This document shows positions 1 to 64,000 of a stretch of 64,000 nucleotides of DNA, piece by piece. Both the position numbers and the translations under genes were made by a program. Every line of letters starts with the position of its first letter. Position 1 is the first letter of the stretch. The notes beneath the pieces were generated by a model. The model did no database searches, was not told the origin of the DNA, and was given only the letters and a program-made list of their open reading frames with translations. This DNA comes from Deferribacterales bacterium (GTDB lineage Bacteria; Chrysiogenota; Deferribacteres; Deferribacterales; Geovibrionaceae). The DNA lies in assembly GCA_050251945.1 (NCBI GenBank), contig JBFWLW010000004.1:1-64000 (forward strand), written 5' to 3'.

Positions 1-130
1 TGCCTGTGTTCTACTGCCTTGTTCATATGCTGATAAGGCTCGTTGTCGGGTATCTTTGTTTGCATGTTTCATTCATAGCATATCGGACAAATTATAATAT
101 ACGTTAATTATTTCGTGATATGCTCTAGTA

Positions 131-251
131 TCGGCGTTTATAACACTTCACATTTCTTCGTTGAAATCCAAAAAATATTGCTCATGTACACATCAGTACA
201 CTGCGCATATTTTTTGCCTTTCGCCTTGAACTGCCCGGTTCTAAACACCGA
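131..251. repeat. RPE1/ERIC-like long palindromic intergenic element, copy 1
   Basis: ~120 bp homologous to 24836-24956; core TTGCTCATGTAC-N6-GTACACTGCGC inside a long stem; terminal IR TCGGCGTTTA...TAAACACCGA. Confidence 0.75.
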
Positions 252-282
252 GCGGGTATCGGGACTGAGCGGAAAATATCCT

Positions 283-433
283 GTCTCTGCGAGGAACGAA
301 GTGACGAAGCAGTCTCGCCTTTTAGTATACGACAATGAGATAAATATGAGATCGCTTCGGGCATAAAACCCTCGCGAAGACGAAAAAGAAAGCCACGTCT
401 CTGCGGGAAAGTCGCAGACTTACGAAGCAGTCT
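283..433. repeat. Cluster of three REP-like units (GTCTCTGCG...GCAGTCT / GAGATCGC...TCGCGAAGACG family)
   Basis: Units at 283-316, 348-382, 396-433; same motifs at 35611, 41830, 49301, 55731, 57755. Confidence 0.8.
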
Positions 434-450
434 GACCAAAGAATAAACAC

Positions 451-480
451 AAAAAAAGCGGACCCGAAAGTCCGCTTTTT
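451..480 (-). terminator. Intrinsic (bidirectional) terminator of flagellin 1
   Basis: AAAAAAAGCGGAC-CCGAAA-GTCCGCTTTTT, 20 nt past the stop codon. Confidence 0.85.
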
Positions 481-499
481 ATATTTTGTGACTCCGCTC

Positions 500-2893
500 T
501 TAGCTGAGGAGCTGAAGAGCAAGCTGAGACTGGGAGTTTGCCTGAGATATCATGGCAACGCCGGCCTGGCTGAGTATCTGGTTTTTAGTGAAATCTGACA
601 TCTCTGAAGCCATGTCAAGGTCGCGTATCCTTGATTCGGAAGCTGTCAGGTTCTCTCTCGTAGTGTCAAGACCTGTGATGGTGTATTCAAGTCTGTTGAT
701 CTGAGCACCGATTGTCGCTCTTGCACTTGAAACTTTATTCAGCGCCGCGTCGATAGCTGTAATAGCTGATTGAGCGCTTTCCTGATCGACCATAAGCACA
801 TCGGAGAGACCCAGTGCGTCTGTGTCTGCCTGTGCGATGCTTGTGTTGATGGTCTGACCTTCGTTCGCACCGATCTGAAGTTCTGTTGAGTTGTCCACAA
901 GGTGAAGTTTGATATCTTCGGCTTCGCCTGCGTCAAACTTCATTGTCTTTTTAGTGTCATCCCAAGTAATATCAAGACCGACTGCGCTGTCTATTTCAAC
1001 GTTTACGCCTGCGATAACGTTTTTCAGAGTGTAGTCGTTAACTTTGTCGGAACCCACGGTTTTGCCTGTGTGAGCGTCTGTAACTGTAACGGTCAGTTCG
1101 CTGTTTTGTCCGTCTTGTATTTTGGCGAGTGAAAGAGCGTTTATGAGGTTCTCGTCGCCGACGAATGACAGCTGGCTGTCAACTCCGAGTTTAGCTGTCT
1201 GGATAACAAACGTGCCTTCGACCGCTTCATTGGAGTTGTCTTTTTCTGTGGTTACATAATTGACAAGGTTGTTGTTAACGTCTGAAACCGTGTCGCTTAC
1301 TGAGCTGTCCGCGCCCATGCCGAGAGCTTTGATAGCATCCGTTACTTTTGTTTCAAAGTCGGAGACAGTATCGTCGCCTTCAAGGTAGATGGTCTGTGAA
1401 GTACCGTTACCGTAGATTGTCAGTTCCTGGGTCTGGTCAAATATGTTACGTCCGTCGTCAGTAGTGAACAGAGCGATGTCTCTCAGTTTGGTTGCAGATG
1501 TTGCGATATCGCCGCCGCCTCTTACTTCAAGGTCGAAAGAACCTGTGTCGGTAAGACCTGCGGGAGTACCGCCGTTGTTGCTCGCTTCTTTGAAGTTCAT
1601 TGTCATTGAACCTATGTCAAGGTTGCCTGTTGATTCATCAAGAGCGGCGTAGTAAACGGTTACGTTGTTGTAATCAATGGTATCGTCGCCGTTGTCTGCT
1701 TTAGTCAGAGAGTTGGTAGCGGTGTACTGCAGAGTGGGTCCTGCCTGGCTGGAAGGTCCGCCGGATATCTGAATAGTACCGCCGCCGGATGTGGCAACGC
1801 CTGCGCCTGTGGAGTCGCCTGATACGCTCAGAAGTATCTTGTCGCCTTTCTGAACGTTGCCTGCCGCGCCGAGATCAATTGTAGTATCAATTGTCAGAGC
1901 GTCTCCGTCTGCATCAGTTGCGCCTGTTGCAAGACCTGTAACAGTGATTGTGCTGCCGCCCACGTTGATAGTGGTGTCGGCCCAGTCGCTTGCTTCGCCT
2001 GTTTTCGCGTTGACAAATCTCACTGAAACAGCAGCAGTACCTGAAGATGTAGTGGTGAAGTTTTCATCAAACTTGATCTCAAGGTATCCTGAATCTGAGA
2101 AGTCTGTGGAGTTTGCAGCTGCGGATGTAACGGAGAAGCTTGATCCTGCCTGAGCGTATGTAGCTGTGACAGAGGCTGAAGTCGTTTCAACAGCCGTTTC
2201 GCCCACTGTTACTGTGTAATAGCTGGTGCCTGATGTTGCGACGGTTTTAATGTCTGAAACGTTACCTACGTTAGTAGTGTTGTCAGTTCCTGCGGCAGTT
2301 GTGATCTCACCGCCGACAGCGTCGTCGTTGAGTGTCATGACGTCTGTTTTATAGACGTAGTTCTTTCCCGCTTCAACTTCGATATTCAGGTTATAGTTGC
2401 CTTCTGCAACCTTACCTGTGACATTTACGTCGATAGCAGATGTTTTGTCTGTCGACCAGAGAGCTGTTGCGTCACCGTTCAGCAGTTTCTTGGTGTTGAA
2501 CTCTGTTGATGAAGCAACGCGGTCGATTTCTTCTTTGAGCTGATCCACTTCTTTCTGGATTTCCGAACGGTCACTTGATGTGTAAACGCCGTTGGATGCC
2601 TGAACAGCGAGCTCTCTCATTCTCTGAGTCATTTCCTGAATGGTTGCCAGACCGCCTTCAGCAGTCTGAAGCATTGAAATACCGTCCTGGGCGTTCATGG
2701 AAGCTCTTTTAAGACCTGAAATCTGCCCGCGCAGTTTCTCAGAAATAGCGAGACCTGATGCGTCGTCAGCCGCGCTGTTGATTCTGAGACCTGAGGAAAG
2801 TCTTTCAAGGTTCTTGGAAATGTTGTTGCTTGTCTGATTTACATAACTCTGCGCAACGAGAGAGTTCGTGTTCGTGTAAACTGTAAGTGCCAT
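500..2893 (-). CDS. fliC: Flagellin (797 aa), copy 1
   Basis: N-term [22 protein letters not shown]...[10 protein letters not shown]-term [12 protein letters not shown]...[17 protein letters not shown]. Confidence 0.97.
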
Positions 2894-2935
2894 GATATTA
2901 CCTCCGTGTAATGATCACCGACCTCCGTGCCGGTG
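2894..2935 (-). promoter_or_regulatory. Two CsrA-type ACGGA hairpins, the second covering the SD of flagellin 1
   Basis: Minus strand CACCGGC-ACGGAG-GTCGGTG and ATTAC-ACGGAG-GTAAT directly before ATG. Confidence 0.75.
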
Positions 2936-3047
2936 GCTTTGTTAATGGCCAGTCATATTAAACTGTTGTTCCAGAGCAAAATGCCCTATATCCGATATGG
3001 ATTGAAGATTGTCTTTTAACCTCTCTGTAAAGTTATTCGCTCCAAGC

Positions 3048-3113
3048 GGAACTGAAAACAAAAAAGACCGATGCTGTATTTCCTACAGTCATCGGCCTGA
3101 GTGTTTCAGTACC
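3048..3113 (-). promoter_or_regulatory. Conserved flagellin 5'-leader terminator/attenuator, copy 1
   Basis: Minus strand GGTACTGAAACACTCAGGCCGATGACTGTAGGAAATACAGCATCGGTCTTTTTTGTTTTCAG; present upstream of all three flagellins. Confidence 0.75.
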
Positions 3114-3139
3114 TTTCATATTCTTCTGTTGTGGTATTA

Positions 3140-3167
3140 GTATCGTCATGACAAAAAGGAAACTTTA
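3140..3167 (-). promoter_or_regulatory. Sigma28 (FliA) promoter of flagellin 1
   Basis: TAAA-N16-GACGATAC on the minus strand (consensus TAAA-N15/16-GCCGATAA). Confidence 0.75.
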
Positions 3168-3242
3168 AAGAATTTTTTTGAAAAAATTTCGTGTTTTAGA
3201 AAATACCTTTATTTATTAGTAAGTTATCGTTGACAAAATAAT

Positions 3243-3330
3243 AAAAAAAGCGAACGCAACGATCCGCTCAGGTTCATGGCAGGCATTTTTTCTGCCTTAA
3301 ACCTGAGCGGACCCGAAGGTCCGCCCTTTA
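3243..3330 (-). terminator. Flagellin 2 terminator interrupted by a ~55-bp hairpin insertion
   Basis: GCGGAC-CCGAAG-GTCCGC matches the flagellin 1 terminator but is separated from its A7 tract by CCGCTCAGGTT...AACCTGAGCGG. Confidence 0.65.
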
Positions 3331-3348
3331 TATTGCGTGACTCTGCTC

Positions 3349-5742
3349 TTAGCCGAGGAGCTGAAGAGCAAGCTGAGACTGGGAGTTTGCCTGAGATATC
3401 ATGGCAACGCCAGCCTGGCTGAGTATCTGGTTTTTGGTGAAATCTGACATCTCTGAAGCCATATCAAGGTCGCGTATCCTTGATTCAGAAGCTGTCAGGT
3501 TTTCTCTTGTAGTGTCAAGACCGGTGATGGTGTATTCAAGTCTGTTGATCTGAGCACCGATTGTCGCTCTTGCACTTGATATTTTGTTCAGCGCGTTATC
3601 TATCATGGTGATAGATGACTGTGCGCTCTCCTGATCGACCATAAGCACATCAGAGAGACCCAGCGCGTCTGTGTCTGCCTGTGCGATGCTTGTGTTGATG
3701 GTCTGACCTTCGTTCGCACCGATCTGAAGCTCTGTTGAGTTGTCCACAAGGTGAAGTTTAACGTCTTCGGCATCGCCGGCTTCAAACTTCATAGCCTTTT
3801 TAGTGTCATCCCAAGAGATATCAAGACCGACTGCGCTGTCTATTTTAACATTTACACCTGCGATAACGTTTTTCAGAGTGTAGTCGTTAACTTTGTCGGA
3901 ACCCACGGTTTTACCTGTGTGGGCGTCTGTAACTGTAACTGTCAGTTCGCTGTTTTCAGCATCCTGAATCTGTACCAGTGAAAGAGCGTTGATGAGGTTT
4001 TCATCACCGACGAATGACAGCTGGCTGTCTTCGCCAAGTTTAGCTGTCTGGATAACGAACGTGCCGTCAACAGCTTCGTTGGAGTTGTCTTTCTCTGTAG
4101 TTACATAGTTGACAAGGTTGTTGTTAACATCTGAAACTGAGTCGCTTACTGAGCTGTCTGCACCCATTCCGAGAGATTTGATAGCGTCAGTCATTTTTGT
4201 TTCAAAATCTGACAGAGTATCGTCGCCTTCAAGGAAGATGGTCTGTGAAGTACCGTTTCCGTAGATTGTCAGTTCCTGAGTCTGGTCGAATATGTTACGT
4301 CCGTCGTCAGTAGTGAACAGAGCGATGTCTCTCAGTTTGGTTGCCGATGTTGCAACGTCACCGCCGCCTCTCACTTCAAGGTCTAAAGAACCTGTGTCTG
4401 TGAGACCTGTAGGAGTACCGGCGTCATTGCTCGCTTCTTTGAAGTTCATTGTCATGGAACCTATGTCAAGGTTGCCTGTTGATTCATCAAGAGCGGCATA
4501 GTAAACGGTTACGTTGTTGTAGTCGATGGTATCGTCGCCGTTGTCTGCTTTAGTCAGAGAGTTGGTAGCGGTGTACTGCAGAGTGGGTCCTGCCTGGCTG
4601 GAAGGTCCGCCGGATATCTGAATAGTACCGCCGCCGGATGTGGCAACGCCTGCACCTGTAGAGTCGCCGGATATGCTCAGAAGCACTTTGTCGCCTTTCT
4701 GAACGTTGCCCGCAACGCCGAGATCGATTGTAGTATCAATTGTCAGAGCGTCTCCGTCTGCATCAGTTGCGCCTGTTGCAAGACCTGTAACAGCGATTGT
4801 GCTGCCGCCCACAGTGATTGTGGTGTCCGCCCAGTCGCTTGCTTCGCCTGTTTTCGCGTTGACAAATCTCACTGAAACAGCAGCAGTACCTGAAGATGTA
4901 GTGGTGAAGTCTTCACCGAATTTGATCTCAAGGTATCCTGAATCTGAGAAGTCAGTGGAGTTTGCAGCGGCGGATGTAACGGAGAAGCTTGATCCTGCCT
5001 GAGCGTACGTGGCTGTGACAGAAGCTGAAGTGTTTTCAACAGCCGTTTCGCCCACTGTTACTGTGTAATAGCTGGTGCCTGATGTTGCAACTGTGTTGAT
5101 ATCTGTTACTGAGGAAACGTTGGTAGTATTGTCAGTTCCTGCGGCAGTTGTGATCTCTCCGCCGACAGCGTCTGCGTTGAGTGTCATAACGTCTGTTTTA
5201 TAAACAGCGTTTTTACCTGCTGAAACTTCGATGTTCAGGTTATAGTTGCCTTCTGCAACCTGACCTGTGACATTTACGTCAATAGCGGAAGTATTGTCTG
5301 ATGACCAGAGAGCTGTTGAATCACCGTTCAGCAGTTTCTTAGTGTTGAACTCTGTTGATGAAGCAACGCGGTCAATCTCTTCTTTAAGCTGATCCACTTC
5401 TTTCTGGATTTCCGAACGGTCGTTTGATGTGTAAACGCCGTTGGATGCCTGAACAGCGAGTTCTCTCATTCTCTGGGTCATTTCCTGAATGGTTGCCAGA
5501 CCGCCTTCAGCAGTCTGAAGCATAGAGATACCGTCCTGGGCGTTCATGGAAGCTCTTTTAAGACCTGAAATCTGCCCGCGCAGTTTCTCAGAAATAGCGA
5601 GACCTGATGCGTCGTCAGATGCGCTGTTGATTCTGAGACCTGAGGAAAGTTTCTCAAGGTTTTTGGAAATGTTGTTGCTTGTCTGGTTTACATAACTCTG
5701 CGCAACGAGAGAGTTCGTGTTCGTGTAAACTGTAAGTGCCAT
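3349..5742 (-). CDS. fliC: Flagellin (797 aa), copy 2
   Basis: Same motifs as copy 1; start moved to ATG 5742 (MALTVY, SD GGAGG) by homology with copies 1 and 3. Confidence 0.97.
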   Translation of the reverse strand: MALTVYTNTNSLVAQSYVNQTSNNISKNLEKLSSGLRINSASDDASGLAISEKLRGQISGLKRASMNAQDGISMLQTAEGGLATIQEMTQRMRELAVQASNGVYTSNDRSEIQKEVDQLKEEIDRVASSTEFNTKKLLNGDSTALWSSDNTSAIDVNVTGQVAEGNYNLNIEVSAGKNAVYKTDVMTLNADAVGGEITTAAGTDNTTNVSSVTDINTVATSGTSYYTVTVGETAVENTSASVTATYAQAGSSFSVTSAAANSTDFSDSGYLEIKFGEDFTTTSSGTAAVSVRFVNAKTGEASDWADTTITVGGSTIAVTGLATGATDADGDALTIDTTIDLGVAGNVQKGDKVLLSISGDSTGAGVATSGGGTIQISGGPSSQAGPTLQYTATNSLTKADNGDDTIDYNNVTVYYAALDESTGNLDIGSMTMNFKEASNDAGTPTGLTDTGSLDLEVRGGGDVATSATKLRDIALFTTDDGRNIFDQTQELTIYGNGTSQTIFLEGDDTLSDFETKMTDAIKSLGMGADSSVSDSVSDVNNNLVNYVTTEKDNSNEAVDGTFVIQTAKLGEDSQLSFVGDENLINALSLVQIQDAENSELTVTVTDAHTGKTVGSDKVNDYTLKNVIAGVNVKIDSAVGLDISWDDTKKAMKFEAGDAEDVKLHLVDNSTELQIGANEGQTINTSIAQADTDALGLSDVLMVDQESAQSSITMIDNALNKISSARATIGAQINRLEYTITGLDTTRENLTASESRIRDLDMASEMSDFTKNQILSQAGVAMISQANSQSQLALQLLG

Positions 5743-5786
5743 GATATTACCTCCGTGTAATATTTCACCGGCATCCGTGCCGATGA
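5743..5786 (-). promoter_or_regulatory. Two CsrA-type ACGGA hairpins before flagellin 2
   Basis: TCATCGGC-ACGGAT-GCCGGTGA and ATATTAC-ACGGAG-GTAATAT. Confidence 0.75.
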
Positions 5787-5899
5787 TAAGATGGTATGGC
5801 AAACGTTTTGCATTTGCAGAGCATAAGGCATGCTCTATTTCCGATTGTAGGTTATAGCTTCACTGTTAAAGTGCTCTTAAAAAGGATGCACCCCCATCG

Positions 5900-5966
5900 G
5901 GAACTAAAAACAAAAAAAGACCGACGCTGTATTTCATACAGTCATCGGTCTGATTGCTTCAGTACC
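5900..5966 (-). promoter_or_regulatory. Conserved flagellin 5'-leader terminator/attenuator, copy 2
   Basis: GGTACTGAAGCAATCAGACCGATGACTGTATGAAATACAGCGTCGGTCTTTTTTTGTTTTTAG. Confidence 0.75.
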
Positions 5967-5993
5967 TTTTCATATTCTTCTGTTGTGGTATTA

Positions 5994-6020
5994 GTATCGT
6001 CACCGCGAAAGGAAACTTAA
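5994..6020 (-). promoter_or_regulatory. Sigma28 promoter of flagellin 2
   Basis: TTAA-N15-GACGATAC; downstream sequence shared with the flagellin 1 leader. Confidence 0.7.
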
Positions 6021-6256
6021 CAGAAATTGTTTATTTTTTGACCACTTATTTCTATTTTTTCGAGAATCATGATTGGGCGGGGGATTGAGAGAAAAATGTC
6101 AGAAATAACTGAAAACTTTAATGTTTTATTTTTCTTAAAAATATAATGTCAAAATTAAATATTAACGTACCGGAAAAAATGCCTGAAAAATGCCCACTGC
6201 ATCAGATTGGAAAAATGAACAGAAAAGATGTGCTTCCAGCGTGACTTGCGAAATAA

Positions 6257-6284
6257 AGAAAGCGGCTCGTTGGAGCCGCTTTCT
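6257..6284 (-). terminator. Intrinsic terminator after the pilin-like gene
   Basis: AGAAAGCGGCTC-GTTG-GAGCCGCTTTCT, U-rich tail on the minus strand. Confidence 0.8.
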
Positions 6285-6306
6285 GTAAAAATTCATTATT
6301 ATATTT

Positions 6307-6852
6307 TTATTCCAGAACAATACACATTGCGCCGGATGCGGCTGTATCGGGATAGGGTGTCACAGCAGCAGCAGCAGTGGCTGTCGCCGCGTAGCGTATA
6401 TCCCCTGAATCAGGGGTGCCGTCGTCAAACTGAGTGTCTATGGATTTAATGACATCTGACATGACCGCAGAGAAACACACAAGATTGTTGTCGGAGAAGC
6501 CCATTATCTTTGCTGTGGATATTGCGGATGTTCCTGTGGTGCCGCCGCCGAAAACGTTGTTAGGTTCAGTTTCGCCGTTGCCTGAATAGAGATTTTCGTC
6601 TCTGAGGTCACCCCAGAACGTGCTTGTGCCCGTATCTATTTTACCGTTAGAATCAGCATCGCCGGCTATTGTTCCGGTTCTGTCAAAATAAGTCATATAC
6701 GCAGTCTGAATGTTCTGGTATTCTCTGTAGAGCTTCTTGGTTTTCGCACTTTTAACCAGTTCGGTGCCTTTCACCACGCCGCCAAGAATAACTCCTATGA
6801 TAACAAGCACGATAGCAAGTTCTACCAGTGTAAAACCTTTGCTGTTGTTCAT
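6307..6852 (-). CDS. Type IV pilin/pseudopilin with prepilin cleavage-methylation motif
   Basis: KG|FTLVELAIVLVIIGVILGG class III signal; two C-terminal Cys; SD AGGAGG. Confidence 0.9.
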   Translation of the reverse strand: MNNSKGFTLVELAIVLVIIGVILGGVVKGTELVKSAKTKKLYREYQNIQTAYMTYFDRTGTIAGDADSNGKIDTGTSTFWGDLRDENLYSGNGETEPNNVFGGGTTGTSAISTAKIMGFSDNNLVCFSAVMSDVIKSIDTQFDDGTPDSGDIRYAATATAAAAVTPYPDTAASGAMCIVLE

Positions 6853-7002
6853 TATATTCCTCCTGTTAGATAATTGCAGAACAAACAGATGATACTATAA
6901 TACAGGGTAAAATCAACATGTAAAAGCATTCTGCAGACTATATTCACGAAACTATGAAAATATATTCACATTGCGCAGTTTGCCGCAATAGCTATTTTTA
7001 TA

Positions 7003-7031
7003 TTGAATACTTGATAGGGTTGTGATATAAC
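7003..7031 (+). promoter_or_regulatory. Putative sigma70 promoter of the rpmE operon
   Basis: TTGAAT-N17-TATAAC. Confidence 0.5.
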
Positions 7032-7072
7032 CCTTGTTCCGTTGAAAAAGATAATCCCAGAGGTAAACATAG

Positions 7073-7282
7073 ATGAAAAAAGATATCCATCCCAACGTAC
7101 AAGATGTAGTATTTAAATGCGCATGCGGCGCTGAAATACCCACAAGATCGACAGTTGCACCCGAAAAAGCGAATGTAGCGATCTGTTCTTCATGCCACCC
7201 TTTCTTCACAGGCAAGCAGAAGTTTATAGATACTGCCGGCCGTGTTGAAAAATTCATGAAGAAATACAACAAAGCAAAATAA
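7073..7282 (+). CDS. rpmE: 50S ribosomal protein L31 (Zn-binding type)
   Basis: MKKDIHP...CACG...[13 protein letters not shown]...GRVEKF. Confidence 0.97.
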
Positions 7283-7292
7283 TTTCAGAATC

Positions 7293-8024
7293 ATGGAAAA
7301 CAGCAGCGGCCGCAAAGGCGGGCTTAATGTTAAGCTGGTTGCAAAAACAGCCGACGGAGAGCTTGTTTCCGCGTTGGCCGCTAAACTGTGCTATTCTGAT
7401 TCCGACATTGAAGGGCTGCTTGAGAAGATAAGCAGCAAGGAACAGTCGGACTTCATACAAAAGATAGTGTCCATGGGGCACCATTCAGTATTGGAGCATC
7501 TAAACTTCACCTTCGGCGTTGAAGGTGTGTCCCGCGCTCTCACACATCAGCTTGTCCGCCACCGCATAGCCAGTTATTCACAGAAATCGCAGAGATATGT
7601 TAAGCACGGTTCGGAGTTTGAATACATCACTCCCCATACCGTTGCCGAAAACCCTGAGCTTCTGGAACAGTATGAAAAGGCGATGCAGGACATCGGCAGG
7701 GCTTATGATAAACTTCTGAAAGCGGGGGTGCCTGCTGAAGATGCCAGATACGTTCTTCCGAACGCCTGCGAAACAAAAATAATCATCACCATGAATGCCC
7801 GCGAGCTTCTGCATTATTTCTCAATACGCTGCTGTGAAAGAGCGCAGTGGGAGATACGCGAAATGTCTTTTCAGATGCTTCGTCTGTGCCGTAAAGAGGC
7901 TCCGTCCATATTCGGCGACGCCGGACCGGGATGCGTCCGCGGTAAATGTCCCGAAGGCGCCTTCACATGCGGAAAGTCGAAAGAGATAAGAGAAAAATTC
8001 ACCGACAAGAAAAACTTTCTTTAG
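7293..8024 (+). CDS. thyX: FAD-dependent thymidylate synthase
   Basis: GHHSVLEH; RHRIASYSQKSQRY ThyX motif; AQWEIR. Confidence 0.95.
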   Translation: MENSSGRKGGLNVKLVAKTADGELVSALAAKLCYSDSDIEGLLEKISSKEQSDFIQKIVSMGHHSVLEHLNFTFGVEGVSRALTHQLVRHRIASYSQKSQRYVKHGSEFEYITPHTVAENPELLEQYEKAMQDIGRAYDKLLKAGVPAEDARYVLPNACETKIIITMNARELLHYFSIRCCERAQWEIREMSFQMLRLCRKEAPSIFGDAGPGCVRGKCPEGAFTCGKSKEIREKFTDKKNFL

Positions 8025-8079
8025 CGTTTTTGTTCTATAGTCTTATATTCCATAAAGGAAAATCTATCTTAATTATCAG

Positions 8080-8120
8080 CTCCCTCCTTTAACATAAAGA
8101 AGGGCTGGGGCGGATTTGAT
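8080..8120. repeat. REP-like unit immediately upstream of the DUF559 gene
   Basis: CTCCCTCCTTT-N5-AAAGAAGGG-CTGGGGCGGATTTGAT; same unit as 8525-8563. Confidence 0.75.
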
Positions 8121-8122
8121 TT

Positions 8123-8482
8123 ATGAGAGAATATAATAGAGATTTGAAAGCATTTTCCAGAGAGTTAAGAAAGAACATGACCGATGCCGAACAGATTATG
8201 TGGAGGCATTTACGAGGAAAACAAATACACGGGCTGCCGTTTTACAGGCAGAAAATTATAGGTAGTTTTATTGTTGATTTTTATTGTCCTAAAGTTTCGG
8301 TTGTTGTTGAAATTGATGGTGGTCAGCACTATGAAAATGAAGCATTGATATCTGATGAATCAAGAGACAAAACATTAGGGGAACTTGGCATAAAAGTTAT
8401 CAGATATAATAACGCGGAAGTAATGGGGAATCTGAACGGTGTTTTGAATAATCTTTATGATGAAATAAGAAAAAGAATATAG
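8123..8482 (+). CDS. DUF559 / Vsr-like endonuclease domain protein
   Basis: RELRKNMTDAE..W..LR, FYRQ, IVDFYC, VEIDGGQH, D..RD..L...G..VIR; visibly more AT-rich than neighbours. Confidence 0.9.
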   Translation: MREYNRDLKAFSRELRKNMTDAEQIMWRHLRGKQIHGLPFYRQKIIGSFIVDFYCPKVSVVVEIDGGQHYENEALISDESRDKTLGELGIKVIRYNNAEVMGNLNGVLNNLYDEIRKRI

Positions 8483-8490
8483 AGTCTCTC

Positions 8491-8644
8491 AGGTTGTTAA
8501 TGAGTTAAAGATAGATTGTCTTGCCCCCTCCTTTAGCAAAGGGAGGGCTGGGGTGGATTTGATTGATATTTAATCAAAATCCCCCTTAATCCCCCTTTTT
8601 CTAAAGGGGGAGATAGGAACTAAAATTCAATTTGTCATCAGCCT
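8491..8644. mobile_element. ~153-bp MITE carrying an inverted REP doublet, copy 1 (opposite orientation to the others)
   Basis: Ends AGGTTGTTAATGA...TTTGTCATCAGCCT; reverse-complement homolog of 23159-23311 and 57544-57696. Confidence 0.8.
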
Positions 8645-8691
8645 GAACCTCCCTTTTACGAAAGGGAGGCTTAAATAAAACGGAGAAAATA

Positions 8692-9594
8692 ATGGCAAAA
8701 CCAAACATCGGCGGACAGGCGGTTATTGAGGGCGTTATGATGCGCGCTCCGGAAAGATTCGTAATAGCCGTCCGCAAGAGCGAAAACGAGATAGTCGTTA
8801 AAAAAGAAGATGTTAAACTCGACAGAAACAGGATATTCAAAAAACCGCTTATCAGAGGTCTGATAGCTCTTTACGATTCTCTTATCCTTGGTATACGCGC
8901 TCTTAATTTCAGCGCTTACCATTCAACAGGCGAGGGTGAGGAACACATGAGCAAGTCCGCCACGCTTTTCAGCATGGCAATGGGCATAGGTCTGGGGCTT
9001 CTGCTTTTCATATACCTGCCTTTGCAGATAACCGAGCTTATGAAGCACATTTTACCGAGCCTCCATACATCGTCGCTGCTTTACAACGCGGTGGACGGCG
9101 TTATCCGCGTGGTGTTCTTTGTGCTTTACGTCTGGGGCATATCGTTTCTGAAAGATATAAAGCGCGTGTTCCAGTACCACGGTGCGGAACACAAGGCTAT
9201 TTTCACATATGAAGAGGGTTTGGAACTTAACGTTGAAAACGCCAGAAAGATGAGCCGTTTTCACCCCCGCTGCGGAACCAGCTTCCTTATTATATTAATG
9301 CTGGTGTGCATACTGACTTTTTCGCTTATCCCCAACAATGCGAACTTCTTCGTTAAACTGGGTGCGAGGCTGGTTTTCATCCCCCTGATTGCGGGCGTGA
9401 GTTACGAGATACTTAAATTAAGCGGAAAGTTTCACAGGAACCCGATAGTTAAATTTCTGATAATGCCGGGGCTTATGCTCCAGAAGATAACCACTCAGGA
9501 GCCGGACGACAGCCAGCTTGAGGTGGCGCTTATCTCCATCCGCGCATCGCTGGACATGAAGATACCCGCAGAAGGGATAACGATAGTAGACTGA
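8692..9594 (+). CDS. DUF1385 membrane protein
   Basis: [28 protein letters not shown]; usual position upstream of prfA/prmC. Confidence 0.93.
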
Positions 9595-9601
9595 GGAAGA
9601 G

Positions 9602-10669
9602 ATGTTTGACAAATTACAGGAAGTTAAAACCAAGTACGAGGAGATGACGAAACTGCTCACCGATCCGGAAGTAATTACGGATCAGGAGCATTTCATGAGA
9701 ATATCCAAAGACCATGCGGAGATGCGCCCGGTCGTTGAGAAATACGACGAGTACATGTCCGTTAAAGCGTCTTTGGAAGAGGCAAGGAGCATAGTCGCAT
9801 CATCCGACGACAAAGACCTTATTGAGCTTGCAGAGATGGAGCTTGAAGAGAACAAAGATGCTCTTGACCGCATGGAGGGTGAGCTTAAAAAGCTTCTTCT
9901 GAAGAAAGACCCTTACGATCATAAGAACATTTTTCTTGAAATACGCGCGGGTACAGGCGGCGACGAGGCTTCTCTTTTTGCGGCTGTTCTTCTTAAAATG
10001 TATTCCCGCTATGCAGAGATCAGCGGCTGGAAAGTTGAGATAGTGGATTTCAACGAAACAGGCGTGGGCGGGTATAAAGAGGTTGTGGCGCTTATCAAAG
10101 GTTACGGTGCATACAGCAAACTGAAATTTGAGGCTGGCGGTCACAGGGTGCAGCGGGTTCCCGAAACGGAATCCGGCGGTCGTATTCATACATCCGCGTG
10201 TACGGTTGCGGTGCTTCCCGAAGCGGAAGACGTTGACGTTCATATCGAACAGAAAGACCTGCGGATTGACGTTTACCGTGCAGGCGGCGCAGGCGGACAG
10301 CACATCAACACCACCGACTCTGCCGTGCGCATTACACACATCCCTTCAGGGATCGTTGTTACATGTCAGGACGAGAGAAGTCAGATAAAAAACCGTGAAA
10401 AAGCCATGAAGCTGCTGAAATCAAGAATACTTGAAGCGGAGATTGAGAAAAAGAACTCCGAAGAGGCGGCGAGTAGAAAACTTCAGGTGGGTTCAGGCGA
10501 CAGAAGCGAACGCATCAGAACATATAACTTTCCCCAGAACAGGGTGACGGATCACAGAATAAAGGAATCCGCAAACCTCGACAGGTTCCTTCTGGGCGAG
10601 ATGGAGGATATGATCGACGCGACGATAGCGTTCGATCAGGCTGAGAGACTCAGAGAATCGGGGCTTTGA
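9602..10669 (+). CDS. prfA: Peptide chain release factor 1
   Basis: GGQH motif, [28 protein letters not shown]. Confidence 0.97.
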
Positions 10670-11487
10670 TGAAGCTGGCGGAGTTCATAGGGTTTGTCCG
10701 TGAAAACTGCCTGCCGAATCGCCATGATGCACTTGAGTTCGCATCAAAAGCGTTTTCAATAGACTATTCAAAGATACCCCTGCATCTGTCGGACGAGGTT
10801 GAGCCGGCGGAAGGGGTTCAAAATATGCTGAAAAGGCTCAGAAATGGTGAGCCGCTGGCATATGTCGTTAATAATAAATCATTTTATGGTCTCGATATGT
10901 ATGTGGACGGGCGGGTGCTGATACCCCGCCCCGAAACGGAGCTGATCGTTTCCGAAATCCTTTCAATGTTTCCTGCCGACACGGAACTTAAAGTGCTGGA
11001 TATCTGCACTGGTTCCGGCTGTATTCCGGCGGCGCTGCTGGCGGAACGACCGCACTGGAAGGCGGACGTTATCGACATAAGTCCGGATGCTCTGGGTGTT
11101 GCACAAATCAATCTGAACAGGTATGCTCATGGAAGGTTCCGTTTAAAACAGGGCGATGCGCTGAAAATGACGGATTACCCCGCATGCAGTTATGACATAA
11201 TAACCTGTAACCCGCCTTATCTGACTGAAAATGAGTGGGAAAATTCACCGGAATCGCTGAAATACGAACCGAAAAACGCGCTCAACGACGGCGGCGACGG
11301 GCTTTCATTCTACAAAAAACTATTGGACATGATACCCGATTTATGCCATAAAAACGGGGTGGCGCTCTTTGAACTCGGGCTTGGGCAGCGTGAGGCTGTA
11401 ACGGCTTGGATTGAAGAGCAAAATTACAGAATTATCAACGATTATCAAGGGATAGAAAGGGTACTGGTTTGGACAAACTCGTTATAG
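10669..11487 (+). CDS. prmC: Release factor glutamine methyltransferase
   Basis: VLIPRPETE, LDICTGSGC, NPPY. Confidence 0.95.
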   Translation: MKLAEFIGFVRENCLPNRHDALEFASKAFSIDYSKIPLHLSDEVEPAEGVQNMLKRLRNGEPLAYVVNNKSFYGLDMYVDGRVLIPRPETELIVSEILSMFPADTELKVLDICTGSGCIPAALLAERPHWKADVIDISPDALGVAQINLNRYAHGRFRLKQGDALKMTDYPACSYDIITCNPPYLTENEWENSPESLKYEPKNALNDGGDGLSFYKKLLDMIPDLCHKNGVALFELGLGQREAVTAWIEEQNYRIINDYQGIERVLVWTNSL

Positions 11488-12728
11488 AAGGCGGCCGCGA
11501 ATTAAACGGCACAATACGCATCAGCGGCGCAAAAAATGCCGCACTCCCCATCCTCTCCGCTGTCATTCTTGCCGACGGCGAATACAACATAAGCGAAGCA
11601 CCCGAACTGGTTGACATCTCGACAATGCTCAAACTCCTGAAAGAGTTCGGTATTTCATCAGAGAGAAACGGAAAATCCGTTAAGATAAACAGCGTTTACG
11701 ATCAGGATGCGTTCACAGCCCCGTATGAACTGGTTAAGACCATGAGGGCGAGTGTTCTGACACTGGGACCGCTCCTTGCCAGAAAAGGAAAGGCTAAGGT
11801 TTCACTCCCCGGCGGATGCGCCATAGGCGAGCGTCCTGTGGATCTGCACCTGAAAGCTCTTGAGGCTATGGGCGCAAAGATATCCGTGGAACACGGCTAT
11901 ATAGATGCAGAATGTCCTAAACTGAAAGGCGCCATAATAAACTTTGACATAGTTACCGTTACCGGTACCGAAAATATAATGATGGCGGCATGTCTTGCCG
12001 ATGGTGAGACCATTCTGCGCAACGCCGCACAGGAACCGGAAGTTGTTGACCTTGCCAGATTCCTTAAAAAGATGGGCGCCCGCATAACAGGGGAAGGCAC
12101 CAGCGAAATTCATATCGTCGGTGTAGAAAAGCTTTACAGCGCTGACTATACCGTTATGCCCGACCGTATCGAGGCGGGAACGTTTATCTGCTGCGTGGGC
12201 GCGGCGGGCGGCAGTGTCGAGATAACCAACGTACCCGTTGACGTTATGCGCACCACACTGGATAAGATAGCCGAGACAGGGCTTAAGATTGAGAGGATAA
12301 ACAGCACCACCATAAGAGTTACCAAGGTGAAACCGCTGATATCCACCGATATCTCGACTGCACCCTATCCGGGATTTCCCACAGATATGCAGGCTCAGTT
12401 CATGAGCCTTATGGCTGTTGCTAACGGTTTTTCAGTTGTCACCGAAAATATATTCGAGAACAGGTTTATGCACGTTGCCGAGCTTAAAAGGATGGGCGCG
12501 GACATTAAACTTAAAGATAAATCCGCAATGATCCGCGGAGTGAAATCGCTCACCGGAGCGCCTGTTATGGCTTCCGATCTGCGCGCCAGCGCAAGCCTTG
12601 TGATAGCCGGACTTATGGCGTCGGGTAAGACAGAAATTTCAAGACTCTATCACCTCGACAGAGGATATGAGGATTTTGTTGAAAAACTTAGCGGGGCGGG
12701 TGCCTGCCTTGCAAGGGTAAAGGAATAA
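11469..12728 (+). CDS. murA: UDP-N-acetylglucosamine 1-carboxyvinyltransferase
   Basis: SGAKNAALP, LPGGCAIGERP, YPGFPTDMQAQ, DLRA; TTG start. Confidence 0.97.
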   Translation: MDKLVIEGGRELNGTIRISGAKNAALPILSAVILADGEYNISEAPELVDISTMLKLLKEFGISSERNGKSVKINSVYDQDAFTAPYELVKTMRASVLTLGPLLARKGKAKVSLPGGCAIGERPVDLHLKALEAMGAKISVEHGYIDAECPKLKGAIINFDIVTVTGTENIMMAACLADGETILRNAAQEPEVVDLARFLKKMGARITGEGTSEIHIVGVEKLYSADYTVMPDRIEAGTFICCVGAAGGSVEITNVPVDVMRTTLDKIAETGLKIERINSTTIRVTKVKPLISTDISTAPYPGFPTDMQAQFMSLMAVANGFSVVTENIFENRFMHVAELKRMGADIKLKDKSAMIRGVKSLTGAPVMASDLRASASLVIAGLMASGKTEISRLYHLDRGYEDFVEKLSGAGACLARVKE

Positions 12729-13360
12729 TGAGAACAGACGACTGCATAAACGTTGCTCTGCCCAAGGGCAGACTGGCGGAAGATACCATAGAACTTTTTC
12801 TTAAAAAAGGAATAACCAGAGAAGGAGTTGTTGATTTCAACTCCCGCATGTTGACGTTCCATGACGAAGTGAATAATGTTAAATTTATGATGGTCAGGAA
12901 CATGGACGTCTCAACATACGTCAGACACGGTGCCGCCGACATCGGCGTTGTTGGAAAGGATATACTGCTGGAATCCGCCGCAGACGTTTACGAATATCTT
13001 GATCTTGGTTTCGGATACTGCCGCCTCTGTGTAGCAGGGGTTAAGGATTCCGATCTTTCATATCGCCACGATATGGTGGTCGCAACAAAATATCCTACAC
13101 TTACAAAGAACTTTTTTGCCGGTAGAGGGGTCTTCGTTGAGACTATCAAACTTTACGGCTCTATCGAGCTTTCTCCGATAGTAGGTCTTTCGGATTTCAT
13201 TGTGGATCTGGTTTCCACCGGACAAACACTGAAAAAGAACGGTCTGGTCGAGGTTGAAACAATGCTGGAATCGACAGCACGCCTCATCGGGAACAAGAGC
13301 ATGGCAAAGGTTAAGTATCAGAGGATACGGGAAATATTGGACGTTGTGGAGTCGGCATGA
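12728..13360 (+). CDS. hisG: ATP phosphoribosyltransferase, short form
   Basis: ALPKGRL, GVVGKD, ATKYP, GSIELSP...IVDLVSTGQTL; 210 aa without regulatory domain. Confidence 0.95.
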   Translation: MRTDDCINVALPKGRLAEDTIELFLKKGITREGVVDFNSRMLTFHDEVNNVKFMMVRNMDVSTYVRHGAADIGVVGKDILLESAADVYEYLDLGFGYCRLCVAGVKDSDLSYRHDMVVATKYPTLTKNFFAGRGVFVETIKLYGSIELSPIVGLSDFIVDLVSTGQTLKKNGLVEVETMLESTARLIGNKSMAKVKYQRIREILDVVESA

Positions 13361-15603
13361 AGAAATCACATTTTTTTTTTATTGCGTTAATTCTATTCTC
13401 ATTTAACGCACTTGCAGCCACCATTGACTCTGTGGAGATAACAGGAAACCGCAGGGTACCCACCGCTACTATTCAGAAATATACAGTTAAACAGGGTTCC
13501 GAATTTGACCTTGCCGCTGTGGACAAGAGTATCAAAGACCTGTTCGCATCAGGACTGATAACAGACGCCACTGTCGACATGAAAGTGGACGACGACAGGC
13601 TTGTGCTTGTTTATCAGGTTTCCGAAAAACCCTATGTAAATAACGTGTATTTCAACGGAAACTCTGAGATCAAAACAAGAGTTCTGGAAGAGACCGTGAC
13701 CCCAATGTCCGGTCAGCTCCTCGACAACAAGAAGGTTGAATCCAATCAGCTTCTCATTCAGGAAAAATACGCTGACGAGAAATTCTATTCCGCTAAGATA
13801 AACGCGGAGGTTGAGGAACGAGGCAACAACTCTGTTGACGTCGTTTACTCTATAGACGAAGGCGTTCAGGCAAAGATATACGATATCAAGGTTGTCGGAA
13901 ACAAACACTTCACTGCGAAAGAGCTGCTTAAAGAGATGGAAACCTCTAAAAAAGGTTTCTGGTCTTGGATTTCCGGTTCAGGCAAGCTGAAAAAGACTGA
14001 ACTGCGCACCGATATGGAAAAGATACGCGCGAAATATCTGAAAGACGGTTATGCGAAGGTGCAGGTCGGCGAACCTGACATCAACATTTCAGACGATAAG
14101 AAAAAAATATATATCACCCTTAAGATAGACGAAGGTATCAGATTTAAGGTGGCAAACATAGACTACACAGGTTATGAACATGCCACGCTGGACGAGCTTA
14201 AAAAAGCCACGTCACTTAAAACGGGCGACTGGTTTAATGTTGAAAGCTATCAGAACGACATCAAGTCAATCACATCCGTTTTCACAGAGAAAGGTTACGC
14301 CTACGCAAACGTTGACCCCGATTCCAAAATGAACGACGAGCCGGCAACCATCGACCTCAAATTTAATGTTGAAGAGAACATGCTGGTGTATATCAACAGG
14401 ATAAACATCAGAGGAAATACAAAATCCAGAGACAGGGTTGTCAGACGCGAGTTTGACATTGTTGAAGGCGATCTCTACAACAGCGCACTGATATCAGATT
14501 CCAAGAAGCACCTTGAATTCTTGGATTTCTATGATCAGGTGCGTATCGCAGAAACAAGGGTCAGCAACGATCAGGTTGATCTTGACGTGGACGTGAACGA
14601 TAAAATGACCGGAATGTTCAGTATGGCAGCAGGTTACTCCAGTGTCGACAAACTGATCGGTACCGTGTCGCTCACACAGAAAAACCTATTCGGTATGGGA
14701 TACGAACTGACAACGAAAGCTGAATTTTCAAGCAGTACGTCAAACTATACCATCAGTTTTGTAAACCCGTGGCTGTTCGACAGACCCTACAGCTTCAGTG
14801 CGGATCTGTTCAACACCAACAGGGAATATGACGACTATGATAAAAAATCGAAAGGTTTTGCTCTCGGCATCGGTCACCAGTTAATCAAACGAAAACTGTA
14901 CGGCAGCGTTAAGTTCAGATATGAGCAGAACACAATTGACAATATTGAAGATGAGGCTGCGGATATCATTAAGGCGCAGGAGGGTGAATCAACTATCATC
15001 AGTATCACCCCGACACTGAGATGGTCTACCACAAACCACCCGTATCTGCCGACGAAAGGAAATCAGAGTACTATATTCACGAAACTGGCGGGCGGACCCC
15101 TCGGCGGCGATTATACATTCGGCAAACTTGGATTTGATACATCGCAGTATGTTACAGTTTTCTGGAAGGTCGTTTTCATGGCACACCTTGAGGGCGGATA
15201 CATACAGATGTTCGACGGCAAAGATGCTCCCATTGCGGAACGCTACAGACTTGGCGGTATGTACAGCATCAGAGGTTACGAATACGGGGACATTTCACCT
15301 GCGGATGAGGACGGAAACAAGTTCGGCGGTACGAAGTACATTCAGAACAACTTCGAGCTTGTATTCCCCATCGCTCCAAGCGCACAGCTTATGGGCGTTT
15401 TGTTCTTCGATCAGGGGCAGTCATATGACGAAGACGAAGCATTCTTTAAACGCGATCTTGTAAGGTCTGTCGGTGCGGGTTTCCGCTGGTACAGCCCCAT
15501 CGGACCGCTCAGATTTGAATACGGTCAGCCACTTAACCCCGATCCGGACGAAGGGCTTTCAGACAAAGGCAGATGGGAATTCTCCATCGGCGGTATGATA
15601 TAA
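13357..15603 (+). CDS. bamA: Outer membrane protein assembly factor
   Basis: Signal peptide, POTRA repeats, IRGY loop motif, WYSPIGPLRF. Confidence 0.95.
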   Translation: MKKSHFFFIALILFSFNALAATIDSVEITGNRRVPTATIQKYTVKQGSEFDLAAVDKSIKDLFASGLITDATVDMKVDDDRLVLVYQVSEKPYVNNVYFNGNSEIKTRVLEETVTPMSGQLLDNKKVESNQLLIQEKYADEKFYSAKINAEVEERGNNSVDVVYSIDEGVQAKIYDIKVVGNKHFTAKELLKEMETSKKGFWSWISGSGKLKKTELRTDMEKIRAKYLKDGYAKVQVGEPDINISDDKKKIYITLKIDEGIRFKVANIDYTGYEHATLDELKKATSLKTGDWFNVESYQNDIKSITSVFTEKGYAYANVDPDSKMNDEPATIDLKFNVEENMLVYINRINIRGNTKSRDRVVRREFDIVEGDLYNSALISDSKKHLEFLDFYDQVRIAETRVSNDQVDLDVDVNDKMTGMFSMAAGYSSVDKLIGTVSLTQKNLFGMGYELTTKAEFSSSTSNYTISFVNPWLFDRPYSFSADLFNTNREYDDYDKKSKGFALGIGHQLIKRKLYGSVKFRYEQNTIDNIEDEAADIIKAQEGESTIISITPTLRWSTTNHPYLPTKGNQSTIFTKLAGGPLGGDYTFGKLGFDTSQYVTVFWKVVFMAHLEGGYIQMFDGKDAPIAERYRLGGMYSIRGYEYGDISPADEDGNKFGGTKYIQNNFELVFPIAPSAQLMGVLFFDQGQSYDEDEAFFKRDLVRSVGAGFRWYSPIGPLRFEYGQPLNPDPDEGLSDKGRWEFSIGGMI

Positions 15604-15637
15604 CGGACATAATATCCAATAGGAGGATTTTAGTAAC

Positions 15638-16156
15638 ATGAGAACCAAACTTTTCTTTCTTCTGCTGATAATGGCGGTATTTTCCGCATCGGCATATGCG
15701 AAAATCGGCGTTATAGACTTTCAGAAAGTTCTGAAAGAGTCTGACGGCGGTAAAGACGTTTACGGAAAGTTGCAGGCAAAAGCGGACGAATATGACAAAA
15801 AGCTCGCCTCTGCCAATGAAACTATAAAAAAGGCACAGCAGGAATATGCGGCGAAAGAAAGCGTTGCAAACGACGATTACAAAGACAAGAAAAGGGGCGA
15901 AATCCAGAGAATGATCAGGGATTTCAACCAGAACAAGGACGACTATTCAAAAGACCTGAAAAGACTTGAGCTCAGATATCTGAAATCAATTCAGGATGAC
16001 GTTCTTAAAATTATCGAGGCGCTCGGAAAAGAACTGGATATGGAAGTTATCCTTGAACAGAACAATTCCGGCGTGCTTTACCTCAACCCGAAAGTTGACA
16101 TAACAGATGTTGTTATCCAGAGATACAACGTCGTATTCAAACAGCAGAAAAAATAA
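15638..16156 (+). CDS. skp: OmpH/Skp periplasmic chaperone
   Basis: Signal peptide, KIGVIDFQ, coiled coil, DITD; between bamA and lpxD. Confidence 0.9.
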   Translation: MRTKLFFLLLIMAVFSASAYAKIGVIDFQKVLKESDGGKDVYGKLQAKADEYDKKLASANETIKKAQQEYAAKESVANDDYKDKKRGEIQRMIRDFNQNKDDYSKDLKRLELRYLKSIQDDVLKIIEALGKELDMEVILEQNNSGVLYLNPKVDITDVVIQRYNVVFKQQKK

Positions 16157-17169
16157 TGAAAGCGTCTGTTCTTGCTGAAAAAACAGGCGGAAAACTTATC
16201 GGAGCGGACACGGAAGTGTCCTGTGTGTCCTCCTTTGAAGAGATTCGGGAGGGCGCGCTCGTTCCGCTGTTGGTGAAAGAACTGCCGGAAGGCGTTCTGG
16301 AATCGAAAGCGGCGGCGTTTCTTGTTAAAACAGGTTCAGAGACCGCATCCGGTAAGACGTACATAGAGGCGGACGACCCCGAGATAGCACTTGTTGCCAT
16401 TCTCGGTCTGGTTCACCCCCGTCCTGTAAGGGAAGCCGGAATACATCTGAGAGCCTATGTCGCGGAATCCGCTGAGATAGGTCAGAATGTGTTCATAGAC
16501 GCATTCGCGTATGTAGGCGAGAACTGCCGCATAGGTGATAACTGTGTCATCCGCGCAAACGTGACCGTTGACGACGGCGTTGTCATGGGCGAAGGGTGCG
16601 AGATATTTCCCAACGTAAGTCTCTATTCCGGTACAAAACTCGGCAACAGGGTTATCATCCATTCCGGCGCTGTTATAGGCGCGGACGGGTTCGGATATTA
16701 CCAGCGGGGCGGAAAGAACGTCAAGATACCCCATGTGGGCGGCGTTATGCTCTGCGATGATGTTGAGATAGGTGCCAACAGCTGTGTCGACAGAGGAAAA
16801 TTCAGCGACACTGTCATTGGCGAAAGCACAAAAATTGATAATCAATGTATGGTCGGACACAACTGCGTTCTGGGCAAAAGCTGCATCATGGCGGGTCAGG
16901 CGGCTCTGGCGGGAAGCACAACCCTTGGCGACTACGTTGTCATGGGCGCGCGTTCCGGAGCGGCTGATCACCTTAATATCTGCTCAAAAACGATGCTTGC
17001 AGGACAGTGCGGAGTGATATCCGATATAGATAAACCGGGCATATACGCGGGATTCCCTCATACATCCAGAAAAGGATGGCTGCGTGAAATAGTGCTTCTG
17101 CGTTCGCTGCCGGATACAATTAAAAGGATTGATGAGATTGAGAGGAAACTGAATGATGATGGACATTAA
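16156..17169 (+). CDS. lpxD: UDP-3-O-acyl-glucosamine N-acyltransferase
   Basis: Hexapeptide repeats, [21 protein letters not shown]. Confidence 0.95.
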
Positions 17170-17587
17170 AGAGATAATGACAAAACTGCCACACAGATAC
17201 CCTTTTTTGCTCGTTGACAGGGTGCTGGAGATGGACAGTGAAAGCATAACGGCTATTAAGAACGTCACAATGAACGAACCTTTTTTTCAGGGACATTTCC
17301 CTTCATACCCTGTGATGCCTGGCGTACTCATTATTGAGGCGATGGCGCAGGTTGCTGGGATACACACCATTTCCACTGCGGAAGTGGTTCCGGAAAACGC
17401 CATTTTCTTCTTTATGGGCGTTGACGGCGTGAAGTTCCGCAAACAGGTTGTTCCAGGCGATCAGCTCGTTATGAAGATAAAGGTTATTAAAAAGAAAAAA
17501 GATCTCGTAAGAGTAAAGGCGGAAGCATTCGTCGACGACCAGCTTGCATGTGAGGGCGAACTTACTGCCATTATGCGCGGAGCGTAA
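17153..17587 (+). CDS. fabZ: 3-hydroxyacyl-ACP dehydratase
   Basis: [32 protein letters not shown]. Confidence 0.97.
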
Positions 17588-17718
17588 GTGCAGTACGGCT
17601 TTGCCGTGCTAAACGTTGGTCTTAAAAATGCAGGACGCATTTTTAAGAAAAATGAGCGGAGCTTAAGTACAGTACGGCTTTGCCGTATCTGGCGTTAGTC
17701 AAAATAAGCGGAGCGTAA
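17577..17718. repeat. GGA-hairpin element with triplicated fabZ 3' end
   Basis: GCGGAGC(G/T)TAA at 17577, 17656, 17708; inserts contain ACGGCTTTGCCGT and CTTAAAAATGC-AGGAC-GCATTTTTAAG hairpins. Confidence 0.7.
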
Positions 17719-17721
17719 AAT

Positions 17722-18495
17722 ATGATAGATAAAGATGCGGTTATTCATCCGTCCGCACAGATAGCGGACAGCGCGGTGATCGAAAAAGGCGCCTATATCG
17801 GCAAAAACTGTATCATAGGCGAAAACGTTATTGTCGGATACAATGCCGTTGTTGAACGCGACACAACTGTCGGTGACGGAACTAAGGTCGGCATGAACGC
17901 CCATATCGGCGGCGATCCCCAGGACTACAGCTTCAAAGGCGAAGACACAAAGCTTATCATCGGCAAAAACTGTCTTTTCCGCGAATTCTGTACAGTCCAC
18001 AGAGCATCCACAAAAGAGGACGTATGGGAAACCGTCATAGGCGACAACTGTTTCATCATGGCGTACGCCCACGTTGCCCACGACTGCAAACTGCAGAATA
18101 ACGTCACTATGACAAGTTTTTCCGGTCTCGGCGGTCACTGCCGCGTAGGTTCCTATGTTATAATGGGCGGATACGCGGGCGCACACCAGTTCGTTCGTAT
18201 TGGTTCAGGCTGTATGATAGGCGGAAAAGCGACGCTGCTTAAAGACGCACCTCCCTACTGTATGCTTGCCGGAACACCCGCAGAGCTTGAGGGGCTGAAC
18301 AGTGTCGGTCTTAAACGCCGCGGAATAGGTCCCGAGGTGCGCATGGAGCTTAAACGCGCCCTGTCCATTTACATGGATCTGACTGTGAAACTCGTTGACC
18401 TGCCTGAAGAACTCTCCTTCCTCCACCCTTACCCCGAGGTTGTTGAGTTCATCGACTTTATAAAAGACAGCAAAAGAAGCTTTGTAAGAGGCTGA
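17722..18495 (+). CDS. lpxA: UDP-N-acetylglucosamine acyltransferase
   Basis: GGDPQD, MAYAHVAHDC, HQFVRIG, GLNSVGLKRRG. Confidence 0.96.
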   Translation: MIDKDAVIHPSAQIADSAVIEKGAYIGKNCIIGENVIVGYNAVVERDTTVGDGTKVGMNAHIGGDPQDYSFKGEDTKLIIGKNCLFREFCTVHRASTKEDVWETVIGDNCFIMAYAHVAHDCKLQNNVTMTSFSGLGGHCRVGSYVIMGGYAGAHQFVRIGSGCMIGGKATLLKDAPPYCMLAGTPAELEGLNSVGLKRRGIGPEVRMELKRALSIYMDLTVKLVDLPEELSFLHPYPEVVEFIDFIKDSKRSFVRG

Positions 18496-18510
18496 TAAGA
18501 GAGGATATGC

Positions 18511-19311
18511 TTGAAAGCTGCCATTGTTGCCGGATATGGCACACTGCCGAGGATCGCTGCTGAAAATCTGCTGAAAAAAGGCGACAGCGTGCTTGTTGTT
18601 GCGCTGGATGAGGTCGTAAGCACAGGTTTTTCAGACATTCAGGGCATCAGTCTTGAAAAGATAAGCGTTACTCAGGTCGGCAAGCTGATAAAAATCCTTA
18701 AAAAATATGAAATAGAGAGCGTCCTGCTCGCCGGAAAGGTGAACAAGGCGCTCATCTTTTCCAACCTGAAATTCGACCTGCTGGCAGTAAAAATTCTCGC
18801 GGGACTTAAAAACCGCAAGGATGACACCATAATGGATGCCATTTGCAGGCTCATCTCCGCCGAAGGGATACGGATAATGGAGCAGACCGAAGCTCTGTAC
18901 AGTCTGTATCTGCCGAAAGGCGTGTACAGCAGAAAAAAACCGACAGCAGAACAGGAAAAGGATATCGCCTTCGGATATGAGACCGCAAAGGAGCTTGGCA
19001 GGCTCGATATCGGTCAGACAGTAGTTGTTAAAAACAGCGCCGTTATGGCTCTGGAGGCTATCGAAGGAACCGATCTGGCAATTGAGCGCGGATGCCGGCT
19101 GGCGAAAGAGGACGGCGTTGTTGTGAAATGTGCAAAACCGTCACAAGATTTAAGGTTTGATATTCCAACAGTGGGTATTGACACGTTAAAAATTTTATCT
19201 GATAATAAAGGTGCGGTGCTTGCTGTTGAGGCGGAAAGCACTTTTGTAGTTGAAATAGACAAATGCATAAGGTTTGCCGATGAGCATAACCTAATATTTC
19301 TTGCGATATGA
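18511..19311 (+). CDS. lpxI: UDP-2,3-diacylglucosamine diphosphatase LpxI
   Basis: AGYGTLP, LDIGQTVVV, EAIEGTD, QDLRFDIPTVG. Confidence 0.92.
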   Translation: MKAAIVAGYGTLPRIAAENLLKKGDSVLVVALDEVVSTGFSDIQGISLEKISVTQVGKLIKILKKYEIESVLLAGKVNKALIFSNLKFDLLAVKILAGLKNRKDDTIMDAICRLISAEGIRIMEQTEALYSLYLPKGVYSRKKPTAEQEKDIAFGYETAKELGRLDIGQTVVVKNSAVMALEAIEGTDLAIERGCRLAKEDGVVVKCAKPSQDLRFDIPTVGIDTLKILSDNKGAVLAVEAESTFVVEIDKCIRFADEHNLIFLAI

Positions 19312-19315
19312 GAGA

Positions 19316-19783
19316 ATGAAAGCGGAACACATCAACCCTTTTATAACTTCAACAAGCGAAGTTTTCAGAACAATGCTGAGCATAGATCCGGTGCGCGGAC
19401 AGCTTTATGTCAAAAGCGGCGAAAAACTGCCGTACGACATTTCCGGCATCATAGGTCTTGCCGGAGAAGCGAGCGGATTTGTTATTATCAGCATGACAGA
19501 ATCTCTTGCGCTCAAGGTTGTTGAGAAATTCATCGGCGAAAAGAAAGAAAAGATAGACGATGACGTTATGGACGCTATCGGCGAGATACTCAATATGATC
19601 GCGGGCGGAGCCAAACAGATTTTTTCCCGCACGGGAACAAAGTTCAAGATATCAATACCCAATGTGGTCGTCGGAAAAGACCATGTTGTCGGCAAACAAA
19701 AGAACGTTCAGTGCCTCGGAATGACCTTCAAGGTCGGCGAAGAGATGTTCGTCATCGAGGTCGCCCTTAAAGACGGAAACTGA
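19316..19783 (+). CDS. cheX: Chemotaxis phosphatase CheX
   Basis: INPFI, ISGIIGLAG, DAIGEILNMIAG; start set at MKAEH. Confidence 0.9.
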   Translation: MKAEHINPFITSTSEVFRTMLSIDPVRGQLYVKSGEKLPYDISGIIGLAGEASGFVIISMTESLALKVVEKFIGEKKEKIDDDVMDAIGEILNMIAGGAKQIFSRTGTKFKISIPNVVVGKDHVVGKQKNVQCLGMTFKVGEEMFVIEVALKDGN

Positions 19784-19791
19784 TCCCCGCC

Positions 19792-20574
19792 GTGGAAGCT
19801 TTCAAAGCAGTCTATATTTTTTTCATCGGCGCATGTCTCGGCAGCTTTATGAATGTTCTGACATATCGTCTCCCAAGAGGACTAAATATCGCAACCCCGC
19901 CGTCGTCCTGTACAAAATGCGGACAGAGGATAAGGTTCTACGATAACATACCCGTTTTTTCATGGTTCATACTGGGCGGAAGATGCAGAAGCTGCAAATC
20001 GCCTATATCAATAATGTACCCTCTGGCGGAGCTTGCCACCGGGCTTTTGTTTCTTGCGTGCTGGCTGAAATTCGGACTCACACTTGAGATGTGGCACGGA
20101 TGCGCAGTCGTTTTTTTCATGCTGGCAGCCGCTTTTTCAGATGTTTTTACCGCTGTCGACGATAATTTCGAGTGCGGGATCATTCCCGACAGTCTGAATC
20201 TTGTCGGTTTTGCGGTCGGTTTTGGTCTCTCGTGGGCGCTTTACGGCACTTTTAAATTTCCGCTTTTCGGCGCACTCACAGGCTTTCTGGGACTTTTCAT
20301 TCCCTCGTATCTTTTTAAACTGATACGAAAAAAAGAGGGCATGGGCGGCGGAGATATAAAGCTTATGGCTGTTGTCGGCGCTATGCTCGGCATAAAATCA
20401 ATATTTTTTGTTATTTTCGCATCAGCCTTTCTGGGTGCGGTGTACGGAATCTCCTTGCAGCTTGTTTCCAGACAAAAAAACATCATACTGCCTTTTGGTC
20501 CCTTTATAGCCGCCGCATCAGTTATTTATCTCTTTTATGCGCCTGTGTTCGACGCCCTGTTATACAACAGGTGA
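19792..20574 (+). CDS. pilD: Prepilin peptidase
   Basis: GSFMNV..R, CxxC...DNIP..SW...GRCRSC, GMGGGDIKL, LPFGPFI. Confidence 0.93.
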   Translation: MEAFKAVYIFFIGACLGSFMNVLTYRLPRGLNIATPPSSCTKCGQRIRFYDNIPVFSWFILGGRCRSCKSPISIMYPLAELATGLLFLACWLKFGLTLEMWHGCAVVFFMLAAAFSDVFTAVDDNFECGIIPDSLNLVGFAVGFGLSWALYGTFKFPLFGALTGFLGLFIPSYLFKLIRKKEGMGGGDIKLMAVVGAMLGIKSIFFVIFASAFLGAVYGISLQLVSRQKNIILPFGPFIAAASVIYLFYAPVFDALLYNR

Positions 20575-20596
20575 GTGAAAAATAACCATCGCGCTC

Positions 20597-20625
20597 TTGA
20601 ACATTGCTCTAATATCAGTTATAAC
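20597..20625 (+). promoter_or_regulatory. Putative sigma70 promoter of tyrS
   Basis: TTGAAC-N17-TATAAC. Confidence 0.45.
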
Positions 20626-20666
20626 GTAAGACTATTTTAAAAGACCGCATATCGGTCGGAGGAAAA

Positions 20667-21869
20667 GTGTTAAGACCCGAAGAACAAATGGAACAGATAA
20701 AACGGGGAACTGAAGAAATTATCAGCGAGGAAGACCTGCTGAAAAAACTTCAGAAATCCTATGACGAAGGCAAACCCCTCAGAATAAAAGCGGGATTTGA
20801 CCCGACGGCACCGGATCTTCACCTCGGACACACTGTTCTCATCCAGAAGCTGAAACACTTTCAGGATCTGGGGCATCAGGTGATATTCCTTATCGGGGAT
20901 TTCACAGGTATGATAGGCGATCCCACAGGAAAGAGCGAAACCCGTAAGGCTTTGACAAAAGAGCAGGTTCTCGCCAATGCCGAAACATATAAGGAACAGG
21001 TTTTCAAAATACTTGATCCCGAAAAAACTGAGGTTGCATTCAACAGCACATGGATGGAAGCCATGGATTCTCAGGGTATGATCAGACTGGCTTCTCAATA
21101 TACCGTTGCGAGGATGCTTGAACGCGATGACTTTACTAAAAGATACGCGGCAAACAAACCGATAAGCATACACGAGTTCCTGTACCCGCTGGTGCAGGGA
21201 TACGACTCCGTTGCCCTTAAAAGCGACGTTGAACTCGGCGGAACAGATCAGAAATTCAACCTGCTTGTCGGGCGCGATCTTCAGAGGTCACACGGACAGG
21301 CTCCGCAGGTGGCGCTTACAATGCCCATCCTCGAAGGTCTGGACGGCGTGAACAAGATGTCCAAATCACTGAACAACTATATCGGCATAGCGGAATCACC
21401 CGCCGACATGTTCGGGAAGATGATGTCAATATCCGACGACCTGATGTTCAGATATTATCTTCTTCTGTCTGACAGGACGCTTGCGGATATCGACTTACTT
21501 AAAAAAGCAGTGGCAGACGGCTCCAAGCATCCTATGGAAGCGAAAAAGGAGCTTGCCGTTGAGATAATCACACGTTTCCACTCTGCCGGCGCGGCAGCGA
21601 AAGCAAGGGAAGGTTTTGAAAAGATATTCTCAAAACACGAAAACCCTGACGATATGGAAATATGTGAAGCAAAAACAGACGAAAAACTCGTCGATATCAT
21701 CGACAGACTGAAATTTGCACCCAGCAAAAGCGAAGCAAGGCGCACAGCCAAAGCCGGCGGGGTGTATATTGACGGAAATAAGGTCGAAAGTATCGACATC
21801 ACCCTTGAAAAAGGTGAGTATGTATTAAAGGTCGGCAAGAAAAATTTTGCCAGACTGACAGTTAATTAG
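20667..21869 (+). CDS. tyrS: Tyrosine--tRNA ligase
   Basis: [27 protein letters not shown]-terminal S4 domain. Confidence 0.97.
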
Positions 21870-21878
21870 GAGGATACA

Positions 21879-23135
21879 GTGTCTATTGTAAGACCTTTTG
21901 CGGGCGTACGTTACAACCTTGAGGAAGTTCTTCTGAAAAGCGTGGTAGCTCCGCCATACGATGTCATTTCTCCGGAAATGAAACAGGCTCTGAAAGATAA
22001 AAGCCCCTATAATGTGGTGACACTGGATTTGCCCGACGGCGCAGACGATAAATATGACAACGCCGCCGCCCTTTACAAACAGTATTGCGACAATAAGATA
22101 CTCGTAAAAGACGAAAAACCTTCGTTCTATGTTTACGAGCAGGTTTATACATACGGCGGAAAGGAATATGTCCGCACCGGTTTTGTCGGACTTCTGAAAC
22201 TGGAAGAACTGGGCAAAGGCTCCGTTTATCCCCATGAAAAGACGCTTTCCGGTCCCAAAAAGGACAGATTTGAGCTGATGAAGGCATGTAAGACCGATTT
22301 CAGCCAGATATTCGGTCTCTATATGGACAAAGACAACCGCATGAACCTCGTTTTCAATGAGGCGAAAAAGAATATGCCTACAGCGTCCGCTATGGATGAA
22401 GACGGCGTTAAAAATACCATCTGGTCTGTAAACGGCGAGAACACTGTCCGCATGATCGAAGAGTTCATGAAGGATAAGGCTATATACATCGCAGACGGGC
22501 ACCACAGATACGAAACGGCTCTTAACTACAGAGACTATGCCCGTCAGCAGAACGCGGACGTGCCGAACGAAGAGAAGCCCTACGACTATGTAATGATGAT
22601 GTTCGTGAACTTCTACGACGAAGGTCTGAAGATTTTCCCCACGCACAGGGTGCTTGAGGTTGATTCTGATTTCAGCTTTGAAGGTTTCCTTGAAAAACTC
22701 CGCTACGACTTCACCGTAGAAACGCTCACCGATGCGAAATCCGCAGACGGATTTGTCAACGACCCCGCTGGCGGACGCGCTATGGCACTCTATTATGACA
22801 ACACATACTATGGAATAAAAGCTAAGGACGAAGTTATCGAAAACCTGAATCAGGTCTACCGCAAGGTTGACACATATCTGCTTCAGGAGGGCATCATGAA
22901 GAAATTCCTGAATGTCACCGACGAAAGACTTCTGAAAAAAGAGGGCGTGTATTTTGTGCAGGCTCTTGACCAGATTGAAAAACTCGCTGCCGATAAAAAG
23001 GCGGTAGGTTTTATACTCAAAGGCGTGGATATAGAAATTGTGCGCGAGATTTCCGAAAGCGGAATGGTCATGCCGCAGAAATCCACATATTTCTATCCTA
23101 AACTTCAGACAGGACTGGTTATCTATCAATTCTGA
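21879..23135 (+). CDS. DUF1015 family protein
   Basis: APPYDVI, PHEKT, YIADGHHR, MPQKSTYFYPK. Confidence 0.93.
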   Translation: MSIVRPFAGVRYNLEEVLLKSVVAPPYDVISPEMKQALKDKSPYNVVTLDLPDGADDKYDNAAALYKQYCDNKILVKDEKPSFYVYEQVYTYGGKEYVRTGFVGLLKLEELGKGSVYPHEKTLSGPKKDRFELMKACKTDFSQIFGLYMDKDNRMNLVFNEAKKNMPTASAMDEDGVKNTIWSVNGENTVRMIEEFMKDKAIYIADGHHRYETALNYRDYARQQNADVPNEEKPYDYVMMMFVNFYDEGLKIFPTHRVLEVDSDFSFEGFLEKLRYDFTVETLTDAKSADGFVNDPAGGRAMALYYDNTYYGIKAKDEVIENLNQVYRKVDTYLLQEGIMKKFLNVTDERLLKKEGVYFVQALDQIEKLAADKKAVGFILKGVDIEIVREISESGMVMPQKSTYFYPKLQTGLVIYQF

Positions 23136-23158
23136 TAAGAGGGGCGTTTAAGCCCCTT

Positions 23159-23311
23159 AGGTTGATGATAAATTGGATTTTACGTTTCTATCTCCCCCTT
23201 TAGAAAAGGGGGATTAAGGGGGATTTTGATTAAATATCAGTCAAATCCACCCCAGCCCTCCTTTTGCTAAAGGAGGGAGAAAAATCGTAATTTTGACTTT
23301 GTCATCGACCT
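23159..23311. mobile_element. 153-bp MITE carrying an inverted REP doublet, copy 2, inserted at a terminator
   Basis: TIR AGGTTGATGATAAA...TTTGTCATCGACCT; flanked by GGGGCGTTTAAGCCCCT and GGGATTCTAAGCCCCT. Confidence 0.85.
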
Positions 23312-23410
23312 TAAAGGGATTCTAAGCCCCTTTTTTGTTTCACCTTTTATAATAATCGCATTTTCGTGTATTCTGCCGTTTAATTTTTCATCGCTATGCA
23401 AAATGATAGC

Positions 23411-23439
23411 TTGACAAGCCTGCGTTATGGGATTAAATA
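23411..23439 (+). promoter_or_regulatory. Putative sigma70 promoter of rho
   Basis: TTGACA-N17-TAAATA about 155 nt before the start. Confidence 0.5.
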
Positions 23440-23595
23440 TAAGAAAAGTGCAGACGATCCCTGCGTCTGTTTCGGATATCGTTTCCCGTAATAAATCAAT
23501 ACTTTTAAACTGGTATCGTTAAAACAAACCCGTTGTTAATTTATGAACATTATTCGGTACAACCTTTTTATAATATTATCTGAATGGAGAAAATC

Positions 23596-24837
23596 GTGAA
23601 TCTTACCGATCTTAAAAAGAAAGCTATTGAAGAGCTTGTCACCATTGCAGATTCTGTCGGCATTGAAAACTCCGACGGTCTGCTTAAGCAGGAACTCATC
23701 TTTGAGATACTTAAAACCACCAGCGCCAGAAACGGACAGATATATGGTCAGGGCGTTCTGGAGATATTACCCGACGGTTTCGGGTTCCTCCGCTCACCCA
23801 ACTATAACTATCTGCCGGGTCCCGATGATATATACGTCTCTCCCGCACAGATACGCAAGTTCGGTCTCAGAAACGGAGATACTGTCGCAGGGGAGATAAG
23901 ACCCCCAAAGGACAATGAAAAATATTTCGCTCTGCTTAAGGTTGAAGAGGTAAACTTTGAAGCCGCAAACAGAATGAGAACCCTCTTTGAAAACCTCACA
24001 CCACTTTTCCCCGAAGAAAGACTACAGCTTGAAAACAAACCCTCAGCATACGAAACCAGAATAATGAACCTCATCTCGCCCATCGGTAAAGGGCAGAGAG
24101 GTCTGCTGGTTGCGCCGCCCAAAACCGGTAAAACCATGCTGCTGAAAAGCATCGCAAACTCTATCTCTGAAAATCACCCGGAAGTATACCTCATCATCCT
24201 TCTTATAGACGAGCGACCCGAAGAGGTTACAGATATGCAGCGCTCTGTTAACGCAGAGGTCATAAGCTCAACTTTCGACGAACCGGCATACAGACACGTT
24301 CAGGTATCTGAAATGGTTCTTAACAAAGCAAAAAGACTTGTTGAACATAAAAAGGACGTGGTAATCCTTCTGGACTCCATCACACGTCTTGCCCGCGCAT
24401 ACAACTCCATTGAGCCGCCCTCAGGCAAAGTGCTTTCAGGCGGTGTGGATTCAAACGCACTTCATAAACCGAAAAGATTTTTCGGCGCAGCGAGAAACAT
24501 TGAGGAGGGCGGTTCGCTCTCCATCATCGCAACTGCGCTTGTGGATACAGGTTCCAGAATGGACGAGGTTATCTTTGAGGAATTCAAAGGTACCGGCAAC
24601 ATGGAGCTTCACCTTGACAGAAGACTTGTCGAACGCCGTATCTTCCCTGCGCTTGATATCAACAAATCAGGTACCAGACGAGAAGAACTGCTTCTGACAA
24701 AAGAGGAACTGAACAAAGTATGGATACTGCGCAGATTCCTTGCGAATATGAACAGCATCGACGCTATGGAGTTTCTGCTTGATAAGATGAAAGGGACGAA
24801 GACGAATGTAGAGTTCCTTGATAACATGGGTAAATAA
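23596..24837 (+). CDS. rho: Transcription termination factor Rho
   Basis: GTG start after GGAG gives [46 protein letters not shown]. Confidence 0.97.
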
Positions 24838-24956
24838 AGCGTCTTTAACGCTTCACATTTCATCGTTGAAATATAGAAAATATTGCTCATGTACTTCTAT
24901 GTACACTGCGCAGATTTTCTATATTTCGCCTTGAACTGCTCGGTTCAAGCCACTTT
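24836..24956. repeat. RPE1/ERIC-like long palindromic element, copy 2
   Basis: Homolog of 131-251 with compensatory stem changes (GAAATATAGAAAAT/ATTTTCTATATTTC). Confidence 0.75.
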
Positions 24957-25085
24957 TCATAATCATTTCTTTTGGTGTCTGTATGCGGCGCATTATTGAG
25001 TCATCTTGTGCTTGTTTCGCCTAGCCCTCCTTGTTCTGCCTGCACCTATCCGCCAAATTTAAGATGGCTTTTCTTCATCTAATTT

Positions 25086-25289
25086 CCGTAAATAAGAAAG
25101 GGCTTCCGAAGAAGCCCTTTTCTCGTTAAGGCTTCATGGATGAAGCCCGTGGAGCGAGTGAAGACCGCTTTAGCGGGCTGAATGAGTGTAATGTGAGCGC
25201 AGCGAGATTCATCGAACGGAGCGTTGGCGGAAATTCTCCATGGATGGAAGAATTCCCGTAAATAAGAAAGGGCTTCCGAAGAAGCCCTT
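25086..25289. repeat. 136-bp GGA-hairpin element between 34-bp direct repeats of a terminator
   Basis: CCGTAAATAAGAAAGGGCTTCCGAAGAAGCCCTT at 25086-25119 and 25256-25289; insert homologous to 41464-41598. Confidence 0.85.
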
Positions 25290-25295
25290 AAGATG

Positions 25296-25655
25296 TTATG
25301 ACGTGCTGTCGTATAAAATTCCTACCATCTCTCTTATATTCTTTGAAAGCTTGATAGCCTCCTCCGATGGTATTTGTCTTATAACTTTCTGGTCATCCTT
25401 ATCAATGATCTTGACGACCACATCGTTGATAGAGTCATCGACTCTGAACTCACGTCTGACATTCAGAGAATCAAGGGTCAGATTAAGCTCTTTGACCGCA
25501 GTATCAACATCATCCACTTTGGGCTGTTTTACGGTCTCCTTGTTCTCATTTTTGCTGCCTTCCTTTGCAGGCACAGTCTGGCGTTGTTCATTAGTGTATG
25601 CAACATTGCTGGTTCTGGTGTCTGCGGCAGTTGGTGTTGAGCTTATGTTTGTCAT
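25296..25655 (-). CDS. flaG: Flagellar protein FlaG
   Basis: VVKIIDKDDQKVIRQIPSEE signature; follows flagellin 3; start set at MTNISS. Confidence 0.92.
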   Translation of the reverse strand: MTNISSTPTAADTRTSNVAYTNEQRQTVPAKEGSKNENKETVKQPKVDDVDTAVKELNLTLDSLNVRREFRVDDSINDVVVKIIDKDDQKVIRQIPSEEAIKLSKNIREMVGILYDSTS

Positions 25656-25715
25656 AATCCACCATCCTTGCATCATGAGGTTTCTTTAAAAAGAAACCCC
25701 TTTTTCGGCAAACTT

Positions 25716-28109
25716 TTAACCAAGAAGTTGCAGAGCCAGCTGAGACTGCGCATTTGCCTGAGATATCATGGCAACGCCGGCCTGGCTGAGGATCTGGTTT
25801 CTTGTGTAATCTGACATTTCTGAAGCCATGTCAAGGTCACGTATTCTGGATTCGGAAGCTGTCAGGTTCTCTCTCGTAGTATCAAGACCGGTGATGGTGT
25901 ACTCAAGTCTGTTGATCTGAGCACCGATTGTCGCTCTTGCACTTGAAACTTTATTCAGCGCGTTATCTATCATGGTGATAGATGACTGTGCGCTGTCCTG
26001 ATCGACCATAAGTACGTCGGAAAGTCCGAGCGCGTATGTGTCTGCCTGTGCAACGCTTGTGTTGATGGTCTGACCTTCGTTCGCACCGATCTGAAGTTCT
26101 GTTGAGTTGTCCACAAGGTGAAGTTTGATATCTTCGGCGTCGCCGGCTTCAAACTTCATTTTCTTAGCGGAATCATCCCAAGAGATATCAAGACCGAGTG
26201 CGCTGTCTATTTCAACGTTTACGCCTGCGATAACGTTTTTCAGAGTGTAGTCGTTAACTTTGTCGGAACCCACTGTTTTACCTGTGTGGGCGTCTGTAAC
26301 TGTAACTGTCAGTTCGCTGTTTTCACCGTCCTGAATTTTGGCGAGTGAAAGAGCGTTGATGAGGTTTTCATCACCGACGAATGACAATTGGCTGTCCTGA
26401 CCGAGTTTTGCAGTCTGGATAACGAACGTACCTTCAACAGCTTCGTTGGAGTTGTCTTTTGATGTAGTTACATAGTTGACAAGGTTGTTGTTAACGTCTG
26501 AAACCGTGTCGCTGGTATCGCTTGTGGCGCCCATGCCGAGAGCTTTGATTGCATCAGTCATTTTTGTTTCAAAATCTGACACAGTATCGTCGCCTTCAAG
26601 GAAGATGGTCTGTGAAGTACCGTTTCCGTAGATTGTCAGCTCCTGAGTCTGGTCGAATATGTTACGTCCGTCGTCAGTTGTGAACAGAGCGATGTCTCTC
26701 AGTTTGGTTGCAGATGTAGCAACGTCACCGCCGCCTCTCACTTCAAGGTCTAAAGAACCTGTGTCTGTGAGACCTGTAGGAGTACCGGCGTCATTGCTCG
26801 CTTCTTTGAAGTTCATTGTCATGGAACCTATGTCAAGGTTGCCTGTTGATTCATCAAGAGCGGCATAGTAAACGGTTACGTTGTTGTAGTCGATGGTATC
26901 GTCGCCGTTGTCTGCTTTAGTCAGAGAGTTGGTAGCGGTGTACTGCAGAGTGGGTCCTGTCACGTCGGAAGGTCCGCCGGATATCTGGATAGTACCGCCG
27001 CCGGATGTGGCAACGCCTGCGCCTGTGGAGTCCCCGGATACTGTCAGAAGTATCTTGTCGCCTTTCTGAACGTTTCCTGCCGCGCCGAGATCGATTGTAG
27101 TATCGATTGTCAGAGCGTCTCCGTCTGCATCAGTTGCGCCTGTTGCAAGACCTGTAACAGCGATTGTGCTGCCGCCCACAGTGATTGTGGTGTCTGCCCA
27201 GTCGCTTGCTTCGCCTGTTTTCGCGTTTACAAATCTCACTGAAACAGCAGCAGTACCTGAAGATGTAGTGGTGAAGTCTTCACCGAATTTGATCTCAAGG
27301 TATCCTGAATCTGAGAAGTCAGTGGAGTTTGCAGCGGCGGATGTAACGGAGAAGCTTGATCCTGACTGAGCGTACGTGGCTGTAACGGAAGCTGAAGTGT
27401 TTTCAACAGCCGTTTCACCCACTGTCACTGTGTAATAGCTGGTGCCTGATGTTGCAACTGTGTTGATGTCAGTGACAGATGCAACGTTGGTAGTGTTGTC
27501 AGTTCCTGCGGCAGTTGTGATCTCACCGCCGACAGCGTCGTCGTTGAGTGTCATAACGTCTGTTTTATAGACGTAGTTTTTGCCGGGATCGACTTCGATG
27601 TTCAGGTTATAGTTGCCTTCTGCAACTTTACCTGTAACGGCAACGTCGATGTCGCCGCTTTTGTCGGAAGACCAGAGAGCTGTTGAATCACCGTTCAGCA
27701 GTTTCTTGGTGTTGAACTCTGTTGATGATGCAACGCGGTCGATCTCGTCTTTAAGCTGATCCACTTCTTTCTGGATTTCCGAACGGTCGTTTGATGTGTA
27801 AACGCCGTTGGATGCCTGAACAGCGAGCTCTCTCATTCTCTGAGTCATTTCCTGAATGGTTGCCAGACCGCCTTCAGCAGTCTGAAGCATTGAAATACCG
27901 TCCTGAGCGTTTGATGATGCCCTTGAGAGACCTGAAATCTGTCCGCGCAGTTTCTCGGAAATAGCGAGACCTGATGCGTCGTCAGCCGCGCTGTTGATTC
28001 TGAGACCTGAGGAAAGTTTCTCAAGGTTTTTGGAAAGGTTGCTGCTCGTCTGATTCACATAATTCTGCGCGATCAGCGAGTTGACGTTAGTATATACTGT
28101 TAACGCCAT
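25716..28109 (-). CDS. fliC: Flagellin (797 aa), copy 3
   Basis: Conserved flagellin termini; colinear with copies 1 and 2. Confidence 0.97.
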   Translation of the reverse strand: MALTVYTNVNSLIAQNYVNQTSSNLSKNLEKLSSGLRINSAADDASGLAISEKLRGQISGLSRASSNAQDGISMLQTAEGGLATIQEMTQRMRELAVQASNGVYTSNDRSEIQKEVDQLKDEIDRVASSTEFNTKKLLNGDSTALWSSDKSGDIDVAVTGKVAEGNYNLNIEVDPGKNYVYKTDVMTLNDDAVGGEITTAAGTDNTTNVASVTDINTVATSGTSYYTVTVGETAVENTSASVTATYAQSGSSFSVTSAAANSTDFSDSGYLEIKFGEDFTTTSSGTAAVSVRFVNAKTGEASDWADTTITVGGSTIAVTGLATGATDADGDALTIDTTIDLGAAGNVQKGDKILLTVSGDSTGAGVATSGGGTIQISGGPSDVTGPTLQYTATNSLTKADNGDDTIDYNNVTVYYAALDESTGNLDIGSMTMNFKEASNDAGTPTGLTDTGSLDLEVRGGGDVATSATKLRDIALFTTDDGRNIFDQTQELTIYGNGTSQTIFLEGDDTVSDFETKMTDAIKALGMGATSDTSDTVSDVNNNLVNYVTTSKDNSNEAVEGTFVIQTAKLGQDSQLSFVGDENLINALSLAKIQDGENSELTVTVTDAHTGKTVGSDKVNDYTLKNVIAGVNVEIDSALGLDISWDDSAKKMKFEAGDAEDIKLHLVDNSTELQIGANEGQTINTSVAQADTYALGLSDVLMVDQDSAQSSITMIDNALNKVSSARATIGAQINRLEYTITGLDTTRENLTASESRIRDLDMASEMSDYTRNQILSQAGVAMISQANAQSQLALQLLG

Positions 28110-28152
28110 GATATACCTCCATGTTGGTTTGGTGTCGGCGTCCGTGCCGGCA
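28110..28152 (-). promoter_or_regulatory. CsrA-type GGA sites before flagellin 3
   Basis: TGCCGGC-ACGGAC-GCCGACA hairpin and ACATGGAGGT over the SD. Confidence 0.7.
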
Positions 28153-28231
28153 GTACTAAATTGTTGTGCGTCGAAAATTGCCGTTTTTAAAGAAACTCAA
28201 TAACCATTGGCAAGCCGATAAATCCTCCTCG

Positions 28232-28292
28232 TGAAAACAAAAAAGACCGATGCTCCGTTGTACGGATGCATCGGTCTGATTGTTTCAGTACC
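28232..28292 (-). promoter_or_regulatory. Conserved flagellin 5'-leader terminator/attenuator, copy 3
   Basis: GGTACTGAAACAATCAGACCGATGCATCCGTACAACGGAGCATCGGTCTTTTTTGTTTTCA. Confidence 0.75.
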
Positions 28293-28365
28293 GTTTTTTC
28301 AAAATGTTTCCTGCGAAACCCTTGTCCAAGGGGCTTTACAGGGATTCATGGTTTTACTGAGAATA

Positions 28366-28392
28366 ATATCGGCAGAAATATTGATAACTTTA
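28366..28392 (-). promoter_or_regulatory. Sigma28 promoter of flagellin 3
   Basis: TAAA-N15-GCCGATAT, near-perfect consensus. Confidence 0.85.
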
Positions 28393-28633
28393 GAAATTGA
28401 CGTAATTATTTCGTCATAGATGATAATGATAAGAAAATGTTCCGGGCTTTATCAAAATTTACAAGACTTTAACCACACTAAAACTCCACAATAATTTTTT
28501 TACCGTTATGTAATCGGACATTAAAGCAAATACTTTTGCTTATTTTTTCATCAATTCAAAAAAAATATAAATTATTGACGGTTTATGCAGGCGGCAGGTA
28601 TTATTTTTCTATTCTAAACGGAGACGACGCCAC

Positions 28634-30529
28634 ATGAATGTAAGAGAAAAGAACCTGAATGTATTGCAGACAAGATATCCTGAAATATATAAAAGGGTGG
28701 CGGCTTTGCCGCAAAGCTCAAACTATGAGATAGTGCTGCCGCAGCGTGCGGGTATCGTGCCGAATATGCGCAACAAAACCACAGGAAGACTGTTCTATAA
28801 CGGTTTTAACCCCATGGCAGACGTTGAACAGGATCTCAGGTCGAGAAATATGAGGGTGAAGCAGTTCAACATTTTTCTCGGATGCGGCTTCATGTATCAG
28901 GTCTTTGCGATGTTCAAAATGTTCTCTATTCAGGGCGGATTGCACGTCATAATAGAAAAGAACGTGGACGCTTTCCGTTTTGTTCTGAATACTGTGGATA
29001 TTTCCGAAATGCTGGAGAACGGCAACACTCTCTTTTTTGTGGGCGAAGAACTGCCTGTGATATATACGCAGATGGTTAACGTACTTACGGCAACAGATTC
29101 AAAATTCTTTATAAAGACTATAAATTTTATCGAACAGCCCGTGGCGTTTTCCGAGAACAAGGAGTATTACCTCGACGTTGTCAGAACGATGAAAAGCGTC
29201 GTTAAGGAACTGCTTAATTATTTCGGAAACGACCCGCACGATTCGATGATAGGCATAGAACACACTTTTCTGAACATAGAGGAGATATTCGGGCATCCGG
29301 GGATAAACCAGCTTAAGGATGTTTTCAGAGGAAGACCGGGAGTTGTTGTAGCAACCGGACCTTCGCTGAACAGGAACGTGGAGTTGCTTCATGAGATATA
29401 CGACAGGGCTGTCATAGTCGGGGTGGATGCATCCCTTCGTGTTCTGAACAGGCGCGGTCTGAAACCTCATATGGTCTGTTCGCTTGAAAGGGTTGCTGCC
29501 ACATCAAAGCTGTTCGCAGATTTTGAAGACAACGTGTTCGAGGATGTATATTTTGCCGGAACACCTGTGGTTCACCCGCAGACATATGCAAACTTCAAAG
29601 GCAAACGCATAGTGGTTTACAGAAATTTCGCCACGTTCAAGTGGCTGGGCATAGAAAAGGGTATACTGGATATCGGACCCTCTTCGGGTAACATGTCGTT
29701 CAAACTGCTGGAATATATGGGATGTGACCCGATAATTCTCATAGGTCAGGATCTTGCATTCGGAGAGGACGGAAACACCCATGCCACAGGCAGTACATAC
29801 GGTGAGAAGGAGTCCGGCAACTTCAGCTATGCCGATGCGAATTCAGTTATGGTTGAGGGCAATTATGTGCCTCAGCTTCGTTCTTCAAAGGTCTGGAATA
29901 CCTTCCTTAACTATTACCACAAAGACGTCGTAAACTCGAAAGCAAGGGTTATAAACGCAACTGAGGGCGGAGCGAAGATACACGGTACTCAGCTTATGAC
30001 GTTCCGCGAGGCGATCGACAGATATATCGGCGAAAGTTTCAATCCGCTCGGTGTCATAGAGAGCACTCTTAAATATCCGGATGACGAGGTGCAGGACTCA
30101 CAGCGCCGCATGGTTCTGGATAAGGTCAATCAGGGGCTTGATACCTGTCGCCGCTCCATAACCGTGTTTAAGGACGCATACGCGCTGACAGACAGATATT
30201 TCACTGATGTCTGGATGCCCGCGCAGGACGGCAAGCCTTACGATGTTGAAAAAGGACTGGAACTGCTGGTTAAGATGGAGGATGCGAACGAGATATTTAA
30301 AGCGCCCGACTTTTTCAATGTTCTGATGCATTACGTTCAGTCATACGCCATCCGCACGCTTATTGAAGTTAACAATATACAGAACGAGGATGTTGCCGAG
30401 GACAAGAGACAGTTCAAAACGGCGCACGTTTTCAGGGATATGTATGCGGTAATGATTCAGCTTATAGAAAAGATGGAGCAGCTCCTTTCAATTCTGAAAC
30501 AGAATCTGGAAAAGAACATTAAAGCCTGA
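28634..30529 (+). CDS. Maf / DUF115 (MptE-like) motility-associated flagellin glycosyltransferase
   Basis: VVVATGPSL, GLKPHMV, GCDPIILIGQDLAF, VINATEGGAKI; divergent from flagellin 3. Confidence 0.88.
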   Translation: MNVREKNLNVLQTRYPEIYKRVAALPQSSNYEIVLPQRAGIVPNMRNKTTGRLFYNGFNPMADVEQDLRSRNMRVKQFNIFLGCGFMYQVFAMFKMFSIQGGLHVIIEKNVDAFRFVLNTVDISEMLENGNTLFFVGEELPVIYTQMVNVLTATDSKFFIKTINFIEQPVAFSENKEYYLDVVRTMKSVVKELLNYFGNDPHDSMIGIEHTFLNIEEIFGHPGINQLKDVFRGRPGVVVATGPSLNRNVELLHEIYDRAVIVGVDASLRVLNRRGLKPHMVCSLERVAATSKLFADFEDNVFEDVYFAGTPVVHPQTYANFKGKRIVVYRNFATFKWLGIEKGILDIGPSSGNMSFKLLEYMGCDPIILIGQDLAFGEDGNTHATGSTYGEKESGNFSYADANSVMVEGNYVPQLRSSKVWNTFLNYYHKDVVNSKARVINATEGGAKIHGTQLMTFREAIDRYIGESFNPLGVIESTLKYPDDEVQDSQRRMVLDKVNQGLDTCRRSITVFKDAYALTDRYFTDVWMPAQDGKPYDVEKGLELLVKMEDANEIFKAPDFFNVLMHYVQSYAIRTLIEVNNIQNEDVAEDKRQFKTAHVFRDMYAVMIQLIEKMEQLLSILKQNLEKNIKA

Positions 30530-31703
30530 TTATGGGTTTTGTGCATCCGGTGATGCATTCCGCTCCTTCTGACGTTACGATGTAAGTATTTTCAAGACCG
30601 ACAAGCCCTATGCCGGGGATTCCTCTTTTGGGTTCAACGGCGAACACGTTGTTCTCTTCGATGGGCGCGTCGAAACCTTTCGCTATCACAGGGTATTCGT
30701 CAATTACAAGCCCTATGCCGTGTCCGAGGAATTTCACCCGCTCGTCTTTCACGCCCATAAAATATTCAAGGAAGTCGTCATCAATGCCGTCCATGACCTC
30801 TTCATATATCTTTGAAGGGATCGCGCCGGGTTTAAGGCGTGAAACTGTCTCTTCGAGTATCTTCACACACCTGTCGTGGTATTCGTACGCAATGTCGGGC
30901 AGTGTGCCGAGTGAATAAACCTGCGTCTTGTCGGTGTAGTAGCCGTCAATTCCGCAGCCTATGTCTATGAAGATGAGTTCGTTGTCGTCAAGGATGCGGT
31001 CGGCGTTGCCGAAGAACGGTGCAGCGGGGCTGATGCCCAGAACTCCGCCGGGTCCGTCGAACGTATTGAAATACATTGAGTTGTCGCCGAAGCATACCTG
31101 CCCCAGAAACATTTCCGTGTTGAACATTGCAAGTCTTGCTATGCCCTGATGTCCGTTGTCCATCATATATTTAAGTATCTCGGAACCGAGTTCCTTCTCG
31201 CTTATGCCCTTTCTGACCACAGACGGAACGAATTCAGTGAGTGTTTCCCCATGGAGTCTGCCTGCGATCCGCATGATGTTCAGTTCATATTTTGTTTTCA
31301 CCGAACGGGTTACCGACAGGGCGAGGTCGCATGAAAGTGTCTCTTTGAAATTGAAATATTTATTCACCCGCTCGAAATAGGCGAGGGGTACGAATTCCTT
31401 TTCCATGTGGACACGGCTGCCGCAGTCTCCCGCGGCAGCGGCTATGTCCTTAAAACTGTTTATCTTTACGATATTTCCGAATTCAGATTCGTGTTCCGCA
31501 CGGTAAAAACTGCGGCGCACATAAAATACAGCGTCTTTGCCGCGGCGGATGAGGAGTATTCCGTTTTGCTGGGTACCCGTGAAGTAATAGATGTTTATCT
31601 TACTCACTATCATTGCCGTTTCCCAGTCCGGACAAAGCGCGTCCATTCCGGCGGTGAAGTTTGCCATCCTTACTTTCAGTTCGTCTGCGGGTATCCTGTT
31701 CAA
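30519..31703 (-). CDS. Xaa-Pro aminopeptidase family (M24)
   Basis: D.G...[26 protein letters not shown]. Confidence 0.9.
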
Positions 31704-32635
31704 ATCAGTTCCTCAAGTGATATCTTTTTTGTAGCCAGAAGGTTGCGCATTTTGTTCAGAACGCGTTTTTCTATCTGGCGCACGCGTTCCCGCGTGATGC
31801 CGAGGTCGTTGCCGATTGCCTCAAGGGTTTCCGGATCGTTGCCCCCAAGTCCGTATCGGCGGACAATTATAACCTTTTCGTTTTCCGACAGGAAGGTCAG
31901 CCATTTGAAGATGATGTCCTTCTTGCTGGAATTTTCGATGCGCATGTAGGGATCGCTGTATTTCTCATCATCGGTTATAAACTCGTGCAGTGTACTGCTT
32001 TCGTCGCTGCCCACGGGCATATCGAGCGACGTATCCTGCTTGATGGCATCGAATACTTTTTTCAGTGTGGAAAGGGGCATTTTGCAAGCGGTGGAGAGTT
32101 CGTGGATGGTGGGTTCGCGTCCCATCTGCTGCTGCAGGTCGGTTTGCGCGCGCATAACCTTACTGATATTCTCTGACATATGCACGGGAATGCGCACCAT
32201 CCGGCACTGGTTGATTATGGCGCGTTCAATCGCCTGACGTATCCACCATGTGGCATAGGTGCTGAACTTGAATCCCTTTGTGTAGTCGAATTTTTCCACA
32301 GCTTTCAGCAGACCGATGTTTCCCTCTTCAACGAGGTCGACAAGGTTCATGCCGCGGTTGATGTACTTCTTCGCGATGGACACAACGAGACGCAGGTTGC
32401 ATTTTATCATTGTTTCTTTGCTCTGGGGGCATCCTTTTTCGATCCCCTGAGACAGCTCCACCTCTTCCTCTCTTGTGAGGACGGGGTATTTGGAAATTTC
32501 GTTGAGGTAGATTTTGAAGACTTCAAGATCGTCTGATGAATAATCAACTTTGACGTCTATTTCGACTTCAAACTCTTCAACTTTGCCGTCAAAATCTTCC
32601 TCGATCTTGTCTTCGAGTATTTCGCCTTCGTTCAT
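31700..32635 (-). CDS. rpoS: Sigma70-family factor, RpoS-like
   Basis: [46 protein letters not shown]; no region 1.1; next to pcm. Confidence 0.7.
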
Positions 32636-32953
32636 AACAGCTCCGAAAATAAAGGGGGTAAGTTGGTATTCGTGCAGGATGCACGACTATTTTGGATCTC
32701 CGGACAACAAATGTCTGAAATATGAATTAAGAACAGTATGCACCCGCCATGTGTCAACCGAGCCGTTCTGTGGATAATGGTTTTGTGTTCCATACTCCCG
32801 TCTCCTGCGGTGCAAACCGGGCAGTTTTCTGAAAACTGCACTTGATATATAAAGCACGCCTTGAAAGCATTGTAACGGAGTTATAAAAAAAAGGAAAGAA
32901 CTAAATAATCAACGAAAAGGAAATTTTGCATTTTTCCTTGACTTTTGTCATTA

Positions 32954-34497
<1,544 letters not shown>

Positions 34498-34507
34498 TCA
34501 ACAAATG

Positions 34508-35503
34508 TTATTCGGCGTAAACGCCTTCGTCATTCGCCCAGTTAACTGCTTTTTCTATCTCCTGCGAAAGGGAAAAAACAGCCATAGCGTAGTTTACCCG
34601 CGGGTTATAGCGCGAGATGGCGTAAAAGTTGTTGAAGAATATCCAGTATTCCTTTCCGTCCGTGCCGTCAAGTGTGTAAAGTGTGACCTTTGCGTCGGTC
34701 GGGAAATCTCCTCTGGGGGTTATGCCGCTGTCAGTCAGTTCCTGAAGAGTTTTTGACGGGCGCATTGAGCGGCTGTTGTACGTCTGCCATGTATCGCCGG
34801 AAACGTCCGCCTGAACAGCGACCGGATCTCCGAGTATGTATCTGTGACCTGACAGATATTTCGCAACGCTTCCGATAGCATCCGTCATGGAGTTCACAAG
34901 GTCTGTTTTACCGTCCCCGTCGAAGTCCACGCCGTAGCTGTCAAAATTGGAAGGCATGAACTGCGGATAACCGATGGCGCCCGCATATGAGCCTTTGTAT
35001 GTCAGCGGATCAACGTCTTCGCGGTCGGCTATAATGAACAGCCATTGCAGTTCTTTTGTGAAGAACGCGCTCCGGTTCGGCGAGTTGAATGCCAGCGTTG
35101 CCAGCATGTCCGCCGCGCGCAGTTTAAGCTGATATTTGCCGTAATTTGTTTCCACACCGAGGATGGCGGCTATGACGTATCTGCTCACCCCGAACTGGTG
35201 TTCCGCACGGATAAGGTCGCCTTCATTGGCAAGATAAAAATCCAGTCCGCCACGGATACGGTCGTCGGTGATAAACAGTTTTTTGTATTCTCCCCAAGGT
35301 TTTGCCTCAGTCGGTTTCGCAGTTCTGTTCAGAGCCAACTCCTTGATGTCAGTACCGTACAGCCACCATTCCACCTTATCGGCGGGAACCCCGTAACAGC
35401 TTTCCATATTGGCGGCGAATTCGTGGATATCCTTGTTGATCTCGAAAGCCTCCGAACGGGCGAAGAGCGTCATAGTTAAAAGAAATAGCAGGTATTTTTT
35501 CAT
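34508..35503 (-). CDS. mltB: Lytic murein transglycosylase B
   Basis: ILGVETNYG, GSYAGAIGYPQFMPS, DFDGDG, NFYAISRYN...YA. Confidence 0.92.
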   Translation of the reverse strand: MKKYLLFLLTMTLFARSEAFEINKDIHEFAANMESCYGVPADKVEWWLYGTDIKELALNRTAKPTEAKPWGEYKKLFITDDRIRGGLDFYLANEGDLIRAEHQFGVSRYVIAAILGVETNYGKYQLKLRAADMLATLAFNSPNRSAFFTKELQWLFIIADREDVDPLTYKGSYAGAIGYPQFMPSNFDSYGVDFDGDGKTDLVNSMTDAIGSVAKYLSGHRYILGDPVAVQADVSGDTWQTYNSRSMRPSKTLQELTDSGITPRGDFPTDAKVTLYTLDGTDGKEYWIFFNNFYAISRYNPRVNYAMAVFSLSQEIEKAVNWANDEGVYAE

Positions 35504-35610
35504 AAGAGTTTCTGGTCTTTTATTTATTTTAGTTTATAATCGGATAGACAGTATTAAAGCATGAATGTTTTAAAATAAATAGTTTTTTTGGGACAATGTG
35601 AGGTAAAGAC

Positions 35611-35684
35611 GGGATCGCCGCGTCGCTGCGCTCCTCGCGAAGACGGACTTCCGTCTCTGCGAGGGCTTCAGCCGAAGCAGTCTC
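35611..35684. repeat. REP-like doublet (GATCGC...TCGCGAAGACG + GTCTCTGCGA...GCAGTCTC)
   Basis: Same family as 283-433. Confidence 0.8.
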
Positions 35685-35703
35685 AGATAACGGAGATAAA
35701 AAT

Positions 35704-36345
35704 ATGCTTGTAGCCCCTTCAATATTAAGTGCGGATTTTTCAAAACTCGGTGAGGAGATTGCCGCCATAGACAGTGCCGGAGCCGACTGGATACACCTTG
35801 ACGTTATGGACGGAATGTTTGTTCCGAACATAACGTTCGGCGCGCCTGTCATTAAGGCATTGAGGCAGACCACGCAGAAAGTATTCGACGCGCACCTTAT
35901 GATAGAAAAACCGGACAGATACCTTGAAGATTTCGCCGAAGCGGGCTGCGACTATATAACAGTGCATCAGGAAGCGTGCGTTCACCTGCACAGAACCATA
36001 CACCGCATAAAGGAACTGGGCAAAAAGGCGGGAGTGTCACTGAACCCTGCAACGAGCCTTGCGACCATTGAGGAGATACTGCCCGACGTGGACATGGTGC
36101 TTCTTATGAGCGTCAACCCCGGGTTCGGCGGACAAAAGTTCATAGAGAACACATACGGTAAGATAATGATGCTGCGTCAGATGAAAAAAGAGGGAAAACT
36201 TAATTTTATTATACAGGTTGACGGCGGCGTGAACGGACAAAACATTGAAAGACTTGCCAAAATGGGCTGTGAATGCGTCGTTGCCGGAAGCTATGTGTTT
36301 AACAGCGGAGATTATAAAACGGCGATAGACAGTTTGAAAATGTAA
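35704..36345 (+). CDS. rpe: Ribulose-phosphate 3-epimerase
   Basis: [30 protein letters not shown]. Confidence 0.97.
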
Positions 36346-36426
36346 AAAAAGATTTTACGTTTCAATCACATTACAAACGCTCGTCCGTATGTTATAATTA
36401 TTCAACAAAAATTATAACGGAGGAAA

Positions 36427-36789
36427 ATGATGGGTGTGACGATACTTGTTGTTGACGACGAACCGGAAATCAGGCTCCTTTACCGTTCGGAACTGGAAGA
36501 CAGAGGCTTTAATATCATAGAGGCATCAGGCTCCGCCGAGTGTTACGATGCCCTTGCGAAAAACAGTGTTGATCTTGTGCTGCTTGACATAAAACTCAAA
36601 GGCGAAAGCGGCATCGATATACTGCAAAACCTTTCGTCGCGCGAAAACAAGGTAAAGGTGATACTTGCCACTGCTTACAGCGCATATCAGGACGATTTTT
36701 CCACATGGCTTGCCGACGGATATTGGGTCAAGTCCCTTGAGTTTGACAATCTGATCGAAGAAATTAATAAGGTACTGCATAAAAATTAG
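36427..36789 (+). CDS. Single-domain response regulator
   Basis: ILVVDDE, LVLLDI, TAY, K. Confidence 0.92.
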   Translation: MMGVTILVVDDEPEIRLLYRSELEDRGFNIIEASGSAECYDALAKNSVDLVLLDIKLKGESGIDILQNLSSRENKVKVILATAYSAYQDDFSTWLADGYWVKSLEFDNLIEEINKVLHKN

Positions 36790-36790
36790 G

Positions 36791-36833
36791 CGCACGGATG
36801 TGCGAAACTCAATAAATGACAGGATGTCATTTT
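36791..36833 (+). repeat. Two GGA-loop hairpins upstream of the glucan cluster
   Basis: CGCA-CGGATG-TGCG and AAATGAC-AGGAT-GTCATTT. Confidence 0.6.
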
Positions 36834-36870
36834 TTGTGAGATTAATTAATTAATTTTCGGAGTGATTCTT

Positions 36871-39369
36871 ATGAAAGCTGTTGTTATGGCGGGAGGATTC
36901 GGAACGAGAATCCAGCCGCTCACTTCAAGTATGCCCAAACCCATGATACCCGTTTTCAACAGACCCATGATGGAATACATCATCGGTTCGCTCAAAGCGG
37001 CCGGCATAGTGGACATAGTCATACTTCTCTATTTCAAACCTGATGTCATAAAAGGATATTTCGGCGACGGCTCCGACTTTGGCGTCAGGATAAACTATGT
37101 CCTTCCCGACGACGACTACGGCACTGCCGGAGCTGTTAAAAAAGCTCAGAAATACCTTGATGAAAGGTTCATAATCGTAAGCGGCGACCTTATCACCGAT
37201 TTCAAGATTCAGGAGATAATCGGTTTTCACGAGGTCAAAAACTCGCTTGCAACCATCACGCTTACATCCGTTCCCGACCCGCTGCAGTTCGGCGTTGTTA
37301 TAACTGACAAGGAGAGCAAGATTCTCCGTTTCCTCGAGAAACCGGGCTGGGGCGAGGTTTTCAGCGACACGATAAACACCGGTATCTACGTTTTCGAGCC
37401 GGAGATACTGCAATATATTCCAGAAGATTCAAACTTCGACTTTTCCAAAGACCTGTTCCCGAAACTGATGGCGAGCGGGATAGATATTTTCGGTTACAAC
37501 GCAAAAGGTTACTGGCGCGATGTTGGCAACCCCGATTCATACCGCGCGGCGCTTCTTGACATCATGGAAGGGCAGGTGACGCTTCCCTTCACAGGCACAC
37601 TGCGCGAGGAAAAATCCGCCCATATTTACATAGGAAACAACTGTGAAATTGACGAATCCGCCCGTTTCGAGGGGCTTGTGGTTATAGACGACGGCTGTGT
37701 CATCAAAAAAGATTCGGTGATAACAGATTCGGTGATCGGCAGGAACAGCGTTGTGGAGGAAAAGGTTAAGATCACTGACTCTATCCTCTGGAATGATTGT
37801 CTGGCGGGCAAAAGCAGCGTACTCAGGAACGCTGTGCTTTGCGACAGGGTAAAACTGGGTTCAAGCGTTAAGGCTGAACACGGTGTTATCATTGCAGAAG
37901 GCACGGAGGTCGGCAATCAGGTCATATTTGAAAAAGACGTGATGGTCTGGCCTGAAAAGCAGATAGAGGCAGGCTCAATCGTCAGCAGCAACCTAATCTG
38001 GGGCGATAAATGGAAGAAATCCATTTTTGAAGGCGGCAAGGTGTCCGCAAGAACAAACGTCGAGCTTTCACCAGATATGGCGGCGAAACTCGGTGCGGCG
38101 CTGGGAAGCCAGCTGCCTCAGGGATGCCGCGTGCTGATGTCCAGAGACTATGACAGAGCTTCGCGAATGTTGAAAAGATGTTTCCTCGGCGGTCTGCTCT
38201 CAACAGGTGTCAATGTTACCGAACTGCGCATGACTCCTCTGCCTATCATGAGGCACAAACTGTCCATGTTCGGCGAGGTGGCGGGTGTTTATTTCCGTCA
38301 GTGCCAGTCCGATCCGACGAATACCGAGATCCTTTTCTATGACGATTCCTCACTGCTCATCGACAGCAACACGGAGAAGAACGTCGAACGCATCTTCTTC
38401 CGGGAAAACTATCGCAGAGCAACGCAGGACGATATAGGCGAAATTTACGACCAGATGATGGTCAACGAATTTTATAAAGAGGGAGTGTTGAAAAATATCG
38501 ACATAACGCTCCTGAAAAGCCGCAGAAGCAAAATAGTGGCTGACCTTACAAACGGCACCACGGATATGATTTTCCCCGAACTTCTCAACAAGGCTGGGAT
38601 TGATGCCGTTGTTCTGAACGCATACCGCGACGAGAAGAAGCTTTCAAGAACCATGCACCAGAGCGAAATGAGCTTCAGAGAGGTATCTGACATCGTTAAG
38701 GTTACTGAATCCGAACTGGGAATTGTGGTTTATCCGCATGGCGAACGGTTGGGGATTATAACCGACAAAGGCGAGATGCTTTCCGAGGATAAGGCGCTGA
38801 TGTTCATGCTGAAACTCATCGACCTCACCGCGAAGAGCAAACTCAGGGTATATCTGCCTGCATACGCACCCACGGTGCTTGACGATTCGCTGATGAACGT
38901 TGAGATAACACGCGGCAAAGGGAGCGGCATTAAGGCGGAATTCCTGCGGAACTTCTATTTCACAGGCGACCTTAACCGGAATTTCATATTCATTAAGAAC
39001 GGAATACATGCCGACGCCATGTTCAGCTCGCTGAAAATGCTGGAGATGATGGCAAGGCACAACGTAAAAATAAGCGACGTGCTGAAAACAATACCCGACT
39101 ATTATTTCAGCCACACTGTCATCAACTGCCCGCTTGAGATGAAGGGCTATCTGATGCGTAAAATAAGCGAAGAGGCTATGGACAAAGAGGCTTCTTTCCT
39201 TGACGGCATCAAGATAATGTTCAAGGGAAAGGGCTGGGTGCATATGGTTCCGGATCAGTTCACGGCGAACGTCCACCTTTATGTGGAGGCGGTGAGCGAG
39301 AGGGAATACGGTCGTTTGCACGGTGAATTTAAAGAAAAGATAAACGGATGGCTTCAGGAGCAGGAGTAG
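36871..39369 (+). CDS. Sugar-1-phosphate nucleotidyltransferase (ManC-like) with hexapeptide domain, fused to a degenerate phosphohexomutase
   Basis: MAGGFGTR...PKPM, FLEKP, DFSKDLFP, YWRDVG; C-terminal PGM/PMM fold. Confidence 0.88.
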   Translation: MKAVVMAGGFGTRIQPLTSSMPKPMIPVFNRPMMEYIIGSLKAAGIVDIVILLYFKPDVIKGYFGDGSDFGVRINYVLPDDDYGTAGAVKKAQKYLDERFIIVSGDLITDFKIQEIIGFHEVKNSLATITLTSVPDPLQFGVVITDKESKILRFLEKPGWGEVFSDTINTGIYVFEPEILQYIPEDSNFDFSKDLFPKLMASGIDIFGYNAKGYWRDVGNPDSYRAALLDIMEGQVTLPFTGTLREEKSAHIYIGNNCEIDESARFEGLVVIDDGCVIKKDSVITDSVIGRNSVVEEKVKITDSILWNDCLAGKSSVLRNAVLCDRVKLGSSVKAEHGVIIAEGTEVGNQVIFEKDVMVWPEKQIEAGSIVSSNLIWGDKWKKSIFEGGKVSARTNVELSPDMAAKLGAALGSQLPQGCRVLMSRDYDRASRMLKRCFLGGLLSTGVNVTELRMTPLPIMRHKLSMFGEVAGVYFRQCQSDPTNTEILFYDDSSLLIDSNTEKNVERIFFRENYRRATQDDIGEIYDQMMVNEFYKEGVLKNIDITLLKSRRSKIVADLTNGTTDMIFPELLNKAGIDAVVLNAYRDEKKLSRTMHQSEMSFREVSDIVKVTESELGIVVYPHGERLGIITDKGEMLSEDKALMFMLKLIDLTAKSKLRVYLPAYAPTVLDDSLMNVEITRGKGSGIKAEFLRNFYFTGDLNRNFIFIKNGIHADAMFSSLKMLEMMARHNVKISDVLKTIPDYYFSHTVINCPLEMKGYLMRKISEEAMDKEASFLDGIKIMFKGKGWVHMVPDQFTANVHLYVEAVSEREYGRLHGEFKEKINGWLQEQE

Positions 39370-39370
39370 T

Positions 39371-41464
39371 ATGAAGAAACTCAGGCTGTGTTTCCTATGG
39401 CATATGCACCAGCCATATTATAAGGATGACCTTGACGGGCTGTATCATATGCCGTGGGTGTATCTGCATGCCCTGAAGGATTACTACGAACTTCCATATT
39501 ATCACAAGATATTTACAAAGATAAAGGGTACATATAATCTTGTACCCTCTCTCCTTGTCCAGCTCGCGGATTATACCTCTGCGGGCGTTTCGGACATATT
39601 CATAAAACTGATGCTGAAAGACGTTCGCGAGCTTACGCAGGATGAGAAAAATATTCTTATCCCTCAGCTTTTTATGGCGAACTACAAGAATCAGGTGAAA
39701 CCGCTGAAAAGATATCGCGAGCTTTATGACCGCAAGGGTGACACTCCTCTGTTTGAAACAGCGAAGCTGAACTATTCCGATCAGGATATTCTTGATCTTG
39801 AGGTGATGTACCTCATAAGCTGGTGCGGTGTGTTTACGCGCAAAGATGTCCCGTTTGCTCAGGAACTTATTAAGAAGGGCAGGGATTTTCTGCACAACGA
39901 TAAGCTGCACTTCATGGACAAACTGGCGGAGTTTGTCGCGTCGATAGTTCCGCTTTATAAAGATTTACAGAATAACGGAAATATCGAGGTTTCGGCAACT
40001 CCTTTCTATCACCCGATACTGCCGCTTCTGCTCGACCCGAAAAGTGCGAAAGAGGCGCTGCCCGACATCTCCATGCCCAGCATATCGGTGGATTTTTTAC
40101 CGCATGCGCGGGTTCATGTGCAGTCGGCTGTTGACTATTATCAGGAGATATTCGATTCCCCGCCCAAAGGCATGTGGCCTGCGGAGGGGAGTATTTCAAA
40201 TAAAGCTGCGGAGCTTTTCAAAAACTGCGGCATAGGCTGGATTGCCAGCGACGAGGACGTGCTTTCAGCTTCCATAGGGCGCGACCTGCGGGACAAACAG
40301 CAGAGACAGAGACTTTACAAACGCCATGGGTTCAGCACACCCGACGGCAGTATAAATATATTTTTCAGAGACAAGGAACTTTCAGACCTTGTGGGTTTCA
40401 CCTACAGTAGCTGGGAAGCGGAAAAAGCTGTTGATGATTTCATGACCAAACTGTCTGAAATCTATGATATGTGCGATTTTTCGCCCGTTGTTCCTGTTAT
40501 TCTGGATGGCGAGAATGCGTGGGAATATTACCCTGAAAACGCATCAAAATTCTTTGAACTGCTTTATACGAGGCTCTCTGCGTGCAACTGGATCGAGACG
40601 CTCACAATGAGCGAGGCGGCGGAGTGCGACACTCCCGAAGAGCCTCTGGACAGGATACGCGCCGGTTCATGGATATATGCGAACTTTACCACTTGGATGG
40701 GACATCCCGAAAAGAACGAGGCGTGGCGGATACTCTCCGACGCATACATCAGATATGCCGCGAAAGCGCATGCGGCTCAGGATATTTCGGCTGTTGAAAA
40801 GGAGCTTTATGCTGCGGAGGGTTCGGACTGGTTCTGGTGGTACGGCGACGATCATTTCAGCTTGCAGTCTGACGTTTTCGACAAGCTTTTCCGCAGACAC
40901 ATTGCCAACGTTTACACTCTGCTCGGTGAAAAAGTGCCGCCGGAAGTTCATCAGCCCATTAAGAAAAGTCATAAATCCGGACTGCTGAAAACACCTGCGG
41001 GCGAGATGACTCCAGTCATTGACGGCAAAGTGACGAGCTTTTTTGAATGGCTCGGCGGCGGACGGTTCGACCTGAAATTTGATGCAGGCGCAATGACGGC
41101 ATCGTCGAACGTTCTGCATATGCTCTGGTTCGGTTATGACCCGCAGAATTTTTATCTGCGGATAGACGGGACTTTCAGGGATATTCTGAATCTTGGATAT
41201 GAGCTTGAGGCGGAGATAACGGCGGGTGAGACGAAATCCGTTCTTTTTCCGCTTGTTTATGAATTCAGCGGAAACAGCGGGGAAACTTCCTGCTGTGAAT
41301 CGGTTTTTGAGGCATCCGTACCTCGCGTATACGCCAACGGCTCGGACAAGATATATTTGACATTCCGCCTGCGCCGCGACGGACGCATAATTGAAACGGC
41401 ACCAGTGTACAATACCGTCGAGATAGACCTGTCGCATGACGGCAGACAGGACTGGATAGCATAA
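39371..41464 (+). CDS. GH57 amylopullulanase-like protein
   Basis: WHMHQP, HPILPL, GMWPAE, LDGENAWE, AEGSDWFWW. Confidence 0.9.
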   Translation: MKKLRLCFLWHMHQPYYKDDLDGLYHMPWVYLHALKDYYELPYYHKIFTKIKGTYNLVPSLLVQLADYTSAGVSDIFIKLMLKDVRELTQDEKNILIPQLFMANYKNQVKPLKRYRELYDRKGDTPLFETAKLNYSDQDILDLEVMYLISWCGVFTRKDVPFAQELIKKGRDFLHNDKLHFMDKLAEFVASIVPLYKDLQNNGNIEVSATPFYHPILPLLLDPKSAKEALPDISMPSISVDFLPHARVHVQSAVDYYQEIFDSPPKGMWPAEGSISNKAAELFKNCGIGWIASDEDVLSASIGRDLRDKQQRQRLYKRHGFSTPDGSINIFFRDKELSDLVGFTYSSWEAEKAVDDFMTKLSEIYDMCDFSPVVPVILDGENAWEYYPENASKFFELLYTRLSACNWIETLTMSEAAECDTPEEPLDRIRAGSWIYANFTTWMGHPEKNEAWRILSDAYIRYAAKAHAAQDISAVEKELYAAEGSDWFWWYGDDHFSLQSDVFDKLFRRHIANVYTLLGEKVPPEVHQPIKKSHKSGLLKTPAGEMTPVIDGKVTSFFEWLGGGRFDLKFDAGAMTASSNVLHMLWFGYDPQNFYLRIDGTFRDILNLGYELEAEITAGETKSVLFPLVYEFSGNSGETSCCESVFEASVPRVYANGSDKIYLTFRLRRDGRIIETAPVYNTVEIDLSHDGRQDWIA

Positions 41465-41815
41465 AACTTCAGGATGAAGTTCGTGGAGTGAGCGTGTCAG
41501 GCTTTGCCTGTTAAGCGAACGCAACGTGAGCGGAAAGAGGCTTAGCCGATTGGAGCGATATCATTATTTTCCCAAGGACGGGAAAATAATGCGAAACTAT
41601 AGACCTGTCGCATGACGGCAGACAGGACTGGATAGCATAAAACTTCAGGATGAAGTTCGTGGAGTGAGCGTGTCAGGCTTTGCCTGTTAAGCGAACGCAA
41701 CGTGAGCGGAAAGAGGCTTAGCCGATTGGAGCGATATCATTATTTTCCCAAGGACGGGAAAATAATGCGAAACTATAGACCTGTCGCATGACGGCAGACA
41801 GGACTGGATAGCATA
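41423..41815. repeat. Tandem array: 41-bp gene 3' end x3 separated by two identical 135-bp GGA-hairpin elements
   Basis: ATAGACCTGTCGCATGACGGCAGACAGGACTGGATAGCATA at 41423, 41599, 41775 (176-bp period). Confidence 0.95.
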
Positions 41816-41829
41816 GACCGGATAAGAGC

Positions 41830-41898
41830 AGATTACTTCGCTCCGCCCGCAAAGACGTTTTTTTGTCTCTGCGAGGAATGGAGTGACGAAGCAGTCTC
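41830..41898. repeat. REP-like doublet
   Basis: AGATTACTTCG...CGCAAAGACG plus GTCTCTGCGAGGAATGGAGTGACGAAGCAGTCTC. Confidence 0.75.
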
Positions 41899-41921
41899 AT
41901 TCACTTTTACGGAGAATATAA

Positions 41922-43979
41922 ATGAAACTTCCCTTACACCTTGGAATACATTGTCACCAGCCGGTGGAAAATTTTTATAACGTGGTGGATATCGCGGTTG
42001 AGAAGAGCTATCAGCCCTTTTTTGAACTGCTTCTGAAAAAAAACGGCATGAAGGTGAGCGTTCACTACAGCGGCTGGCTGTTTGAATACATAAAGAACCA
42101 CCACAAAAAACTTTTCGGCATGATGCAGGATGCAAACAGCGCCGGACAGGTGGAGTTCTTTTCAGGCGGGTTTTACGAGCCTGTGCTTGCCGCCATACCG
42201 TCCAGAGACCGCAAAGAGCAGATAAAAAAGCTGAACGGCTTCATCGAGAATAATTTTAAAGTGTCGCCGAAAGGGCTATGGCTCACGGAGAGGGTGTGGG
42301 ACAGCTCCATAATTCCTGACTGTGCCGACTGCGGCATTGAATACGTTATAGTGGACGATTACCACTTCATCGCCGCCGGATTCTATGAATCCATGCTCCA
42401 CGGTCATTTCAAAACGGAGCAGGACGGGCGTGAGATGCTGATATTCCCTATCAGCGAAAAACTGAGATACATGATACCCTTTAAGCCCGCGAAAGATGTT
42501 GTCGGGTATCTGGGCGAGATAGCGGAACAGGGCGGTAAATCGCTGACGATATTTGACGACGGCGAAAAGTTCGGTCTCTGGCCTGAAACTCACGAATGGG
42601 TTTATGAAAAGGGCTGGCTGAACGATTTTGCCGATGCAGTTAATGACAGCGGACACAGCGAATTTGCGCTGTTCAAAGATACTGTGGAAACGGTGCCTCC
42701 TTCGCAGATAGCCTATCTGCCCACCGTTTCATACTTTGAGATGGGAGAATGGTCGCTGTTTGCAGAGCGCACCAACAAAATGGCGGAGTTTTTGAAAGAG
42801 ACTGAAAAACTGCACAGGGACGATACCGCGAAGGTGTTTATTAAAGGCGGCATCTGGAAGAATTTTCTGGTTAAATATCCCGAATCCAACCGTATCCATA
42901 AGCGGACGCTGAAATTGTCGAAAGACGCTGACAGACTTAAAGATGAAAGACTTTACGAGGCATTGTATAAAGCGCAGTGCAACGACGTGCTGTGGCACGG
43001 GATATTCGGCGGACTTTACCTGCCTAATCTGCGGAACAACGCATACCGTTTTATCATAGAGGGTGAAAAACTGGTGGAAGAGCTGGACGGTACGGCTTAT
43101 CCGTCCATGGAGAAAGGGGATTTCGATTTCGACGGTTACGACGAGGCGTACGTCCGCACACCTGAGCTGAACTTTATGTTCGTATCTGTTGACGGCGGAC
43201 AGCTCGTTTCCGTTGAGGACAAGGCGAACTGTTATAATTTTCTGAACACGCTGGCGCGCCGCAAAGAGGCATACCATGAAAAAATGCTGAACTCTGCGGA
43301 ACCGGAAGATGCTGAAACGGCTGAAGAGGCTGATGAAGAAGGTATCAGTACAATACATAACGACAGCCGCGCCGACAGCGCCGCCTATAAAGAATATCTG
43401 GTTTACGACTGGCACAATAAAAACTGTTTCATTGACCATTTCGTGCATCGGTTCGATGCGGAGGAGTTCAGAAACGTCAGCTTCGGCGAGATGGGGGATT
43501 TTGCAAACCAGCCCGCCGTAATGATATCTTCGGAATCCGGTCTGACTTTCACCCGTGAAGGTGGACTTTATAAATACGGACAGAAACTGCCGTGCCGTGT
43601 GACAAAGGAATTCTCTTTCGATAAAAAAGGGTTGGAACTCAGGCTGAACATAGATTCGGAGCTTGATGAAGAGATAGATTATGTCATGGAGATGAACTTT
43701 CATTTCAATGACCTTGAAAATGTTTTGATAAACGGAAAAACGCCTGATGAGTCTGAAGGTGTTGATTGGACAAAAATAGAATTGGGAGAAAAGCATACGC
43801 CTTCAAAACTGTTGATAGAGATGAGCGGAGGTGCTAAACTGTACACATATCCAGTGCTGACGGTTTCCCAGTCCGAAAGCGGGGCGGATCTGACGCATCA
43901 GGGTATCTGTCTGCTTCTTCCGTTCAGGTTCAGAAAGCATCTTGAGCTTGAGTGCAGGCTCTCTCTGTCGGGGGAATGA
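41922..43979 (+). CDS. GH57 4-alpha-glucanotransferase / alpha-amylase
   Basis: HCHQP, GGFYEP, GLWLTERVW, DDGEKFG, QCNDVLWHG, C-terminal TVSQSE. Confidence 0.9.
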   Translation: MKLPLHLGIHCHQPVENFYNVVDIAVEKSYQPFFELLLKKNGMKVSVHYSGWLFEYIKNHHKKLFGMMQDANSAGQVEFFSGGFYEPVLAAIPSRDRKEQIKKLNGFIENNFKVSPKGLWLTERVWDSSIIPDCADCGIEYVIVDDYHFIAAGFYESMLHGHFKTEQDGREMLIFPISEKLRYMIPFKPAKDVVGYLGEIAEQGGKSLTIFDDGEKFGLWPETHEWVYEKGWLNDFADAVNDSGHSEFALFKDTVETVPPSQIAYLPTVSYFEMGEWSLFAERTNKMAEFLKETEKLHRDDTAKVFIKGGIWKNFLVKYPESNRIHKRTLKLSKDADRLKDERLYEALYKAQCNDVLWHGIFGGLYLPNLRNNAYRFIIEGEKLVEELDGTAYPSMEKGDFDFDGYDEAYVRTPELNFMFVSVDGGQLVSVEDKANCYNFLNTLARRKEAYHEKMLNSAEPEDAETAEEADEEGISTIHNDSRADSAAYKEYLVYDWHNKNCFIDHFVHRFDAEEFRNVSFGEMGDFANQPAVMISSESGLTFTREGGLYKYGQKLPCRVTKEFSFDKKGLELRLNIDSELDEEIDYVMEMNFHFNDLENVLINGKTPDESEGVDWTKIELGEKHTPSKLLIEMSGGAKLYTYPVLTVSQSESGADLTHQGICLLLPFRFRKHLELECRLSLSGE

Positions 43980-43980
43980 C

Positions 43981-45000
43981 ATGTCGGAACTGAGATTTGA
44001 CCCTGTAAAAAAGATATGGTCTGTGATAGCCTCCGAGCGCAGCCGCAAACCGGAAGATTTTCTTGTTCGCAGGCTCACCACCCTTGAGAACCATGTGGAT
44101 TTCTGCCCGTTCTGCAAGGGAAACGAAGACAAGGCTGGAACAGAGATATTTTCACTGAGAGATGCGCATGGGCAATGGCTTACCCGCGTTGTGCCGAACA
44201 GATATCCGGCGTTCCGCATTGAAGGGGATCTGAAAAGGTTTGCCCACGGGATGTACGATTGCGTTTCGGGCATCGGCGCCCACGAGGTTGTCATAGAGAC
44301 ACCGAAACACCACATGAATATCGGCACCTATACAGATAAAGTGCTGACGAATGTGTTTTCAACTTTCAGAGAGCGCATCCTTGACCTCAAAAAGGATACA
44401 AGGTTCAGATATATAATGCCTTTTAAAAATTACGGAGTGCTTGCCGGCGGTAATATTGAGCATCCCCATTCCCAGATAATCGCACTTCCGGTTACGCCGG
44501 ACATAGTGAAAACAAAGCTTGCCTCCGCGCAGGAACATTACAGAAATAAAGAGCGCTGTATTTTTTGTGATATACTGAATCAGGAAAAGGACGAAGGAAC
44601 ACGCATCGTTTATGAAAATCAGGACTTTATCGCCTTTTGTCCGTTTGCTTCGTCTCTGCCTTTCGAGGTGTTGATATTCCCGAAACGGCATACGCATTGC
44701 TTTGAAAGAACTGACGATTCCGAAATGAGCGGGCTGGCGGATATAGTCCGCGAGGTTTTCGGCATGCTTTATAAATGTCTGGAGAATCCGCCGCTCAATA
44801 TGGTGGTGCATACTTCACCACCCGTGGTCAAAAGACCGTCACAGCCAAACTACTGGCAGAGCATTGAACAGGATTTCCACTGGCACATAGAGATAACGCC
44901 AAGACTTTCCGGAATCGCAGGGTTCGAGTCCGGAACAGGCTTCTACATCAATCCCGTGTCGCCCGAAAGCGCGGCGGGTTTTCTTAAAGGAGTGAACTGA
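43981..45000 (+). CDS. galT: GalT-family hexose-1-phosphate nucleotidyltransferase
   Basis: CPFC, VVPNRYP, HEVVIE, HPHSQ, HWHIEI, GFESGTG. Confidence 0.85.
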   Translation: MSELRFDPVKKIWSVIASERSRKPEDFLVRRLTTLENHVDFCPFCKGNEDKAGTEIFSLRDAHGQWLTRVVPNRYPAFRIEGDLKRFAHGMYDCVSGIGAHEVVIETPKHHMNIGTYTDKVLTNVFSTFRERILDLKKDTRFRYIMPFKNYGVLAGGNIEHPHSQIIALPVTPDIVKTKLASAQEHYRNKERCIFCDILNQEKDEGTRIVYENQDFIAFCPFASSLPFEVLIFPKRHTHCFERTDDSEMSGLADIVREVFGMLYKCLENPPLNMVVHTSPPVVKRPSQPNYWQSIEQDFHWHIEITPRLSGIAGFESGTGFYINPVSPESAAGFLKGVN

Positions 45001-45004
45001 AAAT

Positions 45005-46432
45005 ATGATCGTTGCCCATATCACGAGTGAGGTTTATCCCTTTTCCAGAACAGGGATGCTTGGAGATTCCGTTTACGGGCTTGCCAAGTCGCAGGCTCAG
45101 CTTGGCGAGTGTATCCACGTCCTTTCGCCGATGTACACATCCGCAGGATGCTACGAACCTTACGAATGTCAGTTTGAGAGGTCTTTCAGCATTTTTTCAG
45201 CAGGAATGACCTACTCTTTCGACGTGTATACGGCGCAGGCAGACGGCGTTAAGTTTGTTTTTTTCCGCAACGATGATTTTTTCAACCGCAGATATATATA
45301 CGGCACGTCCAGCTATGACTATTCCGATAACGATATTCGTTTCGGCATGTTCTGTCTCGCGTGTTTGCAGTACCTCCGCGAAACAGCTCTCAATCCTGAT
45401 ATAATCCATTGCCACGAATGGCAGGCTGGGCTGGTTCCGGTGTATAAACACCTTTTCTATGAAGATATTAAAGCGAAAACCATCTTCACCATACACGACA
45501 TCACCTTTCAGGGGGTGTTCGGTAAGTTCTCAATACAGACCCTTGGTTTGCCGTGGGAGATGTATAATATTGAAGAACTTGAGTTTTACGAGAATATCAG
45601 CCTGCTTAAAGGCGGGGCGACACATTCGGATTTCATAACGCTTTTAAGCCCGACATATGCCAAAGAGGTGCAGACGGATGAGAATTCGTTTGGTCTCGGT
45701 TCGTTCATGGCTAAGTTTCAGGACAGGATAGAGGGTATTCTTGGCGGCGTGGACTACGAAAGATTTGACCCCGAAACTGATATCTTCATAAAAAAACGAT
45801 ACACTGCCGGAAGTGTTTCAGATAAACTTATTAATAAAGAGGATTTCCTCACGGAAACGGGGCTTTTGAATATAGAGAAACCTTTGTTTCTGGTGGAGAC
45901 GAAATTCACCGAACGGAAAGGTCTGGAGCTGATAGCCGACAGCGCGGACAAACTTGCTGAGATACAAGCGAATTTTGCTTTTCTCGGCTATGGTGAACCG
46001 AAATATTGTTCAAAATTTAAGGAAATAGCAAATAATTATGACAATATTTTCACATCCATCGGTATAAGTGAGGCTATGCTCCATAAAGCATACGCAGCGG
46101 CTGATTTTGTTTTGCGTCCGTCGCTTACGGAACCCTGCGGAAAAAGTCAGATCGTAGGGATGCGATACGGCGCACTGCCTGTTGTCAGACGTACCGGAGG
46201 GCTTATCGACACAGTTGTGGACATCAGCGAACCCGACGGTTACGGCTTTTTTATGGACGGATACAGTCGTCACGATTTGATAAAACAGATTAATAGAGCA
46301 GTGGATTTTTTCCAAAATAGAGATATATTGTATAAATATGCCGCCAAAGTTATGGGTTTTAATTTCTCATGGACAGAAACGGCGGAGAAATTTTTAGGGG
46401 TTTATCAGAGGATTCTTGGAGGCAACCGATGA
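45005..46432 (+). CDS. glgA: Glycogen/starch synthase (GT5), divergent
   Basis: EVYPFS, DNDIRF, IHCHEWQ, FTIH, EPCG, RYGALPVVRRTGGL. Confidence 0.85.
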   Translation: MIVAHITSEVYPFSRTGMLGDSVYGLAKSQAQLGECIHVLSPMYTSAGCYEPYECQFERSFSIFSAGMTYSFDVYTAQADGVKFVFFRNDDFFNRRYIYGTSSYDYSDNDIRFGMFCLACLQYLRETALNPDIIHCHEWQAGLVPVYKHLFYEDIKAKTIFTIHDITFQGVFGKFSIQTLGLPWEMYNIEELEFYENISLLKGGATHSDFITLLSPTYAKEVQTDENSFGLGSFMAKFQDRIEGILGGVDYERFDPETDIFIKKRYTAGSVSDKLINKEDFLTETGLLNIEKPLFLVETKFTERKGLELIADSADKLAEIQANFAFLGYGEPKYCSKFKEIANNYDNIFTSIGISEAMLHKAYAAADFVLRPSLTEPCGKSQIVGMRYGALPVVRRTGGLIDTVVDISEPDGYGFFMDGYSRHDLIKQINRAVDFFQNRDILYKYAAKVMGFNFSWTETAEKFLGVYQRILGGNR

Positions 46433-47178
46433 AATTTAAAGAGATGAGCAAGGCGGAGCTATACGAAGTCGCCAAAAAATTCAATATCAGGAACAGAAGC
46501 GCGATGTCAAAGGATGAACTTGTCAAAGCCTTGTCCAAGTATGAGAAAACAGTGTCAAAAAGTGATGAACCCTCACGACAGACTGTTACCAGCCACATGC
46601 CGGAGCAGCCAAAACAGGAAGCTTATGTCCCGAAAAAGGAATATCCTGTTCCGGACAGATATAATATTGATACGATTGTTCTTCTTCCTGTAAACCCTAA
46701 AAAGGAATACGTCTACTGGGAAGTTTCCGACAAGACGGTTGACGGCTTTTGCTCCGAATACAATACGGTTGATCCGGTATTTATTCTGAAAGTTTATGCA
46801 GGGGAAGATGGTTCAGTTTCAGAACTTGCCAGTGTCCGCGTCGGTAAATACGGCAACTGGTATTTCGACCTCTACTGCCCCGGGCAAAGACTCTGGTCTG
46901 AAATAGGAATGCTTGACTCAACAGGCACTTACCATATGATCTCCGCTTCCAAGAAGATACTGATGCCCGCAGACAGAATAAGCGACCTCATCGACGAGGA
47001 AACGTGGATGACAGTCGGCGAGAACATTGAGAAGATATACACCCTTTCAGGCGTTACAGATATGCAGAAAGAAGAGCTTCTTTCAAGTGCGAGAATGCAC
47101 TCTGAGCTTTTCAAAAAATTACACAAAGCTGAGGGCGGAATGTCCTCTTCGACACTTGCACGCAAAGGCGGTGAATGA
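46429..47178 (+). CDS. DUF4912 protein with N-terminal Rho-N-like domain
   Basis: SKAELYEVAK...RSAMSKDEL; VLLPVNP..YVYWE, NWY. Confidence 0.85.
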   Translation: MKFKEMSKAELYEVAKKFNIRNRSAMSKDELVKALSKYEKTVSKSDEPSRQTVTSHMPEQPKQEAYVPKKEYPVPDRYNIDTIVLLPVNPKKEYVYWEVSDKTVDGFCSEYNTVDPVFILKVYAGEDGSVSELASVRVGKYGNWYFDLYCPGQRLWSEIGMLDSTGTYHMISASKKILMPADRISDLIDEETWMTVGENIEKIYTLSGVTDMQKEELLSSARMHSELFKKLHKAEGGMSSSTLARKGGE

Positions 47179-48755
47179 TGCCGAAAGGTTACTGGATGCT
47201 GGTGCTCCACTCGCACCTGCCATTCGTTAAGCATCCTGAATATGAATATTTCCTTGAAGAGCAATGGTTTTATGAGGCGATATCAGAAACGTATCTTCCA
47301 ATTTTGAAATATATGAAGCGGATGGAGGACGAGGGCGTCCACTTCCGTTTTGCTGTGTCCGTTACACCGCCGCTGGCGGAGATGATGTGCGATCCGCTCC
47401 TTATGGGCAGATACGAACAGCATCTGGACAAGCTTATAGAACTTTCGGAAAAAGAGATAATCCGCACGAAAGGCACCTGTTTCGAGCATCTTGCGCTTAT
47501 GTACAGGGACCGCTTCAAAGACCTTCGTGATTTTTATTACGGGTGGCTGGGCAGAAGCCTTATCAACGGATATAAGCACTTTCTTGAAAAGGGATATATC
47601 GACGTTATTACTTGCGGATTCACACACGGGTTCCTCCCGCTTCTGAATAACACCACTAACGCCGTGCGCGCACAGGTTGAGCTTGCGGTGCGCAGCCATA
47701 CGGAAAAGTTCGGACAGCCCCCCAAAGGGATATGGCTGCCGGAATGTGCATATTTTGACGGACTTGACGCAGTGCTTGCTGAATACGGGATACGGTATTT
47801 CTTCGTTGACACTCACGGTGTTCTCTATGCGAAGCCGAGACCCAGATTCGGCGTTTACGCACCCGTCTACACCGAGAGCGGTGTTGCCGCTTTCGGACGT
47901 GACTACTATTCCTCTAAACAGGTATGGAGTTCAAAAGAAGGCTACCCCGGCGACGAGTATTACAGAGATTTCTACCGTGACATTGGTTACGACCTTGATC
48001 ACGAATATATAAAACCATATATCAGCCCCGACGGTGAACGTGTGTTTACAGGGCTGAAATACCACAGGATAACCGGCGATTCGGACTATAAAGAGTTCTA
48101 TCAGCCGGAGATCGCCTCCCAAAAGACCGTTGAACATGCGAAACACTTCGTTCGCGGAAGAGAAAAGCAGGTTGAGGAGATAGCGGAGCTTATCGACCGC
48201 AAACCGATGGTGGTTTCTCCTTACGATGCGGAGCTTTTCGGTCACTGGTGGTTCGAGGGTCCCGAATTTTTGTATAATGTATTCAAAGAGATGGATAAAT
48301 CGGATGTTGTGAAGGCTTTTACGCCGCTTGAATATCTGAACGAATACCCGACGAATCAGGTTGTTAAGGTGAACCCGTCGTCATGGGGTGATAAAGGCTA
48401 TTACGACGTGTGGCTGAATCAGGGCAACGACTGGATATACAAACACCTGCATTTTATGTCCGACAGCATGGTGAATCTGGCGAAATATCACCATAATACG
48501 GACGACGATGCAGTCCGCAGATGCCTGAACCAGATGTCGCGGGAGCTTTTCCTTGCACAGTCAAGCGACTGGGCATTCCTGATAACCACGGGTACTGCCA
48601 TTGAATACGCAGTTCAGCGCACGAAGGAACACATCTATAATTTCCTGCGGCTGAAAGAGATGGTTGAAAACAGAGATTTCGATTTCGCCTTTTTGGGGGC
48701 GGTGGAAAATAAAAACAGCATATTCCAGTCGATGGATTTCAGAATTTACTGCTAG
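47175..48755 (+). CDS. GH57 1,4-alpha-glucan branching enzyme (DUF1957)
   Basis: LHSHLPFV, GIWLPECAY, YDAELFGHWWFEG, AQSSDWAF. Confidence 0.92.
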   Translation: MMPKGYWMLVLHSHLPFVKHPEYEYFLEEQWFYEAISETYLPILKYMKRMEDEGVHFRFAVSVTPPLAEMMCDPLLMGRYEQHLDKLIELSEKEIIRTKGTCFEHLALMYRDRFKDLRDFYYGWLGRSLINGYKHFLEKGYIDVITCGFTHGFLPLLNNTTNAVRAQVELAVRSHTEKFGQPPKGIWLPECAYFDGLDAVLAEYGIRYFFVDTHGVLYAKPRPRFGVYAPVYTESGVAAFGRDYYSSKQVWSSKEGYPGDEYYRDFYRDIGYDLDHEYIKPYISPDGERVFTGLKYHRITGDSDYKEFYQPEIASQKTVEHAKHFVRGREKQVEEIAELIDRKPMVVSPYDAELFGHWWFEGPEFLYNVFKEMDKSDVVKAFTPLEYLNEYPTNQVVKVNPSSWGDKGYYDVWLNQGNDWIYKHLHFMSDSMVNLAKYHHNTDDDAVRRCLNQMSRELFLAQSSDWAFLITTGTAIEYAVQRTKEHIYNFLRLKEMVENRDFDFAFLGAVENKNSIFQSMDFRIYC

Positions 48756-48766
48756 GAGGAGACGGT

Positions 48767-49288
48767 ATGATTAGTAAAAAAATGACTAAGGCGCTCAACA
48801 AACAGCTCAATTTTGAGCTTTATTCCGCATATGTGTATCTTGCCATGGCGGCGAATTCCAACACTATGGGACTTAAGGGATTTTCCAACTGGTTCCACGT
48901 TCAGTTTCAGGAAGAGCTGTTCCACGCGGACAGATTTTACAACTACATTCTGGATCAGGACGGCGAAGTTGAGCTTGAGCAGATAGAAAAACCGAAGAAA
49001 GAATATAAAGATGCATACGAGCTTTTCGATGAGACGCTCACGCACGAAAGAGAAGTCACAAAAAGAATTTACGAGCTTGCTTCACTTGCGCTGGACGAAA
49101 AGGATCACGGAACTCACAGCTGGCTTCAGTGGTTCATCACGGAACAGCAGGAGGAAGAGGCGAACGTCAAGGATATTAAGGACAAGCTGAAACTGGCGGG
49201 AAGCACCGGACAGGGGCTTTTCATGATAAACGCCGAACTTGCAACAAGGGTCTACGTTCAGCCCACGGTTCCCGGCTCACAGGCGTAA
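48767..49288 (+). CDS. ftn: Non-heme ferritin
   Basis: Q.N.ELYSAYVY, EELFHA, HERE, LQWFITEQQEEE. Confidence 0.93.
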   Translation: MISKKMTKALNKQLNFELYSAYVYLAMAANSNTMGLKGFSNWFHVQFQEELFHADRFYNYILDQDGEVELEQIEKPKKEYKDAYELFDETLTHEREVTKRIYELASLALDEKDHGTHSWLQWFITEQQEEEANVKDIKDKLKLAGSTGQGLFMINAELATRVYVQPTVPGSQA

Positions 49289-49300
49289 TAAAAAATTAAT

Positions 49301-49336
49301 GAGATCGCCGCGTCGCTGACGCTCCTCGCGAAGACG
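49301..49336. repeat. REP-like single unit between convergent genes
   Basis: GAGATCGCCGCGTCGCTGACGCTCCTCGCGAAGACG. Confidence 0.75.
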
Positions 49337-49365
49337 GTCAGACTGACGCGGAGGTCTCGTATTTA

Positions 49366-50310
49366 TTAATTGAACAGTCCTGAACTCAGGTATCTTTCGC
49401 CTGAGTCGGGCAGTATCACGACAATGTTTTTTCCTTCAAGCCCCATCTCGTCCGCGGCATTAATTGCGGCGGCGACAGCGGCGCCTGATGAAATTCCGCA
49501 GATTATCCTTTCGTCCTTTGCCATCATTCTGGAATAGTCCAGTGCGACGGAATCTTCCACTGTTTCCATGCGGTCGAGTATTTTAAGGTCGAGCGTTTCG
49601 GGTATGAACCCTGCACCGATGCCCTGTATCCCGTGGGGACCGGGTTTCAGCTTTTCACCTTTAAGCTTCTGGCTGATAACGGGGCTTTTGGACGGTTCAA
49701 CGCCGACAATGATAACGTTCTTGCCCGCGCGCTCCTTCAGAAATCTTCCGATCCCAGTTATGGTACCGCCTGTACCGATGGATGAAACCACTACGTCAAC
49801 GCATCCGTCAGTGTCTCTGAGTATTTCGGGACCGGTTGTCCTTTCATGAACCAGAGGGTTGTACGGGTTGCGGAACTGATTGGCAAGATAGTATTTTTCA
49901 GGGTTTTCCGCGAGCATCCTGTCTGCTTCGGCAACGGCTCCTGCCATGCCTTTTGCACCGTCTGTAAGGATGAGCTTAGCGCCGAATGCCTTCATCATCA
50001 TTCGCCTTTCAAGGCTCATGTTGTCAGGCATCACAATGACGACCTCATAACCCAGCGCCGCGCCGGCGAACGCAAGACCTATGCCTGTGTTGCCGCTGGT
50101 CGCTTCCAGAACGGACATGCCGGACTTAATCTCTCCGTTTTTTATTGCTTCGTTAAAGATGAATGCACCTACTCTGCATTTAACAGAATATGCGGGGTTG
50201 CGCCCTTCAACTTTGACAAGGATATTATTTTTTTCGGAACCCTTTATCTTGTTCAGTTTTATCAGCGGGGTTTCGCCTATGGCAAGGGTGTTGTTGTCAA
50301 AGACCCTCAT
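49366..50310 (-). CDS. cysK: Cysteine synthase A
   Basis: NPAYSVKCR, EATSGNTGIG, GTGGT, HGIQGIG, PDSGERYLS. Confidence 0.95.
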   Translation of the reverse strand: MRVFDNNTLAIGETPLIKLNKIKGSEKNNILVKVEGRNPAYSVKCRVGAFIFNEAIKNGEIKSGMSVLEATSGNTGIGLAFAGAALGYEVVIVMPDNMSLERRMMMKAFGAKLILTDGAKGMAGAVAEADRMLAENPEKYYLANQFRNPYNPLVHERTTGPEILRDTDGCVDVVVSSIGTGGTITGIGRFLKERAGKNVIIVGVEPSKSPVISQKLKGEKLKPGPHGIQGIGAGFIPETLDLKILDRMETVEDSVALDYSRMMAKDERIICGISSGAAVAAAINAADEMGLEGKNIVVILPDSGERYLSSGLFN

Positions 50311-50510
50311 GCCACTCCGAATCCTTCTTCTTTAATAGCTGATGTAATTGAAGATTCGTCAATTGAATCCTCAAATTTAACTGTTGCTGTACCTTTTTCG
50401 AGATTTACGTCACAAGACTGAACGCCGTCAAGCTCTGAAACAGCCTCTGTAACTGTCATAACGCAATGTTTGCACTTCATTCCTGATACGTTGAAAACTT
50501 TTTCTTTCAT
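50307..50510 (-). CDS. copZ: Heavy-metal-associated copper chaperone
   Basis: GMKCKHC HMA motif, 67 aa. Confidence 0.88.
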   Translation of the reverse strand: MKEKVFNVSGMKCKHCVMTVTEAVSELDGVQSCDVNLEKGTATVKFEDSIDESSITSAIKEEGFGVA

Positions 50511-50635
50511 TGAAAACCTCCGTATGACCGGGCGTTATTGTCCGCCTTAGTTGACAATTTCCTCCATTTCTTATATTTTTGCAATACAAAACAAAATAAG
50601 AGATATATTATTTTGCCTATATAAGGGGGTTTATC

Positions 50636-51562
50636 ATGGCAAAAGTTCAGAGCCTGAACATAAGCAGGGAAAAGGGCGTTAAGAAAACGCCGGTGGACAG
50701 TGTTGAACTTATTACCGATTTCGGTATTAAGGATGACGCGCACGCGGGAAAGTGGCACAGACAGGTGAGCCTGCTTGCCACGGAAAGCATACAGAAGATG
50801 AAAGACAAAGGGCTTAACGTTGACAGCGGCGACTTTGCAGAGAACATCACAACCGAAGGCGTGGATCTTCTGAGCCTTGCCGTCGGTGACACATGTATGC
50901 TCGGCGGTGTTGAGCTTACCATCAGTCAGCTCGGAAAGCTCTGTCACCACAGATGCGCTGTGTATTACGCCGCAGGCGACTGCGTTATGCCGCGCGAAGG
51001 TATCTTCGGTGTCGTACGCAATGACGGAAAAGTTAAAGTGGGCGACGAAGTCACCGTTTCCCGCAAAAAAGGACTCTCCGTATGCGTAATAACACTCAGC
51101 GACAAGGGAAGCAAAGGCGAGCGTGTTGACGAGACAGGACCCGCTGTTGTTGAGATGCTCAATGACAGACTGGACGTTTGCTTCACCAGAACGGAAGTTA
51201 TGGCGGACGAGCAGAAAGGGCTTGAAGAAGCTCTTAAGTATATGTGCGATCTCCAGAAGTTCGACCTTGTGGTCACAAACGGCTCAACGGGCGTTTCGCC
51301 CCGCGACATAGCTCCCGACGCAACGCTGAACGTTATTGAAAGACGTTTGCCGGGGTTTGAAGAGGCTATGCGCATGAAGAGCTTTGAAAAAACCAATCGC
51401 GCACTTATCAGCCGCGCCGTCGCGGGCGTACGCGGAAACACGCTTATAATAAACGTACCCGGCAGCCCCAAAGGCGCTGTGGAGAATCTTGACGTCGTCC
51501 TCGACGCTGTTCCCCACTGCATCGAAAAACTGCAAGGGTCACAGGCGGACTGCGCCCAGTGA
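50636..51562 (+). CDS. MOSC domain-MogA/MoaB fusion (molybdenum cofactor)
   Basis: RQVSLL, FAENI, CVMPREG; then TLSD, GSTGVSPRD, NVPGSP. Confidence 0.88.
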   Translation: MAKVQSLNISREKGVKKTPVDSVELITDFGIKDDAHAGKWHRQVSLLATESIQKMKDKGLNVDSGDFAENITTEGVDLLSLAVGDTCMLGGVELTISQLGKLCHHRCAVYYAAGDCVMPREGIFGVVRNDGKVKVGDEVTVSRKKGLSVCVITLSDKGSKGERVDETGPAVVEMLNDRLDVCFTRTEVMADEQKGLEEALKYMCDLQKFDLVVTNGSTGVSPRDIAPDATLNVIERRLPGFEEAMRMKSFEKTNRALISRAVAGVRGNTLIINVPGSPKGAVENLDVVLDAVPHCIEKLQGSQADCAQ

Positions 51563-52194
51563 AGGACTACCCGCTCTACATAGCCCTCGACGGAATTGAC
51601 GGCTGCGGCAAGACAACTCTGTCACAGGGAATTTACAAAGAATTTATGAAGCTCGGCAGGCGGGTGAAACTCACCCGCGAGCCGGGCGGTACCGAGGTGG
51701 GAATACTGCTGCGCCAGCTGCTGGTGAACCAGAAGTTCTCACTTGAACCGGAGACGGAGCTTATGCTCTATTGTGCGGACAGGCTTGAACACCAGACAAA
51801 GCTTGTTCTGCCGAACCTTGAGGCGGGCAGGGACGTCATAAGCGACAGATTTCTGTCTTCGACCTATGCATATCAGATATTCGGACGGGGGCTGGATAAG
51901 CCGTTTCTGGATTTTCTGAGCGGGCACAGCGTAAAGAGAATGCCTGACATCACTTTTATAATCGACATAGACCCGAAGACCGCTCTCGACAGGGCAGTTG
52001 CAAGGCTTAAACGGGAAGGCATGATGCAGGACGAGGGCAAGTTCGAGTCGCTGGGGACGGAGTTTTACGAAAAAGTACACGAGGGATTTGTCTGGTATGC
52101 GGACACCCACGAGAACGTCTGGACGATAAACGGAATGCAGGCTCCCGAAGCCGTGCTTTCCGATGTTATTGCTATATTGGATAATTTTATATGA
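51559..52194 (+). CDS. tmk: Thymidylate kinase
   Basis: GIDGCGKTT, TREPGG, DRFLSSTYAYQ. Confidence 0.95.
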   Translation: MKDYPLYIALDGIDGCGKTTLSQGIYKEFMKLGRRVKLTREPGGTEVGILLRQLLVNQKFSLEPETELMLYCADRLEHQTKLVLPNLEAGRDVISDRFLSSTYAYQIFGRGLDKPFLDFLSGHSVKRMPDITFIIDIDPKTALDRAVARLKREGMMQDEGKFESLGTEFYEKVHEGFVWYADTHENVWTINGMQAPEAVLSDVIAILDNFI

Positions 52195-53069
52195 ACATAA
52201 CGGGGCATGAAAGAGAGAAGGAGATATTCGGACGGGTTTTAAAAGAGAACAGGCTCCATCATGCCTATATTCTGAGCGGGCGGGACGGTATCGGCAAAAA
52301 GCTTTTCGCAAAGGAACTTGCGAAGGCTCTGCTGTGCGAGAACGGTTCGTTCATGGAAAACTGTAAATGCCGCCACTGCTCTCTTGCAGACGCCGGTTCA
52401 CATCCTGACATACACATCATAGAGGAAACGCCGCTGAAGATTGACAAAGCGCGCGAGATATCCTCTAATGCCTTTATGACGCCCCTTTCGGCATCGAGAA
52501 AGGTTTATATAATCGACAGTGCGGACACTTTCGGTCTGGAGGCGGCGAACGCCCTGCTCAAGACCCTTGAGGAACCGCCGGAAGATACGCATTTTTTCCT
52601 TATTACATCGAGATATTCGCAGGTTCTGCATACCATCAGGTCTAGATGTATAAACATCGGCTTCGGTGTGCTTACAGATGTTGAGATGACAAACGTCGTC
52701 CGCCAACACTCTCAGAAAACCGACGAAGAGATAGATAAAGCTGTTTCCATAAGCTCCGGTTCTGCCGGATACGCTCTCTACCTGCTGGAAAGCATGGAAA
52801 AACAGCCGGAATTCAATAGCAGGCTGAACCCTGTGGAACTGTTTTATGAGATAGAATCGCTGGACGACAAGGACAAGATTCGTGCATACTGTGCATCGCT
52901 GTACGGATATCTTCTTGAAAGGTATAAGAAAACCGGTAGCGAAACTATGCTCGCATTTTCTAACTATTTGCTGGATATTTTGAAAAGGCTTGAGTATAAT
53001 GTCAGTTTAGACATATTCAGGTTTGACCTGTACATAAAAACTGTTGAGGTACTTAGTGAAAAAAGTTAA
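52191..53069 (+). CDS. holB: DNA polymerase III delta' subunit
   Basis: HAYILSG..GIGK, HPD, AANALLKTLEEP, TIRSRC. Confidence 0.92.
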   Translation: MNITGHEREKEIFGRVLKENRLHHAYILSGRDGIGKKLFAKELAKALLCENGSFMENCKCRHCSLADAGSHPDIHIIEETPLKIDKAREISSNAFMTPLSASRKVYIIDSADTFGLEAANALLKTLEEPPEDTHFFLITSRYSQVLHTIRSRCINIGFGVLTDVEMTNVVRQHSQKTDEEIDKAVSISSGSAGYALYLLESMEKQPEFNSRLNPVELFYEIESLDDKDKIRAYCASLYGYLLERYKKTGSETMLAFSNYLLDILKRLEYNVSLDIFRFDLYIKTVEVLSEKS

Positions 53070-53805
53070 TGCCATTGGCGTGGCGTTCAAGCCCGCGGGC
53101 AAGATATATGATTTCCTCTCCTGTGGGGTAGAGGCGCGATTTGGAGAAAAAGTTATAGTTGAAACTGAAAAGGGCGAGGATATGGCAAACGTCATTCATT
53201 CCGCCCGTGACATAGAAGTTGACGACAAAGCTGAAATGAAAAACGTTATCCGCAAGGCTACCATGGCGGATTTTGAACAGAAAAAACTGAACACGGCGGA
53301 TGAGCCTGCGGCTTTTAAAGCCTGTAAGGAATTCGTGGTTCAGCATAATCTGGATATGAAGCTTCTTAAGGCGGAATATACTCTGGACAGAAGCAAGCTG
53401 ACATTCTTCTTCACTGCCGACGGCAGGATAGATTTCCGCCAGCTTGTCCGTGACCTTGCGCGGGTGTTTCGCACCCGCATCGAAATGCGTCAGGTCGGCG
53501 TTCGCGATGCCACCAAAATGATAGGCGGATTCGGACTTTGCGGAAAAGAATTCTGCTGTTCAACGTTCCTCAGAAAATTTGATAATATTTCAATAAAAAT
53601 GGCGAAAGACCAGAACCTTATCCTTAACCCCACGAAGATATCAGGGGTTTGCGGAAGGCTCATGTGCTGTCTGATGTATGAGAAGGACGCATATGACGGC
53701 GACATCGTTTCCTGTGCGGGATGCCGCAAAGAGGAGATGATGGACGGCGACGACATGGTACGCCTTAAAGACCTGCTTGACGATCATTCCGGAGGAGACA
53801 TATGA
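53056..53805 (+). CDS. PSP1 domain protein (RicT/YaaT)
   Basis: RIDFRQLV, RIEMRQVG, CG..CC, SGVCGRLMCCL; GTG start after GAGG. Confidence 0.92.
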   Translation: MKKVNAIGVAFKPAGKIYDFLSCGVEARFGEKVIVETEKGEDMANVIHSARDIEVDDKAEMKNVIRKATMADFEQKKLNTADEPAAFKACKEFVVQHNLDMKLLKAEYTLDRSKLTFFFTADGRIDFRQLVRDLARVFRTRIEMRQVGVRDATKMIGGFGLCGKEFCCSTFLRKFDNISIKMAKDQNLILNPTKISGVCGRLMCCLMYEKDAYDGDIVSCAGCRKEEMMDGDDMVRLKDLLDDHSGGDI

Positions 53806-55730
53806 GCGGCAGAACATTTTATATCACCACGCCCATCTATTATGTAAACGACGTTCCACACATAGGTCACGCATACACGACAGTTGCGTGTGACACCGTG
53901 AGCAGATATAAAAGACTGTGCGGATACGATGTTTTCTTCCTTACAGGAACCGACGAACACGGTCAGAAGATTGAGCAGGCGGCGCTGAAAAGAGGCATCA
54001 CGCCAAAAGCGCTGGCAGATGAGGTTGTTCAGAGGTATCAGAGCCTCTGGAAAGTTCTTAATATCTCGAATACCGATTTCATCCGTACAACTGACGAAAA
54101 ACATAAGGCGGCCGTGCGCAAGATTTTCCGCACAATGCGCGACAAAGGCGACATATATATCGACCATTACGAGGGCTGGTACTGCACACCGTGCGAAACG
54201 TACCTCACGGAAACACAGCTTCTGGACGGCAATTGCTGCCCCTCATGCGGACGCGAAACAAGCAAACTGAAAGAACCCAGCTATTTCTTCAAGATGAGCA
54301 AATACAGCGATCAGCTTCTTAAGCATATTGAAGAACATAAAGATTTCATCCGTCCCGAATCAAGGCGCAATGAGATAATCTCATTCATAAAAGAGGGTCT
54401 GCGCGACCTTTCGGTTTCGCGCGTCTCCTTTAAATGGGGAATACCCGTGCCGGAAGACGAAGAACACGTTATCTATGTGTGGCTGGATGCGCTGACAAAC
54501 TATATCGCCGCTCTGGGCTATGGCGTAGACGACGACAGCGATTTCAAAAAATACTGGCCTGCCGATTTTCATGTGGTGGGTAAAGATATTCTCCGTTTCC
54601 ACACTGTCTATTGGCCCACAATGCTTTTAAGCGCGGGAGTGGAACTTCCCAAAAGCGTATTCGCACACGGCTGGTGGACTGTGGAAGGACAGAAAATGTC
54701 CAAATCCATGGGCAACGCAATCGACCCCAACTGGCTGGTTGAAAAATTCGGCGTGGATGCCATCCGCTATTTCCTTTTGCGCGAGGTTCCGTTCGGACTG
54801 GACGGCGACTTCTCGTTCAAAGGGCTTATCCACCGCATAAACGGCGACCTTGCAAACGACCTCGGCAACCTGCTGAACCGTACTATGGGTATGGTGAACC
54901 GTTATTTCGACGGCATCGTTCCCGCATACAGCGTGAAGGGAGATTATGACGAGGCTCTGGAAGCGCTTGTGAGCAGAGTCTTTGACGAAGTTGACGGACA
55001 CCTGAACAACCTTGCGTTTAACAAGGCGCTCGCTTCTCTTTGGGAACTGGTGAGCGGACTTAATAAATATATCGACGACAACGCTCCGTGGGCGCTTGCC
55101 AAGGATGAAGCGAAAAAAGATGTACTCGGTTCAGTGCTTTACACTGTGCTTGACGGTATCCGTCTGGTATCGCTCCTTCTGTATCCTTTCATCCCCGATA
55201 CAGCGGCAAAGATACGCAAACAGCTCAATACGTCACTCGATATAGAAAAAGCCGACGAAAAATCGCTGAAAGCTGTCAGAAAGCTTGAAAGCGGACAGAA
55301 ACTCGGCGAAGCCGAACAGCTTTTCCCCAGAATCGACGAAAAAGAGATGCTGGAATCGCTGAAACCGGTTGAAAAACCCGCAGATAAGAAAGATGAAGTT
55401 GTTGAAGCGATAGATTTTGTATATTTTTCCAAAATGGTGCTGAAAGCGGCGAAGGTTGTTGAGGCGGAGAAAGTGGATAAATCCGATAAACTTCTTAAAC
55501 TCAAAATAGACCTTGGCAGCGGAGACATCCGTCAGGTTGTTTCCGGCATCGCGAAAAGTTACAGCGCAGACGATATGAAGGGCAAAACCGTTGCGGTCGT
55601 CGCCAACCTGAAACCTGCGAAACTTATGGGTATCGTTTCCGAAGCGATGATTCTTGCCGCCACAGTGGGTGACAAACACGTCGTGATGGAACTTCCCGAC
55701 AGCATCGAAGCGGGAACAGTTATAAAGTAA
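53802..55730 (+). CDS. metG: Methionine--tRNA ligase
   Basis: PHIGHAY, GTDEHG, YVWLDAL, KMSKS, C-terminal tRNA-binding domain. Confidence 0.97.
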   Translation: MSGRTFYITTPIYYVNDVPHIGHAYTTVACDTVSRYKRLCGYDVFFLTGTDEHGQKIEQAALKRGITPKALADEVVQRYQSLWKVLNISNTDFIRTTDEKHKAAVRKIFRTMRDKGDIYIDHYEGWYCTPCETYLTETQLLDGNCCPSCGRETSKLKEPSYFFKMSKYSDQLLKHIEEHKDFIRPESRRNEIISFIKEGLRDLSVSRVSFKWGIPVPEDEEHVIYVWLDALTNYIAALGYGVDDDSDFKKYWPADFHVVGKDILRFHTVYWPTMLLSAGVELPKSVFAHGWWTVEGQKMSKSMGNAIDPNWLVEKFGVDAIRYFLLREVPFGLDGDFSFKGLIHRINGDLANDLGNLLNRTMGMVNRYFDGIVPAYSVKGDYDEALEALVSRVFDEVDGHLNNLAFNKALASLWELVSGLNKYIDDNAPWALAKDEAKKDVLGSVLYTVLDGIRLVSLLLYPFIPDTAAKIRKQLNTSLDIEKADEKSLKAVRKLESGQKLGEAEQLFPRIDEKEMLESLKPVEKPADKKDEVVEAIDFVYFSKMVLKAAKVVEAEKVDKSDKLLKLKIDLGSGDIRQVVSGIAKSYSADDMKGKTVAVVANLKPAKLMGIVSEAMILAATVGDKHVVMELPDSIEAGTVIK

Positions 55731-55796
55731 GAGATTAATTCGTCGTAAACTCCCCGCAATGACGTCTCTGCGAGGAATGAAGTGACGAGGCAGTCT
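55731..55796. repeat. REP-like doublet
   Basis: GAGATT...CGCAATGACG fused to GTCTCTGCGAGGAATGAAGTGACGAGGCAGTCT. Confidence 0.7.
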
Positions 55797-55812
55797 GTAT
55801 TTTGGAATTAAA

Positions 55813-56676
55813 ATGATCACAAAAAAAGGCAGTCCGCTGCACCATCAGTTCCTTATGGAGCTGAAAGCTGCGGGCGAAGCGGGGGCGTTTTTTACGGACT
55901 CCCACGCACATATACACATGGAACCCCTTGCAGAGGATATGGAAGGGGTTATCAGCCGTGCCGAGGAAAACTACGTCCGCCGCATCGTAACCATCGGCTG
56001 CGGGCTTGAGGACAGTCTCCTCGCGCAAAAAGCCGCCGCATCGCACGAACGCGTCTTCTTTGCCGCAGGCATCCACCCCCACGATTCTCAGGCTTGCGAT
56101 TTTTCTGAGGCTTACGATGACTCTGATGTAACCAAAGGTTTTCATAAACTGTTTACGCATCCGAAATGTATAGCCATCGGCGAGATAGGGCTGGATTATT
56201 TCTATGACCTATCCCCGCGTGACGTTCAGCAGAAAGTTTTCCGTCATTTCCTTCAGCTTGCAAAAGAATATAAAAAACCTGTAGTCATACACAACCGCGA
56301 TTCAGCGGAGGACTGCGTGCGTATCCTTGACGAAGAGGTGCGCGGACGGGACAGAAACGGAATAATCCATTGTTTCAGCGGCGACATCCCGCTTTTGCGG
56401 TGGGCGCTTGATAACGGTTTTTATATATCATATGCCGGACCTGTCACCTATTCAAAATCAGACGACCTGCGGGCGACGCTTCAATATGTTCCTGTTGACC
56501 GTCTGCTCGCGGAAACAGACTCCCCGTACCTCTCCCCAATGCCGTTTCGCGGCAAAACAAACGAGCCTGCAAACACCGTTTACAATGCATATGAAATTTC
56601 CATAATAAAAAGCATGAATTTATATGAATTTGCGGTACAATTGGAAAAGAACTATAATACTCTTTTTCAGGCTTGA
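55813..56676 (+). CDS. tatD: TatD family hydrolase
   Basis: DSHAH, GIHPH, IGEIGLD, IHNR, IHCFS, ETDSPY. Confidence 0.93.
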   Translation: MITKKGSPLHHQFLMELKAAGEAGAFFTDSHAHIHMEPLAEDMEGVISRAEENYVRRIVTIGCGLEDSLLAQKAAASHERVFFAAGIHPHDSQACDFSEAYDDSDVTKGFHKLFTHPKCIAIGEIGLDYFYDLSPRDVQQKVFRHFLQLAKEYKKPVVIHNRDSAEDCVRILDEEVRGRDRNGIIHCFSGDIPLLRWALDNGFYISYAGPVTYSKSDDLRATLQYVPVDRLLAETDSPYLSPMPFRGKTNEPANTVYNAYEISIIKSMNLYEFAVQLEKNYNTLFQA

Positions 56677-56678
56677 TT

Positions 56679-57050
56679 ATGAAACACAATGTTTTGCTGG
56701 TAGATGACAATGAATTGGAGCTGTTTGCTCTAAGAGAACTTTTCGAGGCAGAGGGCTACGAAGTTGATACTGCGGAGAACGGACTTTTTGCCCGGGATAT
56801 GGTGAAAGAGAAGGAATACGACATCATCATTACTGATCTTGTAATGCCGGTGTCCGACGGAATACAGTTTCTGTATTCACTCGGCTCCACGGGCAGAGAG
56901 ATCCCCGTCATCGTTCTCACAGGTTTCAACCGTATAGACAACATGCTGAATGCGTTCCAGATGGGCGCTGTGGATGTGCTTTATAAACCTTATGACGTGT
57001 CCCAGCTTCTTGAGCTTTGCGCCAAGGTTTTGAAGAAAAATCAATCTTAA
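56679..57050 (+). CDS. Single-domain response regulator
   Basis: LLVDDN, ITDLVMP, LTG, KP. Confidence 0.9.
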   Translation: MKHNVLLVDDNELELFALRELFEAEGYEVDTAENGLFARDMVKEKEYDIIITDLVMPVSDGIQFLYSLGSTGREIPVIVLTGFNRIDNMLNAFQMGAVDVLYKPYDVSQLLELCAKVLKKNQS

Positions 57051-57061
57051 CGGAGGTCTAT

Positions 57062-57517
57062 ATGACAATAAATGTTAACAAGATCCTGTATCCCACGGAT
57101 TTCTCCGATCCGTCAGCATATGCGCTGAACTACGCTGCGGAGATGGCGAAGCTGTTTGATGCCGAGCTTGAGCTTCTGCACGTTATGCTGGACGAAAGCC
57201 AGCTTGTGTCTTTTTACCTGCCGCAGATAACAGTGCAGAACCTCGCGAAGGATATGGAGGATGGAGCTACGGCGAAACTTCAGGAGTTTATCGCAAATGC
57301 GAAAATTCTTGAAGGTGTCAAATATAAATACACTATGGCGAAAGGCATTGCCGATGAAGAGATAGTGCGCGTTGCGCAGGAATCAGGCACGGATCTTATC
57401 GTTATAGGCACCCACGGACGCACAGGCTTTGAGCACGTTCTTTTCGGTTCAACAGCGGAAAAAGTTGTCCGCAAGGCACCCTGTCCCGTTCTTTCAGTAC
57501 GGAAAAAAGAAGAATAG
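57062..57517 (+). CDS. Universal stress protein
   Basis: ILYPTDFS, DLIVIGTHG...GSTAEKVVRKAPCPVL; SD GGAGG. Confidence 0.93.
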   Translation: MTINVNKILYPTDFSDPSAYALNYAAEMAKLFDAELELLHVMLDESQLVSFYLPQITVQNLAKDMEDGATAKLQEFIANAKILEGVKYKYTMAKGIADEEIVRVAQESGTDLIVIGTHGRTGFEHVLFGSTAEKVVRKAPCPVLSVRKKEE

Positions 57518-57543
57518 TATATGGGGCGGTTTATCCGTCCCTC

Positions 57544-57696
57544 AGACTGGTGACAAACTGGATTTTACGTTCCTATCTCCCCCTTTAGAAAAGGGGGAAT
57601 AAGGGGGATTTTGATTAAACATCAATCAAATCCACCCCAACCCTCCTTTTGCTAAAGGAGGGAGAAATATGGAAATTATGACTTTGTCAACAACCT
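57544..57696. mobile_element. 153-bp MITE, copy 3, between duplicated terminator hairpins
   Basis: TIR AGACTGGTGACAAA...TTTGTCAACAACCT; TGGGGCGGTTTATCCG(T/C)CCCT on both sides. Confidence 0.88.
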
Positions 57697-57754
57697 GTGG
57701 GGCGGTTTATCCGCCCCTTTTTAATTGGCGCTTAAATGCATAATCAAATCAAAT

Positions 57755-57835
57755 GAGATCGCTTCGTAGCCCGCTCCTCGCGAAGACGTTTATTTTTACA
57801 TGTCTCTGCGAACCCTGCAGGGGTGAAGCAGTCTC
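57755..57835. repeat. REP-like doublet
   Basis: GAGATCGCTTCG...TCGCGAAGACG plus GTCTCTGCGA...GAAGCAGTCTC. Confidence 0.8.
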
Positions 57836-57899
57836 GTCTTTCAATATGCGACATAAATTTCATGAAATATTCTAAAAAGAAATAGGGGATTAATTTTAC

Positions 57900-59618
57900 T
57901 TAGCTTCTCAGATAATCTTCCAGCCCAGAAAACCTTTCCGTCTGTCTGTTCAGATAGCTTCTGATTGCCGTTTCGGTTGAAATGACCGTCAGTTTCTCTT
58001 TTGCGCGTGTCACGGCGGTGTAAAAAAGTTCCCTCGTGGCTATGGGTGACTCCGATTCCGGCAGAACCAGTATCACATGGTCAAATTCCGAACCCTGACT
58101 TTTATGCACGGTCATGGCATACACGTTTACCCATGAGGGCATACGCATCACGCCGGCGGGTCTTTCCCTGCCTGCGAAATATGCTTTCATTCCGTCCTGC
58201 TTAACTATAAGTCCCGTCTCGCCGTTGAAAAGATTCATGGAATAGTCGTTCTCGGTTATCATAACAGGTTGTCCGTGGAAGTATTTTTCCGTACTGCTTC
58301 TGAGTCCTTCACGAGAGAGCGCTGACAGTGCAAAGCCGTTTATCGCCTGTGTACCGAATCTTCCGGTTACTGTAGGGCAGAGAATTATTGACCTTGCCGC
58401 CATTTCAAGCATTTTTTGAGGATCGCTTTCAGACACTGTTTTTCTGTACAGATCAATTATGTATTTTCTGAAAAAGCCCATTATGTCGGTGTCAGACGGG
58501 ATGAAATCAATCTTTCCGGTAGTATCGCTGCGGATAACTTCTATGGCGGTTTCGCTGTCACCCACACGGCACGCCTTTGCCAGTTTGCCGATACCCAGCG
58601 TATCGTCAAACCTGTGGCTCTCCGTGAGCGCGACAGTGATGTCCGATATGCTTTGTCCTTGCGGCGAAACTTTGGTATCGGCGTATTCTTCTATTATTAA
58701 TGCTCTTTCCTGTGAAAAAACGTCTGTTTCGGATGCGGTGCAGATGTCGCCCAGAACTGAGCCGGGCATAACGGACGAGAGCTGGTCTTTGTCGCCCAGA
58801 AGAATCAGGCGGGCGGCAGGTTTCAGCGAATTTACAAGTTCGCTCATCATTTTCAGGTCGACCATGGATGCCTCGTCGACTATCACCACGTCGTACGCCA
58901 TAGGATATTCGGGGCTGAAACGGCTTCTGTCGCGGCTTCCCGTAGTTCCTAAAAGCCTGTGGAGCGTGACAGCCTTCAATCCGTCCGTTTCTGTCAGAGT
59001 TTCGTTCAGTCTGTTTGCCGCTTTGCCTGTGGGTGCCGTGAGCGCTATGTTCAGCGGGCTGTCCGAAAGGGCGTTGAGGATATTCAGCACTTTGCGGACT
59101 GTTGTCGTCTTGCCTGTGCCGGGTCCTCCGGTTATGACACAGAAACCCGACAGACACGCGCAGAGCGCCGCCGCTTTCTGCATGTTTGCCCCTTCGCCGA
59201 ATTCTTTTATGAGCAGATCTTTCAGTTTTTTGCCGTCTGCTATAGGGATGTCAGGGCTTTGGCGTATGAAATCGCCCACCAGTTTTTCACTGCGGTAAAA
59301 CGCCGCCAGATAAAGCCTGCCGCCCGTAAATATCACAGGCGCGCTTTCATCTTTTGCGACAGCGCCGCTCGCGGCTATTTTTTGTATGTTCCCGTCAGAG
59401 AAAGTATTATCAAGTTCTTCTTTAAAGTCTTTATAAAACGGCAGAATATCTATTCTATCGGTTTTAAGGCATGTGTGTTCGGTTGAAACGGCATAGAACA
59501 GCACAGCGAAGAACAGGTATGCGTCCGGACAGCCGAAAACAGCACACATCTGCTTTGCAAACTGCACGTCTATGTCTCGCAGTTGTCCGTTTTCGTATAA
59601 AACATCAGCCGTATTCAT
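57900..59618 (-). CDS. recD: Exodeoxyribonuclease V alpha subunit
   Basis: GGPGTGKTT, APTGKAA, VDEASM, GDKDQL, TVHKSQGSEF, YTAVTRA. Confidence 0.95.
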   Translation of the reverse strand: MNTADVLYENGQLRDIDVQFAKQMCAVFGCPDAYLFFAVLFYAVSTEHTCLKTDRIDILPFYKDFKEELDNTFSDGNIQKIAASGAVAKDESAPVIFTGGRLYLAAFYRSEKLVGDFIRQSPDIPIADGKKLKDLLIKEFGEGANMQKAAALCACLSGFCVITGGPGTGKTTTVRKVLNILNALSDSPLNIALTAPTGKAANRLNETLTETDGLKAVTLHRLLGTTGSRDRSRFSPEYPMAYDVVIVDEASMVDLKMMSELVNSLKPAARLILLGDKDQLSSVMPGSVLGDICTASETDVFSQERALIIEEYADTKVSPQGQSISDITVALTESHRFDDTLGIGKLAKACRVGDSETAIEVIRSDTTGKIDFIPSDTDIMGFFRKYIIDLYRKTVSESDPQKMLEMAARSIILCPTVTGRFGTQAINGFALSALSREGLRSSTEKYFHGQPVMITENDYSMNLFNGETGLIVKQDGMKAYFAGRERPAGVMRMPSWVNVYAMTVHKSQGSEFDHVILVLPESESPIATRELFYTAVTRAKEKLTVISTETAIRSYLNRQTERFSGLEDYLRS

Positions 59619-62600
59619 AACTCAACCGCCGTTTTTGCCATTTTTTCTATTATTTCCCTTTTTGGCTTGTGCAAAAAGATGCCGTTATCGCCGGATTGCT
59701 CCACACCGCGCATGAAAACGTATATTCCGCCGCCGATATGCCTGTCAAAGTCATAATCGGGGAGGTATCTTGTCAGATGGACGTGAAGTGCCAGCGTATA
59801 TATATAAAGCTGTAAGTAATAGTGACTGTTAAGCATTTCGTCGAACATACGGCTTCTGGAATAATCCTCCGCGCGACTGCCCAGATAATTTGATTTCCAG
59901 TCCAGAATATAAAATCTGCCGTCAGTTTTGAATATCAGGTCGGCAAAGCCCGTCAGAAAGCCCCTGACTGCGGTGAAATCCAGTGTGGATGCCGCTTTTG
60001 CGAATTCGTTCTCGCCTGCTTCAAGGAAGATATCCGCTATCTGCTTTGCGTCGAAACGACAGGTGGAGAGATTGAACTCCATCTCGTGTACGAAATCGTC
60101 GCGGTCTATGCCCGCAAGGGTTATACCGTCCGTAAGCTCTTTTGTAAGAAGGGTATGTATGTTATCCGTCACTGCCGGAATGAATTTTTCGTCAAAAAAG
60201 TATTTTTTAAGCCTGTCCTTCACAACGGCTTCGATGTTTTTTCTGTCTACGCTTTCAAGGGAGATGTCCTCCATAATTTCGTGTAGGCAGTTGCCCGCCT
60301 TCGCCCCTCTTGGAAAGGTGAAGATATTGTAACCGAAGCTTTTTTCAGCGGTCTGGGGAGCGAACTGATCTGTGTCGCGGTCGGACGATGCCTTATGAAC
60401 CAGTCTGGAAAAGCTGTTCATCTGCCAGCTTTCGGGTATTTGTCCGCTGAAAACACGGTTTTGCGTCTCCGGAGCAGGGCGTTCCGGTTTGTATATCTGC
60501 AAAACAGCTTCCGGAAATGGTTTCAGGTCGATATGTTCGCAGTCTTCCGCAAACTTTCTTACTGTTGCCGCATCGTATTGTATATCTTTTCCCACAGCGC
60601 CGTTTATCATGTAGCCCATTGACGAAACATAGTGCAGGTCAACGGGAGAAAACGCCGTATAGCAGACGGCTTTTGCCCTTGTCAGGGCGACGTATGCCAG
60701 ACGCAGTGATTCCGAAAGAGCCTCGGTGCCTGCCGTTTTTTCGGCATTATCATCCGCTGCCATGTCCATCACCAGTTCGCTCTCTTCGTTGTGATATTTA
60801 GGAAACGATCTGCCGTCCTTCTTTTTGCCGTACATAAGGAACGGGGTGAAAACGATGTTGTATTCAAGCCCCTTGCTTTTGTGAACGGTGGTAATGTTGA
60901 CTGCGTTATCGTCGCTGTCCATCTTTTGCAGATATTCTTCCTCACGTTCCGCCGCTCTTCCTGTTTTTTCCGTGAGCCAGAGAAGGAGCTGGGCGGGTGA
61001 TGCTCTGTGTTCCGCCTCATATTGCTGTGCAAGCTCGGTGAGATGAACGAAATTCGTAATTATACGTTCGCCTCCGCGCCTTATTGCCAGCCGGGTGAAC
61101 ATTGAATATTTTTCCGCCGCCCTGAAAAACACAGGTGCGATGCCTTTTGAACGCATGATGTCCGAAAACTCGGCAAAATCCTCAAAAATACCGTCCATCC
61201 TGTCGGAAAGGGTGAACAGCTCTTCCGCGCTGAATCCGAAAATTTCGGACGCAAGAGCTGTACGCACAGCTTTTTCGGAATATGGGTACACCAGCGCAGT
61301 CACAAAGTGCATCATCTGCTTTGCCTGCGCGGTGTAGAACACGTTTTCGCCGCCCGTGACAACGCACGGGATCCGGAATCTTATGAGAGCGTTGCGCACC
61401 ATAAGCGCCTGCGGGTTGGTGAGGGTCAGAACTGCGAAATCGGAAGGCTGCACAGGGCGCGAACCGTTTTCGTCTTCAAGCTGTGCTTTTGTGTTCAGAA
61501 GCCGCGCTATTTCATATGCGCATTTTTCCGCAGTTGCCGCCGGACTTGGTTTTTCATCGCTGACGTCGTACCAGAAGGTAAGAGGTTTTTGTCTCTCTCT
61601 GTTCTCAATGAGCGACAGCGTGTGTTTCCCCGCCGACGGGTTGTATCCTATCCTGTCGATGCAGAAAGGGTTAGGTTTGATGAAAAAACGGTTCACCGCC
61701 TCCACCAGACCTTTGTCGGAGCGGTGGTTCGTGGTGAGGGTGTATTGTTCCTCCCTGTCCTGCGCGGCTTTCAGGTAAGTGAAAACGTCTGCTCCGCGGA
61801 AGGCGTAAATAGCCTGTTTCGGGTCGCCTATCATAAAGAGAGGACGCTTCGCGGGTGCGAACGTTTCATGGAAGATATCATACTGGAGCGGGTCGGTATC
61901 CTGAAATTCGTCTATCATGGCGGCGCGGTATTTTTTCCGCAGGGTCTCTTTCATGGACATCCCGCCCATGACGGCATCGCGCATCCTGACTATCAGGTCG
62001 GTGTAAGACTGGCTGTCCGCCTGCTGGTTATAATCCTCCAGCGTCTCCACACAGTGATCGTAGAATTCGCATTTTATCATGTCCCTGTAATCGGACAGCA
62101 TGGACTTGAGTGCCGCGCAGAGATCCAGCCAGATTTCTATATCATCATAAAGCGCATGTTTCGGGGCTGTTTTTCCTTTGTTCGGGCAGCTTTCAAGTTT
62201 CCGTGTTGTCAGCAGATGAAATTTAAAGTCGGCGGGCGGGTCGGTTGCTTTTGCCGGGTCAAGATTGGCTAATCCTTCAAAAGTTTTTTCCGCTGAACCT
62301 TTGGCATATGTTCTGCCGTTCAGGTTTGAGTAAATTTCCTGAATCATCTTGGGAACATCGCAATCGCCAAGTGTGTTTTTAACCTGAGCAAAAGCGGCTG
62401 ATATTTTCACCTGAGCAGACTGTATTTCCTCTTCCGTGACGGACGGGCGGTTGATGATGCGCATTGATGGATTTTCCATCATGTTTTTTACGAATTTAAC
62501 CATATCGTCAGGTGTTTCGCCCATCATAAGCTCTGCGAATTCGGGTCTTATGCCGTACATCCGTTTGCGCCAGTAGTCCTGAACCGGACGTTTGAGAAGT

Positions 62601-63040
62601 GAGGACGCATCTCCCGCCAGTTTCGTTCCGAAGGCGATGTTGCCGCCGAATGAGTTTTCCGTCAGCATCTTCTGGCAGAATCCGTGGATTGTGCTTATGC
62701 CGTTCATGTCGAAATCGCGTATTGCCGCGTCAATCTTCTGTTTTGCGTTGTCCGGCAGTCCTTTTGCCAGATAGTTCCTGACGAAGTCGGTTTTTGATTC
62801 CTCTCCGTCCAGAGCCGCACGCATCTCTATGAGCCGTTCGTATATTTTTGTCTTAAGGTCTGTCACTGCCGCCTTTGTGAAGGTGACAACGAGTATCTGC
62901 TCAATGGTTGCGTCAGTTTCCGTCAGCAGACGCACGGTGAGTGCGGTTATGGTATAGGTTTTTCCTGTACCCGCGTTCGCCTCTATGAGGTGGGTGCCGC
63001 CAAGCTGACAGTTAAGAATATCTATATTATTGATCTGCAT
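59615..63040 (-). CDS. recB: Exodeoxyribonuclease V beta subunit
   Basis: EANAGTGKT, IDEFQDTD, IGDPKQAIY, YVALTRA, nuclease GFADL...ILDWKS; start set at MQINN. Confidence 0.94.
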   Translation of the reverse strand: MQINNIDILNCQLGGTHLIEANAGTGKTYTITALTVRLLTETDATIEQILVVTFTKAAVTDLKTKIYERLIEMRAALDGEESKTDFVRNYLAKGLPDNAKQKIDAAIRDFDMNGISTIHGFCQKMLTENSFGGNIAFGTKLAGDASSLLKRPVQDYWRKRMYGIRPEFAELMMGETPDDMVKFVKNMMENPSMRIINRPSVTEEEIQSAQVKISAAFAQVKNTLGDCDVPKMIQEIYSNLNGRTYAKGSAEKTFEGLANLDPAKATDPPADFKFHLLTTRKLESCPNKGKTAPKHALYDDIEIWLDLCAALKSMLSDYRDMIKCEFYDHCVETLEDYNQQADSQSYTDLIVRMRDAVMGGMSMKETLRKKYRAAMIDEFQDTDPLQYDIFHETFAPAKRPLFMIGDPKQAIYAFRGADVFTYLKAAQDREEQYTLTTNHRSDKGLVEAVNRFFIKPNPFCIDRIGYNPSAGKHTLSLIENRERQKPLTFWYDVSDEKPSPAATAEKCAYEIARLLNTKAQLEDENGSRPVQPSDFAVLTLTNPQALMVRNALIRFRIPCVVTGGENVFYTAQAKQMMHFVTALVYPYSEKAVRTALASEIFGFSAEELFTLSDRMDGIFEDFAEFSDIMRSKGIAPVFFRAAEKYSMFTRLAIRRGGERIITNFVHLTELAQQYEAEHRASPAQLLLWLTEKTGRAAEREEEYLQKMDSDDNAVNITTVHKSKGLEYNIVFTPFLMYGKKKDGRSFPKYHNEESELVMDMAADDNAEKTAGTEALSESLRLAYVALTRAKAVCYTAFSPVDLHYVSSMGYMINGAVGKDIQYDAATVRKFAEDCEHIDLKPFPEAVLQIYKPERPAPETQNRVFSGQIPESWQMNSFSRLVHKASSDRDTDQFAPQTAEKSFGYNIFTFPRGAKAGNCLHEIMEDISLESVDRKNIEAVVKDRLKKYFFDEKFIPAVTDNIHTLLTKELTDGITLAGIDRDDFVHEMEFNLSTCRFDAKQIADIFLEAGENEFAKAASTLDFTAVRGFLTGFADLIFKTDGRFYILDWKSNYLGSRAEDYSRSRMFDEMLNSHYYLQLYIYTLALHVHLTRYLPDYDFDRHIGGGIYVFMRGVEQSGDNGIFLHKPKREIIEKMAKTAVEL

Positions 63041-64000
63041 TGTCTTTTTCCGGTGCGCTAAATACGAGTATGCCGTTCTGCGCCAGTTTATCCGCGTATC
63101 CGTCCCGTCCGAAGCAAAGGGCAAATTCCTGTAATACGCCTGCGGTGTCATCCTCTTTAACATCAGGGTAAAGCTTTTTATAAACTTTCCTAAACGCTTT
63201 GAAGCCGTCGTCGGGGGTGAAGCAGAACGGACTTTTAAGACCGTTCAGGAAAATTTCCGCATAGGTCTGCAATGCTTCTTTGCGGCAGTCGGCGGAAAGA
63301 AAAGTCCTTTCTCCCTCTATGTTTATGAGAATGGCGTTTATATCGTACCCTTTGTTCAGGAGGATAAGATGGCGTATCCGCGCCTTTAGCAGGTCTTTCG
63401 GTTTCAGCTTTCCGTTTTTTGTGTATATAAGCCCGTCTTCGGTTATATTGTCTATTCTGAAATTTATCCTCAGATTGCCTACGGTTATGCTGTCGGTGAT
63501 ACTGAACGGCGTTCCGTGCGCCGTAACAGCTTCGCAGACCTGTCCGGATTCTCTGGTTATCTTTTGTTTGTATCCCTCTCCAAGTCCTCCGGCAGGTATT
63601 TGTGCCGTCGCCTGTGCGTATGCCAGCAGGTCGCCCGCATTTTCAGAGTTCAGCATCCTGCGGGTGGTCTCCGCGCGCAGATTGTACTGCTGTAAGGCGT
63701 CCAGCACCAGCCGTTCGGTGTCCGGCAGTGCCTCGAATTTTTCTGAAAGCTCAATGCCAAGTGTGGAGTTCAGAAAATAGCCTGGCGGATTCATGAAGAA
63801 CCGCTCAAAAGCCTCAAGCGAGACCTCCAAAGGCATTTCAGCAGGGAGTTCGCCTGTGCAGAAATTCCTTTCTTCGTATTGGGTTCCGAATACCGATGCA
63901 GCTGCATATCTTTCGGGGCTGTATGTAAAAAGTTTTCCGTCGCCTTTGAAATACTTCCTGCTGAAGCTGTGCAGCGGATGTTCTGTTGCGGTGTTTTCCA
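63027..64000 (-). CDS. recC: Exodeoxyribonuclease V gamma subunit (C-terminal part, runs off window)
   Basis: HPLHSFS..YF, FFMNP...FL...LGI; directly upstream of recB-recD. Confidence 0.85.
   Translation of the reverse strand, partial: ENTATEHPLHSFSRKYFKGDGKLFTYSPERYAAASVFGTQYEERNFCTGELPAEMPLEVSLEAFERFFMNPPGYFLNSTLGIELSEKFEALPDTERLVLDALQQYNLRAETTRRMLNSENAGDLLAYAQATAQIPAGGLGEGYKQKITRESGQVCEAVTAHGTPFSITDSITVGNLRINFRIDNITEDGLIYTKNGKLKPKDLLKARIRHLILLNKGYDINAILINIEGERTFLSADCRKEALQTYAEIFLNGLKSPFCFTPDDGFKAFRKVYKKLYPDVKEDDTAGVLQEFALCFGRDGYADKLAQNGILVFSAPEKDNADQ

Follow-up and report, generated by a model that had tools for sequence, protein, structure and literature searches.

Flagellin is among the costliest proteins of the motile cell and is known to be controlled at initiation, by sigma28/FlgM, and again at translation, by CsrA/FliW; to our knowledge, gene regulation has hardly been studied in the phylum treated here, which includes the gut Deferribacterota. 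Target RNAs of ANTAR proteins consist of two hairpins, the hexaloops of which carry A1 and G4. The upper part of the RAT hairpin, UACUG-loop-CAGGC, resembles the box of the flagellin leaders described below. In the part of its description available to us, the RAT is 29-33 nt long, possesses two conserved internal loops and overlaps its terminator by 6-10 nt (PMC5393181), and the HMP-PP thiS motif, in the accessible portion of that report, combines a conserved terminator loop with a pseudoknot (PMC6478431). The flgB operon of C. difficile carries Cdi1_3, a c-di-GMP-I riboswitch that yields a short terminated RNA and a read-through mRNA (PMC3649979, available part), E. coli has sigma28-dependent sRNAs derived from UTRs (eLife 2023, PMC10578931, available part), and LoaP works with a UNCG-type hairpin and acts at a distance (PMC12691694, available part). 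The original prediction for the locus studied here had taken a leader terminator to be an undescribed layer of flagellin control; on flagellar genes, leader termination is known in principle, as the available text on the flgB riboswitch illustrates (PMC3649979), and in the open-access literature searched we found no description of it for flagellin genes or with this RNA.

The window, that is, the whole stretch of 64,000 nucleotides that was analysed, contains three flagellin genes of about 797 aa each on the minus strand, all with Flagellin_N and Flagellin_C, and their ATGs lie at 2893-2891 (gene 1), 5742-5740 (gene 2) and 28109-28107 (gene 3); the TTG start at 5802 given for flagellin 2 in the list of open reading frames is an over-extension of the ATG at 5742. 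When the minus strand was read and the three leaders were aligned, the order of the parts was identical in all of them: a sigma28-type promoter, a conserved 24-nt box, a hairpin, U6-7 with GUUUU, a spacer of 120-160 nt that is divergent between the copies, and CsrA-type sites. The box, GGTACTGAARCAMTCAGRCCGATG, is located at 3090-3113, 5943-5966 and 28269-28292 (all minus strand), and we refer to GGUR, a 4-bp hairpin P1 with a 5-nt loop, the GC-rich hairpin and U6-7 together as the unit. A sigma28 promoter had been predicted upstream of each flagellin, and indeed the pattern AAGTT-N13-16-CGATA has three matches in the 64-kb window (0.59 expected), all at flagellin leaders and, within these, only upstream of the box: flagellin 1 at 3139-3168 (TAAAGTT...GACGATAC, pattern match 3141-3165), flagellin 2 at 5993-6021 (pattern match 5995-6018) and flagellin 3 at 28365-28393 (TAAAGTT-N14-CCGATAT, pattern match 28367-28390), all on the minus strand. 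The promoter arrangement CTAAAGTT...CGATA is also present in relatives. No sigma70-like site was found between the leader terminator and the flagellin ATG. The genes upstream of the flagellin leaders are closed by separate terminators, and therefore the leader hairpin is not the terminator of a neighbour.

In copy 1, the box forms a predicted antiterminator hairpin at 3094-3113 (minus strand, -4.9 kcal/mol), which consists of GGU (3113-3111), a bulged A (3110), P1 (3109-3106 with 3100-3097), the loop (3105-3101) and RCC (3096-3094), and the terminator-type hairpin with U6 and GUUUU occupies 3055-3098 (minus strand, hairpin 3098-3064, U6 3065-3060, -19.8 kcal/mol). The corresponding hairpins of copy 2 are at 5947-5966 (minus strand, -5.3 kcal/mol) and 5912-5951 (minus strand, U7 at 5918-5912, -19.7 kcal/mol), and an SD-like GGGGGUG box lies in a small hairpin directly past the terminator (5885-5898, minus strand). 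In copy 3, they are at 28273-28292 (minus strand, -5.3 kcal/mol) and 28234-28277 (minus strand, U6 at 28244-28239, GUUUU, -23.7 kcal/mol), with an SD-like GAGGAGG box past the terminator (28224-28230, minus strand); moreover, promoter and box of copy 3 are separated by an additional hairpin (28319-28332, minus strand), which has a GGAC loop and is kept in the same-genus copies L014, L015, L027 and L031. The CsrA hairpins of the original prediction were recovered in the 3' part of all three leaders as a GGA-loop hairpin and a GGA-bearing SD (copy 1, 2900-2935, with the hairpin at 2935-2916 and the SD at 2909-2900; copy 2, 5749-5785, hairpin 5785-5766 and SD 5758-5749; copy 3, 28115-28149, hairpin 28149-28136 and SD 28124-28115; all minus strand), in the manner of the CsrA-FliW leader of B. 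subtilis hag, and the genome encodes adjacent csrA and fliW together with flgM in an ordinary flagellar operon; reading the flgM-csrA operon for odd neighbours revealed none. The hag-type CsrA/FliW arrangement covers the 3' half of the leader only and excludes the unit, and we know of no box/terminator unit upstream of the CsrA sites in the hag leader. Reading the loci by eye, we saw no conserved ORF in the flagellin leaders or past the unit. Leader-peptide or ribosome-mediated attenuation was considered and rejected: short frames begin in some copies (fla1, fla2, L004 and L009) from an AUG that lies, upstream of the box, in the semi-conserved AAUAUGAAA, and L007, L012 and all fla3-type copies, read by eye, either have no such AUG or have it in a different frame.

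The unit is confined to the flagellin genes within its genome. At up to 3 mismatches, the box has three sites in the whole 3.07-Mb genome (reversed control, 0), and these are the three flagellin leaders, so that the motif, in line with the original prediction, is not scattered over the genome; all three flagellins carry the unit and a fourth Flagellin_N match is FlgL. The claim of a conserved, flagellin-linked leader element proved correct well beyond this genome. The box was found in 16/16 genomes of the family, and in 30 of the 31 family loci that were read the box was followed by the hairpin, the U tract and a flagellin start; only L020, a three-mismatch match within a gene, departed from this order. 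A covariance model of box and terminator (R1) found the unit in 48/68 genomes of the phylum, and a second model built from 90 matches (R2) found it in 54/68, in seven Deferribacterales families (f1 15/15, f2 4/6, f3 4/4, f4 2/3, f5 2/4, f6 6/7, f7 20/21), with 0/7 genomes in the three remaining families (f8-f10). Flagellin_N is present in 65/68 phylum genomes; the f1-f7 genomes without a Flagellin_N match (G022, G034 and G036) are also without the unit, and the remaining four motif-less f1-f7 genomes are fragmented or 86-92% complete. Deferribacterales records that carry the unit include Seleniivibrio, Denitrovibrio, Calditerrivibrio and Deferribacter, and the units in this order almost always precede flagellin genes. 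In addition, two to four units stand in series before the flagellin start at 26 loci of families f5-f7, the later units of a series having no promoter of their own. The family relatives each have one extra flagellin without an R1 match nearby, and the short leader of this fourth flagellin (4/4 inspected relatives) has a sigma28 promoter and a CsrA-type hairpin without the unit, which indicates that the unit is a separable add-on module.

Outside the Deferribacterales, an exact-pattern scan of species genomes gave 69 matches, about the number expected by chance (34 bits on 2 x 596 Gb): 21 in Deferribacterales and 2 in Planctomycetota with a terminator, 21 representing one near-identical Ruminococcus/Oscillospiraceae-type sequence without a terminator, and 25 scattered. 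Chance does not explain the fusion of box and terminator in the 21 Deferribacterales and 2 Planctomycetota matches. In the two Planctomycetota genomes, six units found by the model precede DUF3987 genes, a DUF11 surface protein and a lipoprotein-like gene, and their P1 covaries (CUGG/CCAG); the unit occurred in 3/151 sampled Planctomycetota genomes, and the neighbourhoods of three Planctomycetota copies had no candidate regulator in common. The pattern scan of metagenomes returned 51 loci, of which 19 were flagged by script and 18 accepted as box plus terminator, the other matches lying in apparent coding sequence. These metagenome units are mostly 10-30 nt upstream of the SD of phage-like genes (Mu-type portal, DUF3987, tail-fibre-like and capsid-like proteins), with two copies on some contigs; the strict box pattern had 0 matches in viral contigs. 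As its copies in Planctomycetota and metagenomes precede phage-like and surface-protein genes, the unit is not flagellin-specific. Within Deferribacterales it is thus found throughout the lineage and bound to flagellin, and elsewhere it is sporadic and mobile-looking.

The original prediction described a genuine terminator-type hairpin with a covarying apical stem and a small CUGA-N5-UCAG hairpin that overlaps the base of the terminator; all of these features are real, and the small hairpin covaries in relatives. Whole-unit folds range from -28.8 to -30.7 kcal/mol (z -4.2 to -4.9), and 0/200 shuffles were as stable; the terminator-type hairpins (-19.7 to -23.7 kcal/mol, then U6-7) have the GC-rich hairpin and U tract of intrinsic terminators, RNAalifold backs the terminator stem, and the apical stem, although not the same in copies 1/2 as in copy 3, stays paired. 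A simple terminator scanner did not list the leader hairpins because a 1-nt bulge interrupts their stems. Among 90 model-aligned units, paired cells amount to 99.4% for P1 and to 97.9% for the lower terminator stem (slid and shuffled controls were far lower), in an alignment that was fitted to the model structure and hence favours pairing; all four P1 pairs are changed on both sides, in 32, 20, 28 and 7 sequences. Among 121 distinct units that were parsed, P1 shows 20 real pair combinations (a 21st was discounted as the mis-parsed row L224) and about 30 loop variants, with a pentaloop in 118/121, and its flanks are near-fixed: GGU makes up the 5' triplet of 114 units, the bulged base is mostly A (112 units) and sometimes G (7), and 112 units have GCC or ACC as their 3' triplet.

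Moreover, GGU can pair with RCC, which forms the first three bases of the terminator 5' arm, in 119/121 units. This GGU:RCC pairing is almost invariant and the support from compensation comes from five or six sequences in two or three lineages. Five well-parsed units have a 5' triplet other than GGU; AGU with GCU and a matching change in the terminator 3' arm was seen in three units from three f6 genomes (L240, L237 and L207), GAU with GUC in two f7 genera (L223 parsed, L224 by eye) and GGC paired with GCU in one unit, and a mismatch in GGU:RCC occurred in one weak match (L190:534). When folding was followed on the growing transcript, the GGU-A-P1-RCC hairpin (-4.9 to -5.3 kcal/mol) was the MFE structure up to the point where only ~4 nt of the terminator arm were still to be made, after which the terminator wins. 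The leader thus contains the conserved second helix of an attenuator, sharing bases with the terminator 5' arm, and the GGU:RCC pairing with its compensated changes points to two helices that exclude each other, as is characteristic of terminator/antiterminator attenuators. We regard the unit as a new RNA motif of the attenuator kind, which covariation supports and whose mechanism we infer.

The RAT hairpin of the BglG/LicT systems is the nearest design to the unit. As in the RAT (BglG/SacY/LicT), so far as the available part of its description goes (PMC5393181), a hairpin lies upstream and shares its 3' bases with the terminator 5' arm, its apical loop is variable, a conserved non-helical element is placed within its stem, and it forms first and is displaced by the terminator 3' arm. 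Unlike the RAT, the hairpin of the flagellin unit has 20 nt, one 1-nt purine bulge and an overlap of 3-5 nt; furthermore, RAT systems regulate sugar genes, whereas the genes here are flagellins and no CAT_RBD protein is encoded (PF03123, 0 matches in the 99.97% complete genome; control positive in 4/14 genomes). A BglG/LicT reading was rejected on account of the 20-nt hairpin with one bulge and short overlap and of the genome encoding no CAT domain. The Rfam 15 models, including GEMM, Termite-flg and flg-Rhizobiales, had 0 matches in the window at gathering score, in support of the original prediction, and with E up to 10 the six loci searched gave chance-level matches only (best overlapping, BcKCsr2 at 24.3 bits; gathering score, 40).

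We tentatively favour, with somewhat less than even confidence, the reading that the unit acts as a factor-dependent transcription attenuator on flagellin. In this reading, the 20-nt hairpin and the terminator compete for the same three to five bases. Sigma28-driven transcripts would by default end after ~70-120 nt at the terminator, which is much the stronger of the two; a putative reader factor, probably a protein rather than a small ligand, would hold the GGU:RCC helix closed. This would keep the base of the terminator from forming at the U tract and let the polymerase continue into the flagellin leader, where translation would presumably still be under CsrA/FliW. Two to four serial units may sharpen the response. 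Several observations count against the attenuator reading: the antiterminator helix is weak (about -5 against -20 to -24 kcal/mol for the terminator) and so should not by itself prevent termination; the searches for a reader (CAT_RBD, NusG paralog) came back negative; the variable P1 loop leaves few specific contacts beyond GGUR and RCC; and two genera are without the U tract and an SD-like GGAGGUG box lies past many units. Further, we regard it as possible, though rather doubtful, that a phylum-spanning antitermination system not described so far has its sensor in the GGUR-P1-RCC hairpin, and that this system relies on either a novel RNA-binding antiterminator or a very small riboswitch within the terminator. 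It would form a third, transcriptional flagellin checkpoint in Deferribacterales, after sigma28/FlgM and before CsrA/FliW, and phage-like elements would gate structural genes likewise. If true, the terminator/antiterminator unit would add a third control on flagellin, at the level of elongation. The motif is short, defined and backed by covariation and has a natural box-less paralog, and it is therefore directly testable; that it also precedes phage-like genes in another phylum may point to a broader, uncatalogued regulatory module.

No run among those listed is recorded as RNA; four small wastewater runs, labelled RNA-Seq and guessed by us to be RNA, provided contigs, which hold no 3' ends, levels or strands. 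Of the words sampled from the region of flagellins 1-2, 19-29% are present in these runs. Contigs of the runs cover the flagellin genes, and two contigs with zero mismatches (X3, 2883-3118; X6, 2908-3117) extend from 4-5 nt upstream of the box across the terminator to the start of flagellin 1, whereas a third (X4, 5750-5961) leads from the flagellin 2 start into its box. Such contigs from box to flagellin mean that read-through molecules which start upstream of the hairpin exist, provided that the runs are RNA, and on the same condition the original expectation that transcription starts upstream of the hairpin is supported for flagellin 1. In a 16-kb control stretch, contigs lay almost solely on flagellin 3, the terminator of which was bridged by no contig of the four runs; and no contigs of these runs covered intergenic 3214-3414 and 6028-6400, most housekeeping genes near flagellin 3 or the flagellin 3 leader beyond 28211. 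These coverage gaps fit an RNA origin of the runs and prove nothing.

Read-through molecules, if the runs are RNA, would equally be produced by a constitutively leaky terminator, which would give an abundant leader RNA of ~70-120 nt, serving as an sRNA or as a sponge for a protein, and full-length mRNA in a constant proportion, the GGU:RCC helix merely tuning the leak with no antitermination involved. We consider this explanation unlikely. It would account for a strong terminator directly past a strong promoter, and the A/purine-rich stretch, hairpin and U tail resemble the ends of Hfq-type sRNAs, Hfq genes being present. The E. coli precedent of sigma28-dependent, UTR-derived sRNAs also speaks for it (PMC10578931, available part), in that short RNAs arise there from the UTRs of flagellar genes; however, those RNAs base-pair via conserved seeds, whereas no seed or target was found here and the units stand serially in one leader. 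Complements of the box showed no enrichment at start regions (TCAGTACC was counted 57 times, with ~94 expected), and 9-mer complement matches fell mostly in one repeat protein or in the flagellin loci themselves. The loop, which is the usual seed, varies, the later units without promoters suit serial gating better than sRNA genes, and the compensated changes in GGU:RCC favour a working switch.

In Bacillus leaders, a 5' stem-loop together with ribosome binding protects the mRNA, as in the aprE leader and the STAB-SD of cry3A. By analogy, the unit might be an mRNA stabiliser or processing module, in which the 5'-proximal hairpins and the SD-like GGAGGUG box protect an abundant mRNA from 5' decay and the U tract is secondary, a reading that we hold to be quite unlikely. 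A GGAGG-like box is found within 60 nt past the unit in 30/64 last units as taken by a script whose regex over-counts last units, against ~7% estimated by chance, and no conserved ORF follows the box by eye. The genera g15 and g16 (L223, L224) retain box and hairpin with the U tract absent, which also agrees with stabilisation, and so do the positions of units near the SD of highly expressed phage structural and surface-protein genes, and the one low-depth contig of flagellin 3, which ends at 28211, 13 nt past the GAGGAGG box. The unit before portal, DUF3987 and surface-protein genes likewise fits a general expression or stability element. However, a stabiliser needs no U tract, yet U>=5 follows nearly all aligned units (by eye); nor does it require the invariant GGUR and the competing helix; serial units are hard to account for; and the GGAGG-like boxes, in rows read by eye, are mostly those of f1-f5 and largely absent in f7, where they are rare.

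A terminator-embedded sensor of the thiS kind, that is, a miniature riboswitch sensing a small ligand, conceivably a second messenger, we judge decidedly improbable. The mix of flagellin, phage and surface genes recalls the contexts of c-di-GMP riboswitches, and serial units have a counterpart in tandem riboswitches. The available description of thiS (PMC6478431) offers a similar logic, in that a compact, terminator-looking unit can adopt another, conserved fold, in which the stem is broken close to the U run, and is tied to a narrow set of genes, and flgB of C. difficile provides a precedent in a flagellar leader, with premature leader termination on flagellar genes (PMC3649979, available part). 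On the other side, only ~10 nucleotides of the unit are conserved, no Rfam riboswitch model matches, and both the P1 loop and the terminator loop, which varies freely among the aligned units, differ in this from the conserved loop of thiS in the accessible portion of PMC6478431; unlike thiS, the unit is fixed only at GGUR and RCCG, and its gene context suggests no ligand. Cdi1_3 differs as well, being, as far as the available text goes, a ~100-nt GEMM aptamer in front of an early operon, whereas the flagellin leaders have a 20-nt hairpin before late genes and no GEMM match.

An ANTAR-type target with two hexaloops or a recruitment site for a NusG paralog (LoaP/RfaH-like), both raised in the original prediction from a hairpin that precedes a terminator in a 5' leader, is hardly credible: there is one hairpin and not two, ACUGAA lies in the covarying P1 stem and is lost where P1 changes (e.g. 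UUAA, UCAA), the genome has a single NusG and no paralog, LoaP uses UNCG-type hairpins that act at a distance (PMC12691694, available part), the pentaloops of the unit are not of the UNCG type, and every serial unit has its own box, which argues for local and not processive action. The ANTAR domain (PF03861) had no match in the genome in a search with a control that was likewise silent (0/14 genomes).

As a minor observation, MFE folding of single sequences yields an outer helix between ACUGAAAC and GUUUUCAGU, the latter lying past the U tract. The hexamer UUUCAG, absent from the Planctomycetota and metagenome copies, is present in several genera.

The mechanical open reading frame of flagellin 2 (window 3349-5802, minus strand) begins at a TTG at 5802, and this start was ruled out by alignment with the paralogs, which places the true ATG at 5742; therefore, the leader occupies 5743-6020, in agreement with the extent given in the original prediction. 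On the 3' side of the terminator, an SD-like GGAGGUG/GGGGGUG box lies 5-55 nt downstream (window 5885-5898 and 28224-28230, minus strand), and such a box, often within the loop of a small hairpin, was present in most loci of families f1-f5. No conserved ORF was found behind it in the window copies and most f1-f5 loci; possible roles are an additional CsrA site or stabilisation through ribosome binding.

The spacer of the flagellin 3 leader contains the 9-mer TTTCGACGC (window 28168-28176, minus strand), which recurs across genera in the spacers of flagellin-3-type leaders (loci L022, L023, L006, L019, L021, and L031), with three copies in L022 and two near-copies in L023; a possible role is as a site for a protein or an sRNA. 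Just upstream of the flagellin 3 sigma28 promoter, a match to a sigma70-like promoter (10 of 12, window 28426-28455, minus strand) sits in the divergent region common to flagellin 3 and a Maf-like gene (28634-30529, plus strand).

Among the relatives, Deferribacter-type flagellin leaders (L116, L119, L121, L126, and L130) are 250-330 nt long; the stretch that separates the unit from the CsrA-type hairpin contains long inverted repeats as well as GAACGTTGAAC-like repeats in tandem. In loci L223 (G049) and L224 (G050), from two genera, the box is retained as the variant GAUA...GUC, together with a much longer hairpin, which is followed by the conserved GACGAGGGGGAG and not by a U tract. Relatives G014, G008, G001, and G013 have an extra flagellin of about 820 aa (L215-L218), whose short sigma28 leader of about 65 nt lacks the unit and has only the SD and a CsrA-type hairpin; such a fourth flagellin is absent from the window's genome.

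One unit (L202, G053:C12; P1 stem UUAC/GUAA) was located 3' of a sigma70-like promoter and about 350 nt upstream of a Ser/Thr/Asn-rich 116-aa open frame, which looks FlgM-like by eye and gave no match in a Pfam search. The exact 20-nt box also occurred in near-identical sequence at 21 loci (L032, L035, L046, and 18 more), where an SD and an ORF, and not a terminator, follow the box. Records with this sequence include many Ruminococcus, Oscillospiraceae, and Lachnospiraceae and one Treponema-titled entry; it seems to be a mobile sequence that is widely shared, and its box match is probably due to chance.

The window's genome (G000) has a canonical hfq at C1:30769-30954 and, besides this gene, two tandem Hfq-domain matches inside one 182-aa frame (C3:272125-272556).
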